A stretch of 63,592 nucleotides of DNA, counting the filler, from Pelomyxa schiedti (Eukaryota > Protista > Evosea), in assembly GCA_020536535.1 (NCBI GenBank). It is 6 parts of 6 records of this genome, joined end to end, with 100 filler letters (N's around TTAATTAATTAA, not from the genome) between each part and the next. Parts side by side here need not be neighbours in the genome. Positions count along the whole stretch, not along the records: positions 36,199 to 48,610 come from JAHLWZ010000345.1; 5 more parts are not named here. One strand, given 5' to 3'. A model generated the notes under the pieces. It had not been told where the DNA came from, ran no database searches, and worked only from the letters and a program-made list of their open reading frames with translations. Position numbers and translations under genes: made by a program. This document shows positions 1-63,592 of the stretch, piece after piece. Numbering within the stretch: the first letter of the stretch is position 1; each line of letters begins with the position of its first letter.

Positions 1-1946
1 TTCGCTATCTATTATGCTTAATAGTGAATAACCCATTCCCATACGTGTTTGATGTTATGCTGCACAAACTCACGTTTTCTATTTTTCAGCTATGATTCAC
101 GCACTTGGTCCGAACGTACCAGTAAGCCTCATTGTTTCAACTGAAGCTCAGAAAACCGAGGCTGAAGCTCTATTGGGTGATGGTTTGTTCCCTTTTAATT
201 GACTCAAAGAATCCTGATGTGACTTAACTGGCAGATGCACAATATGTTACTTTTTATGTTTTGCCTCATGATGATATCTGGATGAGGGACTTTGGTCCAG
301 TTATTCGACCTCTTTATTTATCCTTATTTCTCACTTAAAAAAAAAAGATATTCGTTTTCGATGACGCACTGCAAATGAATATCATTACATTTGATTGGAC
401 GTCCTGGGGTTATGTGAACCACACAGTACATCCAACTGTTCTGATGGTATAACTTCCATTTCCACAATCTACAACAAACACTTCTCTGGACCCCAGGATG
501 GAGATACCGGCGAAAGAGTTGCTGGTGCTTTGGGCTTACCAACATACAGTGCTGGTAAAAAAACCTCCTCCCTTAACTCCCAACTGATGTTCCGAAGGAA
601 TGGCATCAGAGGGTGGGGACAGAATGTTTAATGGGAAGGGCACAATGATTGCCAATACGTATGTGGAAACACAACGAAACCCTGGTAGAAAAATCAGGAG
701 TATTATAATGGTTACATCTCACAGTGAATAGGACTCACATTTGAGGAGGTGGACAATAAACTCAAGACATTGTTTTCTCTCAAAAAAATTGTATATTTTC
801 CTACCTCTTTAGTACAAACTCACCAAGTTGCAGATATGGCTCGATGGAGCCCTTGCGGATGACTGGCAAAGCTTCAATATTCTTCCTGGGCCAATATTTT
901 CGTGCATGGGTACTGGTGGCCACGTTGATGAGGTATAAACCAAACAAGAAGCAGTTACTAAAAATAAGAAAGATGGTGAGATTCGTTAACCCCACAACTG
1001 TTGTGGTTGCCGAGCTTCTTGAAGAAGAGCAAGATACCCCCATTGGACAAATCACACAAGCAACAATTGATGTAGAATAACAGTGTATTGAATGGTTTGC
1101 CTAACTTTCTCTCTAGGGGATCATGTCAGTACTCTCTACAGAAACTGACCAAGATGGGACTCCCCTCACGATACTGAGAATCACACNNNNNNNNNNNNNN
1201 NNNNNNNNNNNNNNNNNNNNNNNNNNNNNNNNNNNNNNNNNNNNNNNNNNNNNNNNNNNNNNNNNNNNNNNNNNNNNNNNNNNNNNATTGATGTAGAATA
1301 ACAGTGTATTGAATGGTTTGCCTAACTTTCTCTCTAGGGGATCATGTCAGTACTCTCTACAGAAACTGACCAAGATGGGACTCCCCTCACGATACTGAGA
1401 ATCACACTCCCACCCACACTCAATCGCACCATCACTCCTGATGTGGGTTCTATCCTTTTCCACACTCACTTCCTTCTAACAATTATAGGATGTATTATAC
1501 AGCAGCTTAGCCGGGCTTAATTTTACCGATGGAACCACCCTGGACGGCAGCCCGGTCACAGTAATTTCTGCCTCATCATACATCAATTACCTTGTTTCCA
1601 ATGACGTTGTACTCGTTGGCAAGTACTACAAGGTTTCCTCAATTCTTTTTACTTCCGACGACTCTCAGTTTTGTACCAGGAAGGAAGAGACCAGAAATTC
1701 GCGGAGACTGACCAAAGTACCTTCTTCTTAATATTTCCTGCCTCGCTTCCTCACATTTCCCAATAGACGCGGTTGATGTACTTTCAACAGCATTGGGCCG
1801 ACCGGCTGTTCAAGTGGAAATAGAGGCTGTTAACTTTGGTGGTGGTGGAATGAACTGCATATCGTATCTATTCATGCATCACAACAATCCTCTTCACAAC
1901 TCTAACTTTTTCCTAAAGGCAACAACAACCTCAGGCACGAACATGA
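1..1946 (+). CDS. Agmatine deiminase / Porphyromonas-type peptidylarginine deiminase family protein (5' end outside window, many introns)
   Basis: Spliced exons give DDIWMRDFGPIFV, FDWTSWG, EGGDRMFNGKGT...QRNP, GTGGHVDEMVRFVN, ASSYINYLVSNDVVLV and GGGGMNCISQQQP*. These are the family's ordered motifs, with catalytic Asp, His-x-Asp and Cys. Stop TGA at 1944-1946. Confidence 0.9.
1066..1407. other. Identical 121-nt sequence on both sides of a 100-N gap (probable assembly overlap artefact)
   Basis: 1066-1186 equals 1287-1407, separated only by Ns. The protein reads normally if one copy is used. Confidence 0.85.
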
Positions 1947-2065
1947 GCTTGAATTCAAAAGAAAAACAAAGGAAGAAAAAACAAGTGTGACAAGTAAGGA
2001 TACACCTCAATTTTCAGACAATGTGGTAAAAAACAAGAAACAAGAATGAAAATTGTTTTTATTTA

Positions 2066-3624
2066 TCAATGATAAGTTGTTGTTTTGAAGTATAGTAGAG
2101 TGTCTTTGGTGGCATCAATACCAACTCCAACCATCAGGTAGGCACTCAATAACACGAGAGCAATAAGGGCCACTGTCAACCTTTTTGTTTGTTAGTACCG
2201 CGGCGCTTTTATTTTTGTGGGTGTTTGAGGCCTTACCAGATGAGGATTTGGGCACCGCCGACATCAACGTCATCAGTGGTGTCATCTGTTTCGGTGGCTC
2301 TGAGTACTGTTCTAAGGGCTAGTGTCTGTCTTGCAGTAGCATCCTCTGGTTCCGGGGCTGGTGCTGCACACTCGCAGTTGCACTTATCTCCCATTAGCAG
2401 TACTTCCACTGCTGTGTGAGCGTGCACTGCTTCAAGTTTGGGAATGCCCTTGATTAAGAAATGAACATAGATCAGAAAAAGAATCTGGGAAACCTGGCTG
2501 GCAGCAACGTCAAGCATATGTACTGCAGCTCGCACTTGTAGGGAGTCTGCACCGTGCATTTGCATCACTTGGTGGATACCATGGAGTCCAACATAAACAA
2601 CAGCTGGGAGAGGTGCGGGGTTGGGGGAGACAAGTGTGCCCACAGTACCAGATGCAAGAAGTGCACATTCCGTGAGAATTGCGGCATGTGCCTAAATAAA
2701 GTCAGAAGGGACTGACTTTGATGAAGCTTGAACATACCGGAACACTTAGGTCAAAGATAACAGGGAGTTCCTCATCAGGAAGTGTTACCCTTACCAATCC
2801 TTCAGAAACAGAAATGGATTGGTGAAGAGATGATACTACAGCCATCACATCCAGCTCCAGTCCTGCAAACCCTGTCTGTGCTTGATTGGTGTGGGAATCC
2901 CCAACACAAGAAAATACAAAACAAACAAAAAAAGTGAAGTTTACCTCATGGGTCCAACTAATAATTTTATCAGCGGGGAGTGCTGTCTTGGGTGTGAGGC
3001 ATTCCAAACACTCGGGAGAGGTAGAAAGGGCAACGTGTGCGGAATGGGGCACATCGACAATGCAACCACCTGAATTGGAAAGCGTTATATGAAGACCACT
3101 TCACACTATGGGTAGTTACGTGAGGTGGTAAGTACTTCAGGGAGAGTGGTTTGTTCAATGAGAAAAACCGGCTGTGCCTTTACAACCTCTTGGGTAATTG
3201 GGAGTTGACCAATATCTAATGAAAGTTGGAAATTGGAAATGTACAAAGTGGCCACTAACTCTCTATTCCATGAACAACCAGCATAACATTTGCGGAGGGC
3301 ACGTCGAAAACACTCCTGCCGTTGCCACCCACTAAATATGACAGAATTGTGTCAGAAGCACTTTGTCCTATTGTAAGGCACCGTAAGTTACTAACCAAAT
3401 AATTTAAATACTCCACTCACCGTTGTTTATACATCCCTTTGGTCCAACGAGTTCTACACCTTTTCACGATGTTGACAAAGGGAATTTTATAGGCACGAGT
3501 GAAACCAAAAAAAACCACACCACTCTTTAAAAATAAAAGAAAAAAACAGAAAAAAACACAACGTACATGAACATAGGTACGCCGACAACGCGACAACGAC
3601 AACCGCTAACACCGCCACTCTCAT
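2066..3624 (-). CDS. ATP6AP2 / (pro)renin receptor-like V-ATPase accessory protein
   Basis: Signal peptide MRVAVLAVVVVALSAYLCS. Exon SVFDVPSANVMLVVHGIE resembles the ATP6AP2 N-terminal LFHRPRATVMVMVKG segment. C-terminal TM plus short tail QILIW-LTVALIALVLLSAYLMVGVGIDATKDTLLYFKTTTYH* matches the family layout. Confidence 0.65.
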
Positions 3625-3909
3625 GTCTGTGTGCCTTGCAAGAAAATAAAATCAAAAATGAAGGTGGATCTAGGGCCGCGGCACCGAGATGTGTGATCTC
3701 TTTTTTTGCTTGTTCTTTCTCGTTCTAAGAACAATTGCACCGATTTTTCGAACGTTCTATTCTCCTGGGAATCTGGCTCTGGGGTTGAGTTCAGCATTGG
3801 AGTATTCTGGCATGAGGAGGAGAGTGCTTTGTGATTTCTGAGTGGTAAGTCCAAGAAAAATCCTCTTGGTGATACAAAAATTTTTTTTCGTTTTTTCGTT
3901 AATTTGGTG

Positions 3910-5372
3910 CTATGGGTCAGAGAGGGGATTTGTTGAAGTTGGTGTGCAGACAGGTGTGTATGTGGGTGTTGTTGTTGTGATTGCTCCAGTAGCGGTGCTA
4001 TCGTGTGAAGCTGCTGTGCTTTGCGATTCAGTATTTGTACTTGCGGAGGTTCCATTCAAGGGGGAGGTCACCGGGGTTGTTGTGTTTGTTGTTGTGACTG
4101 TGGATGAGGTGCTGAGGTTGGAACCAGTACCGGTTGTTGTTCCGTTTGTTGGCGATGATGAATTGGCGGGGTTCTTGGTGGTTGTGGATGGTGATGATGA
4201 TGGAGTGCTGCTGTGCGGTGTGGAATTGGATGATTGATGGCTGAGTGTGGGGGAATCCTTCTTGGAATGGTGGGCGGGTGAGTGGTGGTGTGAGCGGTGG
4301 TGATGGCTGTTGTCACTACTGTCACCTTGTGGGGGTTCCGTGGAATGGTTAGATGATTTGTGGTGCTTGGGGTGGTGAGATTCTGCGGGATCGTGGTCTT
4401 TCTCGTGGGGAGAGTGAGTGCGCTCGGAGTGCGATCCACTTACAGAAGCAATGTACTTGCTGGGAGGGATGACACTTTCCTCTTTTACTTGGTTGATCAT
4501 CATCAGCAAATGTTTCAACCTGGGGCGATTTATAAAAGTGGTGCTGTTTGGGGAAAGTACCCTCGTTTCCAATAATCTGCTTCGGTCAGCCCTTCTGCAA
4601 CGAGCTTCCACATTCTGTCATCAGTTTGTAATACAATCCCAGTAAGTATTCGTTCTGATAAAGTAGCCCGCTGTTTTCCAATCTGAAGGGACTTGACGGT
4701 GTGCAAATCTATGACTCCCTGTGCACAATCAGGCCCGGAAATTCTTAAACGATAGAGAACACACCTTCAGACCGGACTTACTGCAAGAAGCATCAGTGTA
4801 GTATTTGAGTTGAGTCAAGTCATCACTAGTATTTTGAAACCACCTTTGTAATACAAGCACCGATCAGTCAACGAACAACATACATGCAACATAAATCTCA
4901 CAATATTGCATACACAAATAGAACATAACGCGAACGGTTTAACATTGTTGTATTGTGCATATAGAGTCCCATAATTATGCAATAAAGTAAGACGATATGG
5001 GGAATAAGGATACCTCCTATTCCAAGTCCTGTGAATTGCACCTTCTTTCATGAGCCACCCCCTCACAACAACTTCCTCCTCATTCATCACATACCAGGGC
5101 ATCCCATAATTGCCCCTCCCCTCTCCCTCCCGGTCCTCATCGTCGCTGTAATCCGACTTGAAAGCGGCCGTGCTTATCGGATGATGGGACGAGTGCGACC
5201 ACACCGGGTGTGGTGACGTGGCAGCCGACCCTGTGACTGCAACGTAGTCCCCGTCGTTGGCGCTGTTTGTGGGAAAGAAGCCGGGCACGAACATAGCGAT
5301 TGTGGGACTGCTAGTGCTGTTGTGTGTGGTTGAGAGGTTACGTCCAGACGAGAAGGAAAATGGTTGATACAT
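3910..5372 (-). CDS. PH-domain protein with His/Ser/Thr-rich disordered C-terminus
   Basis: RGWLMKEGAIHRTWNRRY, GVIDLHTVKSL and WKLVAEGLTEADYWKR are PH strand-1 and terminal-helix motifs. They are followed by the low-complexity tail of ORF 3910-4611. Confidence 0.8.
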
Positions 5373-6126
5373 TGTTGGATGGGTGTTTGTTTGTTTCAAC
5401 AGACCTTTGGGCTTTGGGGTTGTTCCACCTTTTCTTTAGGAAATTGTTGTTGTGTATTTTTTCACAACGTTTCGCACGTGATCGTCACTTTGAACGTGTG
5501 CCATCACAAGTCAAATCTGATCCTGAAGCTCTGAGTTGGACAAAGAAGCGAGGAGGCAAATGCTGATAGCTCTCGAGATTGCTGGATTGAAAAGGGCTCA
5601 CTGAGGCGAAGTGGCAACAGTCAGAATCTGAAAGATCCCTTTTCCTGCGCTGAGAAAAAGGAAGTGGGACCCGTCCCTTGTTCAAATGTCTTTTCTTCGG
5701 TACCGCTTTCAACAAAGGAAACTTTGTGTGATCATTCCACTGATAAGAAAGGCGAACTCTACACGTGAAACTATTCCAGATAAGTTCACAGATCGACTAA
5801 CAAAATGCAAGTGCACCCCCATCGGGGCAATTGATCCAATCAACGAAGGGAAAAAGGATTCACACACGGAACCTTGAGCTAAAACAGCAGTAGGAAAAAA
5901 CAAACAACACTTTTAAAATCAAGGAACTCCGCCAACCAACATACCAGACCAGAAACAAAAACACAAAAAACAAAAAAAAAAAAAAAAAACCACCTGGTGG
6001 CAACACACTACCTTCCAAACAATAAAGCTACATACACCCACATTTTTGTTGTTTTTGCTGTATTTTTTTCATTCAACAACTATACGTCTATTTGTGTGAG
6101 ACCCACCACCAAAGAAAAAAAATAAA

Positions 6127-9100
6127 ATGATGGAGCACGAGCACATGCACAGGGCGTCATCGGCGCCCTCGCGCGAAAGAAAGAAACTCGAATCACCGGA
6201 CCTGGCCCAGAATAAAAACAAGAAGGACGATCTATGGAAGCGGGCCGAGTGGCTGGCCGTGATACTGTTCATCTGCTGCGCCTGTGTCGCTGCCGCCGGC
6301 GCCGTAGTTGTCTCAGTATTCGCTGTCAAGCTGGTCGACACTATATCCGAGCAGACAAGGGTCTACGTCGAATCTACCTCCGCTTCCGTAGCTGGTACTT
6401 TTTTTGTTTTTGCGTTTGTACGTTTTTTTTTTTTTTGTCTTTCAAAGAAAAGAGTTTCGTCTAACGATTTATTACAGGTCCAATTTCTTCATTTTGCGAA
6501 ACATTGCAGCCTGTAGTAATGAACCTTTGTTCTGACATTGCGGACGCACTGACCATTCCACGAACTCCTACTGCCGAAGAGGTTGCCACTTACGGCTTTT
6601 GGTATCCTCACCCACTCGTAGCCTAAATAGCCAAATTAACGAGCTGTGTAGGAACTACACTCGGCCCGATTGCCCTGGTTGTAAGGCATTTGCAACACTG
6701 GGAAACTGGGGAGGACCAGCACAGGTCCTGTTCCTGGCACAGAATCACAATGCAACTGAGCTGCAAGATATTGTAGAGCTGTACTTCTGGAGGCTCGGGG
6801 GATTGGCGCCAATGATGAAGAACATAGAGACGGCGTGGGTAGATGTTATTCAACAGGTTTACTTCACAGGAAGGAATGGATACTCGATGATCTACCCCTT
6901 CTTCCCTCTCTTCGTGGTGCAACTGATGAACTTTTCCCCGGAACCACCAGTAACTCCAGATAGCCGAGGATTCTTCTGGGTGGGCCCGTACATCGACCAA
7001 GTGACTAGAACCTGGGTTTCCTCGTTCTACGTTGATCTCTATGACTCGAGGATCCCCAATAAACTCACAGGGGCGGTTGGAAGATGTGGAGTGGATGCTT
7101 TCGTGACCCAGATCGTGTCACAAGTGGAAAAGATGACCGAAACCCTTTCCAATGGCGCCTACGTTGTACTGTCCGCGTACGACGGAACACTGATGATGAT
7201 CCCAGAGAGTGGGTCCGCGGACTGGGTCAGTGGTGAGGATGCCTCGTATCGGGCTGATGACGGCACTTTCAACTACACCGAGATTCTCTCGACTCCGAAC
7301 TACAACCTTACAGAGTGGAACATCTTCGCAAACGCGAGATATGCGCACATTGCTGCTGCGATCCAGCCGACCCTCGCGGCTTATGAGGATGGTGAGACCT
7401 ACATCGCCACCATAGATTTTGCTACCGGCAAGAGGTTTATTTCCTGGTGCTTCGTACCGCGATCCATGTGGATTGTCATTTCTGTCATTGATGAAGAGGA
7501 GGCAACAGCTGACGAGAGGCACGCCATGGTCCTCATGGTTTGCCTTTCAACAGTTCTCGGTGTAACCATGGTCGTTGCTGCTGGTGCCGTTGGCGCTTAC
7601 AGTGCTGTCACACGAAAGTATGCTGGGCTCACAGCAAAAATTTCTGACCTGAACACTGAACTGGAGGAGATGAAGGGGCAATCACAGAATCTGGGACAAA
7701 TCCGGGAGGATATGGCAGCCGTTGGGGCCTTAACCAGCGGAATGAAAGAGGTTTCAGAGCGAATAGCCCCTCAATTTCTTACACTTCGAACTAGATTGCT
7801 GAGACGTTGAGAAACATTGCTGAACATCCTGACAAGCCTATAACAGAAGAGCAAATCCAGCTCCTGCAGAACGCAAGGCAGTTATTACTTTCAAGGGACT
7901 TTAAAGGTACAAAAGCTAGACCATTGCATTTTACACACTCAACTGGATACAGGAGTGAAAACTACGACAACACTAAACTCTGATCAAAAGCAATTCGTAC
8001 ATGATTGTGGCATTGAAATGGACCATACAGGCACATCTTCAATGATGGACACCCTAGTTCGATCACATGCAACACCTGGAGGAGCACTCGCCACTGATGA
8101 TATAATGAACGTTCCCAAGACCGCTGTTGGGGATTGGAGATTCAACGTCTTCCAAGTAAACTTGGTTCTTTTCTTGTATCCTACTCATTTTGCAAGGTGG
8201 CGGAAGCTGTGGGCACAGACAACCTTTTGCAGTCTGTAGTCTATTCCGCTCTTACTGAGCAGAACGTTCTTTCATCTGGGCTCCCACTCAACGTTAACCA
8301 CCTTCTCAAGTTCGTCCAGCACCTCGAAATGGACTATTGCTCATCCTCCGACCCCATAAAAACCACCGCATCGAAAGCTCCCCGTGTGGAAAATCCGTAT
8401 CACAACAAGTACCACGCCGCTGATGTCACTCAAGCGTTCCACTCCCTGCTTCTCCGGGCAGAGGAATCATCTTCGTGGTTTAGGAAGTCATTAACACCTC
8501 TGGAACGTCTTGCCTGCATCGTTGCCGCAGCGGCACATGACTACAAACACCCTGGACGGAACAACGTCTTCCTTCACAACACCCTTCATCCTACTTACAT
8601 CACATTTGTGGAGTCTTCCCTTGAAAGGTCCCACGCCGCTTTTTCCTTGACAGCCTTATTTTTGGATCCGGACTTTCAGCCACTTGCTGCTATGTCACGC
8701 CAGCAGAAGACCGAGTTCCATTCTCTCGTTGCCAAGCTTATTTACGCAACGGATATGGCTAAGCATGTGGAGCTTGTTGATGCTCTCAAGGCTTGGGTTC
8801 CACCAGATGGCACAGAGGACCCTGAAGGAAGGGATAAAGCAGGAGTGGTGGCTTCTACACCCCCAGGCAAACTTCTCATCCTCCAGCTATTGCTGAAGGC
8901 AGCCGATATTAGCAATGCGTACAGGGAGTGGGAAGTTTGTCAAAAGTGGACCTTCAACCTCATGAAGGAGTTTGCGCAACAAGGAGCCGAGGAGAAAGAA
9001 AAGGGACTGCAGACATCCAAATTCATGGACGGCAGGGCCAATGCTCTCGAAATGCAGGTGAGCGGAAACAATTTCTCTTTTCCATTTTCCAGCCGCTAAC

Positions 9101-9306
9101 ATACCCAACAGAACTCCTTCGTCCCGCTGTTTGTGATTCCGCTCCTCAAGGCCCTGACCCTGCTCTTCCCCAACTTCCTCGACCTAGAGAAGATTGCATG
9201 GGCCAACCTCGCCCACTGGCGCGAGCTTCCCACACCCGGCCGCGGCACCCCCGCAGTCACTCCTTCCCTCCCACCCAGCGCCAGCAGGACAACCAACACC
9301 AACTAA
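6127..9306 (+). CDS. Membrane receptor-type class I cyclic nucleotide phosphodiesterase (TM - dCache-like sensor - TM - coiled coil - PDEase)
   Basis: TM1 WLAVILFICCACVAAAGAVVVSVFAV. Cache motif RGFFWVGPYIDQVTRTWVSSF...GAVGRCGVD. TM2 AMVLMVCLSTVLGVTMVVAAGAVGAY. PDE motifs NPYHNKYHAADV, AHDYKHPGRNN, TDMAKH, LLKAADISN, EFAQQG and MQ-NSFV. Stop TAA 9304-9306 after a final intron. Confidence 0.9.
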
Positions 9307-9581
9307 ACAAAAACAACACCCACATGAATGTTGTAACACCAACACATATCCCACAGTCCAGACCAGCCACCGCAGTGTTGTGCCTAGACCGCACCCGCTG
9401 CGTGTGCAAATAACCCAATAAATATCACCCACCAGCCAGAACAACTTTTTTTCTTTTTTTTTGTTTACACAAAACTGAACTGCCAAATTGGAGAATAATC
9501 CACAACATGTCGGTGTCAATGATTCCTTGAACTGAGTTTTTGATCACGCCGAATGCAAAACAACAACGCCTGCGTGAATCA

Positions 9582-10150
9582 ATGAATGGAATGGACCTGG
9601 CTGACGAAGACGAAGGAGAGTCATGGTCGTCCACGTCGTGGTCGCCGTCCCAGGAGGAGCGAAGGCGTATCCGGCTGATGGGAGGACGATACCCCGGTGT
9701 AAATACCACCACCACAACAGCAACAAACACCCAACAACATCACCACTACGCCCTCCCCCCACCATCGTCATCCCCACCCCCACCCCCCCACCAGCATGCC
9801 ACACTCCTGGATGACTCTGGCACCACAACCACCACCACAACCACCACAACAGACGACGAAGGCAGCAGCAGCAGCAGCACGAGCAACGTGGAGTACCGCC
9901 GGTCCAGCCCCAGGCCCAGGCCCCGCGTTGCCCTGCCCAACCCCCCCGCGCCCACCCCGGCACACACCAAAGGCGGCCCCGTGGCAGCGGCAGTGCCACA
10001 GCACCCGCTGCCGCATACGCATGCGCAGACGCAGCCGCCGGAGCTGCGCCCTGCTGCGGCTTCCGCCCGGGGCGCCACCCCTACGTCGTCGTCCCCGGCG
10101 GGCGGGGTGGCGGGCGGGGCGTCCCCGGCGGTGCCCTCGTCTACGTCGTC
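9582..10150 (+). CDS. Hypothetical low-complexity protein, 5' part (runs into contig join)
   Basis: Open frame of about 190 codons from ATG 9582 with poly-Thr/Pro/Ser tracts. GC-rich, so strand and frame are uncertain. Confidence 0.4.
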
Positions 10151-10250
10151 NNNNNNNNNNNNNNNNNNNNNNNNNNNNNNNNNNNNNNNNNNNNTTAATT
10201 AATTAANNNNNNNNNNNNNNNNNNNNNNNNNNNNNNNNNNNNNNNNNNNN
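10151..10250. other. Artificial join: 44 N + TTAATTAATTAA + 44 N
   Basis: TTAATTAATTAA puts stops in all six frames. The identical layout recurs five times in the window. Confidence 0.9.
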
Positions 10251-10815
10251 TTGAGCCTCATGGCGCCATCTTTTGGCTCCGGGTGCCCTCTTTTGGGTTT
10301 GGAGAGTGCTGAGGGCAATGATGGGCTTCCTTCACTGTCCCCCACTTTGTTCCCTGTGTGTGGTCTTGGCATGTGCCTGGCTAACTAACTCTTGCTATTT
10401 GGATTTTTTTTTTCTGAATTATTTGGTTGGGCGGCCTTGTTGCTTCCTTTTGTGCGCTGTCGGTTTGGAAAGATCGTCTTGTGGGGCAGGTTTTCGGTGT
10501 TGGTCTGGTCCCCTTGGCTTTTTTTAGGCCGTTGGAGAGTGCGAAAACCGAAAAGTTGTGCAGTTTGTCGGTTTGATTGCCGTTTGGGAAGTTGGTGATC
10601 TGGAAAGTTGTCTCTTTCCGTAATACCGTTCGTTTGCTGGCTTTGGGAAGGTAGTTTGCACCTAACGGAACGCGTTTTCCTAGATTTTTGGTTTTTGCCA
10701 GCCCTCTGGTTTTCCTGCTTTGAGTTGCCTGCACAACGTTGTACCCTGTGACTTCCACGTTGTGGGACTGGAAGCACAGTAATAAAGCGGGGAAAGGAGT
10801 TCCGTAAACATTTAT

Positions 10816-12315
10816 TTATGAGGAGCCCCAATCGAAATATACAACCAAACACGTTACATTATCCATTGTGCCTGTTTGTGGCTTAGTGCAACCCAAAAGA
10901 GTGAGACTGGAAAAACCTTTGTCAAGTGCCTCCTTGACTAATATTTGTGCTGCTTCGGCGGGCGATTTCCCAGAGTTTTTTGCTTTGTTACAAATCTGAA
11001 CGGCGGTGGAATAATCCAGCTGCATTTTGTTGGGTGAGTTGTGATGTGAATATGAGTTGTACAACTTTGTCCCATAAGCCGTCACATGCTACAATCATAA
11101 ACTGGTTGTCCCGCGTCAAAGTGGTCTTGTTTTAATTAATATATATATATATTTCGAGTGATTGCATTACATGGGCAGTAAAAGGTTCGGCTGATACAAA
11201 GTCAGCAGCAGCTCTGTTGTATGGATGTTTGAAGTCTATATCTCCGAATGCCCTGTGATAGCAAAACGAACCTAAGTGAGTAAAGGTGAAGGAGGGGTTA
11301 AATTACCTTGTCACTGCCAGGGATCCTAACACCCGACCTAAGTAAATTTTACCACCAGCACTTTCTATTCTAGAGGTCTTCAGTTGAAATAGCCCCAAAA
11401 AACCCTTCAAACCTCGATTTTTCGGATGGGTCACTGGGCTTATGCTTGAAAGAAATACACCTAGATTCCAACCTTTCTAGTGTTTGCTCTTGCAATACAG
11501 CCTCAGCGTCACCAATACATGCCAAGTAAAGGCTGAACGGAAGTGAGAAACTGTCAAGAGCATTGCAGCAAACACACGTGCTACCGATAATAAGAGTACA
11601 AACAGCAGTTGCTCCGTCAGTCCACTTGTTACTGTGGGCATGTTGAAGCAACTTAGTATCAGTTTTGTGGAATGCATTGGTTAACGCTTGTTCAAAATTG
11701 CCCTGGGACGGGTTTGTAGAGATTTGCGATAACTTGGGAAGGGTACTTGTGCAAAAGCAGGGTCGGACACAACCTCTCTGTGAAGTATAGTCTAACAACA
11801 ACAAACGGAAATGAAATATAAAAGGTATCTTAGTGGTGGTAAAGTGGAGTTAGTATAATGGCATACCGCTAGGTGATCAGCGGCAACCCTTCCTATACAA
11901 AATTCATGAAAAAACTTTTTTACAATTTTACAAAGTGCAAGAACTTGCCTCCGTGCCCATCATAGACGGCAAAGAAACTTCTGCAAACATCCTGCGGTAG
12001 ACTAAATGCAGTATTCATATCATCTATTGCAACAAACCTATTAATAAAAATGAATGAGATGGCATGCACTAAGAACAAAGAAAAAGAAAAGAAGCAAAAT
12101 TACTCACGTGTCTTCCATTGTGTTCCTTTTACCTATCACCCCACTTAGCAAAATTTTTCCCACATTTGGTATGGCATACAAAAAAGGAAACTGTTAACAT
12201 AAAAAACAAACAAAAAACCATGAATGACACATTACAAACCCTGTTGACTGCAATGCCCTGACTTGAAAAACGGAGGTGGCAGGGACGAAGTAGGCACGTA
12301 CAGTGTGTTTCCCAT
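10816..12315 (-). CDS. Protein phosphatase 2C (PPM family)
   Basis: Exons give GKRNTMEDT, FFAVYDGHGG, TDGATAV, LYLACIGDAEAVL, KHKPSDPSE, LAVTR, FMIVACDGLWD and GTMDNVTCLVV. N-terminus MGNTL. Confidence 0.92.
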
Positions 12316-12465
12316 AATTGCTTTTGGCCTGCTTGTCCTCTCCGCACCCAAGTCGCCTCACTCTTGGAAGACCACGCACTACGCAACCCCCTTGGGTTGT
12401 TATTGATTACAAGATACGAAGAAACTTCAATGAAGAAGAGGATAAAAGATCAGTGATCTACATTA

Positions 12466-15175
12466 TCAGAATTTGAAATTGACTCCAGTTGTGTCCTTGT
12501 GTGCTCGTGGTTTTGCTTGCGTTGTCTGTGATTGCAGTTGCATTTGCGGTGGTTGTGACTGTAATTGTGATTGTGATTGTGTATGTTGGCGGGAGGGATA
12601 GCCGGCAGTGCGAGGCTTTTTAGGGGGCTCTGGGGGGCTGTGTGTTGTGTCATTGTGGGAGGGTGGGTGTTTGCGGAGCATAGACTCGTCAATTCTTAGG
12701 TCAACTTCGGCCAAGTCTTCAGGTTGAAGTGCCACAATGGTGGATTCTTTGCGCTCGCGCTTCCGCAGCTGTGCTACATCCCATTTGGGAATGTTGTAGG
12801 TGTGCGATTGTGGGATTATCTGCGTGGTTGACAATGGACTGCTTTGCCTTGCCTCTTCAACGACTTGGAAGAATGATTCCGTCTCCACTGCATTACTACA
12901 CACAGTTCAGTCAAAACTTTAATTCGGTCCAAGTGTATTACCTTTCATAGGTGCTTGAATCCGGGGGGCTGGGAGGTGTAACTGATGGTTCTGCTGGCTC
13001 TGCTTTTTGTGAAATGAATTTCAACTGTTGAGACGGTTTTTTCTCAAGGTAAGTGTACCTGAGGAAGTTGACTGTGCAATCTTACTTTGTAGTTCTTCAA
13101 TAAATTCCCGTTTTTCTTCTTCAATAAAGTCCTCCCCCCAATGGCGCACACGAGTGAAATTATAGTATTCCTTGCTATCGGCTATTGTAGAAGATTGGAT
13201 TCCAAAAATATCCCCATAAAGGGGTCTTCCAAACTTGATCCAGTCATTAGAAAAATGAAGGGTAAAAGGGAAACTCCACACTTCATCGACTGGAGGAATT
13301 CCCCAGGAGCCTGGTTGATTGCCCCACGATTGACCATCAGGAATAGGCATATTAACACCAGGAATCTTTATTTTCGGATAGGACGGTGGAGGTCCAAAGC
13401 GTTGCTGCCTGGAGAGCCATGGGGGAGGATAGGGGAATGATGTATCAGATGGTATGCCAAGAGCAGATCTAAGAGTGGAAGATAGTTTTCCGGGCCGGAG
13501 AGATTTGAGGGCTTGGAACTTGTCTTTACCTGAAAAAGAAAAAAATTCAGTTGGGACAGTCAATTACCAAGAGCAAGGGAGGTACCCTCATAAAAAACTT
13601 CGCCATGAATGGTGAGATGGGGTTTTTCTTGGTACTTGAAAAATGCATCATAAAGTGTCTGGTAGTCAAGATCCATAAATCCAGAAACCTTCTTGTGTGC
13701 GTGCAATTTTGGTTGTTTACTTCTGTTATGCGCTCTTAGTGCCTTTCTTGCAGTTTGAACACCAGTGCGTGCAATGAAATCTGGGAATAATTGGCGCCTC
13801 AAGCTTAATGGGAGAGTGGAAACTACCAGGAAGAGTGAATGGTGGCTTTTCTAATCTTGCAAGATATTTCCTTCTCTTGCCATGGCACCTGTTTCCCCTT
13901 ACAAATGTGGAGAAATAAAGGAGATAAACCAGTGGAGCGGGACTGGAACGGAGTTACGGCAAGATTTGAGATATGTTAGAAATACAGGGTCTTTTGCATC
14001 CACATCGTGAATCTGTTGGTGGTGCAAAAAGTGCTTTAAATAAAGTATCTGAGGTATGTAAAAGAATACACCAACAGGAGTAAACAAAATAATGTGTGAA
14101 ACAAATGGGATACAGATGAGTTCAAGTTGGACTATGATTTGCACAGGTGGAAAAGTTTACACCGATGTTAATTGGGACTCCTTTTTCATAAGGGAAAAAA
14201 GAAGTCCATTTGGATACAACACGTCCAATAATATTTGGTAAGGTATTAATTTGCTGCACACATCGACAATTTCTGGCCTTCGGGCAAGTTTCCTCAGATA
14301 TTCTAAACAAAACGTTCTTTGTTCTTGGGCATTCTTTTTTGGGAGTTTCTTTATATCTGGTTGTTTTTGGTAAAGCGACCTTTAGTCTTGAGGTCAAAAG
14401 TGGAAGGTATACCTTTATGCTAAAGAAAACAAATGTGAGAATTTGGTTATCATTTGGATTGTGGTACCTTCGGAAGTCGGGTTAAAGGTAGTTTCTCTTG
14501 TTCGGTGACATCATCAATCTCGTCAAGCACTGTTTTACTTTCGTTTGTTGTGTCATATTCAGTAACTTTGGGCTCTGTAGGACAGCTTTCATCGAGTAAC
14601 TTCAGCACCGGCTTCGGTTTAGCTTTCTCACTCTCCTCGGTGGTCTGGACAGTACCACCAGCAGATTGAATTGGACCCCCAGCCAGTTTCGCGAAAATCC
14701 GCATAAATTCGGTCCTTGTTTCCTCATTTGCGCCGTTCAGCTCCTCTGGTGGTTGTGCAACAAATTCCACTTCTTCCCTAGCCACATTCTGCGCCGTCGT
14801 AGATGATTTCTCTGGCGCCGAGGAGGTAACTGTCCCTGATTTGGTCGCCGCGGAATTAGTCTCATGTTTTGTCACTAATGCGTCGTTGGTTGTCAGCTTG
14901 GGTGGTTCCGGCGAAAGTGTGCTCCCATTATTGGCGTTTGTGCTGCTGATACTTGTGCTTTGTTGTTGTGGCTGCTTCGTCGCCCTCAATTTCTTCATGC
15001 TCTGCCTCTTGTTTTTCTTCATCACTTTTTTTTTCCTCCTCCTGCGGTCGTCGGCCTTGGGAGTCCTTGTTGTGGATTTTGGTGCGATGGTGCCACCCAT
15101 AATTGCAGTGCCCCGTGTTGTGGCCAAGCCAACCGGGTCCTCGTCACCGCTGCGCGTCGCAACTGTCGTGGTCAT
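12466..15175 (-). CDS. SF3B2: Splicing factor 3B subunit 2 (SAP145/Cus1)
   Basis: HDVDAKDPVFLTYLKSCRNSVPVPLHW, DLDYQTLYDAFFKYQEKPHLTIHGEVFYEG, RPGKLSSTLRSALG, PPPWLSRQQRFGPPPSYPKIKIPG, WGIPPVDE, GRPLYGDIFG. C-terminal ...NFKF*. Confidence 0.93.
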
Positions 15176-15251
15176 CACCGCCAATTCGGAGAAGAAAGGC
15201 CAATTGATGGAGAACAAAGATCCCAGAACCCAAAATAAAGGGTAACCACCC

Positions 15252-16229
15252 ATGGGCGAACCGACGGTGCGCTATGTGCTCCACAACTTGGATAATTATG
15301 CAATGTCGGTGGCGGCCAACAAAATCAGGGACCGCCACACAACCGTTACCAACCACCAGTCCCACTCCGACTCGGAGGGCGAGTGCTGCCCCACAATCGA
15401 CCCAGCCGCCGCAACCCCGCCACCGTCCACTCCGTCCTCCTCCTCCTCGACACCCAGCGGGGGCACCTTCGGCGTCGTCGTGTGGAACGGCATGTGCGCC
15501 AACGTCGCCGAGTCGTCGCTCTCGTACCTGGTGCACCACTGCGCGCCCGCGCTGGCGTCGCTCACGTACTTCCCGGGGCGCACCAAGGGCGGCATGATGC
15601 TGCGCCCGCGCTACCACCTGGGGCAGCGCACGGGCCGCGTGCAGTTCGGCGCCCTCACGGCCCTCGCGATGCGCGCGGGGCTCGGGACCCCGCGGCAGTG
15701 GGGCTGGGTCTGCCCCGCCCTGCGCCGCCTGGTGCTCGTCCGGCCCCCCCCGCGCAACCCCGGCGGCGGCGGCGGCCGGGCCTACGGCGCCGAGTACTTC
15801 GACGAGGCGGTCGAGGACGCCGGCTTCCGCGCCAAGATCCTGCAGGACTCCCCCGCCCTCCGGTCCATCGAGCTGGCCGAGGCCCTGGACTGGGACGCCG
15901 GCACCTACGACGGCGACGGCCTCGAGGCGTACGCCCCGCCGTCGGACAGCAGCAGCAGCGGAGGCGGCGACGAAGGCGGCCGGGGAGGGGCCCAGGCGGC
16001 GACGATCACGTTCGGGAAGCCGCTGCCGCCGCGCCTGTGGAATGTGGTGGCTGTGATGTACGCGCCGTATTCGGCTGGGTGGGAGAGGATCAGGCTGGTG
16101 CTACTGGTCCAGAGAGGAAAAGAAAGCCCCGCCGAGTGCGCCTTGTGCCAACTTCGCGGATCTATTCTGGATATGATACTTGGCTACCTTTTCAGAGGAT
16201 GGGTGGTGGTTCGTGAAGAAAGAAGTTGA
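15252..16229 (+). CDS. Hypothetical intronless GC-rich protein (possible LRR-like core, F-box-like helix near C-terminus)
   Basis: 325-aa ORF with strong GC3 bias. Segments CPALRRLVL and SPALRSIEL resemble LRR units. Ends with CALCQLRGSILDMILGYLF. Confidence 0.72.
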   Translation: MGEPTVRYVLHNLDNYAMSVAANKIRDRHTTVTNHQSHSDSEGECCPTIDPAAATPPPSTPSSSSSTPSGGTFGVVVWNGMCANVAESSLSYLVHHCAPALASLTYFPGRTKGGMMLRPRYHLGQRTGRVQFGALTALAMRAGLGTPRQWGWVCPALRRLVLVRPPPRNPGGGGGRAYGAEYFDEAVEDAGFRAKILQDSPALRSIELAEALDWDAGTYDGDGLEAYAPPSDSSSSGGGDEGGRGGAQAATITFGKPLPPRLWNVVAVMYAPYSAGWERIRLVLLVQRGKESPAECALCQLRGSILDMILGYLFRGWVVVREERS

Positions 16230-16342
16230 GCACAGGGGTGGATTCCTCACGTTTATGGCCGTAACTTTGTATTTTGAATAGGACAGAATAGAATGCAATG
16301 CATTTTTAGTAATTACAAAGATGGGATCTTTTTTTTTTGTTT

Positions 16343-17927
16343 TTAGAGGTTGAGGTCCACAGGCTCTATAACTGTATAGAATAAAGGCATATTGATGAGG
16401 AAGACCAGGACTGCACCAATGAGACCACCCACCTGCAGACCCAGTCTACAAAGAATTAGTTGTAATGCAAGGTTGAAGTGAATGTAACATAAAACACCTT
16501 AACTTGGGGAAGTTTTCCAATTTCGTTTGATTGGGGCGAAGGAAGATGAAACAGCCAACAAAAAATCCAGTTAGTAGTCCACCCAAATGAGCACTTTTTG
16601 CCAGTAAGGAATTGTAAGTTATATGGTTTTCTAGAAAACACACCTAAAGTCTATGTAGGGAGCAAAAGAAATAAGTAGAGTAAAGACTATGAAGAAGCCG
16701 ATTTGTATTAACTCTAGTTTTCTTGTGGCATCACGTGGAGAACCAACCTCAGAAATACTTAGAACAGTGGTGGACAGAAAACGTGGGCGATACAAACAGA
16801 ATTTCCACTAGATATGCCCCCATTATCCCCATCAAAGCACCAGAAGCTCCAACACTGCACGATTTATGAAAAGCTACAAGTAAGAGAGGATACCTGACTG
16901 AATTAGGATTAAGCATGCAACTAAACACGGTTGCACCTAATCCACTTACAATGTATATAAAGGAAAAATGGAACACTCCCCAGCGTTTCTCTGTGAAGCA
17001 GTGAGAATTTCTAGTGGTTTATTTCAGTCTCCAGGTGTGTTTGCTGTCATAGGCACCTAACAATACACAAAGCTTGAACTCGGAGTATAAATTCCCCAAT
17101 AAATGAAAAATCCCGGCATGCAAAAATACTGGAGTGATAAATCGAAACACTTGGTACTTGTAATGGTGAGGGCCTTGGTAGAGAAGTTAATGATACCTCA
17201 TATCTCATGGCCCACGCGTATTTAGCACCCAGCTTAACAAGTGACTCAGCTGGGGGGCCTAGTTGTGGATTGTTTTTCACAGAGGCAAAGCCATCCAAAG
17301 ACAAGGAAACAATGAACAGTACTAACTATTGGGTGATGAGGAGAGAAATTAGAGCCTAAAAAGTACCTGAATAAATATGAGCCAGGCCGTGACTCGTTTC
17401 AAATAGTTTATCCATTCGGCCTTTACTCATGTTTATACTCAACCCAGAGAGGGATAAAATTTAGGCTCACCCTTCTAGGCTGGGAGCATGGTCCACCAAT
17501 GCAACAAGGACAACATGTAACAAGTGCTATATCTGAAAGCAAACTTTTCTTGTTTGATATATCAATAGTAGTCGTGCTCATCGAACCTTTCAGAGTCAAT
17601 TTAATCCTATATATATCTGTCTAAAAATAACGCACAATCCCTCAGGCCCTAATTTAATATGTATTCACTCACGTCTTACATCTACGAAATGATTCTTCCA
17701 CGACATAATGCACACACACCATCAACAGCAGCGAACGACAATTGCAACTGCTGAGGTGACACACTTCCCCCGTCGCCACCCCCGAATTCCAAATCTGCCC
17801 CCGCTCCAGTCCTCGACCCTGAAACGCTATGGCCTGATCCCCCCCAAGCGTCGGGGAAAGGCACCCCACTGCGCCCCGCGTCGTCCCCGCCGCCGCCAAT
17901 GTCGCTGAGAGTGTGGACGTTACTCAT
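16343..17927 (-). CDS. Rhomboid intramembrane serine protease (secretase type)
   Basis: NPQLGPPAESLVKLGAK, TPVFLHAGIFH, IYIVSGLGA, SVGASGALMG (catalytic Ser) and AHLGGLLTG (catalytic His). Cys-rich juxtamembrane TCCPCCIGGPC. Confidence 0.9.
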
Positions 17928-18054
17928 CACGCGTTGATGGTTTTTTTTTGTGGTTCAGCGAGCTGGAGATCGGAAGATTGGGTGCTGCCTGATTGGGGAG
18001 GTGTCGATGCTCCTCAAGGGACACGCAACGCACACCCGAGAGAGTGGTGCAGCC

Positions 18055-21000
18055 ATGAGCAACAGCGACGCCACGAGCAACGAGGTAGGCGAGGGTGCGC
18101 TGGTTGCACAACAGCCAGGGGACGGTGCTGAGGCAGAGGGAAAAAACGAGGCGGAGCCCGTCGGCGAGGGGGGAGAGAACTCGGAGGATACCAGCAGCGA
18201 GGACGAGGATGAAGATGAGGACGAGGACGAGGACGAGGGGCCAGCGAGTCGCGAGGGAGCCGCTGCGGCCACCGTGCCACAAGAACGAGGAGGAGCCGTG
18301 GCAGCAGAGGAACCAGGCGGAAGGAGCGGGGACAGTAGCGCCAGCACCAGCGTTAACACCACAACAACAACAAACAGCAGCAGCAGTCCTACGACGACGC
18401 AAGGGGAAGCAGGGAGTGTTAATAAGGGGGAAGAGAAGGACGACGAGAAGACGGAAGAGAGGGAGGAGGGGGGGCCGCAGGGGAGGAAGGAAGCTGGTGT
18501 GGGGGCGTCTGCTGGTGGCGAGGTTGCTGCAGTAGTATCCCACGTCAGGAGCATACCGCCGCAAAGGCCTCCGCCACCTCCCCCGCCTGCGAAATTGAAG
18601 TCCAGTATGAATGTTTGGGTTTTGGTCTTTCCATTTTTCTTGTTTCCTGTTTTTTTTTTTTTTTTTTTCTCACTCATTGATGCATTGCGGGGATACAGGT
18701 GCTTCTGACTCGTGCCTGCTCCCTCGTGAGTCGAAGCTTCCCTCTGTACACTCACCCTTAATTACCCCTGCTTCTGTTCCCTCATCAAGTATTACTACGA
18801 CACCTACAACCGTTGGAGAGGAGTCTGAACCCTCTGCTGTGCCACCACCTGCCCCTCCACCTCCGCCTCAGAGAGTCAACAGATCAAGCTCTCTTTCAGT
18901 TCTCAAGACTAACCCAAATTTTGATGATTCAGACCAAACTGAACAGGGTGGTGACCACTTCGTACTTCAGGCTCTTTCAAGGCAACCTTCATACATGATG
19001 CAATCTCAGATGGGAGTAATTATACCTGGAAACGATGGCAGACGGCAGCGTGTTGTGAAAGAACTGTACCTCACAGAAAAGACATATCTGGAGGGTGTAG
19101 AAGTTATCATCTCGGTACAACCCCATTGCAGTGATTTGCATAATAAGCTGCTAGGAATTTTTAGTTCCAATCACGGAATCTGAAGATGAAATTATGAAAC
19201 CTGCCACAAGGGATATTGTTTTCCAGAATATTCTGGAAATAAAAACTCTTGCAGTGAGGCTTGTTGCTGCACTAGGTGAATTCGATCAATCCTGGACTCC
19301 TGACTCTCTCTTATCAGAGGTTCTCACTCCCTTTGTATGACTGTCTCCATTAATTGTGGCAAACCACTTAACTTTTTCGAGGTTGCTCCATTATCACAAG
19401 TTTATTCACCATACATTCAAAATTATGACAAAGCGGTTAGAACTGTTTATTCACTCCTGGAGAAATCTAAGTTCGCGGCATTTATTGAGGTTAGGTATCT
19501 TCCCCTGGTGATCTATTTTTACACTCTTCAGAGTGCTCGGCAGAGTCCGGCATGTGAGTCTAAAGATTTATGTAGCTTCTTGATAACCCCTATTCAGGTC
19601 TTTCCTTATTCCAATTCTCCAATTACCAAATGCCCACCAACCTAACTAGAGAATTCCTCGATACACCCTTCTCTTGAAGGTAACAAACACACTTCTGATC
19701 TCGAGTGTCACCTTAGAGCCTTAGGAATACATAAAATTCTCCAGTTTTACTCATCCAGACTATGAGCCAATACAAAAAGTGTGTGAAGATATTGAGAAGC
19801 TCACACAAGTAAATACCAGGCTTCGACTGTTTTTTTTGTAAAGGTAAATGAAGGCTGTGAATAAAAGCATGAAGCAAGAGCAGAATAGACTGAAACTCAC
19901 AGAAATTGAAAAGTCTTTTGTGAAACTACCTGCAGAAGTAAAGGCTGCTTTATTGGGTGAACACATGTTCATCCGAGAAGGATATTTATTCAAAGAATGC
20001 AGAAAATCAGATAAAAAAAGGTTTTGATGTAAAAAATACATTTCATGAAAAAGCTCAGATTGAAGACAGATATTTCTGGCTATTCTCTGACTGTATTATG
20101 TATGGCACCCCTGTAGCTGAGACCACAGGATATCAGATGTTCCTGTACCATAGAACTATCCCCGTTGTTTCTAGGGATAAAGAAAAAATACGGATAGCAG
20201 GAGGAGCAGACACCCGTAAGTTTTTTCTTTCCTCTGAGTGGTCTGGTAACGGACTGGAAATTCTTTCAGCTCATAGGTGTCCGTTTTCTATTATAACAAA
20301 AGACAAGTCCTTTACTGTTTTTACTGAAGAACCAATGGACAAAGAAGGTCTCCAAGTTACAGTATTCCATTTCACACTCAAGCAAATTAGGATGGCTAAT
20401 GGACCTAAACGAAGTAATTTCGGGAACAAGAGATTTCAGTAATTGTCCTTTATCTATATTTGCTGCTGATGCTTAGCAAGCTGCTCCAAGGCCAACATTT
20501 TCTCATACTGGAGTAAAAGCAAATGAAGCCCCTGTATGGCTACAAGATAAGAAGTCACTTATTTGCATGATTTGTGCCCAGCGCTTCACTGTCATAAAAC
20601 GTCGCGTATTTCCATCTCAATATATCCAAATACCAATAACAGTACACGGTGACAGCACCATTGCAGAAATTGTGGGAAAATCATGTGTGGGAAGTGCTGC
20701 CACTTAAAGCGGGTTCTTCCTTTCCAGGGGGACAAGCCTGTGCGAGTTTGCACTTTCTGTGATGGATTACTTAAACTGCGAGTAAGACTTACTGGTTTCC
20801 ATGTGTATTTCTGATGTTTTATTCTGATTTAGGAAGAGCAGAGCATTAAAAACAGAAATAGCAGGCGACTTACTCAACAATGTAAAGTTGGCACGGACAA
20901 TAATGACCAAAACGTTTCACCACAAGCAGTTGTAGCTGCGCCATCTACACCTCCTCCTACTACACCCAATAGCTCTACTCAAGAACAGAGTTCTTCTCCT

Positions 21001-22257
21001 CAAACAACTAGTGCAACCAAACCGCCGAAGCCACCTCTACCACCACCCCGGCAATCCAGACCAAACACCAATTCCACTCCGACTCACAGTGTAGAGCCAA
21101 AGTACCTTGTTCTCTCTTCTGCAGGTACTGCAATGCTTGTTATTTTCTGTCACGACATCAACTTGGAGTCCGTCAAACTCTCTCCTTGTGTGTGCGTGGG
21201 CGGGAGCAGTGGTATTGCAGTAGAAGGCACAACCATGCCTCTGGATTACGCTGCACTCAGCAGCCCCTCCTCCACTGGCATTTCTAACATTAACCTCACT
21301 GTTTTTGCTGGCAATGCACCCCATCAGTCAGTTTCATTTAAAATCATAGCCCCTCTCCCGTTCAATTGTGATTTCCTTAAAGCTCAGATTGTATTACACA
21401 ATGGCCGATTAGTAGTGGAAGTTCCCCGACTGCAGAAATTGTCCATGAAGCTGCAATCAGAAACACTGGAAGAACTGCACAAACAAATAGCTGATGCATC
21501 TAGCCCCTCGACGCCACCCTCCACACCCCCAACTACCTCTCTTCCATCACCGCAGGTCGCACCCTTGCACTCCCCCTCTCTTCGGCCTGCCCGCACTCCT
21601 CCTCTTGGCGAGCTCTCCCCCCAAAGCACACAGACATGCTCAAGTAGCCCTGAGACGGCTCCTTCAACTTCCCCCCAAGTCTCCACCCCACCGCTTCAAG
21701 CGCTCTCGCCTCCACCACCTTCCACTCTCCTTCTCCAGCAACAACAACCCTTGCTGCATTCCCAGTGGACCTCTTCCATAATCCACCGGATTCTTCCCGG
21801 AAGTTCCGGGAGTTCCACCCAACCACACGGGATCCCAAAACAACTCAACACCTCCTCCTCCACCCAATCATCCTCATCACAATCACCAGCACCCCCTACA
21901 ACAGCCACACAGCAACCATCATCATCATCCAGTGCGTCATCACTAACATCATCATCCAGCAAGACTGACAACAAAGTACCACCCCAGCAGGGTGGTGGGG
22001 TGCTTAGCACCAGCAGCAGCTTCCAGAAAGTAGTCAGACTACTCCCTCACAGAAACAATTCAACATCACCACAAATTTCCTCAGCAGCAGGTTTGGTTTA
22101 TTCATTTCTCCTCTCTCCCTCTTTTCTTGTCTATCTCTTCATCTGTTTCTATCTAAAGTCAAACCCATAATTTACACAACACGCAGGACCACATAAAGGG
22201 ACCAGTACCAGCACCACCACAACAGCAAAGACACCACCCACGGCAAAAAGAGACTGA
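18055..22257 (+). CDS. FGD/frabin-like Rho GEF: DH-PH-FYVE plus an alpha-crystallin-like segment and Ser/Pro-rich tail
   Basis: DH: RQRVVKELYLTEKTYLEG, DLCSFLITPIQ-RIPRY. PH: YFWLFSDCIMYG. FYVE: WLQDKKSLICMIC...RRHHCRNCGKIMCGKC...VRVCTFC. The frame from 20833 continues into ORF 21133-22170. Confidence 0.9.
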
Positions 22258-22387
22258 TCAGATTTTACGTTTTTTAAAAATGTCGACAATTACTTATTTG
22301 TAAGGTTACAGCCGTTCAAATTCATTTTTTTCCGATTCGAACAGTGACATTTTTGTTTGTTTGGGGTTACAACTGATACTTATCACA

Positions 22388-23330
22388 ATGATGGGGTTGG
22401 TTTGGTTGTTGTTGGGCGTTGTGTACATCGTGGCTGCTGCCCGACGGCTACGACGGAAGTCTTTTGGGTTGTTTGTTGCTTCCGTTATCATTTTTACTTG
22501 GAATTCTACTCCCCAAGACCAGAACTTATTGAATGTTTCACCTATAGACTGGGGGCGCACCTCTTTGCACTGATTGTGCTGATCTGGAGAAGACATCCTC
22601 CTTTGCCTGCAATTACAACAACAGGTTCCACCAATTTCCATTCTTCTTTTTCTGATCATGTTATATGTGCACCAATAAGGGGGGAATGGGATGACGGCAG
22701 AAAGTATTTCATGGATCCGACACCAGTTGGATCAACAGTCACAGGGATATCAGTGTCTTTGTCTGGAGTATACAATTGCGATGTGTACGGTGACCAACTG
22801 ATAGTTGAATGACACTGCCTCTACTTTTTTACCACTTAGTGTTATTCACAGTTGTATGTTGAAGTTCAAGGCGGTTCATTGGGACAGGTGGGCGTTGGTT
22901 ATCAAACCTCTTGTCTATGTGGGAACTGCGTTTCTGAGGTCCCTTGTCCTTCCTAAAATAAATATAACTGTTAATCAGGTTACTGTGTCGAAAACATGGA
23001 TTGATTGGCCAAGTTACAATTACTCTGGTCTAAACCAGTTGGAAGTATTTTCCTTTTCCTTCCTCCGAACTAGTATTCAGAAAAGAACAGGTTATCCCAG
23101 TGTCGAATACACTGTGCCTATCATCTGCCAGCATTACAGTGTACTACACCACAACAGATACTAGTTGTACCGGTTCTTACTCCTGTGGATCCTCGCTGCA
23201 ATCTTGTCTACAGACTACTGACCAATGCGACTGCTATGCCAAATACGGCTCTTGTCTCTCGGAATATTCCGACTGTGCTCCATGCAGCAACATTTTCACA
23301 ACTGTAATCCCAACCAACTTCTTCCCATAA
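22388..23330 (+). CDS. Hypothetical secreted Cys-rich protein
   Basis: Signal-like MMGLVWLLLGVVYIVAAA. Several short exons with GT-AG borders. Terminal exon CTGSYSCGSSLQSCLQTTDQCDCYAKYGSCLSEYSDCAPC. Confidence 0.6.
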
Positions 23331-23525
23331 TGATTTACCGCCACTAACTTCTCTCCCCACACAAAAACACAGATGTGCTCTGTGTCGTGCCCGTCTGAGT
23401 ACTGCGTCTTCTGAGCCTCCATTCGCCGTTAAAAATAGAACTCAAAAAAATAATTTCCCTGCAGTGTCTGTCGTACCGGTTTCTTCTTGATCCTTTTTTG
23501 TTATTTAAAAAAAAAAAAAGGAAAA

Positions 23526-26500
23526 ATGGGTACGAGAACCACACCAATCAGTGGAAACATAACGACGACGGAGCAACAAAGAGCAGAAAACCAGCACCAA
23601 CATGCACGACATGATGAGCCAAGGGGCGGCGCCAACGACGAGATCCAGCAACGGCAACACCAAGCGCCCCCCGCGCCGAATGCACCGTCGTCGGTTGTGG
23701 CACCATCACCGCCGTCGTCGTCGGCGGTGGCGACGCCGACTACGGGCGCCGCGTCTACGGTTGTTGTGGCTGAGGAGAGCGTGGCGCAGCAACAACAAGC
23801 ACCACCTGAGCAAGTGCAGCAACCGCAGCAGCAGCAGCCGCAGGCTGCGGGAGCAGCGACACAAGTGGCAAATTCGAAGGAGGAGAGGGAGAAATTTGCC
23901 GCTTTGTTTAAAACATATGAAGTCATTGTCGAAAATGGTTTCTTGTGGTTTCTTTGTGGGGCATTGGGGTGTTTTTTTTTCCTTTTTTCCCCACAAATGA
24001 AACCTACACATCTTAGATCCTGTGCAATGTGTCGAGCACATGGCAGAATATCTCACCAAATATGCCAACTCACAGTTGCCCCCAGAACAGCAAACGTATT
24101 TTGCTACTGTTGCGTTACCTTCCTTCATGAAGAAAGCACTTGGTATACAGAGGTTTTTGTTTGTTTTCAGAAAGCTTTCTCACTCAAATTTATGTGAATA
24201 TAGGTTATCTGAGGAGGGAGCTTATGCTAAGATAATGACTTTTTCCAAGCAAATCATCGATGTTTGGCTTTCTAGCATGCAAATAGGAGCAACGTCCCCT
24301 GAACTAACAGACGTTTTGCCAATTATTTTCAATGTGGAACTTCCATACTACTCACAGAGACCAATTGGACTAGAGTTGCCCAACCTGAACGGACCTTTTG
24401 CCCACTTACAGGTGAATTTGAAATTCGAGCAACTGTGTTTTCACAGATAACTCCAGACCCCTCCTGTCTGGTTTTCCTCCGTTGTGGTTGAGCTTGTGAA
24501 TTACTTTGGCAACAAGAATGGGTTTTCCATCTTCATTGAGAATATTGGCAAAGGGCATCCCAAATGTCCCGTCTCTGATATCCGTGCCTTTGTGGAGATT
24601 GTTTATTTGGTTGTCTCATCATATTGCCAAACACTCCTGCTCATTTTACCTTAATCAGATTCACGGCAATCAGTATTTCATCACGAACGCTTTCAACACT
24701 TTGATGGGCCAACTTCGTGAGCCAGTGGTGTCTCGTTTGCACAACTTGTCCGCAGAAGAAGTCAAACTTATGAAAAACAAGGATATTGAGCTCCTCAACA
24801 ATTACTTGACTCCCCTCCTGGAGAAAGTATACCATAAGAACACACTTATTTTTTTTCTTATTTATTCAGGTCATGTCAGAAAAAGCTGCGGGTGAGATTG
24901 TTGAGAATTTATTCTTGAGTGTGGCTTTGAAGTGTTTCCAAAGTTCGAATTTGGAAAAGAGAATCTTTGGCTTGAGTTTAATACTCACAATGCTAACACT
25001 TATACAGAACGCAGAGCAGGTACTAGCTTTTCTTTCTTTTTTTTTCTTTTTTTGCTCTTTCAAATACTGCAGCACAAAGTAACCCAAACCACAGCGGCAT
25101 GTTGTAATGGCAGCAGGAGTCACATACCTTCCAAAGGCATCGAAATGGATGACAACCCCCCGAATGACGCAATGGATAGAAACAAACAATATAATGGATC
25201 TACTATTTGGCCCAAGTGCCCACCAGCAGCTAATAAGCAGAGGCTCTGAGATTATCCGTTTTATGGCTAAGGCGCACTGCCTTACTGTGGAGCATCTAAA
25301 AACAATGTGGAGCAAAATTATGGTGCGAAATTGAACACCATTTGGGTTATTTAGTTATTTGCTCTCCAGGATGCCCATGAAGTTGTGAGTAGTGCTATGA
25401 CAAAAGCCCTCAGCACAGAGGCACGGTACTTCTTACCTGACCAAGTAGAGATTGTCCTGGGTATGATCAAGGTTTTTTCTTCTTCCTAAATGCAAAACAA
25501 TTTTCTTCTTGTGGTTAAACTTTAATTACTGCATCAAAGGCTCTACCATTTTCTTCTTTAAACATGAATGTTCTTGCTTTAATTTATGGCTTCAGCAACT
25601 CCTTTTCAACTCTGGAACATAAGGTGTCTTTTTTCATTCATGCAAGAGAAACACAATTTCAACAATGAATATCAGACTTCAATGATGCAGCTAATGTGGG
25701 AAATTCTGAGTTACCCACCACTATCACCAAATGCACCAACCTTTGAAATTCGTGCACAGGCATTGGCCCACTTACAGGAATGTGTGAAGCTTTTTACATT
25801 CCGAATGGTAAGGTAGTACAGAGAGTATCTAGACATAATCGGGTTATTAAAACTTCATGGTAGAACGGACTGGATAACGAAACTCATTGATAGTATGAAG
25901 AAAAGTCAGTCTAACTGTTATACCTATGAGCTCTTCAAATCAGTACTTGGTACTATTCTACCACTTTTCGTGACCCTTAAATTTCAATGTATTCAGCTTC
26001 CTTTACATTCCGAACCGACATGGAAACAAAAGAAACTCTTTGGGGCTTTCTGCTTGACCTTGATAAAGAACAGCAACTTCTTGATACATTTTTTGGTGAG
26101 ATTTCGGCGTACTGTTCTCGGGCAACGTTTCCACGTGATACAGTAAATAACCCCCTATCATGTCTGTGTTTTCTATATTAAAATTGTTCCCCAGAATGGC
26201 TATGACACTCTCAAGGAGTTCCGTGCCAGATTGGATTGGCTAAATTTTGTTGTGTCTTCTGCACTCAGTAATTTTCTTTGTGGCAAGATTCCCCATTCCA
26301 ACGTAATTACTTTTAGTGTTGAAGTCACCTCATATGCAACTCCTTTGGGATCTTATGGTTACTCACGCTGTATGCCAAGAAGTGTCTGATGAGTTCTTCT
26401 CATGGTTGATGGCTTCAAGGGTCCCCAAGGACACAGCTACAACTGCTCTGACCGCTTATTGTCTATTGAATTTGTTTCAACATAAAATATTCAACAACGT

Positions 26501-29500
26501 CGAGTATGCAGCTAATGTGAAGACTGCCACTGCATTTAGGTGTTTCAAGCAATGTTTTTGCGATGTTAACGCCAACACCGCAAAAGACCAGATTACCTGG
26601 ACCATTGATAAAGTGTGTAGCCAACAAGCAAACACTTGTTCAAAAAAAAAAAAAAAACAAGAACCTGACCAAAAATTGCCAGCCAGATACCTTCGAAGTC
26701 CTCGTTTCTCCAAAACACTTGACTGGGTACAGCACTTTATGGAATATTGCCTTCCTCGCACCCAGTGTCATTGCAGATCAAAGTGTGGCATTAATTTACC
26801 AGCTTTACATGCAATGTAGTCCTGCACTCCGAGAAGCGGTTTCCAATATTGGCCTTCATGAGGAATTTTTGGACACTTGTTTGGTATCTCTCACCTGTAA
26901 GACAAACTTGCACCCTAACCCAATGCAGAATTATCTCAGTTCATTTACAGAGGTTCCCTCTGTTGAGTCACAAGTCCGTTGCTTGACTATACTGAAGCAA
27001 TATCTTGCTTACTTCGATACACCTTTAAGTACAGCCAAATCACATGGGCTCATTACTCGCGGGAAGCCTCTTACAGTTCGCGTGACAGCTTCTGGTGACA
27101 CGCCGATTAACTTCTCCCTTGATTTGCACTCCAATGTCACTGTTGGGGATTTACGGGCACATATCAAGCAAAAAGCCGGCAACCTGCTTCAGCAAAATGA
27201 CATAACTCTGCAGTCAAATCGCGAACTTCTCCAAGATGACTCACAAACTCTGCAACAGCTGCAATTTGTGGATAAGCAGATCGTAATAGTGTCACTAACA
27301 GAAAAGCTCACAACCGATCAGCAAACTGTAAATAGGGTTCGTGGTGCGGTCTCGGGAAATGCCGTTGCCGCAACTAAACCCGCTGCACCTTCTGGTGGCA
27401 TGAAAAGTTTACTTCAAAACGCCCCCAGCGATATAGAAGAAAGAATTTCCCAACTTCTCGAAGTCTGCCCAGTATCCCGCTATGTTGCAACTGTGGCATT
27501 AAGCCAAGCCAAGTGGGAAGTCAATGCTGCCACTTTTAGCTTGTATGAAGAGGCAAACAAACAAGAGATACAAGCCGAGGCTGATAAGCTTGAAGCAATG
27601 GACAACGCCAACCAGAGTGCTATGGCTGTTGGATTTGGAAAAGTGATGACAATGCAACAGCAGCAGCAGGCTTATGGGGAACATCCTGGTTGTCTAATTG
27701 CTGCAAACCACGTTTTATTCGGGCAGCTTTTTCAAATCTTAGCAGCAAATGAGCCTTCCGTCTGCTCTTTAGTGTGGGAGATTTTGATGTCTATACCAAC
27801 TTCTAAGAAAATGCAAGAAGCCGTGCATACACTCCAATTTCATGGCACCTCGGCCGTTACAACTGCAGCAACAATGGATATTTCTACAACACCTACTCAA
27901 CTCCTCTCCCCCTCTTCCACTGTTCCAGATTGGTCAGAACTGTTTGATTCGAAGTCGAATTTCAAAATGTTGTATTCTCTACAGATTGTTGACTCCATAC
28001 TATTTCCACTTGATGAAAAGTCTATTGATGAACTATCACGTGTGCGTTGGTGTGTTCATTTCCTAACACATGGTGGCTTGGAGTACATATACAACGTCTT
28101 GTGCTCAAGCATATCGGAAACGTTACACAAGGCCCCAGTTCAATCTTCAACTTCCTCTATTCACAAAGGTTGTCTGGCATTCATGCTTAAGATTGTCGAG
28201 TTCTTTTTGCATGTACTACACTTGTCAACAAACGAAAGCGGTGGCAATCTGCAGACAAAAGTTGCAAGTTTCATTCCTCAGCACATTTCCACTCTTCTGA
28301 AAGCAATCAACTTCAAGCAACTTCAGGATTTGTTGTTGCAGATGACGTGGCACACATCGAGACAGCCAGCTCCCGACAGGTCGGATGGTGAAATGGTTAT
28401 GTATGCAATGTCCTTGATAGCCTTTTGCATTTCCAGCAACCCTGCAGAGTTGTTTCAGCATTTTGCCACCAGTGAAAACCTTCTCCAAAGTATGCAAGTT
28501 GCACTACTGCAATGCCCGGAACCAAGTATAAGGCAGGCATGCAGTGATGGGTTATTCACACTGGTTGCGCATGTGAACTCGAACAGTGCGTTACTGTTCC
28601 TTATTACACAGCTGTTGCGACTGCTTCCACTTCCAGACCAATGTGATAAAACTCTCACCAAATATTGCCGACAATATTTCCGCCTTCTGTGCAGAGTTTT
28701 CGACCTCGCTTTTTCTTCAACGGAGATTGTAAATAACTCGGAACTTCATCTCCATAGCATTGCAAAGAATTGTACCAAGTATCTGTTGGATAGACCCATT
28801 CTCGAAATCAAACTCAATGATGTTGACGACTATCTTGTGGGCTTGTTATGCCTGCTGCATACCCTGGTGTCTCATAGTGATACCATCAAGCAGACTCTCA
28901 TTGATGAATTCTCGAACTCATGTAAAAGCAGTTTTGTACACATGCTCTACAATGATCTCTTTGCATTGAAGACAGCGGAGTCGGCACCGCATTTACCGAA
29001 GTGTAAGTCGATAGCCTCCAGAAGTGCAGCCTCACAGCTTCTTATCGAGCTATGCAAAAATCATGAACAAAACTTTTCTGAACTCGTGGAACTACTTGCT
29101 CCTCACCACCCCGAGGGTGTAAAGTAAGAAGGCCACCTCCCCTTTTTTGTTGAATGTAATGAATATATCCCTAGGATCCCCCGCTGGGATTACCACCCGG
29201 GAGCACAAGATAAATCTTCCAGTGGCTTTGTTGGTCTCAGCAACCAAGGAAACACTTGCTACATGAACTCTCTCCTTCAGCAGCTGTTTATGATAAAGGG
29301 GCTCGTTAGAACAATCCTCTCAGTCAATGCTAATGAATTGAAAGAAACGGCTTCCGAACAACCTTCATCCAATCAACAAGCTACCAAAGACCCTACAGCA
29401 AACAACCTTCTCGTTCAGATGCAAGCGATGTTCACTTATCTGCAAGAGAGTGAAAAGGGAGTATTCAGTACACAGGCCTTTTGCAATGCCTACAAAGCTG

Positions 29501-32500
29501 TGGGGGTGAGATTGATGGAAGTCCATGGACAACAAGACGTGCATGAATTCTTCAACGTTTTGTGGCAACTCTTAGAACAGCAACTAAAAGGCACCCCGCA
29601 AGAAAAACAGCTTCCAAATTTCTTTGTGGGCTCTTTGGCACATCAAATAAGGTCCATTGACAAGGCCTATCCATACTGCAGCGTTCACTTTGAAGATTTT
29701 CATGTTATCTCACTGGACATCAAAAATAAACGCACGTTAAAGGAAGCTCTTGATTTATTTGTGATCCCAGATAAGCTGGAGGGGGACAATACTGTTCACG
29801 TTGACAAATTCAACAGCAAGATAAATGTATCAAAACGAATGTGCATCAAAAGACTGCCCCAGACACTCATTTTGCATTTGAAGCGCCTCGAGTACGACCT
29901 GAACACTAACAGAAAAGTTAAGCTGAACGACTATCTGGAGTTTCCTAATCACCTCAATATGCGTCCTTGGACTTTGGAGGGGCTTTGCGAAGCTGAGGGT
30001 GTGTTACCGGCAGAAGGGGAAGGAATGGAGGAGGTTGTCAATCATCCTCCAAGTTACTACGAATACCAACTCGTTGGAGTTATCGTACACAGTGGAGGCG
30101 CAGATTCTGGACACTACTACTCGATTATTAAAGATAGGGCATCGGGAAAGTGGTATGACTTTAATGACAATACTGTTAGTAGATTCGACATGGTATCGTC
30201 TTTCTCTTAGTGAAGCGTTTCTTATTTAGTTCCCTGTTCTGGGACCTTTTTAGAAAACCCTGCCGCAAGAGTGCTATGGTGGAAAAACTATGTCCTACCA
30301 ATGGAATGCGTGGCTTAATCAGAGTGTTAAAGTAGAGGTATTTAGAACAGCCAGTGCTTATATGCTGTTCTATGAGCGTGTGGTATCTTCCAAATTTTTA
30401 GTAAATGTAAGTTCTTACAATCTAAGCAAATTCTTGAATCCAGTGGTAGTGGTGAGGTTACTATCCCCGATTCCCCCACCGGCCTATACAAGTACCTCCT
30501 CTCAAGTGACCCCTTTCTAATGTAGTCATCATAGGGAAGTCCATGAGGAGAATACAAAGTTCCTGAGAGATAGACAATTCTTTGATCAGACGTACTTCGA
30601 TTTCATGTTTGAATTGATAAAACTGCTTTCTTTTGAGCCAGTGCTGGGTATTTCCACTTTTCCCGTTCTCCCTACCAAATTAAAAACGTGCCAGATCTGG
30701 ACACTCCTTTTTCACCAGTGCCCTTCCAGACTCTCCTTCTCGTAACCAAGTTTACACTTGACACGCTAGCCCATGCAAAGTATTCAAATTCTCTGGGAGA
30801 CTATGTTAATCAGTTAAAACTTTCTCTGGGAAAGCACATGCCAGTATGCCTTTAAAATATTCAGGAGATTGCGCACACTTCTACAACTTAGGCATGTAGA
30901 TGGTTCTTGTCCTTTGTTATGACCACTGGGAAAATCAAAGAATTTTTATTGGACTGTCCTGTGGAAAGAGTACGAGTTACTGTTTACTTACGCCCCTAAC
31001 TGCTAGCAGGTTCGCGTTCATTTCTCGGATTTGATCATTCATGTTCTGAAGTCTTTGTCTCCTTGTGAAAGTTCTCAATGGGGTAATGAATTTAACGAGC
31101 CGGTGTGTATTTCCTTCAGTGTTCAGTTAATATTGACTTGGCTTTATAGCCTGCTGCAGTACAGCCTTCATCTGTCTTGAGATTCATGGACGCCGTTCTG
31201 GACTTGGTATGCAGAACGAAGAAATTTTTGTAGGGGTGTTCTCACCTGCACACTAGTTAGAGGCTTCCAGGTCATCTTGGAAGCAATTCAAGCAATACTT
31301 TAAAGTGATTCTCGGATTTGCATCCTTGGGCTCCATGCAGGTTTATGGCAGCAATCCCTTTGCATAAAAAAGCTTAATTATTTCAGCGACACTATCTCAT
31401 TCAAAAGCGGATTCTTTTCTTATTTTCTGATTGGTTGGTTGGGTCCTCTAAAGTATGAGGTTTTTCCAATGAGAAGAAATTCTTACTTTTCTTACAGGGC
31501 CGTGTATCAGTAATGGATGATGAAACTCTACCAGACTTAGCTGAGTACATTGCAACAATATCAGTTGTTGTCAGAGGCTGCTTGCAAGGCCCCCCTGGCA
31601 GAGCTGAGACCCCCTATGCATTAGTTATGTAGTGTGATGGATTTTTCTTTGAATTGACATTTCTTCCCAGTCCAATACTGCTCTTCTCACGGGTGTTTCT
31701 TTTAAAGACATACTCGATAAGGTTAACACTGTTTATGCATCTGTACTTCTTTCTCATTTCCGCAAGAACTTTCTCAAACAAATGCTTGAACTGCATTTCA
31801 ATCCAATTGCTGAGGCCGAGATTCTCCAGCACTGCTCCTGGGAAGAGGCGGTTACATCGAGGCACATTTTAGACACTGTACTTTCTGCACTTGGAAGTGC
31901 CATGAATACTTCAGATTCAGAAAAAGTACCCACAATGCTTGGTATAGCCCACAAGCCCAAGTGGTTTCATGACTTTTTTTTTCCCCCAGCACACCTTGAG
32001 ACGTTGCTTCACATCCCAGATACATTGCAAGCAATGAGAATACAGAATACCCTAACTCCATCTAACTGGCCAGGCTGTGAACGTAGTGCACTGTTTCTGC
32101 TGCATGAACACCACACACGCAATGTGGCAGCAGCAAGTTCGATTGTGTTGTTCATTATCAAAACTACGAAAGCAATTGCCGGTGTTTCTCAATTCATGTG
32201 CTTACACCCCGATGAAGTCTCTTGGATTGAATCGTTTTTGGAGAATAAGAGCAGGTTTGAGGGTTGTATGATTAAAATCGCTCAGGCAAGATAGATCCCT
32301 GACCAGTGCTGATCAGAGTAATGAAACAAGTGCTAAATCTACAGAGGTGGCCGAGTGGAAATCTGCATTGGAGCAGTGGTCAACCTGGAAGGCCTTAACC
32401 ATAAAGCCTATTGTTAATGTCTCATGCAAATCCCTTTCCGTTGTATTGACCGTACTTAGTCATCTGAGCATGTTCCATCCGAGCGAGAAGCAATATTAAT

Positions 32501-33536
32501 GGCAGAAATAAGAGAAGTTACTGAAGGTATTGAGTACCTCAAGCAATTCTATATTCAAGAAGACCTACCTCTGGAAAAGATGCCTGCACTCACGATACAA
32601 GATTGGCATGAGTAAGAGAATGTGTATTTTTATTTTTGTTCATCTAGCTGTAGGGCAATCAAAAAGCAGCAAATTGAACAAGTACAACAATCAAATCTCT
32701 ATCAGAAAGCTCCTGAAATGTCACATCACAGTGAAGAATCTCCTAACGAAGGTGCGCCAACAGCCGCTGCACCAACGTTACCTAGCAAAATCATGCATTT
32801 CCCACCTTCAGATTCTGTTCAACCTCCACCACTGAAGAAACAACACCGCCACCCACATCACGAGCCCACTACTCCAATTGATACAGCATCCGTACTATTG
32901 CCAATGCAACCAGCCACCACCACAAAAACAACAGCGCCCCTCCCACATACTTCACAGATATCCACTCCAGCACCACCACCCACGTCTTCGCCCACAGCAA
33001 ACACTAACCGCGCAGGTACACAAGCCCCAACAAATCCTTCCACTCAAACGACCACAGACACTCCTCCCGCACAAGTCAACCCAAGCGCACCCACCACACA
33101 ACCAAATGAATCCACCCCATCTCCACCATCCCAGGCCGTTCCCCCCACAACACCAGGAACAACTCCCCAGCCGCAACAGCAACCCGGCCCTAGTAACTCC
33201 ACAGAAAACAGCACCACCAACAACAGCGGCAATAACAACACCACCGGCAGTACCAATAGCAATAACAACAACAAACCAGAAACCCCAGGCACCTGCGAAA
33301 ACAAACACTGTGCAAACCACCACCCAGACACCTTCCTACCAGCCAACATTGAGGACCTCATCGCCAAAGTGAGGGTGGTGTTTGGTGATTCAGCCATATA
33401 CACCCAAAACATGATACAAGCAGCCCTACGCTACTCTCACTGGGACGAGAATGCGGCCATCACAGATGTTCTTGCTGACGAGGATTTTGCATTCGGCAGA
33501 CTCCTCGACCTCGCTGACAAAGAGACATTCTCCTAA
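23526..33536 (+). CDS. Large ubiquitin-specific protease, USP9X/USP24 (fat facets)-like
   Basis: Cys box GFVGLSNQGNTCYMNSLLQQL, QQDVHEF, LILHLKRLEYD, His box IVHSGGADSGHYYS, WYDFND. N-terminal PRMTQWIETNNIMDLLF...EIIRFM repeats resemble USP9X. Also has UBL and UBA-like segments. Confidence 0.93.
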
Positions 33537-33630
33537 CCAAAGAGTGATGCGAAACAAAAAAAAAAAAACGTACAACAACACCCCTTTCTTATATTTGCCA
33601 CACGACGAATCCACAGGGCACGCATAACTA

Positions 33631-34300
33631 CTAGGAGGAGGGCCTGGGACGCGACGTAGCACCACACACTCGGATTTTGAGGGCAGCCTGGTTGCACTGC
33701 GGAAGCGGCATGATGGTTGTGGAGCAGCGCATGCGGCCCGTGACAACGACGCCTGCCTTGAAGGCGTAGCTGCCGGCTGCTTGGCTCCCTACTGTGATTT
33801 CCACTGCCTGGTCGTGGGCCCATAGCTTCTTTCTGGTTACGAGCAACTCCACGCTGAGGTCCAGCCAGCCTTTTAGGGGTTGCTCTGGCCTGAGGGTGAG
33901 GCGGGACGTGACAGTCATGTCCATGGTTGGGGTCACAATGGCGGCTGATTCTGGACGCATATCGCAATATATGCGCTGCGTGACAGTGGAGACCCTGTAT
34001 GTGACTGTCGTTGCATGGTTCAACATCTTAGTTCGTTGGGAAACGGCCAAAGCAACAACCTTGTTGGGCAGCCTTCCAGAACTGTAAGCATACCACACGA
34101 GCAGATATGAGGGACTTGGCAGGCAAATACCCAAGGATTTGGCACATTGCAGTCATGGGGAGATCACTAATATGTGAACCTGTTTGTTTTTTTAGAATGG
34201 GTGTGGAATATGCGGAAGTGCACACCTTTTAAAAATCCCATCATCTCATCTAAATTGGACTTCACCACACCTCCGAATCGTGCATTTGGAAATTTGAGCT
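33631..34300 (-). CDS. F-box protein with C-terminal beta-rich domain (5' exons unresolved)
   Basis: ISDLPMTAMCQILGYLPAKSLISARVVCLQFWK is an F-box pattern. A 55-nt GT-AG intron joins it in frame to VTYRVSTVTQRIYCD...RPRPSS*. Confidence 0.6.
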
Positions 34301-34448
34301 GCGTATAGTGAGAATTGAAAAGGAAACTGGATATCCATTGCCCACTGGGGGCAAAAAAACTCTTAGAAGTGTCCGGAAAAGACATCTATCCAATAGACTT
34401 ACCAAAAGCTCTTAACCTAAAAGTCTAAGTCCGGATCTGAGCCTCAGG

Positions 34449-35260
34449 CTAGATCTGTTCGGTGAAAGGTTCTCGGGTCTGGCAGCAGACACCAAACTGT
34501 GGGTCGTGACGTGGGGCATTGTATTCGCATCCCAAAGCGGAGCTGTTTGCCCCCATGACCGGTGATGCCGGATTTGCGACACCTGAAGAGGAAAAAAAAA
34601 GGTCTGCTTCCGCTACAATCACAGTCCAGCTTGAGACTTGGAGGCGCAAGGAATGGGAGGAGAGTGCACGTGCATCTGAACGCAGAGGGCTTGAGCGCTT
34701 CCCTTCCTCCGGCGACTGAGTGAGTGGGTGATCTGATGTTCGCGAAAAAAATGCAGGTTTTCTGGAAAGTGGCCATCAGGGGGACAGTGTCTCCTGAAGC
34801 GGCGAGCCTTCCCCTTGTGTGCAGGCGACGATTACCTGCACGAGTGTTGTTTCCCAGGCCTGGGTTGGACTGAAGTGTGAGTGTAGGGGAAGCATTGATG
34901 GGTGTTTAAGGGAAAAAAAAACATTTTTTTTTCTTCTTCTAGTGTCGCATATATCTGGGAACACCGGTCTAGGGGGCACACGACTGTACATTCTCTTGTC
35001 ACCACAATGGCCCACGTCACTACCCGCAGGAAGGTGGTGAAAGAGGTACCTATCCGGCAAAGAAGAAAAAAAAACACACACCGACCTTCCCGTGTTGTAA
35101 GTTTTTCTGGGAAGTCCTCGGAGGACAACCGCCAAAAAATGTTTGCCCCCAGTGTCCACTGTTGAGTCCGTAGCCCAATTTTGCCTAAAGTGGGGAATGG
35201 ATATCATGCATGCAGGTTGGAATACAACTTTCAAGCACTTCTGTCAGCGAATCCCTGGCC
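34449..35260 (-). CDS. Probable spliced hypothetical gene (structure unresolved)
   Basis: T-rich GT-AG introns on the minus strand join GLRTQQWTLGANIFWRLSSEDFPEKLTTREG to TSFTTFLRVVTWAIVVTRECTVVCPLDRC. No recognisable domain. Confidence 0.3.
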
Positions 35261-35865
35261 ATTAATTAGTCGGCTTTTAGATAAGAGGAAACTACATACC
35301 AACACAAAGGAATCATCGCTACTTATGCCAGGCTTTGCACATAATTCTGAGGCTTCAATGCGGCAGAACAACTGGTAGCACAGCTGAACTCAGCAGAGTT
35401 GTGTCAAAGCTGGGAGTTGAGTCAGGAAAACCAAAGCCGATGTTCAGCACCATGTTTATTGGTAATGCGTTTTACAGAGGCAAGTATCAATATTTCTACC
35501 AGGGAGAATCCAAGTTTCACCAGTTTTGCAATACAAATTCGTGGTAAGAGAGACCCAATCAATGAAAAACGAAATGCTGTGCACGTGGAAGCAGAACACC
35601 TGAGGTTGTTGAAACGAAAGCTCTACACCCATTGGACAAGCAATTACAAATTATTATCCCCCCTCACATCAAAAAAGGGGGAAAAAAAAAAAAAGCGGTT
35701 CCCTCAACAACCTCCTCCTCGTGATTCGTCGCGGCTGCTATGACTAGTAGTAGCAGCAGCCACCATCACTCCATCAACACCTGTTAATAAATACACTCAC
35801 CGCACCATCCACTGCCAACGACGATCAACGCGCCTTTGTTAGTGGGGGTGCATATCTGGAGCCCA

Positions 35866-35978
35866 GGGGCGGTCATTTTACATAGAGGAAAAACCACAGG
35901 AAAATTGTAAAATGACCGCCCCATCGTTTTGGGGGTGGTCGTTTGACAATAAAGAAAAAATTGTAAAATGACCGCCCC
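35866..35978. repeat. Four copies of 17-bp TGTAAAATGACCGCCCC in alternating orientation (two tandem inverted pairs)
   Basis: Inverted copy 35866-35882, direct 35906-35922, degenerate inverted 35932-35948 (14/17), direct 35962-35978. Confidence 0.88.
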
Positions 35979-36098
35979 TGTGCCGAGGTAGATTGGGTTT
36001 GGATAGTGACCACCACACTGTGAGGTGTGCTGGGGTGTTGATGGTTGTTGTTTTACTTGTGTAGTAAGGGAGAAAGAAGCCCGAATACAAACACAAGA

Positions 36099-36198
36099 NN
36101 NNNNNNNNNNNNNNNNNNNNNNNNNNNNNNNNNNNNNNNNNNTTAATTAATTAANNNNNNNNNNNNNNNNNNNNNNNNNNNNNNNNNNNNNNNNNNNN
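36099..36198. other. Artificial join with TTAATTAATTAA linker
   Basis: Same 44N-12-44N layout. Linker at 36143-36154. Confidence 0.9.
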
Positions 36199-36464
36199 TG
36201 AACCACGAGGTGAAGTCAAAATGACTGCGATTAAGAAAACAAGCTTAGCGAATTGGGAGAAATCCAATGGAGTCCCCGTTTCTCTTGTGGAGTGTTAGAG
36301 CAGTTGGTGGTAACAACGGTACCAAGAAGAGAAAAGGACTCTATGGAGACTCTATCTATTTCTTTCAGGGCCACATCAAAAAATTCCATTTGTGCTTTCC
36401 GTCTGCATGTGACATGGTCAACAACTTGGCCAGTCTTTCGAGTGACACATGTGTCAATAATGAA

Positions 36465-36970
36465 CAGGATTACATGGTAAGCAATAAGCCCTAATCAAAA
36501 AACCATGAAACCATAACACGATTCATAGCAAGCACTCCAAGAAACCTGTCTGGAACATAATAACACCACACCCACGGGCACTAAATTCTCGCGAGCCCAA
36601 ACAAGAAGAGTCACTTTCCGCGCACAAAGCGTAGATTCCTTGAGCATTCCTGAAAACCCAGCCTTCGCCGAACGATAATTCGCAGTAGTATTTAAATAAA
36701 AACCTCCAACAACACCGTAAGCAGAGTAGCTTTGGCCTCGTGTTGTTTAAATACGACCAAAACAACACAACTAGCAGTATTCGATACATAGAGGAGGACA
36801 CTGCTTTTTTTTTTTCGTTTCTTTTTTCGTAACTTGGTTGTTACGAACCTATATTGACTCGTAAGAGAACGCCGTACTGGGAATGGCGCGTGCTGCAATT
36901 GAAACAAAAAATGTTGTGCTGAGCATTCTTGGCATTGCACTGATGGCAATGAGTGGAGGAATTTTGTGTG
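36465..36970 (+). repeat. Diverged duplicate of 38419-39047 (formin 3' end, intergenic DNA and first 27 codons of the ion-channel gene)
   Basis: Near-identical with several substitutions. It lacks a 110-bp block (38501-38610) and a 10-bp block. It ends at a 100-N gap. Confidence 0.9.
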
Positions 36971-37070
36971 NNNNNNNNNNNNNNNNNNNNNNNNNNNNNN
37001 NNNNNNNNNNNNNNNNNNNNNNNNNNNNNNNNNNNNNNNNNNNNNNNNNNNNNNNNNNNNNNNNNNNNNN

Positions 37071-38659
37071 TCTACTTTAAATATCGACGGACTCGAAGTT
37101 CCTTGGCAATTAATTGAAGATGTCTATGCCACAGAACACGTTTTGGCTGAACAAAGTGCCGTTTTTACCTCCCAAACACCACTGGAGGTACAATCTAAGC
37201 ACCAAAGTGTTTACGCCAAGATGGACGAAGTTCAGAGTACAACTTCCTCTACTGTAGGAGATGCACACTTGTTATCTAAAGCAGGTGTGTTTTACATCTT
37301 CCCTGCTACGTTGTGCCTAATCCCTTTTAATTAAGAGATGCTTTTGATTAGTTCTGATCACCCATGGGAGCATATTGTAGAAGCACTTAAACAATTCGAC
37401 GAAGAGTTCTTTCCTGACAAGGGGTTTTGTGAAGCACTCCTGACTTTTCCCCTCCAGGAGATTTCTGTAATACCTAGCTGTTTTTGAATTTTAATCACGA
37501 TTATGCAGGGGAAACCAATTCCAAAGGGTCAAGCGGACATACCAACAGAGTTCCTTTTGGCTGTACGTACGAGAGTTCAGTAGGAATGCCACTGAAATAC
37601 CACAGCTTTCACGTGTGGAAAGAATATCTGAACGCTTGCAGGTGATGGTATTGAGAAAGGAATATCCTTTGTTTGCTTCAGATCTGGAAAAAGTACGCCG
37701 ACTAAGTTTCAGTAAATCTAGGTCATTCCTGGAAATATAGGTTCTACAAAAAACCAAGCGGGGATGTGAAGTAATACTGGAAAGCGGCATCTTGAAACGA
37801 CTGCTTCTTATCATCCTCAAAATGGGCAATTTCTTGAATGAGCACTCCTCACAGCGACGAGGTGCTACAGCATTCAGGCTGCCTCTCCTGGCAGATGTAG
37901 GGCTACTGATCTCTTATTTTATTAACCCCTATTCCCAGTTGTTTGCAACAAAGCAACAAAATGGGAAAAACATCCTTCACTATATCTGTAATATGATCGA
38001 ATCTAATGATTGCTTTAATGACCTGAAATTGATACCTGAAGAACTGGAAAAGATAGACGTCACAAAATGTTACGAAAAACTGTCCTAGATTCCTTGTTGA
38101 TTCAAATTAGTACCCTTTTCTTTCGAGCAGCCAGATTTGCTGAAAGGGCACCTTCAAAAGATGAAAGCTTCATTCCTTGCTCTCAGTGAAGTGTTACCGC
38201 ACGTAGATTCATCCAGCAAGTTCTACACAACATCGTCTGTGTGTAAATCTCTTTTCCCTTCTAAAATAACCTACCCTCAGACGTTTATCCAAAAAGCATT
38301 AGAGGAAATCGACGGCTACATGGCCCGGAACACCGAAGTTGTTGGTCTATTAAACAAAGTTTCCAGGTTTCTTGCAGTAGAGCACCCAACTTTCTGGTAC
38401 ATATTCCATAAGTTTTCCCAGGATTACATGGTAAGCAATAAGCCCTAATCAAAAAACCACGAAACCGTAACACGATTCATAGCAAGCACTCCAAGAAACC
38501 CGGCAAGAGAATGCCATTCTGAAACAAGAAAAAGAGGAGGCACAAGTACTCATTTCACTCAGAATAACCACTTTGCTTACAATTCACCAGGCCGACGCCG
38601 TGGACCGTGTTGTCTGGAACATAATAACACCAGGCACATCCCACACCCACGGGCACTAA
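37071..38659 (+). CDS. Formin FH2-domain protein (5' part lost in gap)
   Basis: LKRLLLIILKMGNFLNEHSSQRRGATAFRLPLLAD-LFATKQQNGKNILHYI matches the FH2 post motif. The last exon (ADAVDRVVWN...GH*) is inferred from the GTAAGC donor at DYM; otherwise the stop is at 38448. Confidence 0.8.
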
Positions 38660-38959
38660 ATTCTCGCGAGCCCAAACAAGAAGAGTCACTTTCCGCGCAC
38701 AAAGCGTAGATTCCTTGAGCATTCCTGAAAACCCAGCTTTCGCCGAACGATAATTCGCAGTATTATTTAAATAAAAACCTCCGACAACACCGTAAGCAGA
38801 GTAGCTTTGGCCTCGTGTTGTTTAAATACGACCAAAACAACACAACTAGCAGTATTCGAATACCTAGAGGAGGACACTGCTTTTTTTTTTTTCGTTTCTT
38901 TTTTCGTAACTTGGTTGTTACGAACATATATTGACTCGTAAGAGAACGCCGTACTGGGA

Positions 38960-41148
38960 ATGGCGCGTGCTGCAATTGAAACAAAAAATGTTGTGCTGAG
39001 CATTCTTGGCATTGCACTGATGGCAATGAGTGGAGGAATTTTGTGTGACTTCACACCGCCTGCAATTGTGCCTCCTTATATGATAAACCCTGGAATTGGG
39101 TGGATGACCGTGGATATAGATATAGCTGTCATAACTGACGTTGATGCTACTACGAAGACTTGTGAATTCGATGGGTATTTTCCTTCGAATGTAATGGTCT
39201 ATTGGCCTACCTACAAGCTCTCTTTTTATCTTAATTTCTTTCCTCTACAGAGTGTTGACTTTATGGTGGGATGAGGAAAGAACTCTACCGTTTACACCAG
39301 GTGAGACTGACGAAGAAACTGGATTTGTAAGATCAAATAACCTTGACTGGAGTGACTCAAATGGTGCACTATCTGATGTGTGGAACCCTGCTTTGATGTA
39401 CTTTTTTCGTATATTCTCGTCTCTTCTGAAGTTCTCCCCTTAAGGTTACTCAATAAAATGGATGCGGAATTAACTGATGTATGTTCAAGTTATTTTTGGT
39501 TTCTATTTCTGAGCTTTCTTATGACCCAAGGAATCCATGCAAATAACAACGGCAGTCCCACCACTGATTACATACTCGGCCCGTGTACAGGGAAGAATAT
39601 ACGCACGTGATGTTCCTTTTGAGGTCCCTCATAACTACCCTTGTTAAAATATTTACATTTGTAGGATTTTCCTTTTGATTCTCCAGTCGTGTATTTGTCC
39701 TTCAGGTATTAGGAACTCTCTCTCTTATGAGCTACTAAGCACTTAATAGATCTCAAGATCAACGTGACATTGTGTGGACATATGATTACATCAAACACCG
39801 TCTTCCCACCTTGAGAGACTTTTTCCCTGAAGCACCAAATGACCACGAGTGTGCCTTGCGTGATTTTGTGGGGCGATATGCAGCTTAACCACTATGCCAG
39901 ATACAATATGGGTGAGTGGACTGCATATGATGTATTCACGCAGGATGAGTCCTTTGTCACTGGACTTGATGCTCGTGTTTACGTCTGCCTAAGAAGGAAC
40001 TCGGACCGATATGTGCTGAGAATTGTATTGCCAATCATATTGATTACTATTGCAAGCTTCGTGGTCTTCTTCATGGGAACTGATTGGAGTACTCGTGTGG
40101 GAACATCAAGTACAATGATGCTTGCTGTAATTGCCTTCCTATTTTTGGTTTCTTCCGAAGTCCCCAGTGGTATTTTTTCCTCTTTCTATTGAAGCCTTCA
40201 TTCGTGGTTCAGGTGCAATTCCAACAACCACTAAACTGGACAAATTCATTTTGCTCAATTTCTGCCTCATTTTTTTCACTAATCTGGAGAACATTATGGC
40301 GAAGGTTTACCATTTACGTATAATAGACAAAGAATTTACATCAGTTACAGGTTCTCCAACCGTCACACGAAGTTAAAGTGAGTAAGGAAATACCATTCAT
40401 TCGGAAACGGCTCGCAAAACTTCACACCAAAACCAGAGAGGGCATATTTCAGGATATCGAAATGATCACGGCACAAAAGAAAGCTGATGCAGACTTCTTG
40501 GAGGAAAAAAATGCAACCAAGAAGGAAGAGGAAGTAGTAAAGGAGGGAAAGAAAGAAAGGGATCCAGAGGAACCAGAAGCGGTACATGAAGACTCCGAGT
40601 CTCATCACCACAAGAGAAAGAAACACTCACATTCCACTGATGGAAGTGGCAGCAGCGACGAAAAAGGCAAGAAGCGCAAGCACCGACGTGATAAGAAGAA
40701 GAAGCACCACCACGAAGAGGAAGAGAGCGGGAAGTCAACAGAAGAAGAAGGAGAGCCAATTGATGAAGGGTTGCAGTCTGAAATGATGAACATAGCCCGC
40801 TCCAGTTCAACTGGTGTAACAAGTACCGGAACTACACTATCTGTGTCACAGGCAAAAACAGCCAAGGCAGTGAAGGCAAAGAAGCAGCTTCTTCTTCTGG
40901 AGAGGTTTGTCTACTGGATTCACCCACTTGGGAAGTCTGGATGGGTCGACACATTCTCAAAAGTACTATTTCCTATAGTACTTATCATCGGAATTATCTA
41001 CTTCTGGGCTTCAAGTGTGAGAGATGACTGTCAGAGTAGAAAGAATGAAGTATTCCATCTATTTGCAGAGGACTACGGCTATGGGAAAGGACCATTTGAC
41101 TATCTGGAATATGATGGCTGGGACCAGTACTATTATTTATTTTTCTAA
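38960..41148 (+). CDS. Pentameric ligand-gated ion channel (Cys-less Pro-loop type)
   Basis: Signal peptide, then loop A VWNPALM-LLN and ITYSARVQGRIYARDVPFE-DFPFDSPVVYLSF. M1 LRRNSDRYVLRIVLPIILITIASFVVFF, M2 TRVGTSSTMMLAVIAFLFLVSSEVP, M3 LDKFILLNFCLIFF, M4 WVDTFSKVLFPIVLIIGIIYFW. Confidence 0.9.
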
Positions 41149-41267
41149 GTTCGGGATTAAAAAAACTTGCGCTCCTTTGTAAAAACTAAAGTTTTTTTTT
41201 TTACTATTCATTTCAAATGGGTAATCATAAAGAAAGAGGACATGTCTAATATTGGAGAGGAAGCGTT

Positions 41268-44200
41268 CTAGTGCTTCTTCTCCAGTGTCTCTACAACTTG
41301 TTCAAAACCTTTTGTTGAATTAGTAGTTAGATAGGGAATGTGTGAGCGACTTGGGCGTGCAGAGGGATCGTGAGCCCAACAATTCTCAATCAAATTGGCT
41401 ATTGGTTCTTTGATCCGGCTGAGAGACAATCTCTTGTGAAAGAAGTGGTTGTTAACAAAGGACATCTTGGAAAAGGAACAACCTTCCCGGAAAGAACAAA
41501 TGCGGTAACTTCTGCTTGAATGTGAGTTGGAGTAAAAGAAAAAATGAACATTACTCCACAGAGAATCAAAGTCGCTATAAGGCTCTTTCCCAGACATTAC
41601 CTGATAGCAAACAACTGCAAAACTACGGTATTTCAACTTCCCGAAAATATTGCCCAAACATAGAATAATTTCATATATAAGCACCTGAACAAATCGGCAC
41701 TAATCGGGCGAATAAGAAAAAGATGTGTGTAATTAATAAACGAACCTTTGTGTGTAATGACCTCCCTCAAGCATTTCCTGATGCCAGTAAATTAGGTGTA
41801 TTATTCTGGAAATAGAGCAGGGAAATACTTACAGGTGCACTGAATACTGGCGTCCCAACCTATGGTGATTTCTTAGAAATAGATATTTTTTCTACGGCTC
41901 ACCCCAGAAGTAAATGTTTGCGATGTAGCTTGTGTTACCCCTCTTGTGGTGCCAAAGTCTTCAGTTAAATTAGGAAGGAAAAACAAGCGGAGTTACGAAC
42001 CTGTAATCTTGCAATTCACAACTTCTGTGCGATCAAGAGAATAAACCTTCCAGTAGTTTGGTATCTTTCAAAGAAAAAACAAAACTGATAACTCAATAGT
42101 ACCAGTAGGTTATCAGTCTGCTTCACATGTTAGATAACAATCTTGGCAGTCATTATCTTTTCTTTCTTATACACTCCTTTATTTAGAAATATTGATAAGA
42201 GCAATAGCACACCTTCAAGTCGCGATGAATGATATGGCTTGAATGGAGGAAGGCCATTCCTTTTGCTCTTTACCAACGACAATTTATTTAAATTATATTT
42301 CAAATGCACACCTCTGGCACAGTCGAGTATGCACTTAATCTTCAATTTTGTGGAAAACTTGTGGTTTTTCATACAAACTCTGAGATTTCCAAGTGGGAAA
42401 AACTCCTGTGAGAACATTCAATTTTCTTCTATCGTCTTGGTTCATACAGTTACTATGGCAAGGTGCCCTGGACTCCGCACAGCACCGATAAAAGTAACAA
42501 TCTAGAAGATGGTCAGTGACTTGGCTGCGCTCATTTTTTGTGCAAACCTGAGGACATTTGAGGGCTTCCAGGGTTTGAACTTCGTTGTGGAACTCTTGAA
42601 ATTTATTTCCAGATTCTTGGTTCTGCCAAATTGGGTGCGTGGAATAAAACCAATCGAAGTACCTTTACAATTTTCACAGCTACCTCTTGTCCTCGCCTTT
42701 GAGCGTGAGCCAATGTTACCAAATTAAAAGAGTTTTTTATACCACGCAGCCTTGTAGACTATACCGTAAGAGCCCTCACCGATAGGTGGTTCTTCCAACT
42801 GTAGTGATGGTAAAAAAAACAAAAAAAAGTAGAATGCAGAACCATGAGTTCATTATAATCCAGACTAGTTGAAAGCCTTGACTCGAGTGCAACTTTTATT
42901 GGAATATACTCTACTGCATGTGAGACGCAGAAAGGAATCTTTTTTTTTACCTTTCTTTTCCTTTATTGTTGCCATAAGAATGATGTCTGTGTCTATTATG
43001 GTTGTGCATAGTACGGTGAATTTTACATCAATTGTTGTTTCTGTGTGCTTTGTTCTATTAGAGAGTCAATATTGCAAGAGACAACACACTCCAAGGAGTA
43101 CATCCTGTTCAGGTTCAAATTTGCAGGTGTATTTGTGGGATGTGGGTATCAGTAACTGATACTGAATTTTGCTTCGTGTAGGATTGAATATGGAAATGCT
43201 GTTGTCTAGTTGGGTTCCAACAGCAGCTTGACGAGTTCCCAGACCAAAATCTATCTTGAAAGTTGAAACCTAACCGGAAATATGAGTCCAAAGGGAGAAA
43301 AACTTGCAATTATACCTTTAAACAAAAGTCTGCAGGAGGCACAGGGCTGTTCAGGTGTTACAACTAAGGTGGAAAAAACGGAACAACCTGCAGGATTTGA
43401 GCAAGGGTGCGACTGCTTTATCAAACTGAGTGGTGGGTGACAATTCAACTAGCTCTACAGAAGCTTCTGGCTCCTCAAATGAAAATAATTCATCCAACGA
43501 TGCCGTGTATAGCTTTCTTAAGACCACCCAAAACGTAAAACTAAATATAGCAGATCAAGAAAGTCAAGTTACTTGTAGATAATAATTGCAGCAACAGTTC
43601 CACCAATTATCAATGCAGCCCCAACGGAAACAGGTACCGCAATTTCAATAGCCAGATAGGATTTCGGTTTGCAGGATTTTGAAGGTGCCGTTGTGTTCAA
43701 AACCACTCCTTCAAGTCTGTGAGGTTGCACTGTTGCACACAACTTTGGGGAAGAACTTCCCCCAGGAATCACGTAAACTTTTGTCCAGTGGTCAGTGGCA
43801 TTTGCAGCAGGGGCGGCCCATAATTTCCTGCAGTTCACATGATCCACACACAATGACCCCGAGTAGGCTTCCTCGGAGGTAAAACTGATGTCAGTTGGCT
43901 CACCAACCATTCTCTTCTCTGAATTAATTTCCCCTACAGTGAAAACGCCGTTGTCAGGGCCAATCCAAACGACGTCAAACAAGGTGCTCCCACAATCGCT
44001 TCCCGGCGGCTCGGCGGTGCCCACGGTGCCCACGCTGTCCCATAAGTCGAACAGGGTGGTCTGCTCGCTGCTCCTGTTATAAATAACCATCGTGGTCGGC
44101 TTTGTCCGCGGCTGGCTCGCAGCTATATATAGCTCCTGATCACAGTGGCTCCAGACGACGGCCGTTGGCTCAATTACCTGCTGAGCAGACGGGCCTGACC

Positions 44201-44642
44201 ACGAACGGACTTTCGTGGCTACGCAAACGGCGGTTCCGTCGTACGGCAGCGCTCCGTCTGCGACTGCGCTCAGATCCAGGACGTACATGTCAAAGTCGTA
44301 GAGGTTGGTGGCTCGGCAGCTGAGGTAGAGGCTGCGGTAGTCGTACTCGGCGGCGCCGGCGGAGCAGGGCCCGAGGATGGGGGGCGAGAGCATGCAGACC
44401 TGGCGCGAGTCGATTATGGGAGCGGTCCTGGGGTCCACGTCGTCACAGCTGGAAGGGACGTAGAAATCCACGAGGGCGTAGAGGGTAGTGTTTGAAGTGT
44501 TCATGTTCTTGCCGTCTTGGACTGCGAGGCCAAAGGCCCTCATCCGCGTCTCGCCTGAGGCGATGCACCCACAAGGCAATCCCACAATTACGATCATCCA
44601 CACAGCAGCAAAACACAGCACCGACGGGTACGCGGGCTCCAT
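41268..44642 (-). CDS. Single-pass transmembrane TKL-group kinase (Entamoeba TMK-like)
   Basis: Signal peptide, about 300-aa Cys-containing ectodomain, TM IEIAVPVSVGAALIIGGTVAAIII. Kinase motifs IGEGSYGIVYK, EFFPLGNL, HRDLK-TDNLL-VYSLDRTEVVNCKIT-DFG, GKEPY and CWAHDPSARPS. Confidence 0.88.
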
Positions 44643-45170
44643 GAGAATCTTTGAGTGAAAAACGGTTTTCGTTTCTCAGACATCAGAACCGGGAATTCGA
44701 TCGCACCTAACCCACAATGGCTCTCTGGCACCTCCGACAAAATGCGAACCGGGCAGAGATAGCAAAATCAGTTCTTGCGCTTGGGGTATTTCTACAGCTG
44801 ATGACCGTAAGGGATGGCGTAGATTTTTTGCTGATTGCAAACTAACTCCAATGCCTCGTGGACTCAGGCCACTGGCCAGTCCCAATTTTTGTAGCCTGTG
44901 TTACAGACACAGCTTTAAAAAAAAAAAAAAAGAAAAAAGAGATCAATTGGTACGCCGTGTCCAGACTTCCCAACCTTAACGAAAATGCTGGTTTTTGTGC
45001 GCAACGGTGGTTGGTGAGGATAGTCAGCAAAAAAGGGCACACTGCTTGTTCACGAAGATGGTGCCAGTCCTTCAGCCATAGTGTAGCAAGGAAAGTTCTA
45101 TTTCCAAATGTGGAAACATGGAAAACGGCACAGTGAAGAGTTGGGTCAAGAATCTTGGCACAGTGGTTTT

Positions 45171-48100
45171 TCAAAGTATTCCTGTCTCAGCTCCCTCCAC
45201 TTCAGCTAGTGTGGCAAAATCTGGGGTTTTTACGTCACCAACTTCGAATATCAGACATAGGCCATTGATATTGATGTCTGGCTCAGGTGCATGGAGATCC
45301 GTGTTAGTATCTGCGTGCTCGGTCTCTTTCTTGCTCTTCTTCTTCTTTGTGTTCCGAGGCTCATATAGAGGTTTTATTAAACGCAGCCCCTGTGCTTCAT
45401 TCGCTCTGACTTGGTAAATGGCCCCCTTTGTGTGAAGCTTGTATGGTTTTTTGTTCATGGCTCTCTGAAATATCAAACAAAGCTGCGGCTGTGGCGTGGC
45501 ATGATGACTGAATTTGCGCAAGACACTCTCTACTTTGGAGCTAACAAATTCGTCGCGGTCCTTTGCTTCAGCAATGATGTTTCCGCCCTTGATATCTATC
45601 ATGCATTTGTCGGCTGTCCGGATCAAGTTCTGCACGTGAAGGCCTGGAATTGTAGTCAAATACTTAGGAAATGGGTCATCCGTTGGAGAAAGGGCCGGTA
45701 TAATGATATCTTGCATGTTCTTTGGGATAACAGTCTGCTTCTTGAGTGCTGCCTCAAACTTGAGGGAATGGGTCAGACCATAGAGGTGATAAGCCAATGC
45801 AGTGAGATACGGGAGGACTTGTTGGCCCCCCAATCCCCCACGGTACGACGCTGCTGCAATGGCAACACCGGCATACTGCTCCAAAAGGGACCCGTCACTC
45901 TTTCCCCCCACCACACTCTGAGTAGATATTTTGGCTCTGAGCTGTTCCACTAAAGTGGGGTTGCTCCAAGCTTCGCAAAGAGGTATTCTCCTTTGTGCGG
46001 TAGCCAAGAATCCAGAGGTATTGTCTTTGAGTCCACAGAGTGATAAGAAAAGGAGTGGCTCAAGATTTATGCTGGGGAAGAAGGCAAACAGTGGTGCAGG
46101 AACGGCTTCCCGAGTGGACTCCTCCACAAGCATGTTATTATCACGCCAGAATTTGTATACAAGCTTATTCTGGTGGCTCTCCAGTCTCTTATTATTCTTC
46201 CCTTCGATGTACAGCTGCGCAAAATGTGCAGATATCACCCCCGACGCCCCTTTCATACGGGAGAAATACATCAGCACCTGACCGGCGCGACCCATATTTG
46301 TTTCATAAATGGTATCTTTTTTGGCAAGAACTCCTTCCCGTATGCCTGCAAAAAGGTCATCAAGAATTGCCAGTGGTGATAGTCCTTGCAGATCTGCAGA
46401 TGGGCATGATAACATAGTTTCCAACTGCCGGAACATCGCCAGAACAAACAGTCCTCTGCACGTGACAGCACAATGCTCCACAAATTGGGCAAGATGTTGG
46501 TCGATAGCCCGGCACTTTTCCAGAATTTCCGTGTAATTTGGAACTCTGGAGACTTGCAAAGTATTCACCGTTGGAGCAGAAGGCCTCACAAACAAATGAC
46601 ACCACAGGTAAGGCTTGTTTACGTCGGTGCAAGACGAACTGGAACTTAGCATATTTACTGCGCGAGAATTGGTGCCTGCCAAAATAACGGTCAGGTCTAA
46701 GGCCAGGCATAGATTTCTCATAAATGCCAAGTCTTCCTTCTGGTCTTTTCCAGGTATTTCGTCGATAAATATAACAGGTTTCTTGGGCAATGAGGACCAC
46801 TTTTGTAGAAATCTAGATCTGCTCATTCCTGCTGTGATTTTGTGGCTGATGTCCATCTCAAGAAGTGTATATGGAAGCCTCTGTGGGTAATATTCTTGCC
46901 TGCTTGACTTGCGTGAAGGTAAAGGGAGGGCATCTCGACTCCTGCGTTCGTTTGTAACGGGGTCCCACTCGATGCTGAAGCACCAGTCCAGCCAGGCGAT
47001 AGTCCAGAGTTCCCGTGACGCCCCAAATAAGACATTGCAATGGGGGAATCGGCCCTTCTTGTGAAGTTCCCCGGAATCTCTTGCCACACAATCACAGAAG
47101 GAAGCTGACAAAGGTGTAAAGCATTTATATATATCCTGTGTTTCCCCATCATAAACAAGGTATCTATTTGTGATGTTAGTGGAGTATTCCACGGGAAGAA
47201 AAACTCAAGTATGTGAATACAAACATTACGTCTTCATTCAAAGCAAAAGCAAGCTGTGTCTTTCCCATTCCGGAGGAACCATCCAGAATAATAAATGGTT
47301 TGTCTGTGTGCGGTGTGCACTTCAGTGTCTGCATATATGCTATTGATTTTTCCAGTTCAACCAACGTCTTATTGGAACCGGCCATCGCTCTCCCTGTTCT
47401 GTAATAGTGCTCAACTTCACTGGTGCTAGAATCTATATGAGCTGGGAAATAGGTGTGTAAATTTTCTCTTCTGACCACAAGCAGATTTACCATTTATCTC
47501 TATAGGAGGCTCCTTCCCTCTCATTGCTTCAATTAGTCTTAGGGACAAGTAGTGTGGGTTCAAATACACAGAGGCCTAAATAATGCAAGTCAGAAATATG
47601 AAAAACCTGGAGGAGGGTACGGACCTTGACGAGTAACTCATCGGAGATGCCACCTTCCAAAAGGCACCACTGAATGATTTGGTTGCACTCATCCATTGAG
47701 AGTTCCACAGTGTTTGTATTCAGAAATTGCTCTCCTGGCGGAACAGAAATCTCGCCATCTGAGCATATTATTGTCCTTCCAACTCTAGGTGGGGTGCCAA
47801 TGTCCTTCTCTCCACTTTCCACTGGGTGTTCCATCTTTCGCATGTCTTGCAGGTTTTTCGTCTTACTGCCACTTTGGCATGCAGTGCCTTGAACCAGTGC
47901 TGCTGTGGATTTTTTCATGGTTTTTGACTTTGCGCCTCCTGAGTCCAGCAAGTTGATTGGAGATGAAGGAGGAGTTTTCTTTGGTGTTTTTGCAGGCAGT
48001 GCATTGTGAGTGATCTTGGTGGTTGAGACGACGTTGCAATCCGCATCCTTATTTTCTTTCTCGGCCCTGTTAGAGCCAGTTGCTTGTTGTTGTTGTTGTT

Positions 48101-48610
48101 GGTTGCTGGTCACAAGAAATGTTGGAGACTTCTTGACAACAATTTCCAGCTTGCTTACAGTTGGGGGACCAACGTTGCTTCTGTCATTAGTGTCATTCGA
48201 TCGGCCGACAATTCTTTCGGCTGCTGTTGGCTTCTTTCCAGGTGTTGGTGATTTTTCCAAGGACAGAGCATGTGGGGGTGCAGTCTGCCTTTGCTGCCTG
48301 AGAGTTGATTTTACTGGAGGCAGCTGTTGAGTTCTGGGGGAGGACTTTGTTGTTTGCTTCAGAGCCCGTAGTTGTGGTTTACTAAACAAAGGGGTTTTTT
48401 TATCCCGTACAGCAGGACTCGTAGCAGCAGTGGACGTAACCAACGTGTCGGCGGCATCATCGTCGTCGTCATCATCACCTTGGTTCCGGCGGTCCTCGTG
48501 GCTGCTAATCCTGCTGTGGGGGATGGGCACGGAATGGTCGCCTTGCTGCTGCACTGTGTCGGTGTCCACCGCGACCACGGGTGTGGCGGCGACATCCTTG
48601 TCGTGTCGGG
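45171..48610 (-). CDS. Crinkler/CR-type protein: disordered N-terminus, P-loop NTPase and PD-(D/E)xK-like nuclease (5' end at contig join)
   Basis: ORFs 47529-48578, 47176-47493 and 45171-47192 join in frame through three GT-AG introns. Walker A PFIILDGSSGMGKTQLAF, Walker B PVIFIDEIP, LAFMRNL, LAGTNSRAVN, and nuclease-like RTADKCMIDIKGGNIIAEAKDR. Confidence 0.75.
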
Positions 48611-48710
48611 NNNNNNNNNNNNNNNNNNNNNNNNNNNNNNNNNNNNNNNNNNNNTTAATTAATTAANNNNNNNNNNNNNNNNNNNNNNNNNNNNNNNNNN
48701 NNNNNNNNNN
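48611..48710. other. Artificial join with TTAATTAATTAA linker
   Basis: Linker at 48655-48666. Confidence 0.9.
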
Positions 48711-48869
48711 GCGCTTGTGGGACGGCACCACCGCCAACTCGGGGACGACGACGATTTCCCACACCACCCGCGACACCATCAGCGTCCACGCAGCACGGTT
48801 CTCCATTGGCGCAAATGACTAATGAATGATGACATAAATAAACAAATCAAGTTGGTTCCAGGCGGGCCA

Positions 48870-49830
48870 CTACATCAACGAGCAACCAGATTTGTCTGAT
48901 GTGGTTGTGGCAGTTGTTGTTGTGGTTTTGTTGTTATTTGACACTGTTGCAGCAATCTCTTGGAGAATTTCAATTGCAGTCTGCAGAGACTTTGATTACA
49001 TGGGACATTTAGTGAGTACAAACCCTTGGGAACATGCAAGAGCATTCCATGTATTTTGCAGCATTGAGGTGTTGGGCCTCGAGGCTACCTTCTTCAGTTG
49101 TGATTGGGCCTCTGTTGTGATACTGCTTTAGTTGGAGAAGAGCACCATCGTCGTTCCGTCGGTCAATCTGGCACCCAACAAGAAGGAAAGGAATCTTTGG
49201 ACAATGTTGCTGAATTTCCGGAATCCTGTCATGCCATAATGGATGTAAAGACGGCAGGCAACTGGGAGGGAAAGATCAATTCAGAATACCATTTGTTTCG
49301 GACATTCGCAAAGGAATCAGGCCGAACAACAGAAAAGCACACAAGTACGAGATCGGCACCGCTGTAAGAAAACGGCCGTATTGTATCATACTATGCAAAA
49401 CTCAGAACTCCAGGAAAGAATGCGGCATACATCAGGGATTCCCCTTGTGTCACAGAAGGACACTGTAACAGGGGTGTCGTTAAAGTGTATTGTTTTCTCA
49501 CAGCAATCTACTGCTGTCGGCAGATGAATACCCCTGACAGGATGGATCTCAGAATCCAAACCCATTATAAATTCAATATATAAAAAATAATAAAATATAA
49601 AAAAGGGAGGGACAGTTAGGATTCACTGTCTACATATCAGGGACATGGTCCATAGCAATCAGTAGCAGAAAGCAACTCTTTCCTAGTTCAATAAAAAAAA
49701 AATTGAGGGAAGACGAAATCAACCAACGCCCGAGTCTCCAACCTGTGCCAATGGCACATTGTGGGAAAAACAAATTAAAATATTGGTTGGCACACACCAA
49801 AACGCAGGTGAAACGTCTCGCGTCTGTCAT
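48870..49830 (-). CDS. Atypical Rho-family small GTPase
   Basis: Spliced product: [24 protein letters not shown]...LPTAVDCC...[64 protein letters not shown]...AAKYMECS...GCSLM* (CAAX). Includes the Rho insert region. Confidence 0.9.
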
Positions 49831-49874
49831 CACAGATCGATCGATTTGTTTTTTCGTCTAAGAAAACCGTTGAG

Positions 49875-50270
49875 TTACAGAAGCCACACCGCGTGATAGA
49901 TTCTTTCTGGAGGGCTTATTTCCGCGAGTGTGAGTCCCAACATGTTGATGGACACCATCACGTGAAGGGGGGATGCACACACAAAGGACTTGAAGTGTTG
50001 CATGGCAAATGGCCCTGTCATCTCCGGTAACACATTCAGAAGCATCCTCCACGTGGCCACGTTTATTGGCTCGCCGATCTGAAAAGATGGGACAATAAAG
50101 ACACCTGTCATGATAGCTGCGACCTTCGGTTGGTGTTAGTGTGAACAATTGGTGTTGGGTAGTACCTCACTCAAAGTCACGTGGAATGTGCGAATCAACC
50201 ACTCTGCACAGCCTGGCTTGTTGCTTGAAATCAACTCCCCCAGCAAGTGGTTGTTGTTTGATTTCACTTG
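49875..50270 (-). CDS. 3' fragment of a hypothetical protein
   Basis: Exons ...CAEWLIRTFHVTLSE and VAAIMTGVF...YHAVWLL*. The 5' part is cut by the contig join. Confidence 0.4.
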
Positions 50271-50370
50271 NNNNNNNNNNNNNNNNNNNNNNNNNNNNNN
50301 NNNNNNNNNNNNNNTTAATTAATTAANNNNNNNNNNNNNNNNNNNNNNNNNNNNNNNNNNNNNNNNNNNN
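50271..50370. other. Artificial join with TTAATTAATTAA linker
   Basis: Linker at 50315-50326. Confidence 0.9.
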
Positions 50371-50875
50371 GCCTGACATTGGTTTCAGGTACTTTGGCTG
50401 TGAGCTTGTCACGGCGGCCCATTTTTCGTGCTGAAAAAGTGGTCACCAAAGGCTTTGTCACTGGGCACCCACCGACAGTGTTCGAACCCACACCTCCGGC
50501 CTGCTTGGCACTCTTTCCTTTTCGTGGTTTGTTGCCTGCCTTGATGCAAATGAAAACATATATTTGATTGTTCTCCCTGAAAGCTACCAAAAACTCATTC
50601 TCCACCAACACTTCAGATGTAAATGAGGAAAAACTCTCCTCTTGTTTGTTGTATTTATGTTGCCAATAAAGGTCAAGAGTCATTGAGACACTGATTGAAT
50701 GCCAAAGATGTGGTCTTGCATCGTTTCAATGCAATGTTCATTGCAACCTGTGTTGGGGGAAGAAGTGTGGGGAGATCCCAGGAGAATGTTCCCGCGGTGT
50801 TCCCAAAAACTGCTGTTTTTCTTGTTACTCGTACTTGTGGGAAACTTTCCGTTATTTTACCCAAAAGCACAACAA

Positions 50876-52192
50876 ATGGCAACGTGGAACGTAACGGACG
50901 ACGTGTGCAGGGACGCGACACCAATCGGCGCACTCACGACGCGCGGCCAACTTGGAGCGCTAGCGGCGGGCGCGACCGTAGCGCGGTGCGGCTCCGGCAG
51001 CGCGATGCAGCGGGTTATGGGACGCGGCCACGCCACCTCTTTCGTCGGCCTGCTGTGGTCCGACTGGGTCCGTCCCACAATCCGGCGGTTCGTCCTGCAG
51101 GTCTCGGGCGACGGCGCCACCACCGGCGCCCTCAAGTGCCACCGCGCCACGACCCTGTGGTTCGCGGCCTCCCCTCTTCTCCTGAGCGTCTCCACCGGGC
51201 CCTCCCGCACCCCCCCCGGCGGCGCCCGCCTCGTCGACAGCCGCCGCGTCGTCGACAGGGCGATGTCCCTCGAAACCGGCCTCTCGGTCGCGGTCCGCGA
51301 CGTCCGCACCGGCGCCAGCGCGGTCGTCATGCAGCGCCGCGGGATCGTGGTGCTCTGCTTCGTGGCCAACGCGAGCTGGGCCGTGGCCATTTACAACCTC
51401 CAGGGGGATTCTGAGGGCCACAGCCCGTTGCTGGCCGTCGCTTCGCTGAGGGGGTTGCCTGGTGACGGCCGTGGTGGTGGTGACATGGAGGAGGCACTCG
51501 GCGGGGCTGTTGTTGTGGGGCTTCCTTCTTGTCCCGGCTTGTTGAGGATGCATAGTGACCTGTCTGTTGATGGAGAAGTGGTTTTGGTGCACGTCGTTGG
51601 GTGCTGTGCCACGATTTTCGCTGTTGACGTGGAGCAGACGTACAACAGCAGGAGCCTGGATGTGCTGAGCACGACGACGTGCGCGTTCCCAACTGGCCAC
51701 TCGCTGGTCTCTCTTGTTGTGATGAAGAACTGGGATCACTGTTCTCCCGGTTATGGGTCACGAACCTTCATCGCCAAGACACAGAGGAGGGCACGGAATC
51801 GTAGAGTCCACGAGGTGTTCCACGTGGAGGAATCAACAGGCACATCCAGGCCTCTCGACTTCCATGATGACGAAGTGAATGAGGTGTTTCGCTTGTCTGA
51901 TTCAGTGTTCTGTGTGTCATTCTGCACCTCCAACAAGCAGGAGGGATCATTCAAGCTCTTCCACCGTGACAATGTGGAACAACCACTCGAGCTTCTGCCA
52001 AGAACCAAGTTCAAATTCTGGAACAACACCAAGATGTCCCACAACGTGACAGCGGCTTCAGGATTCATCTTCAAGTGCTTTGCAAGCAGGATTGAGGTGA
52101 TGGAACCAGTATCAGGACTCATCATCCTCACAATCAATTTCCCTCGTCTGACATCCCTAACCCTCCTTACACCCTTCTCTTTCTTCGTGTAA
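50876..52192 (+). CDS. Hypothetical intronless protein (helical N-terminal header followed by beta-rich region)
   Basis: About 438 codons from ATG 50876 within ORF 50699-52192. GC3-rich 5' half. No recognisable catalytic motif. Confidence 0.75.
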   Translation: MATWNVTDDVCRDATPIGALTTRGQLGALAAGATVARCGSGSAMQRVMGRGHATSFVGLLWSDWVRPTIRRFVLQVSGDGATTGALKCHRATTLWFAASPLLLSVSTGPSRTPPGGARLVDSRRVVDRAMSLETGLSVAVRDVRTGASAVVMQRRGIVVLCFVANASWAVAIYNLQGDSEGHSPLLAVASLRGLPGDGRGGGDMEEALGGAVVVGLPSCPGLLRMHSDLSVDGEVVLVHVVGCCATIFAVDVEQTYNSRSLDVLSTTTCAFPTGHSLVSLVVMKNWDHCSPGYGSRTFIAKTQRRARNRRVHEVFHVEESTGTSRPLDFHDDEVNEVFRLSDSVFCVSFCTSNKQEGSFKLFHRDNVEQPLELLPRTKFKFWNNTKMSHNVTAASGFIFKCFASRIEVMEPVSGLIILTINFPRLTSLTLLTPFSFFV

Positions 52193-52315
52193 GGCAATGA
52201 CTGTATGTTGGGAAACCTTCATTCCAGAAAACTTTCACCTGTGAAAACGGGGGTTCCAGCACCGATAACCAGGGTCAGTCTAGTGAAACTGATCATTACT
52301 TTGGTACCAAAGAAC

Positions 52316-52415
52316 NNNNNNNNNNNNNNNNNNNNNNNNNNNNNNNNNNNNNNNNNNNNTTAATTAATTAANNNNNNNNNNNNNNNNNNNNNNNNNNNNN
52401 NNNNNNNNNNNNNNN
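52316..52415. other. Artificial join with TTAATTAATTAA linker
   Basis: Linker at 52360-52371. Confidence 0.9.
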
Positions 52416-52820
52416 GCGCACGCGCACGCGCACGCGCACACGCCCGGAGCAACGACGCCATTGTGGGATTGCACAATCATCAGCCTCACCGGTGGCTGTT
52501 GTGGGCCCGCGGCTGGCGTTGTCGTCCGGTGACGCGCCGCGGCTCCACCATCGCCGCCGCCGTGGTTGTTGCTGTTGTGCTTGCAGGTGTATCCAGTCAA
52601 TCGCTACGTTCGGAATTATGGTAATCTTCTTGGACCTCACTGGACTTTTGAAGAACTGCCACCAGAGCCAAGAATTGATGACGAAAGGGAGTAACTCAAT
52701 GCACCAAAACAACCCAGGCAGTAATAATAAAAAAGAAAACTTTTTACAATCACCCTTGCCTTCAATAAGCTTTGGGATTGCAATCTCAAAGTGTGTGGTG
52801 TGATGATGTGTGCTGAGTAT

Positions 52821-54957
52821 CTATAAAAGAATAGCCAAGAGAGTGATGACAAGTGCAACAATGAAGAGGGGGTAAGCCTCTGAGGCTGTTGCGCTTGACT
52901 GATGGTGTGAAGATGATACTCCGTGTGAGGATGAGCATAATGAGATACCACCCACACATAGTTTCTCTGCTGTGCAAGTGTCACCACCTGTACAGTCATC
53001 TCCATCATCGCATGACGCTCCCGAGTTGGCTTCGTATGTGCATGTTGTGCCACTGCAGGACGCATAGTAATCGGCTGAATATATATTAGTGAGTCGAATT
53101 AGCGGTCTTTTTTTTGGTGTAGTACCTTCGCATAAGCCGGGACTGTTGCTGCAAGTGCAAACAGGGACGGAAAGACCGCCACCACTCCATATATTAAAGC
53201 GACTCCCGGCCTGTATGTCAAACGTGTACACGCCATCAGAAAGAGTGCCTGAGTATGTGATCGTGAAGTCCTCAGTGTCGGAGTCAAAGGTGCCATCATC
53301 AGGGGTGGCATCCTGCCAGTCAGCAATTACAGTTTCTCCCAGTAGGACCCGGTACTGTACAGAAGCAACCCAGTCTGATATAATGGCAGTATTCGGGTTT
53401 GTGGCTGTACCAGCTATCACTGGGGAATGGCCTTGTGCAATAGATGAGACAGTCACTTCAGGAATGTTGTCATCAATGGGATCGTAAATTCCATTGGAGT
53501 TCGTGTCAATCCTGGAATTGGTCAGTTGATTGAATGAACTGTAGATTGGCTAGCTCACCACCCGACTTGGGCCCGGGTTCCAGAACATAGGTTCCAGTCA
53601 TTCGACTTCATCATGCACGCCTCGGTGTTACAAGTGGTGCAATGCATGCAGTCGCTCGTCTCGTCCTGCAAATCTCCCAAGCACGATGTGCCCTCAGAAA
53701 GGTCGACGCATGCAGCTTCACAAGCAGGGTTTGTGGTTTGAACCCATCCACAAACATCGGTGCAAGAGCAGCAGGAATAACCGGGATCGCAGTATTCATC
53801 GCAGGCCTGGAAAGAGTGGCCATTTTCGTGAGCAAGGACTTTATCCCAGTTGTCTAGACCCCAGCCATCGCACTGCTCGGTAATAACAACACTGGGGCCA
53901 CCGAGATAGGCATACCCAAAGTATCCATTAGTGAAGGTACTGCAGCCTGTCACAGCGTATAAGAAAAGGGCCCAGTCTGTTCCGTAGTTATCTCTCAGTG
54001 CATTGGCGTAGGCTCTCTCGCTCGAGTACCCCAAAGCGGCCATTACCCTTGTCCTCATCACGTCATCCTGGGTGCTTGCGTAGTCACACATGTCGATATC
54101 TATTGTAACTGCTGTCTGGTACACAGAAATCTCGGCAAAGGCGTTCACGTTCAGGTTGCTCCACCAGTCCATTGCAGTTGCAGCCTTGGCCAGCCCAGTG
54201 TTCTTGCTCGATTGCGTCCATTGGTACTTCGGACCATCCACGAATATTACTACATAGGCCGTGGTACCGAGCATGTAGGAGCTTGTATCAGAGAACCCAG
54301 GGGGACCATAGAGCTTCTGCAGCCGCTGGTCCTCAGAATCATACCGAAGGGCTCCCTCATGAGTTCCAATGTCATGATGCCATTTTGCGGTAGACCTGAA
54401 TTCAAACAACGATTAGGAGAGAGGCCAACCAAAAAAAAAGTAAAAAAGCACCTTGGTGATGGAGGCACGGTGGATTTGACAGGCATTAATCCCCTCTCGA
54501 TCACGGGGTGCTCCTTGCTCTCCCCTGACGTCACGAAAAATTGCCATGCGTCACGCAGCCCGTGGTGTCCGGGAATCTTCGCCCTAGATCTGGTGGGGCC
54601 CTCGAGCGAATCGTACACTTCGTTCAGATCCCGCGACCACCGCAAGTCACTTGGTCGGCCGACGTCGGCTAGGAGACGCAGAAGACCGGCGAGCTTTTCG
54701 GCAGAGTCTTGATCGGCGAGCTGCGTCGGTACGCCGACGATCGCGATTCGGGCGCCGACGACTTCTAGAAGGGAGAGCTCGTGTGCGTCGGCGGCCTTCT
54801 GGTCCCACCACGATGTCACTGGGGCCCCGCTGTCGCTCCACATCATTATGGGCGTAGGTCCGTCGCTCGGAAACACTGCAGCAGCTTTCAGTCCGATAAT
54901 GGCCACGAAGAGAGTGGCTATCACTTCAAGTGTTCTGCTCCGCATGCCCCGTACCAT
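52821..54957 (-). CDS. Secreted / probably GPI-anchored metzincin-like zinc metalloprotease
   Basis: Signal peptide and pro-region. Zinc motif LAHENGHSFQACDEY at 53816-53830, Met-turn-like ACMMKSN, Ig-like domain (WQDATPDDGTFDSDTEDFTI), Cys-rich CDDGDDCTGGDTC and a hydrophobic C-terminus PLFIVALVITLLAILL*. Confidence 0.85.
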
Positions 54958-55322
54958 TTGGTTGTTTTAGGTTTGTTTGGTTGTTTGCCCGAATCGATTG
55001 GTTCCTTTTTTAAGCCTTGTTGATTGTTTCGTTGCAGAAACTGCGAACTCCAAATGTATTTTCGCAGTTGCGTACTACTTCACTCTCCTACAGAGTTTGA
55101 ATTCAATGTGGAGGCACGTTCAAAAAACTAACAACCAACGAAAAACATGTTTATCAACTGTGTATTTTGTTCGTTTGCATGGCCGGTTTTTGAAACGTCC
55201 AATACCTTCTTGACAGCTGTCCACAACAGTGCATATCCAGTGCTTTACTGAAAAGTAACAGTGAAAGTATGGTGAATACTGGTACATTGATTAGGTAATC
55301 ACCACAATCTCGTTTCGTGAAG

Positions 55323-55995
55323 ATGCAGCACCGAAAAGCGCCAGCGACACCAAAGGCCCGCTCGGCTGCGGACCGCACAGCGACCACGGCCAAGTGTGCA
55401 GTCCCCGACGACGCGAAGGCGGATACCGTAACCACAACAACTACAACTACAACCGCCGACGACGAGAACGAGAGGAAGAAGAAGCAGTTGGCCGAGTTGC
55501 AGAACGCGGCCGACCAGAAGATACCACTCGCTAACATATTCCCTGAACTGTGTGCGTCCTCATTCTTCTTCGCTTTTTTTATTTGCACGCCGGGGTTTTG
55601 TTGTGGTGGTCATCTGTCATCTACCCCTGACTTTTTCCCTGTTTGGTGTTACATATCTCCCCACCTTTCAAACTTAATGCATTTACCTTTTCTTTTAGAG
55701 TAAAATTGGATAAGAAGGGCACTGTTTGCAAGAAGTTCTTCATATTTACGTTGCTAATGTTCGCTGTCCCGTTACTGACAATGCTCGTTTGCACACTAGC
55801 ACTTATAAGTAGGACCTTATTTCTTCTTTCATTTCATTTGAAACCCAACAACAAACTGAATAAATAACAGAATTCAATGGACAAGAAGCTGCTGATGCAG
55901 TTATATGGGGTGGTGCTGCCGCCGTCTGTGCTACCCTCATTGTGCAACTCCTTTATGTAATAACCGCGGTCAAAGAAAGTGCTTCTGAGAACTAA
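55323..55995 (+). CDS. VMA21-like V-ATPase assembly factor
   Basis: Two TMs in VMA21 pattern: VCKKFFIFTLLMFAVPLLTMLVCTL and IWGGAAAVCATLIVQLLYVITAVKE. Two GT-AG introns. Confidence 0.68.
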
Positions 55996-56085
55996 CACAA
56001 TGCAAAAACCAACAGCTACTAGTAGGAGAAAAAACACTATCTATTGCTTCATTACAACAACATTACAGTATGTTACTTGCTTTGT

Positions 56086-57180
56086 TCAGTACCGCAGAAT
56101 AGGTACCTCTATCACAAAGTCATTTCTGAACTGTGTGTGAGGGCCAGGTGTAGCAAAATGGTAACCGTGTGGGTTACTAGCTACATGTGTACCCCTTATG
56201 ATTTGGTTGTGATACCAGTGTGTGTGGCCTGAGTGTCTGTTAATTTTTTCTTTGTTTGTGAATGAGTTACCATAAAGCCAAGCCACCACAGGAGGCGAGA
56301 AGAAGTATTTCAAATCCGTCGAAAATGCGTAGCTGCGAGTTATTAGTCCATTTGTATGGAATAGGTTCAGTGGAAGAGAAACCTGGAATGGGTGTTATAA
56401 AATGTGCCGGGTGAGTCGCCGTAGTTTCTAACCGGACTGTAGTGTGTAAGAATTATGACTGTTTTCTTGCTTTTTTTTGCTTTGTGTATTGCCTGTCCAT
56501 AATTAATAGTGGAACTAAGATGAACACTTTAACCAGTGTGAGAAATTCAACAGCTTGTTTGTGCCATAAATTGGTGTCTTCTACTGTCAAATTGCGTTTT
56601 CTGCACTCAACAGGATCCGCAACGCTGATTAAATGATAGTCGGAGATATTTGCGTTTACGTCTTCTTCAGCGGAAGCGGGTATATTTGACCACAAAGTTG
56701 TTCCTATCACTCTAAAAAATTGTTACGGCTACAAAACTAAAAAAAGAAAATACTTTTACCGTACATCTCCGATATCATCGAAGGAATTTTGTAAAAGCTG
56801 TACTTTTCCTCCAAACAAATCACAGACTTCGGCCATGTGTTGATGGGTTTCGTCAACAGTTCCTCTGTAGTACTCCTTGTCCTATTTAGTTTCACAATAG
56901 TAAACTCATGCACTCACATGATTCCCGAGGAGGATGTAAATTTTCTCGAATTTTGGTACAGTTTCTTGGAGAAAGAGTATAAAACGGTCTCTATATTCCG
57001 GAATGCAGACCTGGAATATTTAACACAGGATTTTGGACACAGGTACCTCACCGACACGCTATCACCAAGAAGGGCGAGGTATGGGGCACTAGGCTGTAGT
57101 ATAAATGGAGAATTAGACTCAGAAGTCTCAAGGTGCAAATCGGAAGCACATTGAATTCTGAACGTTTTTACTTGTGAAAG
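56086..57180 (-). CDS. Calcineurin-like metallophosphoesterase domain (probably the C-terminal part of the ankyrin gene)
   Basis: Motifs in order: IQCASDLHLE, APYLALLGD, LLGNH-EYY, VIGTTLWSNIP, LTHH, WLYG-HTHW and SNPHGY. Confidence 0.88.
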
Positions 57181-57224
57181 TGATGCTCTATAATCTGTGA
57201 GTTCGAAAGTTTCCAAGGAAAAGA

Positions 57225-59361
57225 CTACTGTCTGAACATGATCTGAATTTGAAGAAGGCATGTCTCTGTGGTGAGAGACTGCTTTCGTTTGTGTCCATCT
57301 ACAGATTGTGCCCTTCTGTGCCTGGGAGAGAAGGCTGTTGTAGTACATGTGTAACCTCCTTCTGAAGGGGTGACCTCGGACAGTGCAGAATAACCAAGTG
57401 GGGTCTTTGTTCTTAAAGGAGGAGGACTAGGCATAATGTTACAGGCATCAGATACAGGTGTTAGGGCAGTGTTGGATCGTCTCCGCTGGAGCTTTGGGGT
57501 ACAATTTCCGGAATTAGCGCCTTCCGAATTTGTTGAACAAGTGGTGAACTGTGAAGTCCTTAGGCAAGAATTTGATGCACTGGAGTTTGAATTGAAAATT
57601 TTGGAGAAGCAACGCACTATCAGGTTCGAGGATGGTGGTGTTGACATATCACCTGTTGTCTGTGGCAGAATCGGGGATACCATTTCAGGAGAAGGTTGGA
57701 TTGAGCAGGATCTTTCGGGTAAGGTATGGCGTTGTGCTCTATTTGGAAGGGTGGTACATGCGGAAGTCATTGAACACGTTGTTGTCTCCGTAACTGCGGT
57801 TTCAGATGGATGTGGAGGGGGGGAAAGTGGTTGCATTGGGTCCACCTGTATAAACGAGTTCGTAAGTCTGAAGTGTAGGACAGCAGCAGGAGTATTATCC
57901 CATCTATTGGATATTGTGGTGGTGGGGGAAACGAGGCAACTATGTCTGGTATCTGCCTGTGATACCCAGGAGTAGCCTTTTTGTGTAAATAGATTTAGCT
58001 TCTCTTTCTACAACATGCTTAGAAGTTGCATAAATAAGACAGTGTACTTTCAGAATGTCTGCCAATCTGTTAATCAAAGGGAGATCACCACATGCTGTGA
58101 TATAGTGTATTGGTCTGGTGTGAAGATTGGTGTACTACTTAAAAGAAGAGGTGAAGGTACGATGTATCGTGAATGTCGAGTGATTCTATAACAGCATTTT
58201 TGGAAATCTTTCTGAATATGAGAAGAGTATTTTCCAAATTCATGAACGTACCAAAAATTCAACAAGATCAGTTCTATTGAGCTTCGCAGCTATGTGAAGT
58301 GGAGTTTCACCTGTCTTTGTGCTCAGAATAAAGAGGAAGAGTATCTGTCCAAACCACTGCTATCTGTAACGTTTACCGAGCAACCTGAATCTACAAGACA
58401 CTGCACTAACTCAACATAGGAGTGTGGTGCAGCGCAGGCAATGTGCATGGCAGTACGTCCATCTTCCTAAAATTTACTTTAGGAATTCACTTTGAAGAGC
58501 CACCAGCACCTTTGAACTGTAGTCTCTAGGACTTCCTCGTTCTATTATCTTTGGAATTAAATCTTTCATTTGTAGCATTACAACAGCTGCAAGTGGGTTC
58601 AAATCGCACCCCTTTTGAGGTTGGTGGTTGTTCCAAGAAAGACAACATACTTTCTGCGTGAATACTTCTGGAATACTCGTGCTTACCCTGAAAGAACAGT
58701 TACTGGCAATTTTTTTACAGTTTTTAATGTTACATAAACTCGATTGCCCCTCTATGACCTGACTCTAGAGCCAAATCAAATGGGCTCTTGCCTGTGTGGT
58801 CAAATACATATGTTTCTGCTCCTTCCAGGAATTAGAGTTGGCAACAGAGCTCAAGTGCAATGCCCCCACAAAGGACACACCACGCACTGTGATTGCGCAA
58901 TGATTCCGCTATAGCAACATGTCCCTTGGAAATGGCGATGCACAGGGGCGTTCTACCAAGAGAATCCTTGGCATCCACCTGAGAGTGATTCAAGCAACAA
59001 GGGTAAGTGCAAGGTTTTGCTCAAAATCTCTAAAAATACAAAGCAAAGCATACATGGACACCGCGTCCACAAGTGAGTATTTTATTGACACCTTTCAAAT
59101 CCCCGTTTGCAGCACAAACATGCAACGGTGTGGACTTTGTGTCACCAGTAGACACACAAGACTGCCTGTGTGCACCAACAAGTACTATGATATATAGTGT
59201 GAGGATCAAAAACAACAACAAAAAAAAGTTTGGAGAAGCAACCACTCTGGGGGAAAAACACAAAAAGAACAAAAAAAAGGGAATCTGTTTTTGTGTTCGC
59301 CACCTTTTGTGTCGCCGGGGGTTTTTGTTTCCGTATCGCAAACGGACGCTCCCGATCCCAT
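57225..59361 (-). CDS. Ankyrin-repeat protein with N-myristoylation motif and Ser/Thr/Pro-rich linker
   Basis: Start MGSGAS (ATG 59361). Ankyrin repeats STPLHVCAANGDLKGV, GRTPLCIAISKGH, GKSPFDLAL, GRTAMHIAC and GETPLHIAAKLNRTDLVEFL. Confidence 0.85.
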
Positions 59362-59421
59362 CGTCGTAACAACAATTTTCCTTTGAAAAGCGGCTTTCAG
59401 ATAAACCCGCAAGTCTGGCGG

Positions 59422-59429
59422 TCCCATAA
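59422..59429 (+). promoter_or_regulatory. DUSE-like snRNA upstream element (TCCCATAA)
   Basis: Matches the Dictyostelium consensus [A/T]CCCA[C/T]AA and starts 63 nt upstream of the U2 5' end. Confidence 0.72.
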
Positions 59430-59484
59430 CTAGTGTGGGATCGGGGACTGGTTTTTAAACGCCGACCTGGAGTAGTCCTGATTC

Positions 59485-59699
59485 ATACCTTCTCGGCCTT
59501 TTGGCTAAGATCAAGTGTAGTATCTGTTCTTTTCAGCTTAATATCTGAAAGCTGCCCATTGGGTAGCATCGATATTAAACTTATTTTTCGTGGGGTCGCA
59601 GGGGGTGCCTGGCTGGTGGTGGGGCTTGCTCCGCCGCCAACTTGGGTGCCCTCCTGATTGCCCAGGCACTGCACTGCCGCCTCGTGTGGTCAGCCCCAC
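59485..59699 (+). ncRNA. U2: U2 spliceosomal snRNA
   Basis: ATACCTTCTCGGCCTTTTGGCTAAGATCAAGTGTAGTATCTGTTCTT is the conserved U2 5' end with the branch-pairing GUAGUA. Sm-like AUUUUUCG at 59583-59590. Stem IV AGGC/GCCU with loop ACUGCACUGCC. The 3' end is approximate. Confidence 0.97.
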
Positions 59700-60127
59700 T
59701 TTTGAAAAACAAAAAGAAAAGGACCGTAAGGGAGAAGCCCAAGACACAACCGTTTATGTTTTTGTTGTGGTGTTGTGCTTCACTCTAGAGTCCCGTTTCG
59801 CAGATAGATCATCAAAACAGTAGAAACGAAAAAAACTTTTTCGCGATTGGATATCAACGGGATGTTGAGGGTTTTCGTGGGTGGTGCCATCATCAGCGAA
59901 TCAATCCTTTTTCCTTTTTTTTTTTTTGCTTGTCGTCGTTACTCACCATCCCCAACAACACCTAACTAACAACAAAACAAAAACAACCCTTTCAACTCCT
60001 CCTCTTCATTCTTCTTGTAAGAAGACCAAAATAACACTCCATACCGTCCTAGTACCGTCCTAGTACCACCAAGAACAAGCAAACAAACAAACAAACAAAC
60101 AAAACCCAAAGGAAGTCAATAGAGAAG

Positions 60128-60981
60128 ATGAGTTCATCGTGGGTTTGTGGGGACTTTGCGCCGACAGGGGGCAGCTTCTATTGCTTTGGTTGCATTCCGT
60201 GTTGCACATACTACTGGCTGACGTGGATGGTGTCTCCTTGGAACGCCTGGAAGAGCACATTGAATGACCCCTACCCCCCTCCTCATCTTGATAAAAAAAA
60301 GCACCCTGGTGTGCGCAAGTGTCAGTACATATGCGGATACGGTCTCCTATGGGGCTTCTGGTAATTTTTTCGCATATCCTCTCAATAGTAATTACTAGCG
60401 AAGCTTCTGACTCAAAAAAGGACCGCTTTTATGACACCATTCACGGTAATATTTGGTCTGTGTATTGATATGTGCTTACTTATTGCTGTGCCGTTCGCAC
60501 TTTTAATCTGGTTTGCAAGGCACGGCAGTTTTGAAGGATGCTGCAAATTCATGTAATTTCGTTACAATGAAAAACATTGCTCACAATATACATTCACTCC
60601 CAGATGGCTACACCAAGTCAATGAAACGCGGGGCATTTCAGAGGTGGCAATTTGTACTCCATATTCAACAACGGTTGGTCCCTGTCACTCTAATCACAAT
60701 GAATAATAATCAATAACAATCTCTCAAATCCACAGTCAACACCCAATTCCCATTCACAACTAATTTGCACTATTTTACAGGTAAACAGCCTACACGAGTT
60801 CTGGCTGTATATGTTTTGCTGGACAGTTTCCAAACAAGGAGTTGTATCATCACGAGACAGCCTAGCTCCCAAGAAAGATACAGGATCCAGCCCACCAGCA
60901 CACGAAATGACTTCAACAACAACAACTAGCACCGGGTCTACTGACAGCACTCTTACCTCAATAGCGGTATCCTCTGATTGA
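60128..60981 (+). CDS. Hypothetical small Cys/Trp-rich membrane protein
   Basis: MSSSWVCGD...CFGCIPCCTYYW splices in frame to WTAFMTPFTVIFGLCIDMCLLIAVPFALLIWF. It either stops at 60556 or continues via introns to 60981. Confidence 0.45.
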
Positions 60982-61222
60982 TTGCAGGCAATTTACAAAA
61001 TTGTTCCCTGTTTGGTGTCAAACAGGGAAAACGCTACAAGTTTGTTTGTGCTTGCAAGCACAAACACACCAAACCAGACAGTATTTGTTTTCACAAGACT
61101 GCATCACAAAAGCCATTTTTTTTAATACAATGTATGAATGTGAAAAAGCACTGTTGGAGCCGATGAGGACTTGTTGCTGCCGGGAGATCCAAGGTGCTGC
61201 TATGGTGTCATTTCCTCTGCTC

Positions 61223-63592
61223 TCATAATGAATCGGTTTGGAGGTGTGGTGGTGCAGAGTGAACCTGAGGTTGTGGTTGTGTTTGTGTTTGTGATTGCAA
61301 TTGTGGTTGTGGTGCTTGTTGTTCTGGTGAGGAAGATTGTCGCCCTGTGACTTGGGGAGTGGGGTTCACTGATTCGCTGACATCTCCGCTTGTTGGGGAA
61401 AGATCGGCCCTTCTATACATTAGGAGAGCAGGAATATATAATATAACGAAACAACCTTTGCGGCGGAAGCGATGGTTGATAAAATGCTGGTGTTACATGT
61501 GAAGTGTGTGAATGGAGATATGAAAAATGTTTGGTTAGGTGTTGCATGAACTGAAGAAAATATGTTGCCGGCACGAAATTTTGAGTGCTACCCGTTTTCA
61601 TCATGGCTTCTATAGCTGCGTAGAAATTGTCCACTAATCTGTTCTGTGTTAGTTTTGTTGGAGAAACCAAAGTACTACTCAGGCTTTGGAGGGGCTGGTG
61701 GCGGAGTCCAGTCTTCAGTGAACCTAACGTCAGTGATAAACGGGTGTGCTTTTGCTTGCGATGGGGTCCATCTCCTCGAGGGGTCTAGTTGCAACAATCC
61801 CCGAAGAAAGTGTTCCATTGAACGGCGAGTCTCACATGCTAATAAAGGTTTTCTGGTACACACGAATCTGGGGACCGTACCTTGGTCTTCAGTGGGTGCT
61901 GAGCGAATTGGTGTTTGTTGAATGAGTTCCGCCAGTGTTCTGTAAGCAAAGTATCGCTTATCTGGTTCCACTTTCCATGTTGTTTCCTGGTGAGGTGTCA
62001 TTGACTCCTTTAGTTAGAAATTTTCCCACCAATTGATACTCAGGAACGGACTTGAGTACGAATTTTGCTGTGTGCTGCTCTGGAGAGTACACCCTCTTGT
62101 AAAATTTGGATGTGTGTGTCCCCTTTTCAAGCATAGCAGTGGGGAACGGTCTGCGGAGATATTAAAAGGTGGGGGAAGCAATTCTCCATCAATACCCAAG
62201 CATATCTGTAATTTTGAATATTTGGTTGTATTCATTTGCCCCTGGGAAAAGTGGCATTCCAACTAATAATTCTGCTGTAAAGCAGCCCAATGACCACATA
62301 TCAAGAGCAGTTGTGTACCTGAGTTTAATTATTTTGAAGACGCTTAATATGTTTGAAATACGGCAGGCCAAGCAATAATTCTGGAGCTCGATAGTGGAGT
62401 TGCTGGATGTAGGTGTAAAGGGGGATATTCCCGAAGCACGCTGAACTGAAATCGATAAGTCTGACCCGACTGACACCTTCCCTACAAGTAGGATCAAACT
62501 CGTGGCATTCCGAAAACGAAACTCACGCTGCCAGCAAAACATTTTCAGGTCTCAGGTCACTAATGTGGGGGACAAATAGGAAGAATTCGTAGGAAAAATG
62601 TACCAGTGTATAATGTGAGCACTCTCCAAAACTTCAAGAGAGTCGAGAACTTGTTCGACAAAAATCCGGATTAAGCGAGGAGAAAGGCCTTTAAAGGCAT
62701 TTTGCTTCAGGAGCTCGAAGAGATTGATACTTGGCCTGAGTTAGAGAATATATCTGGAATTTCTCCTTGTACCTTAGCAGTTCAAATACAATACACAAGT
62801 GATTATGCACAAGGAAATAATCAAGCATTCTCACTGTTTTATGTGTGCCATCGTGATCATATTGGAAATTGAGCTTTAAAAGGTTGTTAACCAATTGATA
62901 ATGCAAGAGGTGGCGCATACCAAGGCAAGTATTCCAACTTCGAGCATTCCTTTTCGGAAATAGGTCGGTTTATTTTTTAATACTTTGATGGCCACATAAT
63001 GCCCTGGATAAGGGGCAAGCGCCTTGGGGAATCCAGAGGTAGAAGAGGGATTCACTCTGCATTTTATCACTTGGCCAAAGGTCGCTTGGCCAAGCATTGA
63101 AATAATCGTGTATGAAGAGTTTTTCTGTATTAAAGTTCAAAAAAAAAAAAAAAAAGAAAAAACAAAATCGACGGCACAGGAGTCCATTGAACCTGCAAGC
63201 AGCATCTTGCTGGTCTATTTATTTTATGTAAGAGGGGAGGGAAAACAAGGGCAGGGTCATACTCTCCACTTTCCACAGCAGACCCAATAATATCAGCTGT
63301 GCGTAAAATGAGATCGGAATTTCTGTTGTCACGACCATTATTGGATTCCGGGTAACTTGGTTGTGTGAGAGTCACAGGTATGACAGGGGGAGAGTTGAGA
63401 GTGTCGCTCCTCGATGATGGGATGATTTGCGTCTGTGAGGCCGTTTGAGCTTGTGTAAGAGTAGGTAGAGCTCCTAGTTTGAACAGTTTGTAAGGAAGCT
63501 TCACCGCACCAGCAGGATTGCACGTGATATAAGTCTCCATCAAATGAGCACTTAGAGCCGTAGCAAGTCTTTTGCCACCGCGACCTTCATAG
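61223..63592 (-). CDS. YAK1/YakA-like DYRK-group kinase, divergent (5' end outside window)
   Basis: YAK-type N-terminal TYITCNP...LTQPS...NNGRDNRNSDLIL. Then LGQATFGQVIKC, VAIKVLKNK, HLCIVFELL, IHC-DLRPEN, IDFSSAC, YTYIQQLHYRAPE and DMWSLGCFTAELLVGMPLFPG. Confidence 0.92.

Follow-up and report, generated by a model that had tools for sequence, protein, structure and literature searches.

Is the gene at positions 6127–9306 of the window analysed here (63,592 nucleotides of Pelomyxa schiedti DNA, joined from six genomic parts; all features below lie on the plus strand) a receptor in which an extracellular sensor governs the destruction of a cyclic nucleotide? Breakdown of cyclic nucleotides in eukaryotes is thought to be controlled from within the cell, through Ca/CaM, phosphorylation, cGMP-binding GAF domains and REC domains, and to our knowledge the light-gated rhodopsin phosphodiesterase (Rh-PDE) is the sole exception. 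The regulators of characterised class I phosphodiesterases (PDEs) are either cytosolic (CaM-binding, UCR, PAS/REC, GAF) or plain membrane anchors, and we know of no characterised class I family (PDE1, PDE4, PDE7, PDE8, RegA or the apicomplexan multi-TM enzymes) that possesses an extracellular ligand-binding domain. If this reading is true, a PDE equipped with an extracellular ligand sensor would do for chemicals what Rh-PDE does for light, and it would mirror the receptor guanylyl cyclases; the bacterial plan in which sensor, transmembrane (TM) helix and output follow one another would have been re-used with a purely eukaryotic enzyme. Pelomyxa schiedti is an anaerobic amoeba, a Pelomyxa-type archamoeba of the Amoebozoa. 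An earlier note on this DNA had proposed a chemoreceptor-like protein consisting of a double Cache (dCache) sensor between two TM helices, a coiled coil and a class I PDE.

Gene structure and transcription

The locus was resolved into one gene of seven exons and six GT–AG introns (41–83 nt) with 953 codons plus a stop. Frames, splice sites and phases were computed, single exons or homologous proteins served as search queries, and Pelomyxa schiedti paralogues covered all exons in tblastn searches. The ATG (6127) and the TAA stop (9304–9306) coincide exactly with the gene limits given in the earlier note, to whose implicit exon picture a 50-nt intron 2 had to be added. Exon 1 (6127–6394) encodes a short basic cytosolic N-terminus, the first TM helix (TM1, ~6250–6327) and the start of the sensor N-terminal helix; it aligns with residues 17–96 of the homologue P0121, whose gene has an intron at the position matching intron 1 (6395–6477, 83 nt, phase 1). 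An alternative acceptor for this intron at 6509 was rejected, since an in-frame stop codon results. Exon 2 (6478–6601; P0121 residues 94–137) comprises the remainder of the N-terminal helix and a conserved segment, TPRTP..E..(S/T)Y, which is also kept in the consensus of bacterial dCache kinases. Intron 2 (6602–6651, phase 2) splits a Trp codon into TG and G, and its acceptor (exon 3 start at 6652) was picked because it reproduces the junction of P0121, in which ATYG(F/Y)W is followed by NYT. Acceptors at 6621 and 6630, corresponding to introns of 20 and 29 nt, were discarded: they are in frame but yield residues absent from every homologue. Exon 3 (6652–7750) contains both PAS-like dCache modules, the second TM helix (TM2, ~7523–7609) and a heptad helix (7610–7750). 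The reading joined over intron 3 (7751–7794, 44 nt, phase 0) matches P0001 and P0121 at the junction and leads into exon 4 (7795–7906), a helical cytosolic linker conserved in the family consensus. Exon 5 (7953–8155), which follows intron 4 (7907–7952, 46 nt, phase 1), encodes the linker motif LNSDQKQFVHDCGIEMD (7973–8023) and the opening helix of the PDE domain (DWRFNVFQ). Intron 5 (8156–8196, 41 nt, phase 0) precedes exon 6 (8197–9057), the class I PDE catalytic core as identified by Pfam PF00233 and motifs. Intron 6 (9058–9111, 54 nt, phase 0), again matched in position by an intron of the P0121 gene, separates this core from exon 7 (9112–9306), which supplies the last PDE-domain helices (NSFVPLFVIPLL), a Pro/Ser/Thr-rich tail and the stop codon. 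Pfam searches of the neighbouring ORFs in the window returned nothing useful.

Sensor and PDE of the window gene very likely reside on one transcript. The 953 codons are free of in-frame stops across the six canonical introns, similarity to homologues runs on over every exon junction, and DNA contigs span the whole gene without differences. Among single-cell RNA contigs, one from run X1 covers 8025–8155 and joins 8155 to 8197, intron 5 being absent, and intron 6 is spliced out in contigs of three runs (X1, X2 and X3). Sensor exon 3 carries RNA contigs at 7136–7291 and 7391–7607, and downstream contigs extend past the stop to 9407; none of the RNA contigs of the window paralogue bridges 7607–8025. 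Transcripts of Mastigella eilhardi encode the full architecture (e.g., P0180, 947 aa), and two metagenomic homologues, 970 and 1019 aa long, each contain the fusion in a single uninterrupted ORF. A bacterial source of these intronless homologues was considered and rejected: their neighbours are short ORFs with no Pfam matches and with wide gaps between them, which is not bacterial-looking. The placement of sensor and PDE in one gene, as advanced in the earlier note, is thus borne out by the open frame, by the splicing of introns 5 and 6 and by the intact homologues. The note had also envisaged that the two parts might lie on separate transcripts; the junction-crossing similarity, the M. eilhardi transcripts and the uninterrupted metagenomic ORFs speak against this.

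The sensor and its path into the cytosol

Sequence comparison indicates that the ectodomain is homologous to dCache_1 domains. The Cache signature quoted in the earlier note, W-x-x-P-Y-x-D...G-x-x-G-x-D, was located as WVGPYID (6977–6997) in the membrane-distal module and as GRCGVD (7079–7096). In a 55-row alignment that included bacterial sensors, W109 was invariant, Y113, D115, G146 and D148 were at least 90 % conserved, and this pocket-lining signature (W..PY.D, G..G.D) was kept across the 55 sequences along with the framework of both modules. Short Cache motifs could by themselves arise by chance; homology and fold carry the assignment. Pfam dCache_1 (PF02743) gave no match to the window ectodomain even at E <= 1, and four of 17 family members matched it below threshold (best E 5.3e-05, at most 23 bits versus a cutoff of 45). 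A phmmer search against 1.84 billion representatives returned these 17 family members, 15 of them with PDEase_I, and the next 41 matches, down to E 6.6e-09, were mostly bacterial sensor kinases. dCache_1 was present in 40 of these 41; a cyclase occurred in two of the 41 and a GGDEF domain in one. Comparison of a eukaryote-only profile with this bacterial set by hhalign gave a probability of 100 % (E 8.6e-46, 307 columns). The PDB search was repeated with the eukaryote-only profile A4, as profile A3 was dominated by bacterial rows, and yielded the dCache domain of Mlp37 (E 2.8e-9). A protein-language-model search likewise pointed to Cache families. A word-index protein search with the sensor exon alone, whose length window leaves out full-length relatives of ~950 aa, gave no match. 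In the dCache_1AA motif, the carboxylate of the amino acid is contacted by Tyr, Arg and Trp, and its amino group by Tyr and Asp (Gumerov et al. 2022, PMC8915833). Judged from sequence alignments, the family retains Tyr in PY.D and Asp in G.D, and the upstream Arg-x-Trp was not seen. As the carboxylate-binding Arg and Trp are unrecognisable in the alignment, the best-understood dCache_1 ligand class is not to be assumed. Assignment to the amino-acid or the amine subclass was considered; the alignment lends the amino-acid motif no support.

An AlphaFold model computed with alignment A3 (pLDDT 86.2, pTM 0.75; the sensor N-terminal helix of exons 1–2 lies outside the model) was used in place of a single-sequence prediction of the sensor exon, which reached a pLDDT of 38. 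Each of the 50 matches listed by Foldseek was a dCache ligand-binding domain or a chain that contains dCache (probability 1.00). VIA-align gave Z scores of 10.8–13.3 over 170–261 aligned residues, and all of the matches listed were Cache-type extracellular sensor domains or alpha2delta/Cachd1 chains. According to the model, the ectodomain is a dCache fold built of two tandem PAS-like alpha/beta modules, which account for its ~355 aa entirely. The comparison with dCache_1 by profile and model that the earlier note had suggested turned up, among the structural matches listed, dCache structures only, in agreement with the hhalign result.

The two TM helices that the note had placed on either side of the sensor were recovered with Kyte–Doolittle 19-aa maxima of 2.87 (TM1) and 2.41 (TM2). 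The region between them, split by introns 1 and 2, is present as well, at the length given above and not at ~400 aa. The protein has five N-x-S/T sequons, all of them in exon 3 before TM2 and between the TM helices; no sequon occurs in the ~540 residues of the cytosolic side, and basic residues border both TM helices on the N-terminal and the PDE side. From charge and sequons, the sensor is predicted to be extracytoplasmic, facing the cell exterior or a lumen, and the PDE to be cytosolic. In the AlphaFold model one continuous helix leads from the last sensor strand through TM2 and ~50 residues into the cytosol, and direct reading of the sequence after TM2 reveals hydrophobic residues spaced 4-3-4-3 (L, I, L, L and M in YAGLTAKISDLNTELEEM). 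The coiled coil postulated at this place is supported as regards helix and heptad spacing, by AlphaFold and direct reading. A conserved linker of ~100 aa connects the heptad helix with the PDE, and its exon 5 motif has the family-specific consensus L...Q.QF..DCGM.V. Neither in the exons nor in family members did Pfam report a HAMP or MCPsignal domain. Since neither HAMP nor any other characterised transducer stands between TM2 and the enzyme, the coupling mechanism is without direct precedent, and the term chemoreceptor-like is apt for the sensor and the membrane topology but not for the signalling domain.

The phosphodiesterase, its family and known systems

The only Pfam match among all exons was the PDE, with PF00233 (PDEase_I) scoring 181.6 bits on exon 6 (cutoff 24.8, E 2.7e-53). 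The motifs YHNKYH (8398–8415), HDYKH (8536–8550), ERSH (8623–8634), TDM (8749–8757) and AADIS (8899–8913) were all identified. Exon 6 ends with the codon of the invariant Gln (9055–9057) and NSF opens exon 7, so that EMQ and NSF read on across intron 6 and the Gln and Phe of the substrate clamp are both present. The closest solved structures were PDE1B (E 6e-29), PDE4, PDE8 and PDE7, with E values of 1e-24 to 6e-29 and with the catalytic motifs aligned. The domain is predicted to be a catalytically intact class I 3',5'-cyclic-nucleotide phosphodiesterase; the YHN..H, HD, D and Gln motifs on which the earlier note had based the same view are all in place. It is homologous to the catalytic domains of PDE1, PDE4, PDE7, PDE8, RegA and the apicomplexan enzymes and shares all of their metal-binding and substrate-clamp motifs.

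Counting of paralogues, which the note had recommended, revealed at least nine in Pelomyxa schiedti including the window gene, a tandem triplet among them. Their database names are only "PDE4", "PDE7A" or "PDE1C", and their ectodomains diverge. This number points to a diversified sensor family. The family is expanded in Mastigella eilhardi as well, and further members occur on environmental contigs that differ widely in G+C content. In a tree the sensors of PDE-linked proteins formed one group (SH-aLRT 99), and the cyclase-linked proteins P0157 and P0164 were placed between this group and the bacterial kinases. P0164 (KAH3766451.1) is a sister sensor of Pelomyxa schiedti itself, fused to a class III cyclase.

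Bacterial dCache_1 receptors (histidine kinases, chemoreceptors including PctA, Mlp37 and Mlp24, c-di-GMP enzymes and class III cyclases) have the same TM–dCache–TM arrangement with the output after TM2, a homologous sensor of the same fold and the W..PY.D and G..G.D signatures in common with the window protein. Unlike theirs, the output here is a PF00233 class I PDE and not a kinase, MCP, GGDEF, EAL or HD-GYP domain; HAMP is lacking, the gene has spliceosomal introns and belongs to an amoebozoan genome, and the amino-acid motif is not recognisable in full in the alignment. In function, the nearest analogue is choanoflagellate Rh-PDE, in which membrane receptor, helical linker and class I PDE form a single polypeptide (10.1101/2020.04.14.040642; PMC8774190) and which exerts one-component control over cyclic-nucleotide breakdown. 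Its input is light, received by an intramembrane microbial rhodopsin, whereas the input proposed here is chemical and would be received by an extracellular dCache domain flanked by two TM helices. The two kinds of sensor are unrelated, the organisms belong to Opisthokonta and Amoebozoa, respectively, and a rhodopsin domain found no match in the window gene, which has only two TM helices. The list of PDE regulators in the earlier note (GAF, PAS, REC, UCR and CaM) had omitted Rh-PDE, which provides a precedent for fusing a receptor directly with a class I PDE (10.1101/2020.04.14.040642).

A dCache_1 sensor followed by a cyclic-nucleotide enzyme after TM2 is also found in the protist dCache-cyclase D2VLR9 of Naegleria gruberi (PMC4822843). 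P0164 shares this plan and is among the closest sensor relatives outside the PDE-linked group; these class III cyclases make the messenger, whereas the window PDE destroys it. Alpha2delta subunits and CACHD1 are eukaryotic proteins with an extracellular dCache_1 domain and were structural matches (Z 11–12), but a VWA domain interrupts their Cache domain and they lack an enzymatic output, whereas VWA gave no Pfam match in the window exons or in family members. Gumerov et al. 2022 reported the VWA insertion in all eukaryotic dCache_1 proteins that they found, in a survey aimed at amino-acid-motif domains (PMC8915833); the present family qualifies this generalisation. The earlier note had conceded that the architecture might already be well described. 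A literature search retrieved no paper describing a fusion of dCache and class I PDE, and we regard it as a real new domain combination made of known parts.

Probable ligand control and alternative readings

We consider it probable that the protein is a single-chain, two-pass receptor-enzyme, the PDE of which would be tuned by an outside small molecule via the dCache sensor; the architecture by itself suggests that the enzyme is probably under ligand control. In such a scheme, a small molecule would bind to a dimer of the protein in its dCache domain, with the membrane-distal module as the likeliest site, and TM2 would be displaced as in bacterial dCache receptors. The motion would travel along the helical linker and alter substrate access of the PDE domains, so that an external chemical would change the breakdown of cAMP and/or cGMP without a GPCR or G protein. 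Given the sister cyclase-linked sensor in the same genome, the messenger may be both made and degraded in response to the same kind of input.

The same protein might instead be a constitutive, membrane-anchored PDE, in which the Cache ectodomain is a degenerate relic serving dimerisation, anchoring or protein contacts and transmits no small-molecule signal. The divergence of the window sequence beyond the reach of Pfam dCache_1 would fit such a role, as would the unrecognised Arg and Trp of the amino-acid motif and the fact that the solved eukaryotic dCache proteins among the structural matches (alpha2delta, CACHD1) are auxiliary subunits; moreover, Rh-PDE is reported to be modulated only weakly by its stimulus (PMC12004702). 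We nevertheless judge this reading unlikely, because the pocket-lining signature and the framework of both modules have been retained across sequences that include bacterial sensors, because the helix that runs unbroken from the sensor via TM2 into the heptads and the family-conserved linker are what a signal path would predict, and because at least nine paralogues with divergent ectodomains resemble a sensor repertoire more than an anchor. A misread gene model, in which adjacent sensor and PDE genes or a pseudogene had been taken for one gene, could be argued from the stretch 7607–8025 that no RNA contig spans and from the absence of the window protein as a full-length entry from the protein collection. 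It is very improbable in view of the stop-free frame through canonical introns, the unbroken homologue similarity over exons 3, 4 and 5, the two introns spliced in RNA, the DNA contigs without differences, and the same fusion in unbroken metagenomic ORFs and in Mastigella transcripts.

A sensor on an internal membrane (vacuole, phagosome or symbiont compartment), where the Cache domain would sample lumenal metabolites, is to be understood as a variant of the receptor-enzyme and not as an alternative to it, because the sensing logic is the same. Sequence sets the topology relative to the cytosol and not which membrane is used, a plasma-membrane sorting signal was not identified in the protein, and Pelomyxa schiedti is reported to have intracellular prokaryotic symbionts (PMC10579272). 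Positive evidence for an internal location was not found, however, and the family is expanded in Mastigella eilhardi and present on environmental contigs with widely differing G+C content; we thus think this location a rather poor bet.

Returning to the receptor-enzyme with an outward-facing sensor, ligand control, if true, would provide small-molecule-gated PDE modules for cell engineering and chemogenetics alongside Rh-PDE. The analysis also explains the real nature of the Pelomyxa entries named 'PDE4', 'PDE7A' and 'PDE1C', which are dCache–PDE fusions, and it supplies candidate orphan receptors, open to concrete tests, from inhabitants of anoxic sediments that live together with prokaryotic partners. 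As a tentative extension, which we rate as conceivable though not yet probable, free-living archamoebae may possess an unrecognised class of eukaryotic chemoreceptors, in which a dCache domain, probably of bacterial origin, has been wired to at least nine PDEs and a sister cyclase, so that external or symbiont metabolites might raise or lower cAMP and cGMP without GPCRs.

Exon structure and transcripts of the dCache-PDE gene

In a six-frame translation, the coding region of the dCache-PDE gene (6127-9306, + strand) was spread over three frames of a window that represents eukaryotic DNA with 47 % G+C. Guided by GT..AG sites, an unbroken frame and homologues, we arranged it into seven exons on the + strand (6127-6394, 6478-6601, 6652-7750, 7795-7906, 7953-8155, 8197-9057 and 9112-9306, the last including the stop codon). 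These are separated by introns 1 (6395-6477; 83 nt, phase 1), 2 (6602-6651; 50 nt, phase 2), 3 (7751-7794; 44 nt, phase 0), 4 (7907-7952; 46 nt, phase 1), 5 (8156-8196; 41 nt, phase 0) and 6 (9058-9111; 54 nt, phase 0), all on the + strand, leaving a spliced coding length of 2862 nt, i.e. 953 codons plus stop. Uncertainty in intron placement was confined to intron 2, where the acceptors 6621 and 6630 are also in frame, but 6651 alone yielded the ATYG(F/Y)W-NYT of the closest homologue, P0121. The gene of P0121 has introns at positions equivalent to introns 1 and 6.

One DNA run contained the whole stretch without any difference, and three RNA-seq runs made on single cells in that study each contained parts of it. 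RNA contigs lacked exactly 8156-8196 in one run and 9058-9111 in three runs (cut position ambiguous within 3 nt). Both skipped segments are GT..AG, and the contigs thus show that introns 5 and 6 are genuinely removed. The contigs covered the sensor exon (exon 3) at 7136-7291 and 7391-7607 and extended to 9407, in the 3' UTR. At 8607, one RNA contig carried C in place of the T in DNA, a synonymous TTT to TTC (Phe) exchange that probably reflects allelic variation or an error rather than editing. Since no RNA contig from the three runs bridged 7607-8025, sensor and PDE were not directly seen on one mRNA of this paralogue. Their continuity is supported indirectly: the frame is open across all exon junctions, protein similarity to homologues is unbroken through exons 3, 4, 5 and 6, the complete architecture occurs in Trinity transcripts of Mastigella eilhardi (e.g., P0180, 947 aa), and one uninterrupted ORF encodes each of two homologues from metagenomes, P0127 (970 aa) and P0131 (1019 aa).

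Upstream of the gene, an open frame on the - strand (4815-5399) contains a stretch, VVVRGWLMKEGAIHRTWNRRY, that looks like the beginning of a PH domain; this single-exon piece gave no Pfam match. A long open frame at 3910-4611 (- strand), in which Ser, Thr, His and Pro abound, accounts for the strong local GC skew of +0.48 at 4001-4500; it had no Pfam match either and may belong to the adjoining gene as a low-complexity exon, perhaps of mucin-like type.

Identity and topology of the ectodomain

Pfam found no match in the sensor exon, and a language-model search led to Cache families, which served us only as a lead. With the sensor exon as query, phmmer run exhaustively over 1.84 billion representatives returned 58 proteins. 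Matches 1-17 (E 6e-172 to 3e-18; 443-1019 aa, mostly 800-1000 aa) were the family itself; 15 of the 17 contained PDEase_I, the remaining two being truncated, and four showed a weak dCache_1 match. The next 41 (E 7e-9 to 9e-4) were for the most part bacterial sensor kinases, with dCache_1 in 40 and MCP-like_PDC_1 in 33, while two (P0157, P0164) had a class III cyclase and one a GGDEF domain as output. A profile made solely of the 21 PDE-linked ectodomains matched the kinase set in hhalign with a probability of 100 % (E 8.6e-46, 307 columns). In a sequence search of solved structures, this profile also matched dCache domains, such as Mlp37 (E 2.8e-9) and Mlp24 (E 8e-8). AlphaFold, run with a 55-row alignment, predicted a pair of alpha/beta modules and, after them, one long helix (pLDDT 86.2, pTM 0.75). 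All 50 PDB matches listed by Foldseek were dCache ligand-binding domains or dCache-containing chains such as alpha2delta-1 and Cachd1, with a probability of 1.00. The VIA-align matches listed (Z 10.8-13.3, 170-261 residues aligned) were the Cache-type sensors of PscC, PctD, TlpQ, PctA, Mlp24/37 and archaeal and bacterial kinases, as well as a few other extracellular receptors and alpha2delta/Cachd1 chains. Solved dCache domains begin about 40-80 residues ahead of the aligned part, corresponding to the N-terminal helix of exons 1-2, which lies outside the AlphaFold model. Because profile homology, predicted fold and structure matches agree, we assign the ectodomain to a divergent dCache_1-type domain, in keeping with the fold proposed in the earlier note.

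The ectodomain retains two residues, the PY.D tyrosine and the G.D aspartate, that touch the ligand amino group in amino-acid and amine sensors (PMC8915833, PMC10589655). The carboxylate-holding positions, Arg-x-Trp, were not recognisable in sequence alignments of the ectodomain, and amino acids cannot be assumed to be the ligand.

As the earlier note had proposed, the sensor is flanked by two strongly hydrophobic helices. Basic segments occur at the N-terminus (RERKK, KNKKDDLWKR) and after TM2 (TRKYAGLTAK), and all five N-x-S/T sequons lie between the helices, with none in the roughly 540 cytosolic-side residues. Charges and sequons thus fit an N-in topology in which the sensor faces outward and the PDE lies within the cell. 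A hydrophobic stretch in exon 7 was rejected as a third TM helix, since it forms a helix within the core of the PDE domain.

Catalytic domain and proposed sensor-to-enzyme path

Exon 6 matched Pfam PDEase_I (E 2.7e-53), its closest solved structures being PDE1B (E 6e-29), then PDE4, PDE8, PDE3 and PDE7. The motifs YHNKYH, HDYKH, ERSH, TDM and AADIS were all found. The catalytic domain opens with the helix DWRFNVFQ at the end of exon 5. Exon 6 closes with the codon for the invariant glutamine, after which NSFVPLFVIPLL follows in exon 7, across an RNA-confirmed junction. These features bear out the intact PDE described earlier, and nothing in motifs or sequence suggests inactivity.

In the AlphaFold model, a helix continues without a break from the final strand of the membrane-proximal module, via TM2, into about 50 cytosolic residues. 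Its post-TM2 part shows hydrophobics spaced 4-3-4-3 (family consensus Y-A-x-L-x-N-K-I-x-D-L-x-x-E-L); no HAMP domain was found in the protein. Between this heptad helix and the PDE domain lie a helical segment (exon 4) and then a conserved family-specific motif at 7973-8023 (LNSDQKQFVHDCGIEMD; family consensus L-x-x-x-Q-x-Q-F-x-x-D-C-G-M), neither with a Pfam match. The motif is a candidate transducer element. By analogy to bacterial dCache receptors and Rh-PDE, a ligand bound to the dCache domain would displace TM2, and this shift would change the helical linker and thereby alter access to the PDE.

Family, origin and precedents

Named members came only from Pelomyxa schiedti and M. eilhardi, both Pelobiontida (Archamoebae). 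All are labelled PDE4, PDE7A or PDE1C, with PF00233 alone recognised in them. The paralogue count, a question raised in the earlier note, came to eight annotated members in P. schiedti; the window's protein was identical to none of these and had no entry in the protein collection. Its G+C content, style of introns and sequencing study are consistent with P. schiedti as the source. At least seven transcript groups belong to M. eilhardi, and five representatives to metagenomes. Three P. schiedti paralogues (948, 950 and 951 aa) stand head to tail at L001:25-11490 (contig JAHLWZ010000463.1), which indicates that the receptor family has recently been duplicated locally. The sensor is missing from the M. 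eilhardi transcript P0001 (503 aa), whose ORF, labelled 'complete', starts just upstream of TM2; this reflects either truncation in assembly or a short isoform made up of TM2, linker and PDE only. Intronless full-length homologues at L002:3001-5913 (177 kb metagenome contig, 66 % G+C) and L003:3001-6060 (85 kb, 40 % G+C), surrounded by short ORFs without Pfam match, may extend the family beyond Pelomyxa and Mastigella.

In an unrooted sensor tree, the 21 PDE-linked domains formed a single group (SH-aLRT 99), within which the window's protein clustered with four P. schiedti paralogues (SH-aLRT 100; 63-69 % identity in the sensor region). The two cyclase-linked sensors were placed between this group and the bacterial kinases. 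On the simplest reading of these sequences, a sensor of bacterial origin would have been fused later to a eukaryotic PDE.

In bacteria, it is standard for dCache sensors to be fused to kinases, MCPs, c-di-GMP enzymes or class III cyclases. Eukaryotic dCache has been described for alpha2delta/CACHD1, fungal and plant kinases and a Naegleria cyclase (PMC4822843); PDEase was absent from those supplementary tables of that census that the search covered. Unlike all eukaryotic dCache_1 proteins found by Gumerov et al. (PMC8915833), which are reported to carry a VWA insertion, the dCache-PDE family has none. The Mastigamoeba genome paper describes expanded cyclases and PDEs and does not mention a Cache domain. 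The closest functional precedent, the rhodopsin-class I PDE fusion Rh-PDE (10.1101/2020.04.14.040642), had been left out of the earlier note. Among the papers covered by our literature search, none joined dCache_1 with PDEase_I, nor P. schiedti with phosphodiesterase. What is new is the pairing of domains: in a eukaryote, a class I PDE is joined to an extracellular Cache sensor without VWA, each part being known in itself. The observation was confirmed, and the earlier note's interpretation, a putative one-component receptor, is the best-supported reading. The cyclase-linked sensors come from a JGI metagenome (P0157) and from P. schiedti itself (P0164, KAH3766451.1; 776 aa, annotated 'response regulator'). 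In the latter, the dCache sensor belongs to the same family and its fusion partner is a class III nucleotidyl cyclase (Guanylate_cyc, E 4e-22). Together with the PDE members, related sensors in P. schiedti are therefore wired to both cyclic-nucleotide synthesis and breakdown.

Follow-up and report, generated by a model that had tools for sequence, protein, structure and literature searches.

Positions 38960-41148 on the plus strand of the window (the whole stretch of 63,592 nucleotides under analysis) correspond exactly, from start to stop codon, to the coding sequence of a Pelomyxa schiedti gene with nine exons and eight short GT..AG introns (Table 1). Seven of the eight introns were confirmed by splice joints in single-cell RNA-seq contigs and, together with the predicted first intron, leave an open frame of 595 codons, whose product is identical to KAH3763852.1, automatically titled "nicotinic acetylcholine receptor beta-2 [Pelomyxa schiedti]" in GenBank. 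The RNA contigs provide contiguous coverage from exon 3 into the 3' UTR (overlapping contigs span exon 9, 40349-41179), and the spliced transcripts match the genome at 100% identity. The sequence-only reading had allowed that the frame encoding the M3-M4 region might not be spliced to the channel exons; the RNA joints show that it is. For exon 1 and intron 1 (38960-39250), where no RNA contig was found, the structure is based on the GenBank model, on homology to relatives (which align from residue 45 on) and on model confidence (AlphaFold pLDDT ∼92 for residues 51-80). An RNA contig start at 39375 in exon 2 carries the template-switch oligo. Splicing by hand from ORFs had given the peptide GPCTGKNIRT, with a cysteine before the Pro-loop, and a frameshift near 39850; the RNA joints overturned both, and removal of the 52-nt intron 39849-39900 abolishes the apparent frameshift after exon 6. 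A gene made of a few long raw ORFs was likewise rejected in favor of the nine exons defined by the RNA joints, and the true frame of exon 4 is not that of the longest genomic ORF there.

Table 1. Features of the channel gene and of the duplicated segment upstream (positions in the window)
Feature	Coordinates	Strand	Description
Duplicate segment	36465..36970	+	98-99% identical to 38419-39047; ends at 100-N gap
Exon 1	38960..39174	+	Start codon, signal-peptide-like helix (aa 2-23), first ectodomain beta strands; predicted
Intron 1	39175..39250	+	76 nt, GT..AG; predicted; required for the frame; as in GenBank model
Exon 2	39251..39397	+	WWDEERTL and VWNPAL; 3' joint 39397/39445 in RNA contigs X1 and X2
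Intron 2	39398..39444	+	RNA-confirmed
Exon 3	39445..39478	+	34 nt; RNA joints at both ends
Intron 3	39479..39530	+	RNA-confirmed
Exon 4	39531..39623	+	Beta strand preceding the Pro-loop; RNA joints at both ends
Intron 4	39624..39664	+	RNA-confirmed
Exon 5	39665..39705	+	Pro-loop, FPFD at 39668-39679, without flanking cysteines; RNA joints
Intron 5	39706..39749	+	RNA-confirmed
Exon 6	39750..39848	+	Beta 7-8 region; RNA joints
Intron 6	39849..39900	+	RNA-confirmed
Exon 7	39901..40169	+	Beta 9-10, pre-M1 Arg, M1 (40007-40072), M2 pore helix (40085-40150); RNA
Intron 7	40170..40212	+	RNA-confirmed
Exon 8	40213..40304	+	M2-M3 linker, M3 (40233-40304 plus 40351-40356); RNA joints
Intron 8	40305..40350	+	RNA-confirmed
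Exon 9	40351..41148	+	Intracellular loop 40357-40932, of which 40543-40770 is K/E/H-rich and disordered, M4 40933-41019, C-terminal tail (42 aa, aromatic/acidic), stop 41146-41148

Three circumstances would favor contaminating DNA, a pseudogene or a chimeric assembly: the assembly derives from single-cell amplified DNA with scaffolding gaps, Pelomyxa harbors prokaryotic endosymbionts (PMC10579272), and 2 kb upstream of the gene a contig end is duplicated. The duplicated sequence comprises an intergenic region and the first 88 nt of the coding sequence, and its upstream copy most likely reflects a redundant end of a contig that was attached during scaffolding, rather than a second gene; an RNA-based scaffolder was employed for the Pelomyxa genome (PMC8887013). 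However, the reading frame is intact, the transcripts are spliced and match the genome throughout, the introns fit the size and type published for the P. schiedti genome, Mastigamoeba has an orthologue, and both flanks carry eukaryotic genes, for a formin (FH2) upstream and for a protein kinase downstream. An artefact, the chance of which we regard as negligible, is effectively refuted.

[quoted passage not shown] Neur_chan_memb (PF02932) was matched at 30.8 bits, above its cut-off of 28.1 (E 4.5e-7), and Neur_chan_LBD (PF02931) at 22.3 bits (E 1e-4), under its curated cut-off of 26. Among solved structures, phmmer ranked ELIC, the bacterial Erwinia/Dickeya channel, best (residues 51-328, E 3e-10), followed by DeCLIC, nAChR beta, 5-HT3A, sTeLIC and GLIC; residues 51-245 align with the ELIC ectodomain inside that single match. 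A PDB search with exon 7 alone matched 228 chains (E up to 10), and among the matches listed 60 of 60 were pLGICs (best E 2.5e-6). In the AlphaFold monomer, most of the ectodomain and of M1-M3 has pLDDT above 90; the ectodomain is beta-rich (pLDDT ∼90), and helices at residues 245-267, 272-293, 307-332 and 525-553 correspond to M1-M4. The best Foldseek matches were all pLGICs (E ∼1e-17), and VIA-align against solved pLGICs gave Z 22-24 with rmsd 3.2-4.2 Å over ∼300 residues spanning residues 41-560, the structural alignments beginning at residue 41. Both the four-helix transmembrane domain and, despite the sub-cut-off Pfam score, the N-terminal beta-sandwich domain of the superfamily are thus recognizable. 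WWDEERTL and VWNPAL in exon 2 correspond to W.D..L and W.P, motifs of pLGIC ectodomains. All residues that are near-invariant in a 48-sequence alignment are kept (P166, D168, W216, R242, P254, F266, L284 and P298), among them the superfamily's FPxD (P166/D168), pre-M1 Arg (R242), M1 Pro (P254), L9' (L284) and M2-M3 Pro (P298). Word-index protein searches returned nothing for exon 9 alone (hence no sequence similarity of its loop to animal loops), only the protein itself and one Logan protein for the full 595 residues, and only two of its own members, the Mastigamoeba and Pelomyxa sequences, for a three-sequence profile; owing to the low-complexity loop and a limit of 8000 candidates, these blanks are uninformative.

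The animal-type Cys-loop is a disulfide-bonded 13-residue loop (C-x13-C) around FPxD. In the Pelomyxa protein, FPFD occupies residues 165-168, with P166 and D168 nearly invariant across the 48 homologues, and the canonical cysteine positions are occupied by Arg and Val. Because the only cysteines of the 595 residues are C29, C68, C239, C317 and C557, no Cys-loop is possible, which bears out the earlier description of FPFD without flanking cysteines. ELIC, GLIC, sTeLIC and DeCLIC are likewise Cys-less with an FPFD Pro-loop. The nAChRs belong to the same superfamily, and their beta chains match the protein at E 2e-8 and weaker in the PDB (phmmer), but bacterial ELIC scores higher, the Cys-loop is missing and Thr replaces Glu at -1'. 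The protein is not an nAChR orthologue, and its GenBank name is a misleading automatic transfer.

The pore-lining helix reads D(-4')W S(-2')T(-1')R(0')VGTSST(6')MML(9')...E(21')VP(23'), so that R0', T6', L9', P23' and Ser/Thr at -2'/-1', all named in the sequence-only reading, hold on the spliced protein. ELIC, in contrast, has Ser-Glu before R0' in the phmmer alignment; the anionic Cys-loop receptors have a similar R0'-V-G start to M2 but carry Pro-Ala at -2'/-1' as well as the disulfide that the Pelomyxa protein lacks. The sequence supports a pore motif that matches neither the classical cation type nor its anion counterpart. Cations would be favored by D-4', by E21' and by the net charge of the ectodomain (about -23), whereas the missing Glu at -1', the likeness of TRVG to anionic ARVG and the Lys-rich pre-M4 helix point away from cations or toward anions; with the signals in conflict, we dropped a call on ion selectivity. 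Ninety proteins were matched by exon 7 (M1-M2) in a representative search, most of them unnamed, and none was identifiable as an anionic receptor.

By the AlphaFold helix limits, the M3-M4 loop comprises 192 residues (333-524), close to the ∼185 estimated earlier, compared with ∼3-16 in 18 of 19 short-loop homologues. It consists of a post-M3 helical part, a ∼76-residue disordered K/E/H-rich insert and a Lys-rich helix into M4, with helices predicted at 336-343, 345-394 and 489-520 (pLDDT only 58-87, in a region where the alignment is four sequences deep). In animal-type receptors, the structured intracellular domain comprises an MX helix after M3 and an MA helix continuous with M4. The loops of the relatives are shorter, at ∼70 residues in one environmental contig (L002) and ∼116-120 in Mastigamoeba and a second contig (L001); the extra length in Pelomyxa is mostly the disordered insert. 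The loop had been called animal-like, and it is indeed long, spliced and, as in anionic Cys-loop receptors, ends in a helix running into M4; its length is not a family trait, however, and the likeness is one of layout, homology not being demonstrated. The GABA/Gly-like M4 fared similarly. As a piece alone, M4 was matched best in the PDB by the M4 of GABA-A pi and of the glycine receptor; these alignments are in register, but their E values (0.16-3.6) are non-significant, and the motif (V/I)D..S(K/R)..FP also occurs in many short-loop, prokaryote-type homologues; M4 is therefore not GABA/Gly-specific. Structure ranking was rejected as a test of prokaryotic versus animal affinity, because Foldseek placed prokaryotic channels first (sTeLIC, DeCLIC and ELIC) and VIA-align GABA-A, GlyR and RDL (Z 22-24, effectively tied with other pLGICs), the scores being tied in both rankings.

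Overall, the results indicate that the locus is very probably an expressed nuclear gene encoding one Cys-less pLGIC subunit ("Pro-loop receptor"). From family membership we infer pentamer formation, a ligand and conductance for the Pelomyxa channel. Five subunits are predicted to form a plasma-membrane channel, and, given the single close copy observed, they would probably be identical. The interfaces between subunits would bind a small ligand or ion from outside the cell; this binding would be relayed through the Pro-loop and the M2-M3 linker so that the L9' gate opens, and the M3-M4 loop would act in trafficking or regulation. The canonical loop A Asp (WxPD) is replaced by Ala and the aromatic-box residues are not assignable; therefore the ligand site is possibly non-canonical or lost. 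This substitution, the very acidic ectodomain without an N-glycosylation sequon, the unusual C-terminal tail and low-complexity loop, and the fact that the family of protist pLGICs is known from sequence rather than function would also suit a protein that kept the fold but lost ligand gating and serves as a constitutive leak, an organellar channel or a scaffold. We consider that improbable: the Pro-loop, pre-M1 Arg, M1 Pro, L9' and M2-M3 Pro are conserved across four lineages, and M1-M3 is 57-68% identical between genera (M1-M2 exon), which implies purifying selection on the pore.

Orthologues of the Pelomyxa subunit were found in Mastigamoeba balamuthi and on the two intron-bearing eukaryotic contigs, the source of one of which shows marks of an anaerobic eukaryote. 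They constitute a small family, known to date from free-living Archamoebae and their environmental relatives. A first intron common to Pelomyxa and L001 was rejected, the L001 intron lying about four codons upstream, as was a tandem paralogue downstream in L002 (a 15-residue match), where the region encodes an unrelated Cys-rich protein. The sequence-only reading described a prokaryote-like ectodomain and called for a phylogeny. Similarity scores agree with that description: the family profile scored short-loop metagenomic proteins at 65-92 bits and Cys-loop proteins at 36-57 bits. In the maximum-likelihood tree the family joins short-loop, prokaryote-type sequences in the Cys-less half, separated from the Cys-loop clade (94/94), and GER-type Cys-loop proteins (the three named being molluscan nAChR-like) form a separate clade. 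The tree nevertheless does not place the family; it gives no resolution within the Cys-less half, its sampling is biased by the query and lacks reference sequences of the eukaryotic Cys-less clade, and a grouping with Cys-loop receptors was not rejected (AU test, p 0.115).

Two origins have to be weighed against these data. The Archamoebae family may be a vertically inherited branch of an ancient eukaryotic Cys-less Pro-loop clade, documented in stramenopiles, green algae, alveolates, filastereans/choanoflagellates and lophotrochozoans (PMC4795631), that was lost from other Amoebozoa, a reading to which we give somewhat less than an even chance. Consistent with such descent, the gene has eight spliceosomal introns, one of which (after M3, K|V) shares position and phase with L002, every family member has a cytoplasmic loop, the AU test tolerates a grouping with eukaryotic Cys-loop receptors, and every one of the nearest language-model-feature clusters is eukaryotic (Nematoda, Haptophyta, Mollusca and diatoms; a lead only). 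Likewise, no close bacterial relative was found in the representative search or in a family-profile pattern scan of 185,579 prokaryotic genomes, the patterns of which are so specific that the blank is not evidence of absence. The best matches, however, are bacterial-type (ELIC and the short-loop metagenomic proteins), the distribution within Amoebozoa is patchy, and the tree has no reference sequences from that eukaryotic clade.

Those same scores, the position of the family in the tree and the ELIC match over ectodomain plus M1-M3 would instead fit an Archamoebae ancestor that took a bacterial short-loop pLGIC laterally and gained introns, a signal peptide and a loop later, the loop independently of that of animals. 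Loop lengths of 70-192 residues are as expected for a young, unconstrained insert, and Archamoebae-like anaerobes alone yielded close relatives. The protein differs from prokaryotic pLGICs in its introns, its signal-peptide-like helix, its 192-residue linker and its eukaryotic neighbors, where GLIC and ELIC types are prokaryotic genes with a very short linker. Against transfer, the protein is only ∼20-25% identical at full length to any prokaryote-type match, which leaves no candidate donor; many introns would need to be gained; and the query-biased, poorly resolved tree and the AU result weaken the placement itself. We regard transfer as less likely than not, and its fuller form, in which a laterally acquired bacterial channel independently grew a 70-192-residue M3-M4 domain with a post-M3 helix and a basic pre-M4 helix, as rather unlikely; if true, it would be a natural independent replay of the passage from a bacterial-type channel to an animal-type receptor with an intracellular domain.

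The novelty proposed at the outset is reduced in part. The receptors inventoried by Jaiteh, Taly and Henin in 2016 are, as in Pelomyxa, eukaryotic and free of the Cys-loop cysteines but with the loop proline kept; their cytoplasmic M3-M4 region is variable, and additional residues at the C terminus occur in some (PMC4795631). The Pelomyxa gene, already in GenBank, is a further case of a kind of protist channel known since 2016. The word Amoebozoa is absent from the 2016 paper, whose inventory covers stramenopiles, chlorophytes, opisthokont protists and alveolates (PMC4795631). The present family appears to be the first of its kind noted in Amoebozoa.

The name "nAChR beta-2" is wrong and should give way to "Cys-less pentameric ligand-gated ion channel subunit." To our knowledge, pLGICs outside animals are almost uncharacterized. 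The graded series of loops (∼70, 120 and 192 residues) on one conserved core is usable to probe the contribution of the intracellular domain. Through the expressed family of the free-living anaerobic amoebae (Pelomyxa, Mastigamoeba and environmental relatives), the groups with such channels now include the supergroup sister to the animal-fungal lineage, which bears on whether the channels were present in the last eukaryotic common ancestor (LECA) or were spread by transfer.

The scaffold piece at 36199-48610 is the complete 12,412-bp scaffold encoding KAH3763852.1 (P0001) of Pelomyxa schiedti, a free-living anaerobic archamoeba with a single-cell genome from 2022 (PMC8887013). In the raw ORF listing, 38960-41148 (+) appeared only as fragments. 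One study of the same organism supplied four single-cell RNA-seq runs, in which as much as half of the words sampled from the stretch occurred, and RNA contigs on 38600-41500, 100% identical to the genome, revealed seven GT..AG joints. With a predicted first intron, nine exons form one open frame of 595 codons (ATG at 38960, stop at 41146-41148), the translation of which is identical letter for letter to P0001. One contig (X1 record 1) spans exon 3 and M1-M3 and reaches the loop-coding section of exon 9, and others overlap onward to the 3' UTR at 41179. Because these contigs overlap from exon 3 to the 3' UTR, the channel mRNA does include the long M3-M4 ORF, and the concern raised by the sequence-only reading, that it might not be spliced to the channel exons, does not hold. 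The contigs begin at 39375 with a template-switch oligo, which is no proof of a transcription start since a second oligo lies internally at 40740. Exon 1 and intron 1 are predicted: the GenBank model has them, relatives have strands homologous to those encoded there, and pLDDT is ~92 in this part.

Features on the scaffold that carries the channel gene
Feature	Position	Strand	Remark
Copy of 38419-39047	36465-36970		98-99% identical
100-N gap	36971-37070
Formin exons	37792-38448	+	FH2 domain, E 4e-8; upstream of channel gene; eukaryotic
Intron 1, predicted	39175-39250	+
RNA-seen introns (contig splice joints)	39398-39444, 39479-39530, 39624-39664, 39706-39749, 39849-39900, 40170-40212, 40305-40350	+	channel gene
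Protein kinase C-terminal lobe	41268-41684	-	downstream of channel gene, opposite strand; eukaryotic
Intronless ORF	43569-44642	-	357 aa
Three intronless ORFs	45171-48578	-	673 aa; 105 aa with Walker A motif GSSGMGKT; 349 aa, low complexity

The copy near the start of the scaffold repeats intergenic sequence and 88 nt from the start of the channel CDS, and its end coincides with the edge of the 100-N gap. Rather than a true 2-kb tandem duplication, it probably represents an allele or assembly variant, a redundant contig end that the RNA-based scaffolder attached here. The 357-aa ORF encodes a protein with a signal peptide and, at its C-terminus, a membrane anchor, and lies within an island of 54-59% GC (surroundings about 40%); it matched no Pfam family, and its Atlas neighbours were weak only. 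Further along, three long ORFs without introns follow one another, in a genome otherwise rich in introns; none of them matched Pfam. Language-model comparison, taken as a lead only, put the 673-aa ORF next to fungal hypothetical proteins and Crinkler-family clusters (0.90-0.94), and this may be an NTPase gene of mobile or effector-like character.

Searched by itself with an E-value limit of 10, the 89-aa exon 7 product matched 228 PDB chains, and each of the 60 listed was a pLGIC, the best being DeCLIC, 5-HT3A, sTeLIC, nAChR and ELIC (E about 3e-6). With the full protein, Pfam Neur_chan_memb scored above its cut-off (30.8 vs 28.1 bits) and Neur_chan_LBD slightly under it (22.3 bits, E 1e-4; cut-off 26), and phmmer aligned ELIC to residues 51-328, the ectodomain through M3 (E 3e-10). 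An AlphaFold2 model from a 48-sequence alignment had pLDDT >90 across most of the beta-sandwich and M1-M3. Its top Foldseek matches were all pLGICs (E about 1e-17), and VIA-align superposed about 300 residues spanning aa 41-560 with Z 22-24 and rmsd 3.2-4.2 A. Further, the residues near-invariant among 48 homologues are all kept: P166 and D168 (FPFD), W216, pre-M1 R242, M1 P254, F266, L284 (9') and P298 (23'). By sequence and predicted structure, the gene product is a pLGIC subunit. The motifs described in the sequence-only reading were borne out: FPFD (residues 165-168) lacks flanking cysteines, the protein having only five (29, 68, 239, 317 and 557), and M2 carries S-2', T-1', R0', T6', L9' and P23', together with D-4' and E21'. 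The M3-M4 loop, put there at ~185 aa, is 192 aa between the M3 (307-332) and M4 (525-553) helices. A 42-aa aromatic/acidic tail follows M4 and is absent from relatives in the family alignment.

An exhaustive HMMER search with exon 7 over 1.84 billion representatives returned 90 proteins at E up to 1e-3, of which only three reached 1e-10 or better: P0002, P0003 and the Pelomyxa protein from which the query was taken. P0004, a 96-aa fragment, came next (E 4.7e-10). P0003, listed in EukProt as "hypothetical protein", is from Mastigamoeba balamuthi and 484 aa long. The source of P0002 is L001, a genomic contig of 3.7 kb (GC 54%) in a public run; the P0002 gene call is short at the N-terminus, an upstream exon encoding the signal peptide and first strands. 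P0004 is one exon of an intron-rich orthologue (L002, ENA ERZ21831265 ctg81243l, positions 3001-3801, and L003). L002 is a 183-kb metagenome contig (GC 40%) on which the channel adjoins a [FeFe]-hydrogenase gene and a ferredoxin-domain gene; its organism is likely another anaerobic amoeba. All four lineages have the M4 motif (V/I)D..S(K/R)..FP and the motifs of the ectodomain, and M1-M2-M3 hardly varies among them. An intron directly after M3 (K|V, phase 0) has an identical position in Pelomyxa and L002; an intron interrupts M2 in L002 and not in Pelomyxa, and the position of intron 1 was not matched in L001. Mastigamoeba and L001 have a six-cysteine ectodomain insert that Pelomyxa and L002 lack. 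This insert (QCDC...C.CG...D.C.C; P0003 ~118-147, P0002 ~64-90) lies between strands preceding the Pro-loop and may fold into a small outward-facing knob rich in disulfides.

The profile of this Archamoebae family scored 65-92 bits for short-loop Cys-less proteins (metagenomic, loops about 13 aa, the single named example a Planctomycetota MAG) vs 36-57 bits for Cys-loop GER-type proteins (three named members, molluscan nAChR-like). In a maximum-likelihood tree (35 rows, 344 columns, LG+C20) of a set chosen by query similarity, with no identifiable anionic Cys-loop receptor and no reference sequence of the published eukaryotic Cys-less clade, a branch supported at 94/94 placed the Archamoebae clade (support 100/99) among the Cys-less sequences, a half of the tree without internal resolution. 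The proposed prokaryote-like ectodomain agrees with the higher profile scores to short-loop proteins, but an AU test did not reject a topology that joins the Archamoebae to the Cys-loop clade (delta lnL 7.9, p 0.115). Structure ranking by Foldseek and VIA-align was non-discriminating between prokaryotic and animal affinity, and language-model neighbours of the protein, a lead only, were all eukaryotic. Tree, AU test and structure ranking therefore make no choice between an old eukaryotic lineage and transfer from bacteria. The best PDB matches of the M4 piece, read as GABA/Gly-like, were indeed GABA-A pi and GlyR, but at non-significant E-values (0.16-3.6), and the motif is also present in many short-loop homologues and is therefore a superfamily trait.

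The animal-like character of the loop was weakened. Its predicted layout resembles that of animal receptors (MX/disordered/MA), but family lengths vary (about 70 aa in L002, about 116 in Mastigamoeba, about 120 in L001) and a protein search with exon 9 detected no sequence relatives. Prediction from the four-sequence alignment (moderate confidence) placed helices after M3 at 336-343 and 345-394, the beginning of this part being conserved with L001, and a Lys-rich helix at 489-520 before M4. Most of the excess length lies in residues 395-470, which are K/E/H/S-rich (19 K+R, 23 D+E, 10 H) and predicted to be disordered (pLDDT 32-47). We read this as an analogous layout rather than demonstrated homology. 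Among Cys-less homologues from public runs and metagenomes, P0088 (contig L004), P0020, P0072 and P0038 have M3-M4 regions of about 60-120 aa, so the combination of a Cys-less ectodomain and a long loop is wider than Archamoebae.

Family membership suggests that five subunits would form one channel, with interfaces between subunits at which the ectodomain, acidic with 38 D+E vs 15 K+R, would take up an ion or small ligand; binding would be relayed to M2 via the Pro-loop and M2-M3 linker, with L9' as the putative gate. As read from the pore residues, the lack of Glu at -1' argues against a classical cation filter, and the lack of Pro-Ala at -2'/-1' against a classical anion filter. Cations are favoured by D-4', by E21' and by the acidity of the vestibule; on the anion side, M2 starts with TRVG as anion channels similarly do, and the pre-M4 helix, being basic, would also point that way. 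R0' is not informative, since in the alignment M2 helices of the cation type and of the anion type alike carry it. Because the M2, vestibule and pre-M4 signals conflict, we make no selectivity call from sequence.

The inventory of Jaiteh, Taly and Henin (PMC4795631) lists 126 protist pLGICs from 22 genera, Cys-less forms among them, in which the M3-M4 region varies greatly and the C-terminus is sometimes extended, and defines a eukaryotic Cys-less clade; a 2024 diatom survey gives the same picture. Its taxa are stramenopiles, chlorophytes, opisthokont protists and alveolates, and the word "Amoebozoa" is absent from its text. Our literature search found no paper tying Mastigamoeba or Amoebozoa to pLGICs, nor does the Pelomyxa genome paper (PMC8887013) make this link, and one study roots no ionotropic receptor at the human-Amoebozoa ancestor (PMC7947827). 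The Pelomyxa protein is already in GenBank under a misleading automatic name, "nicotinic acetylcholine receptor beta-2". Overall, the family is of a known type of channel, in a supergroup, Amoebozoa, for which such channels had apparently not been noted before.
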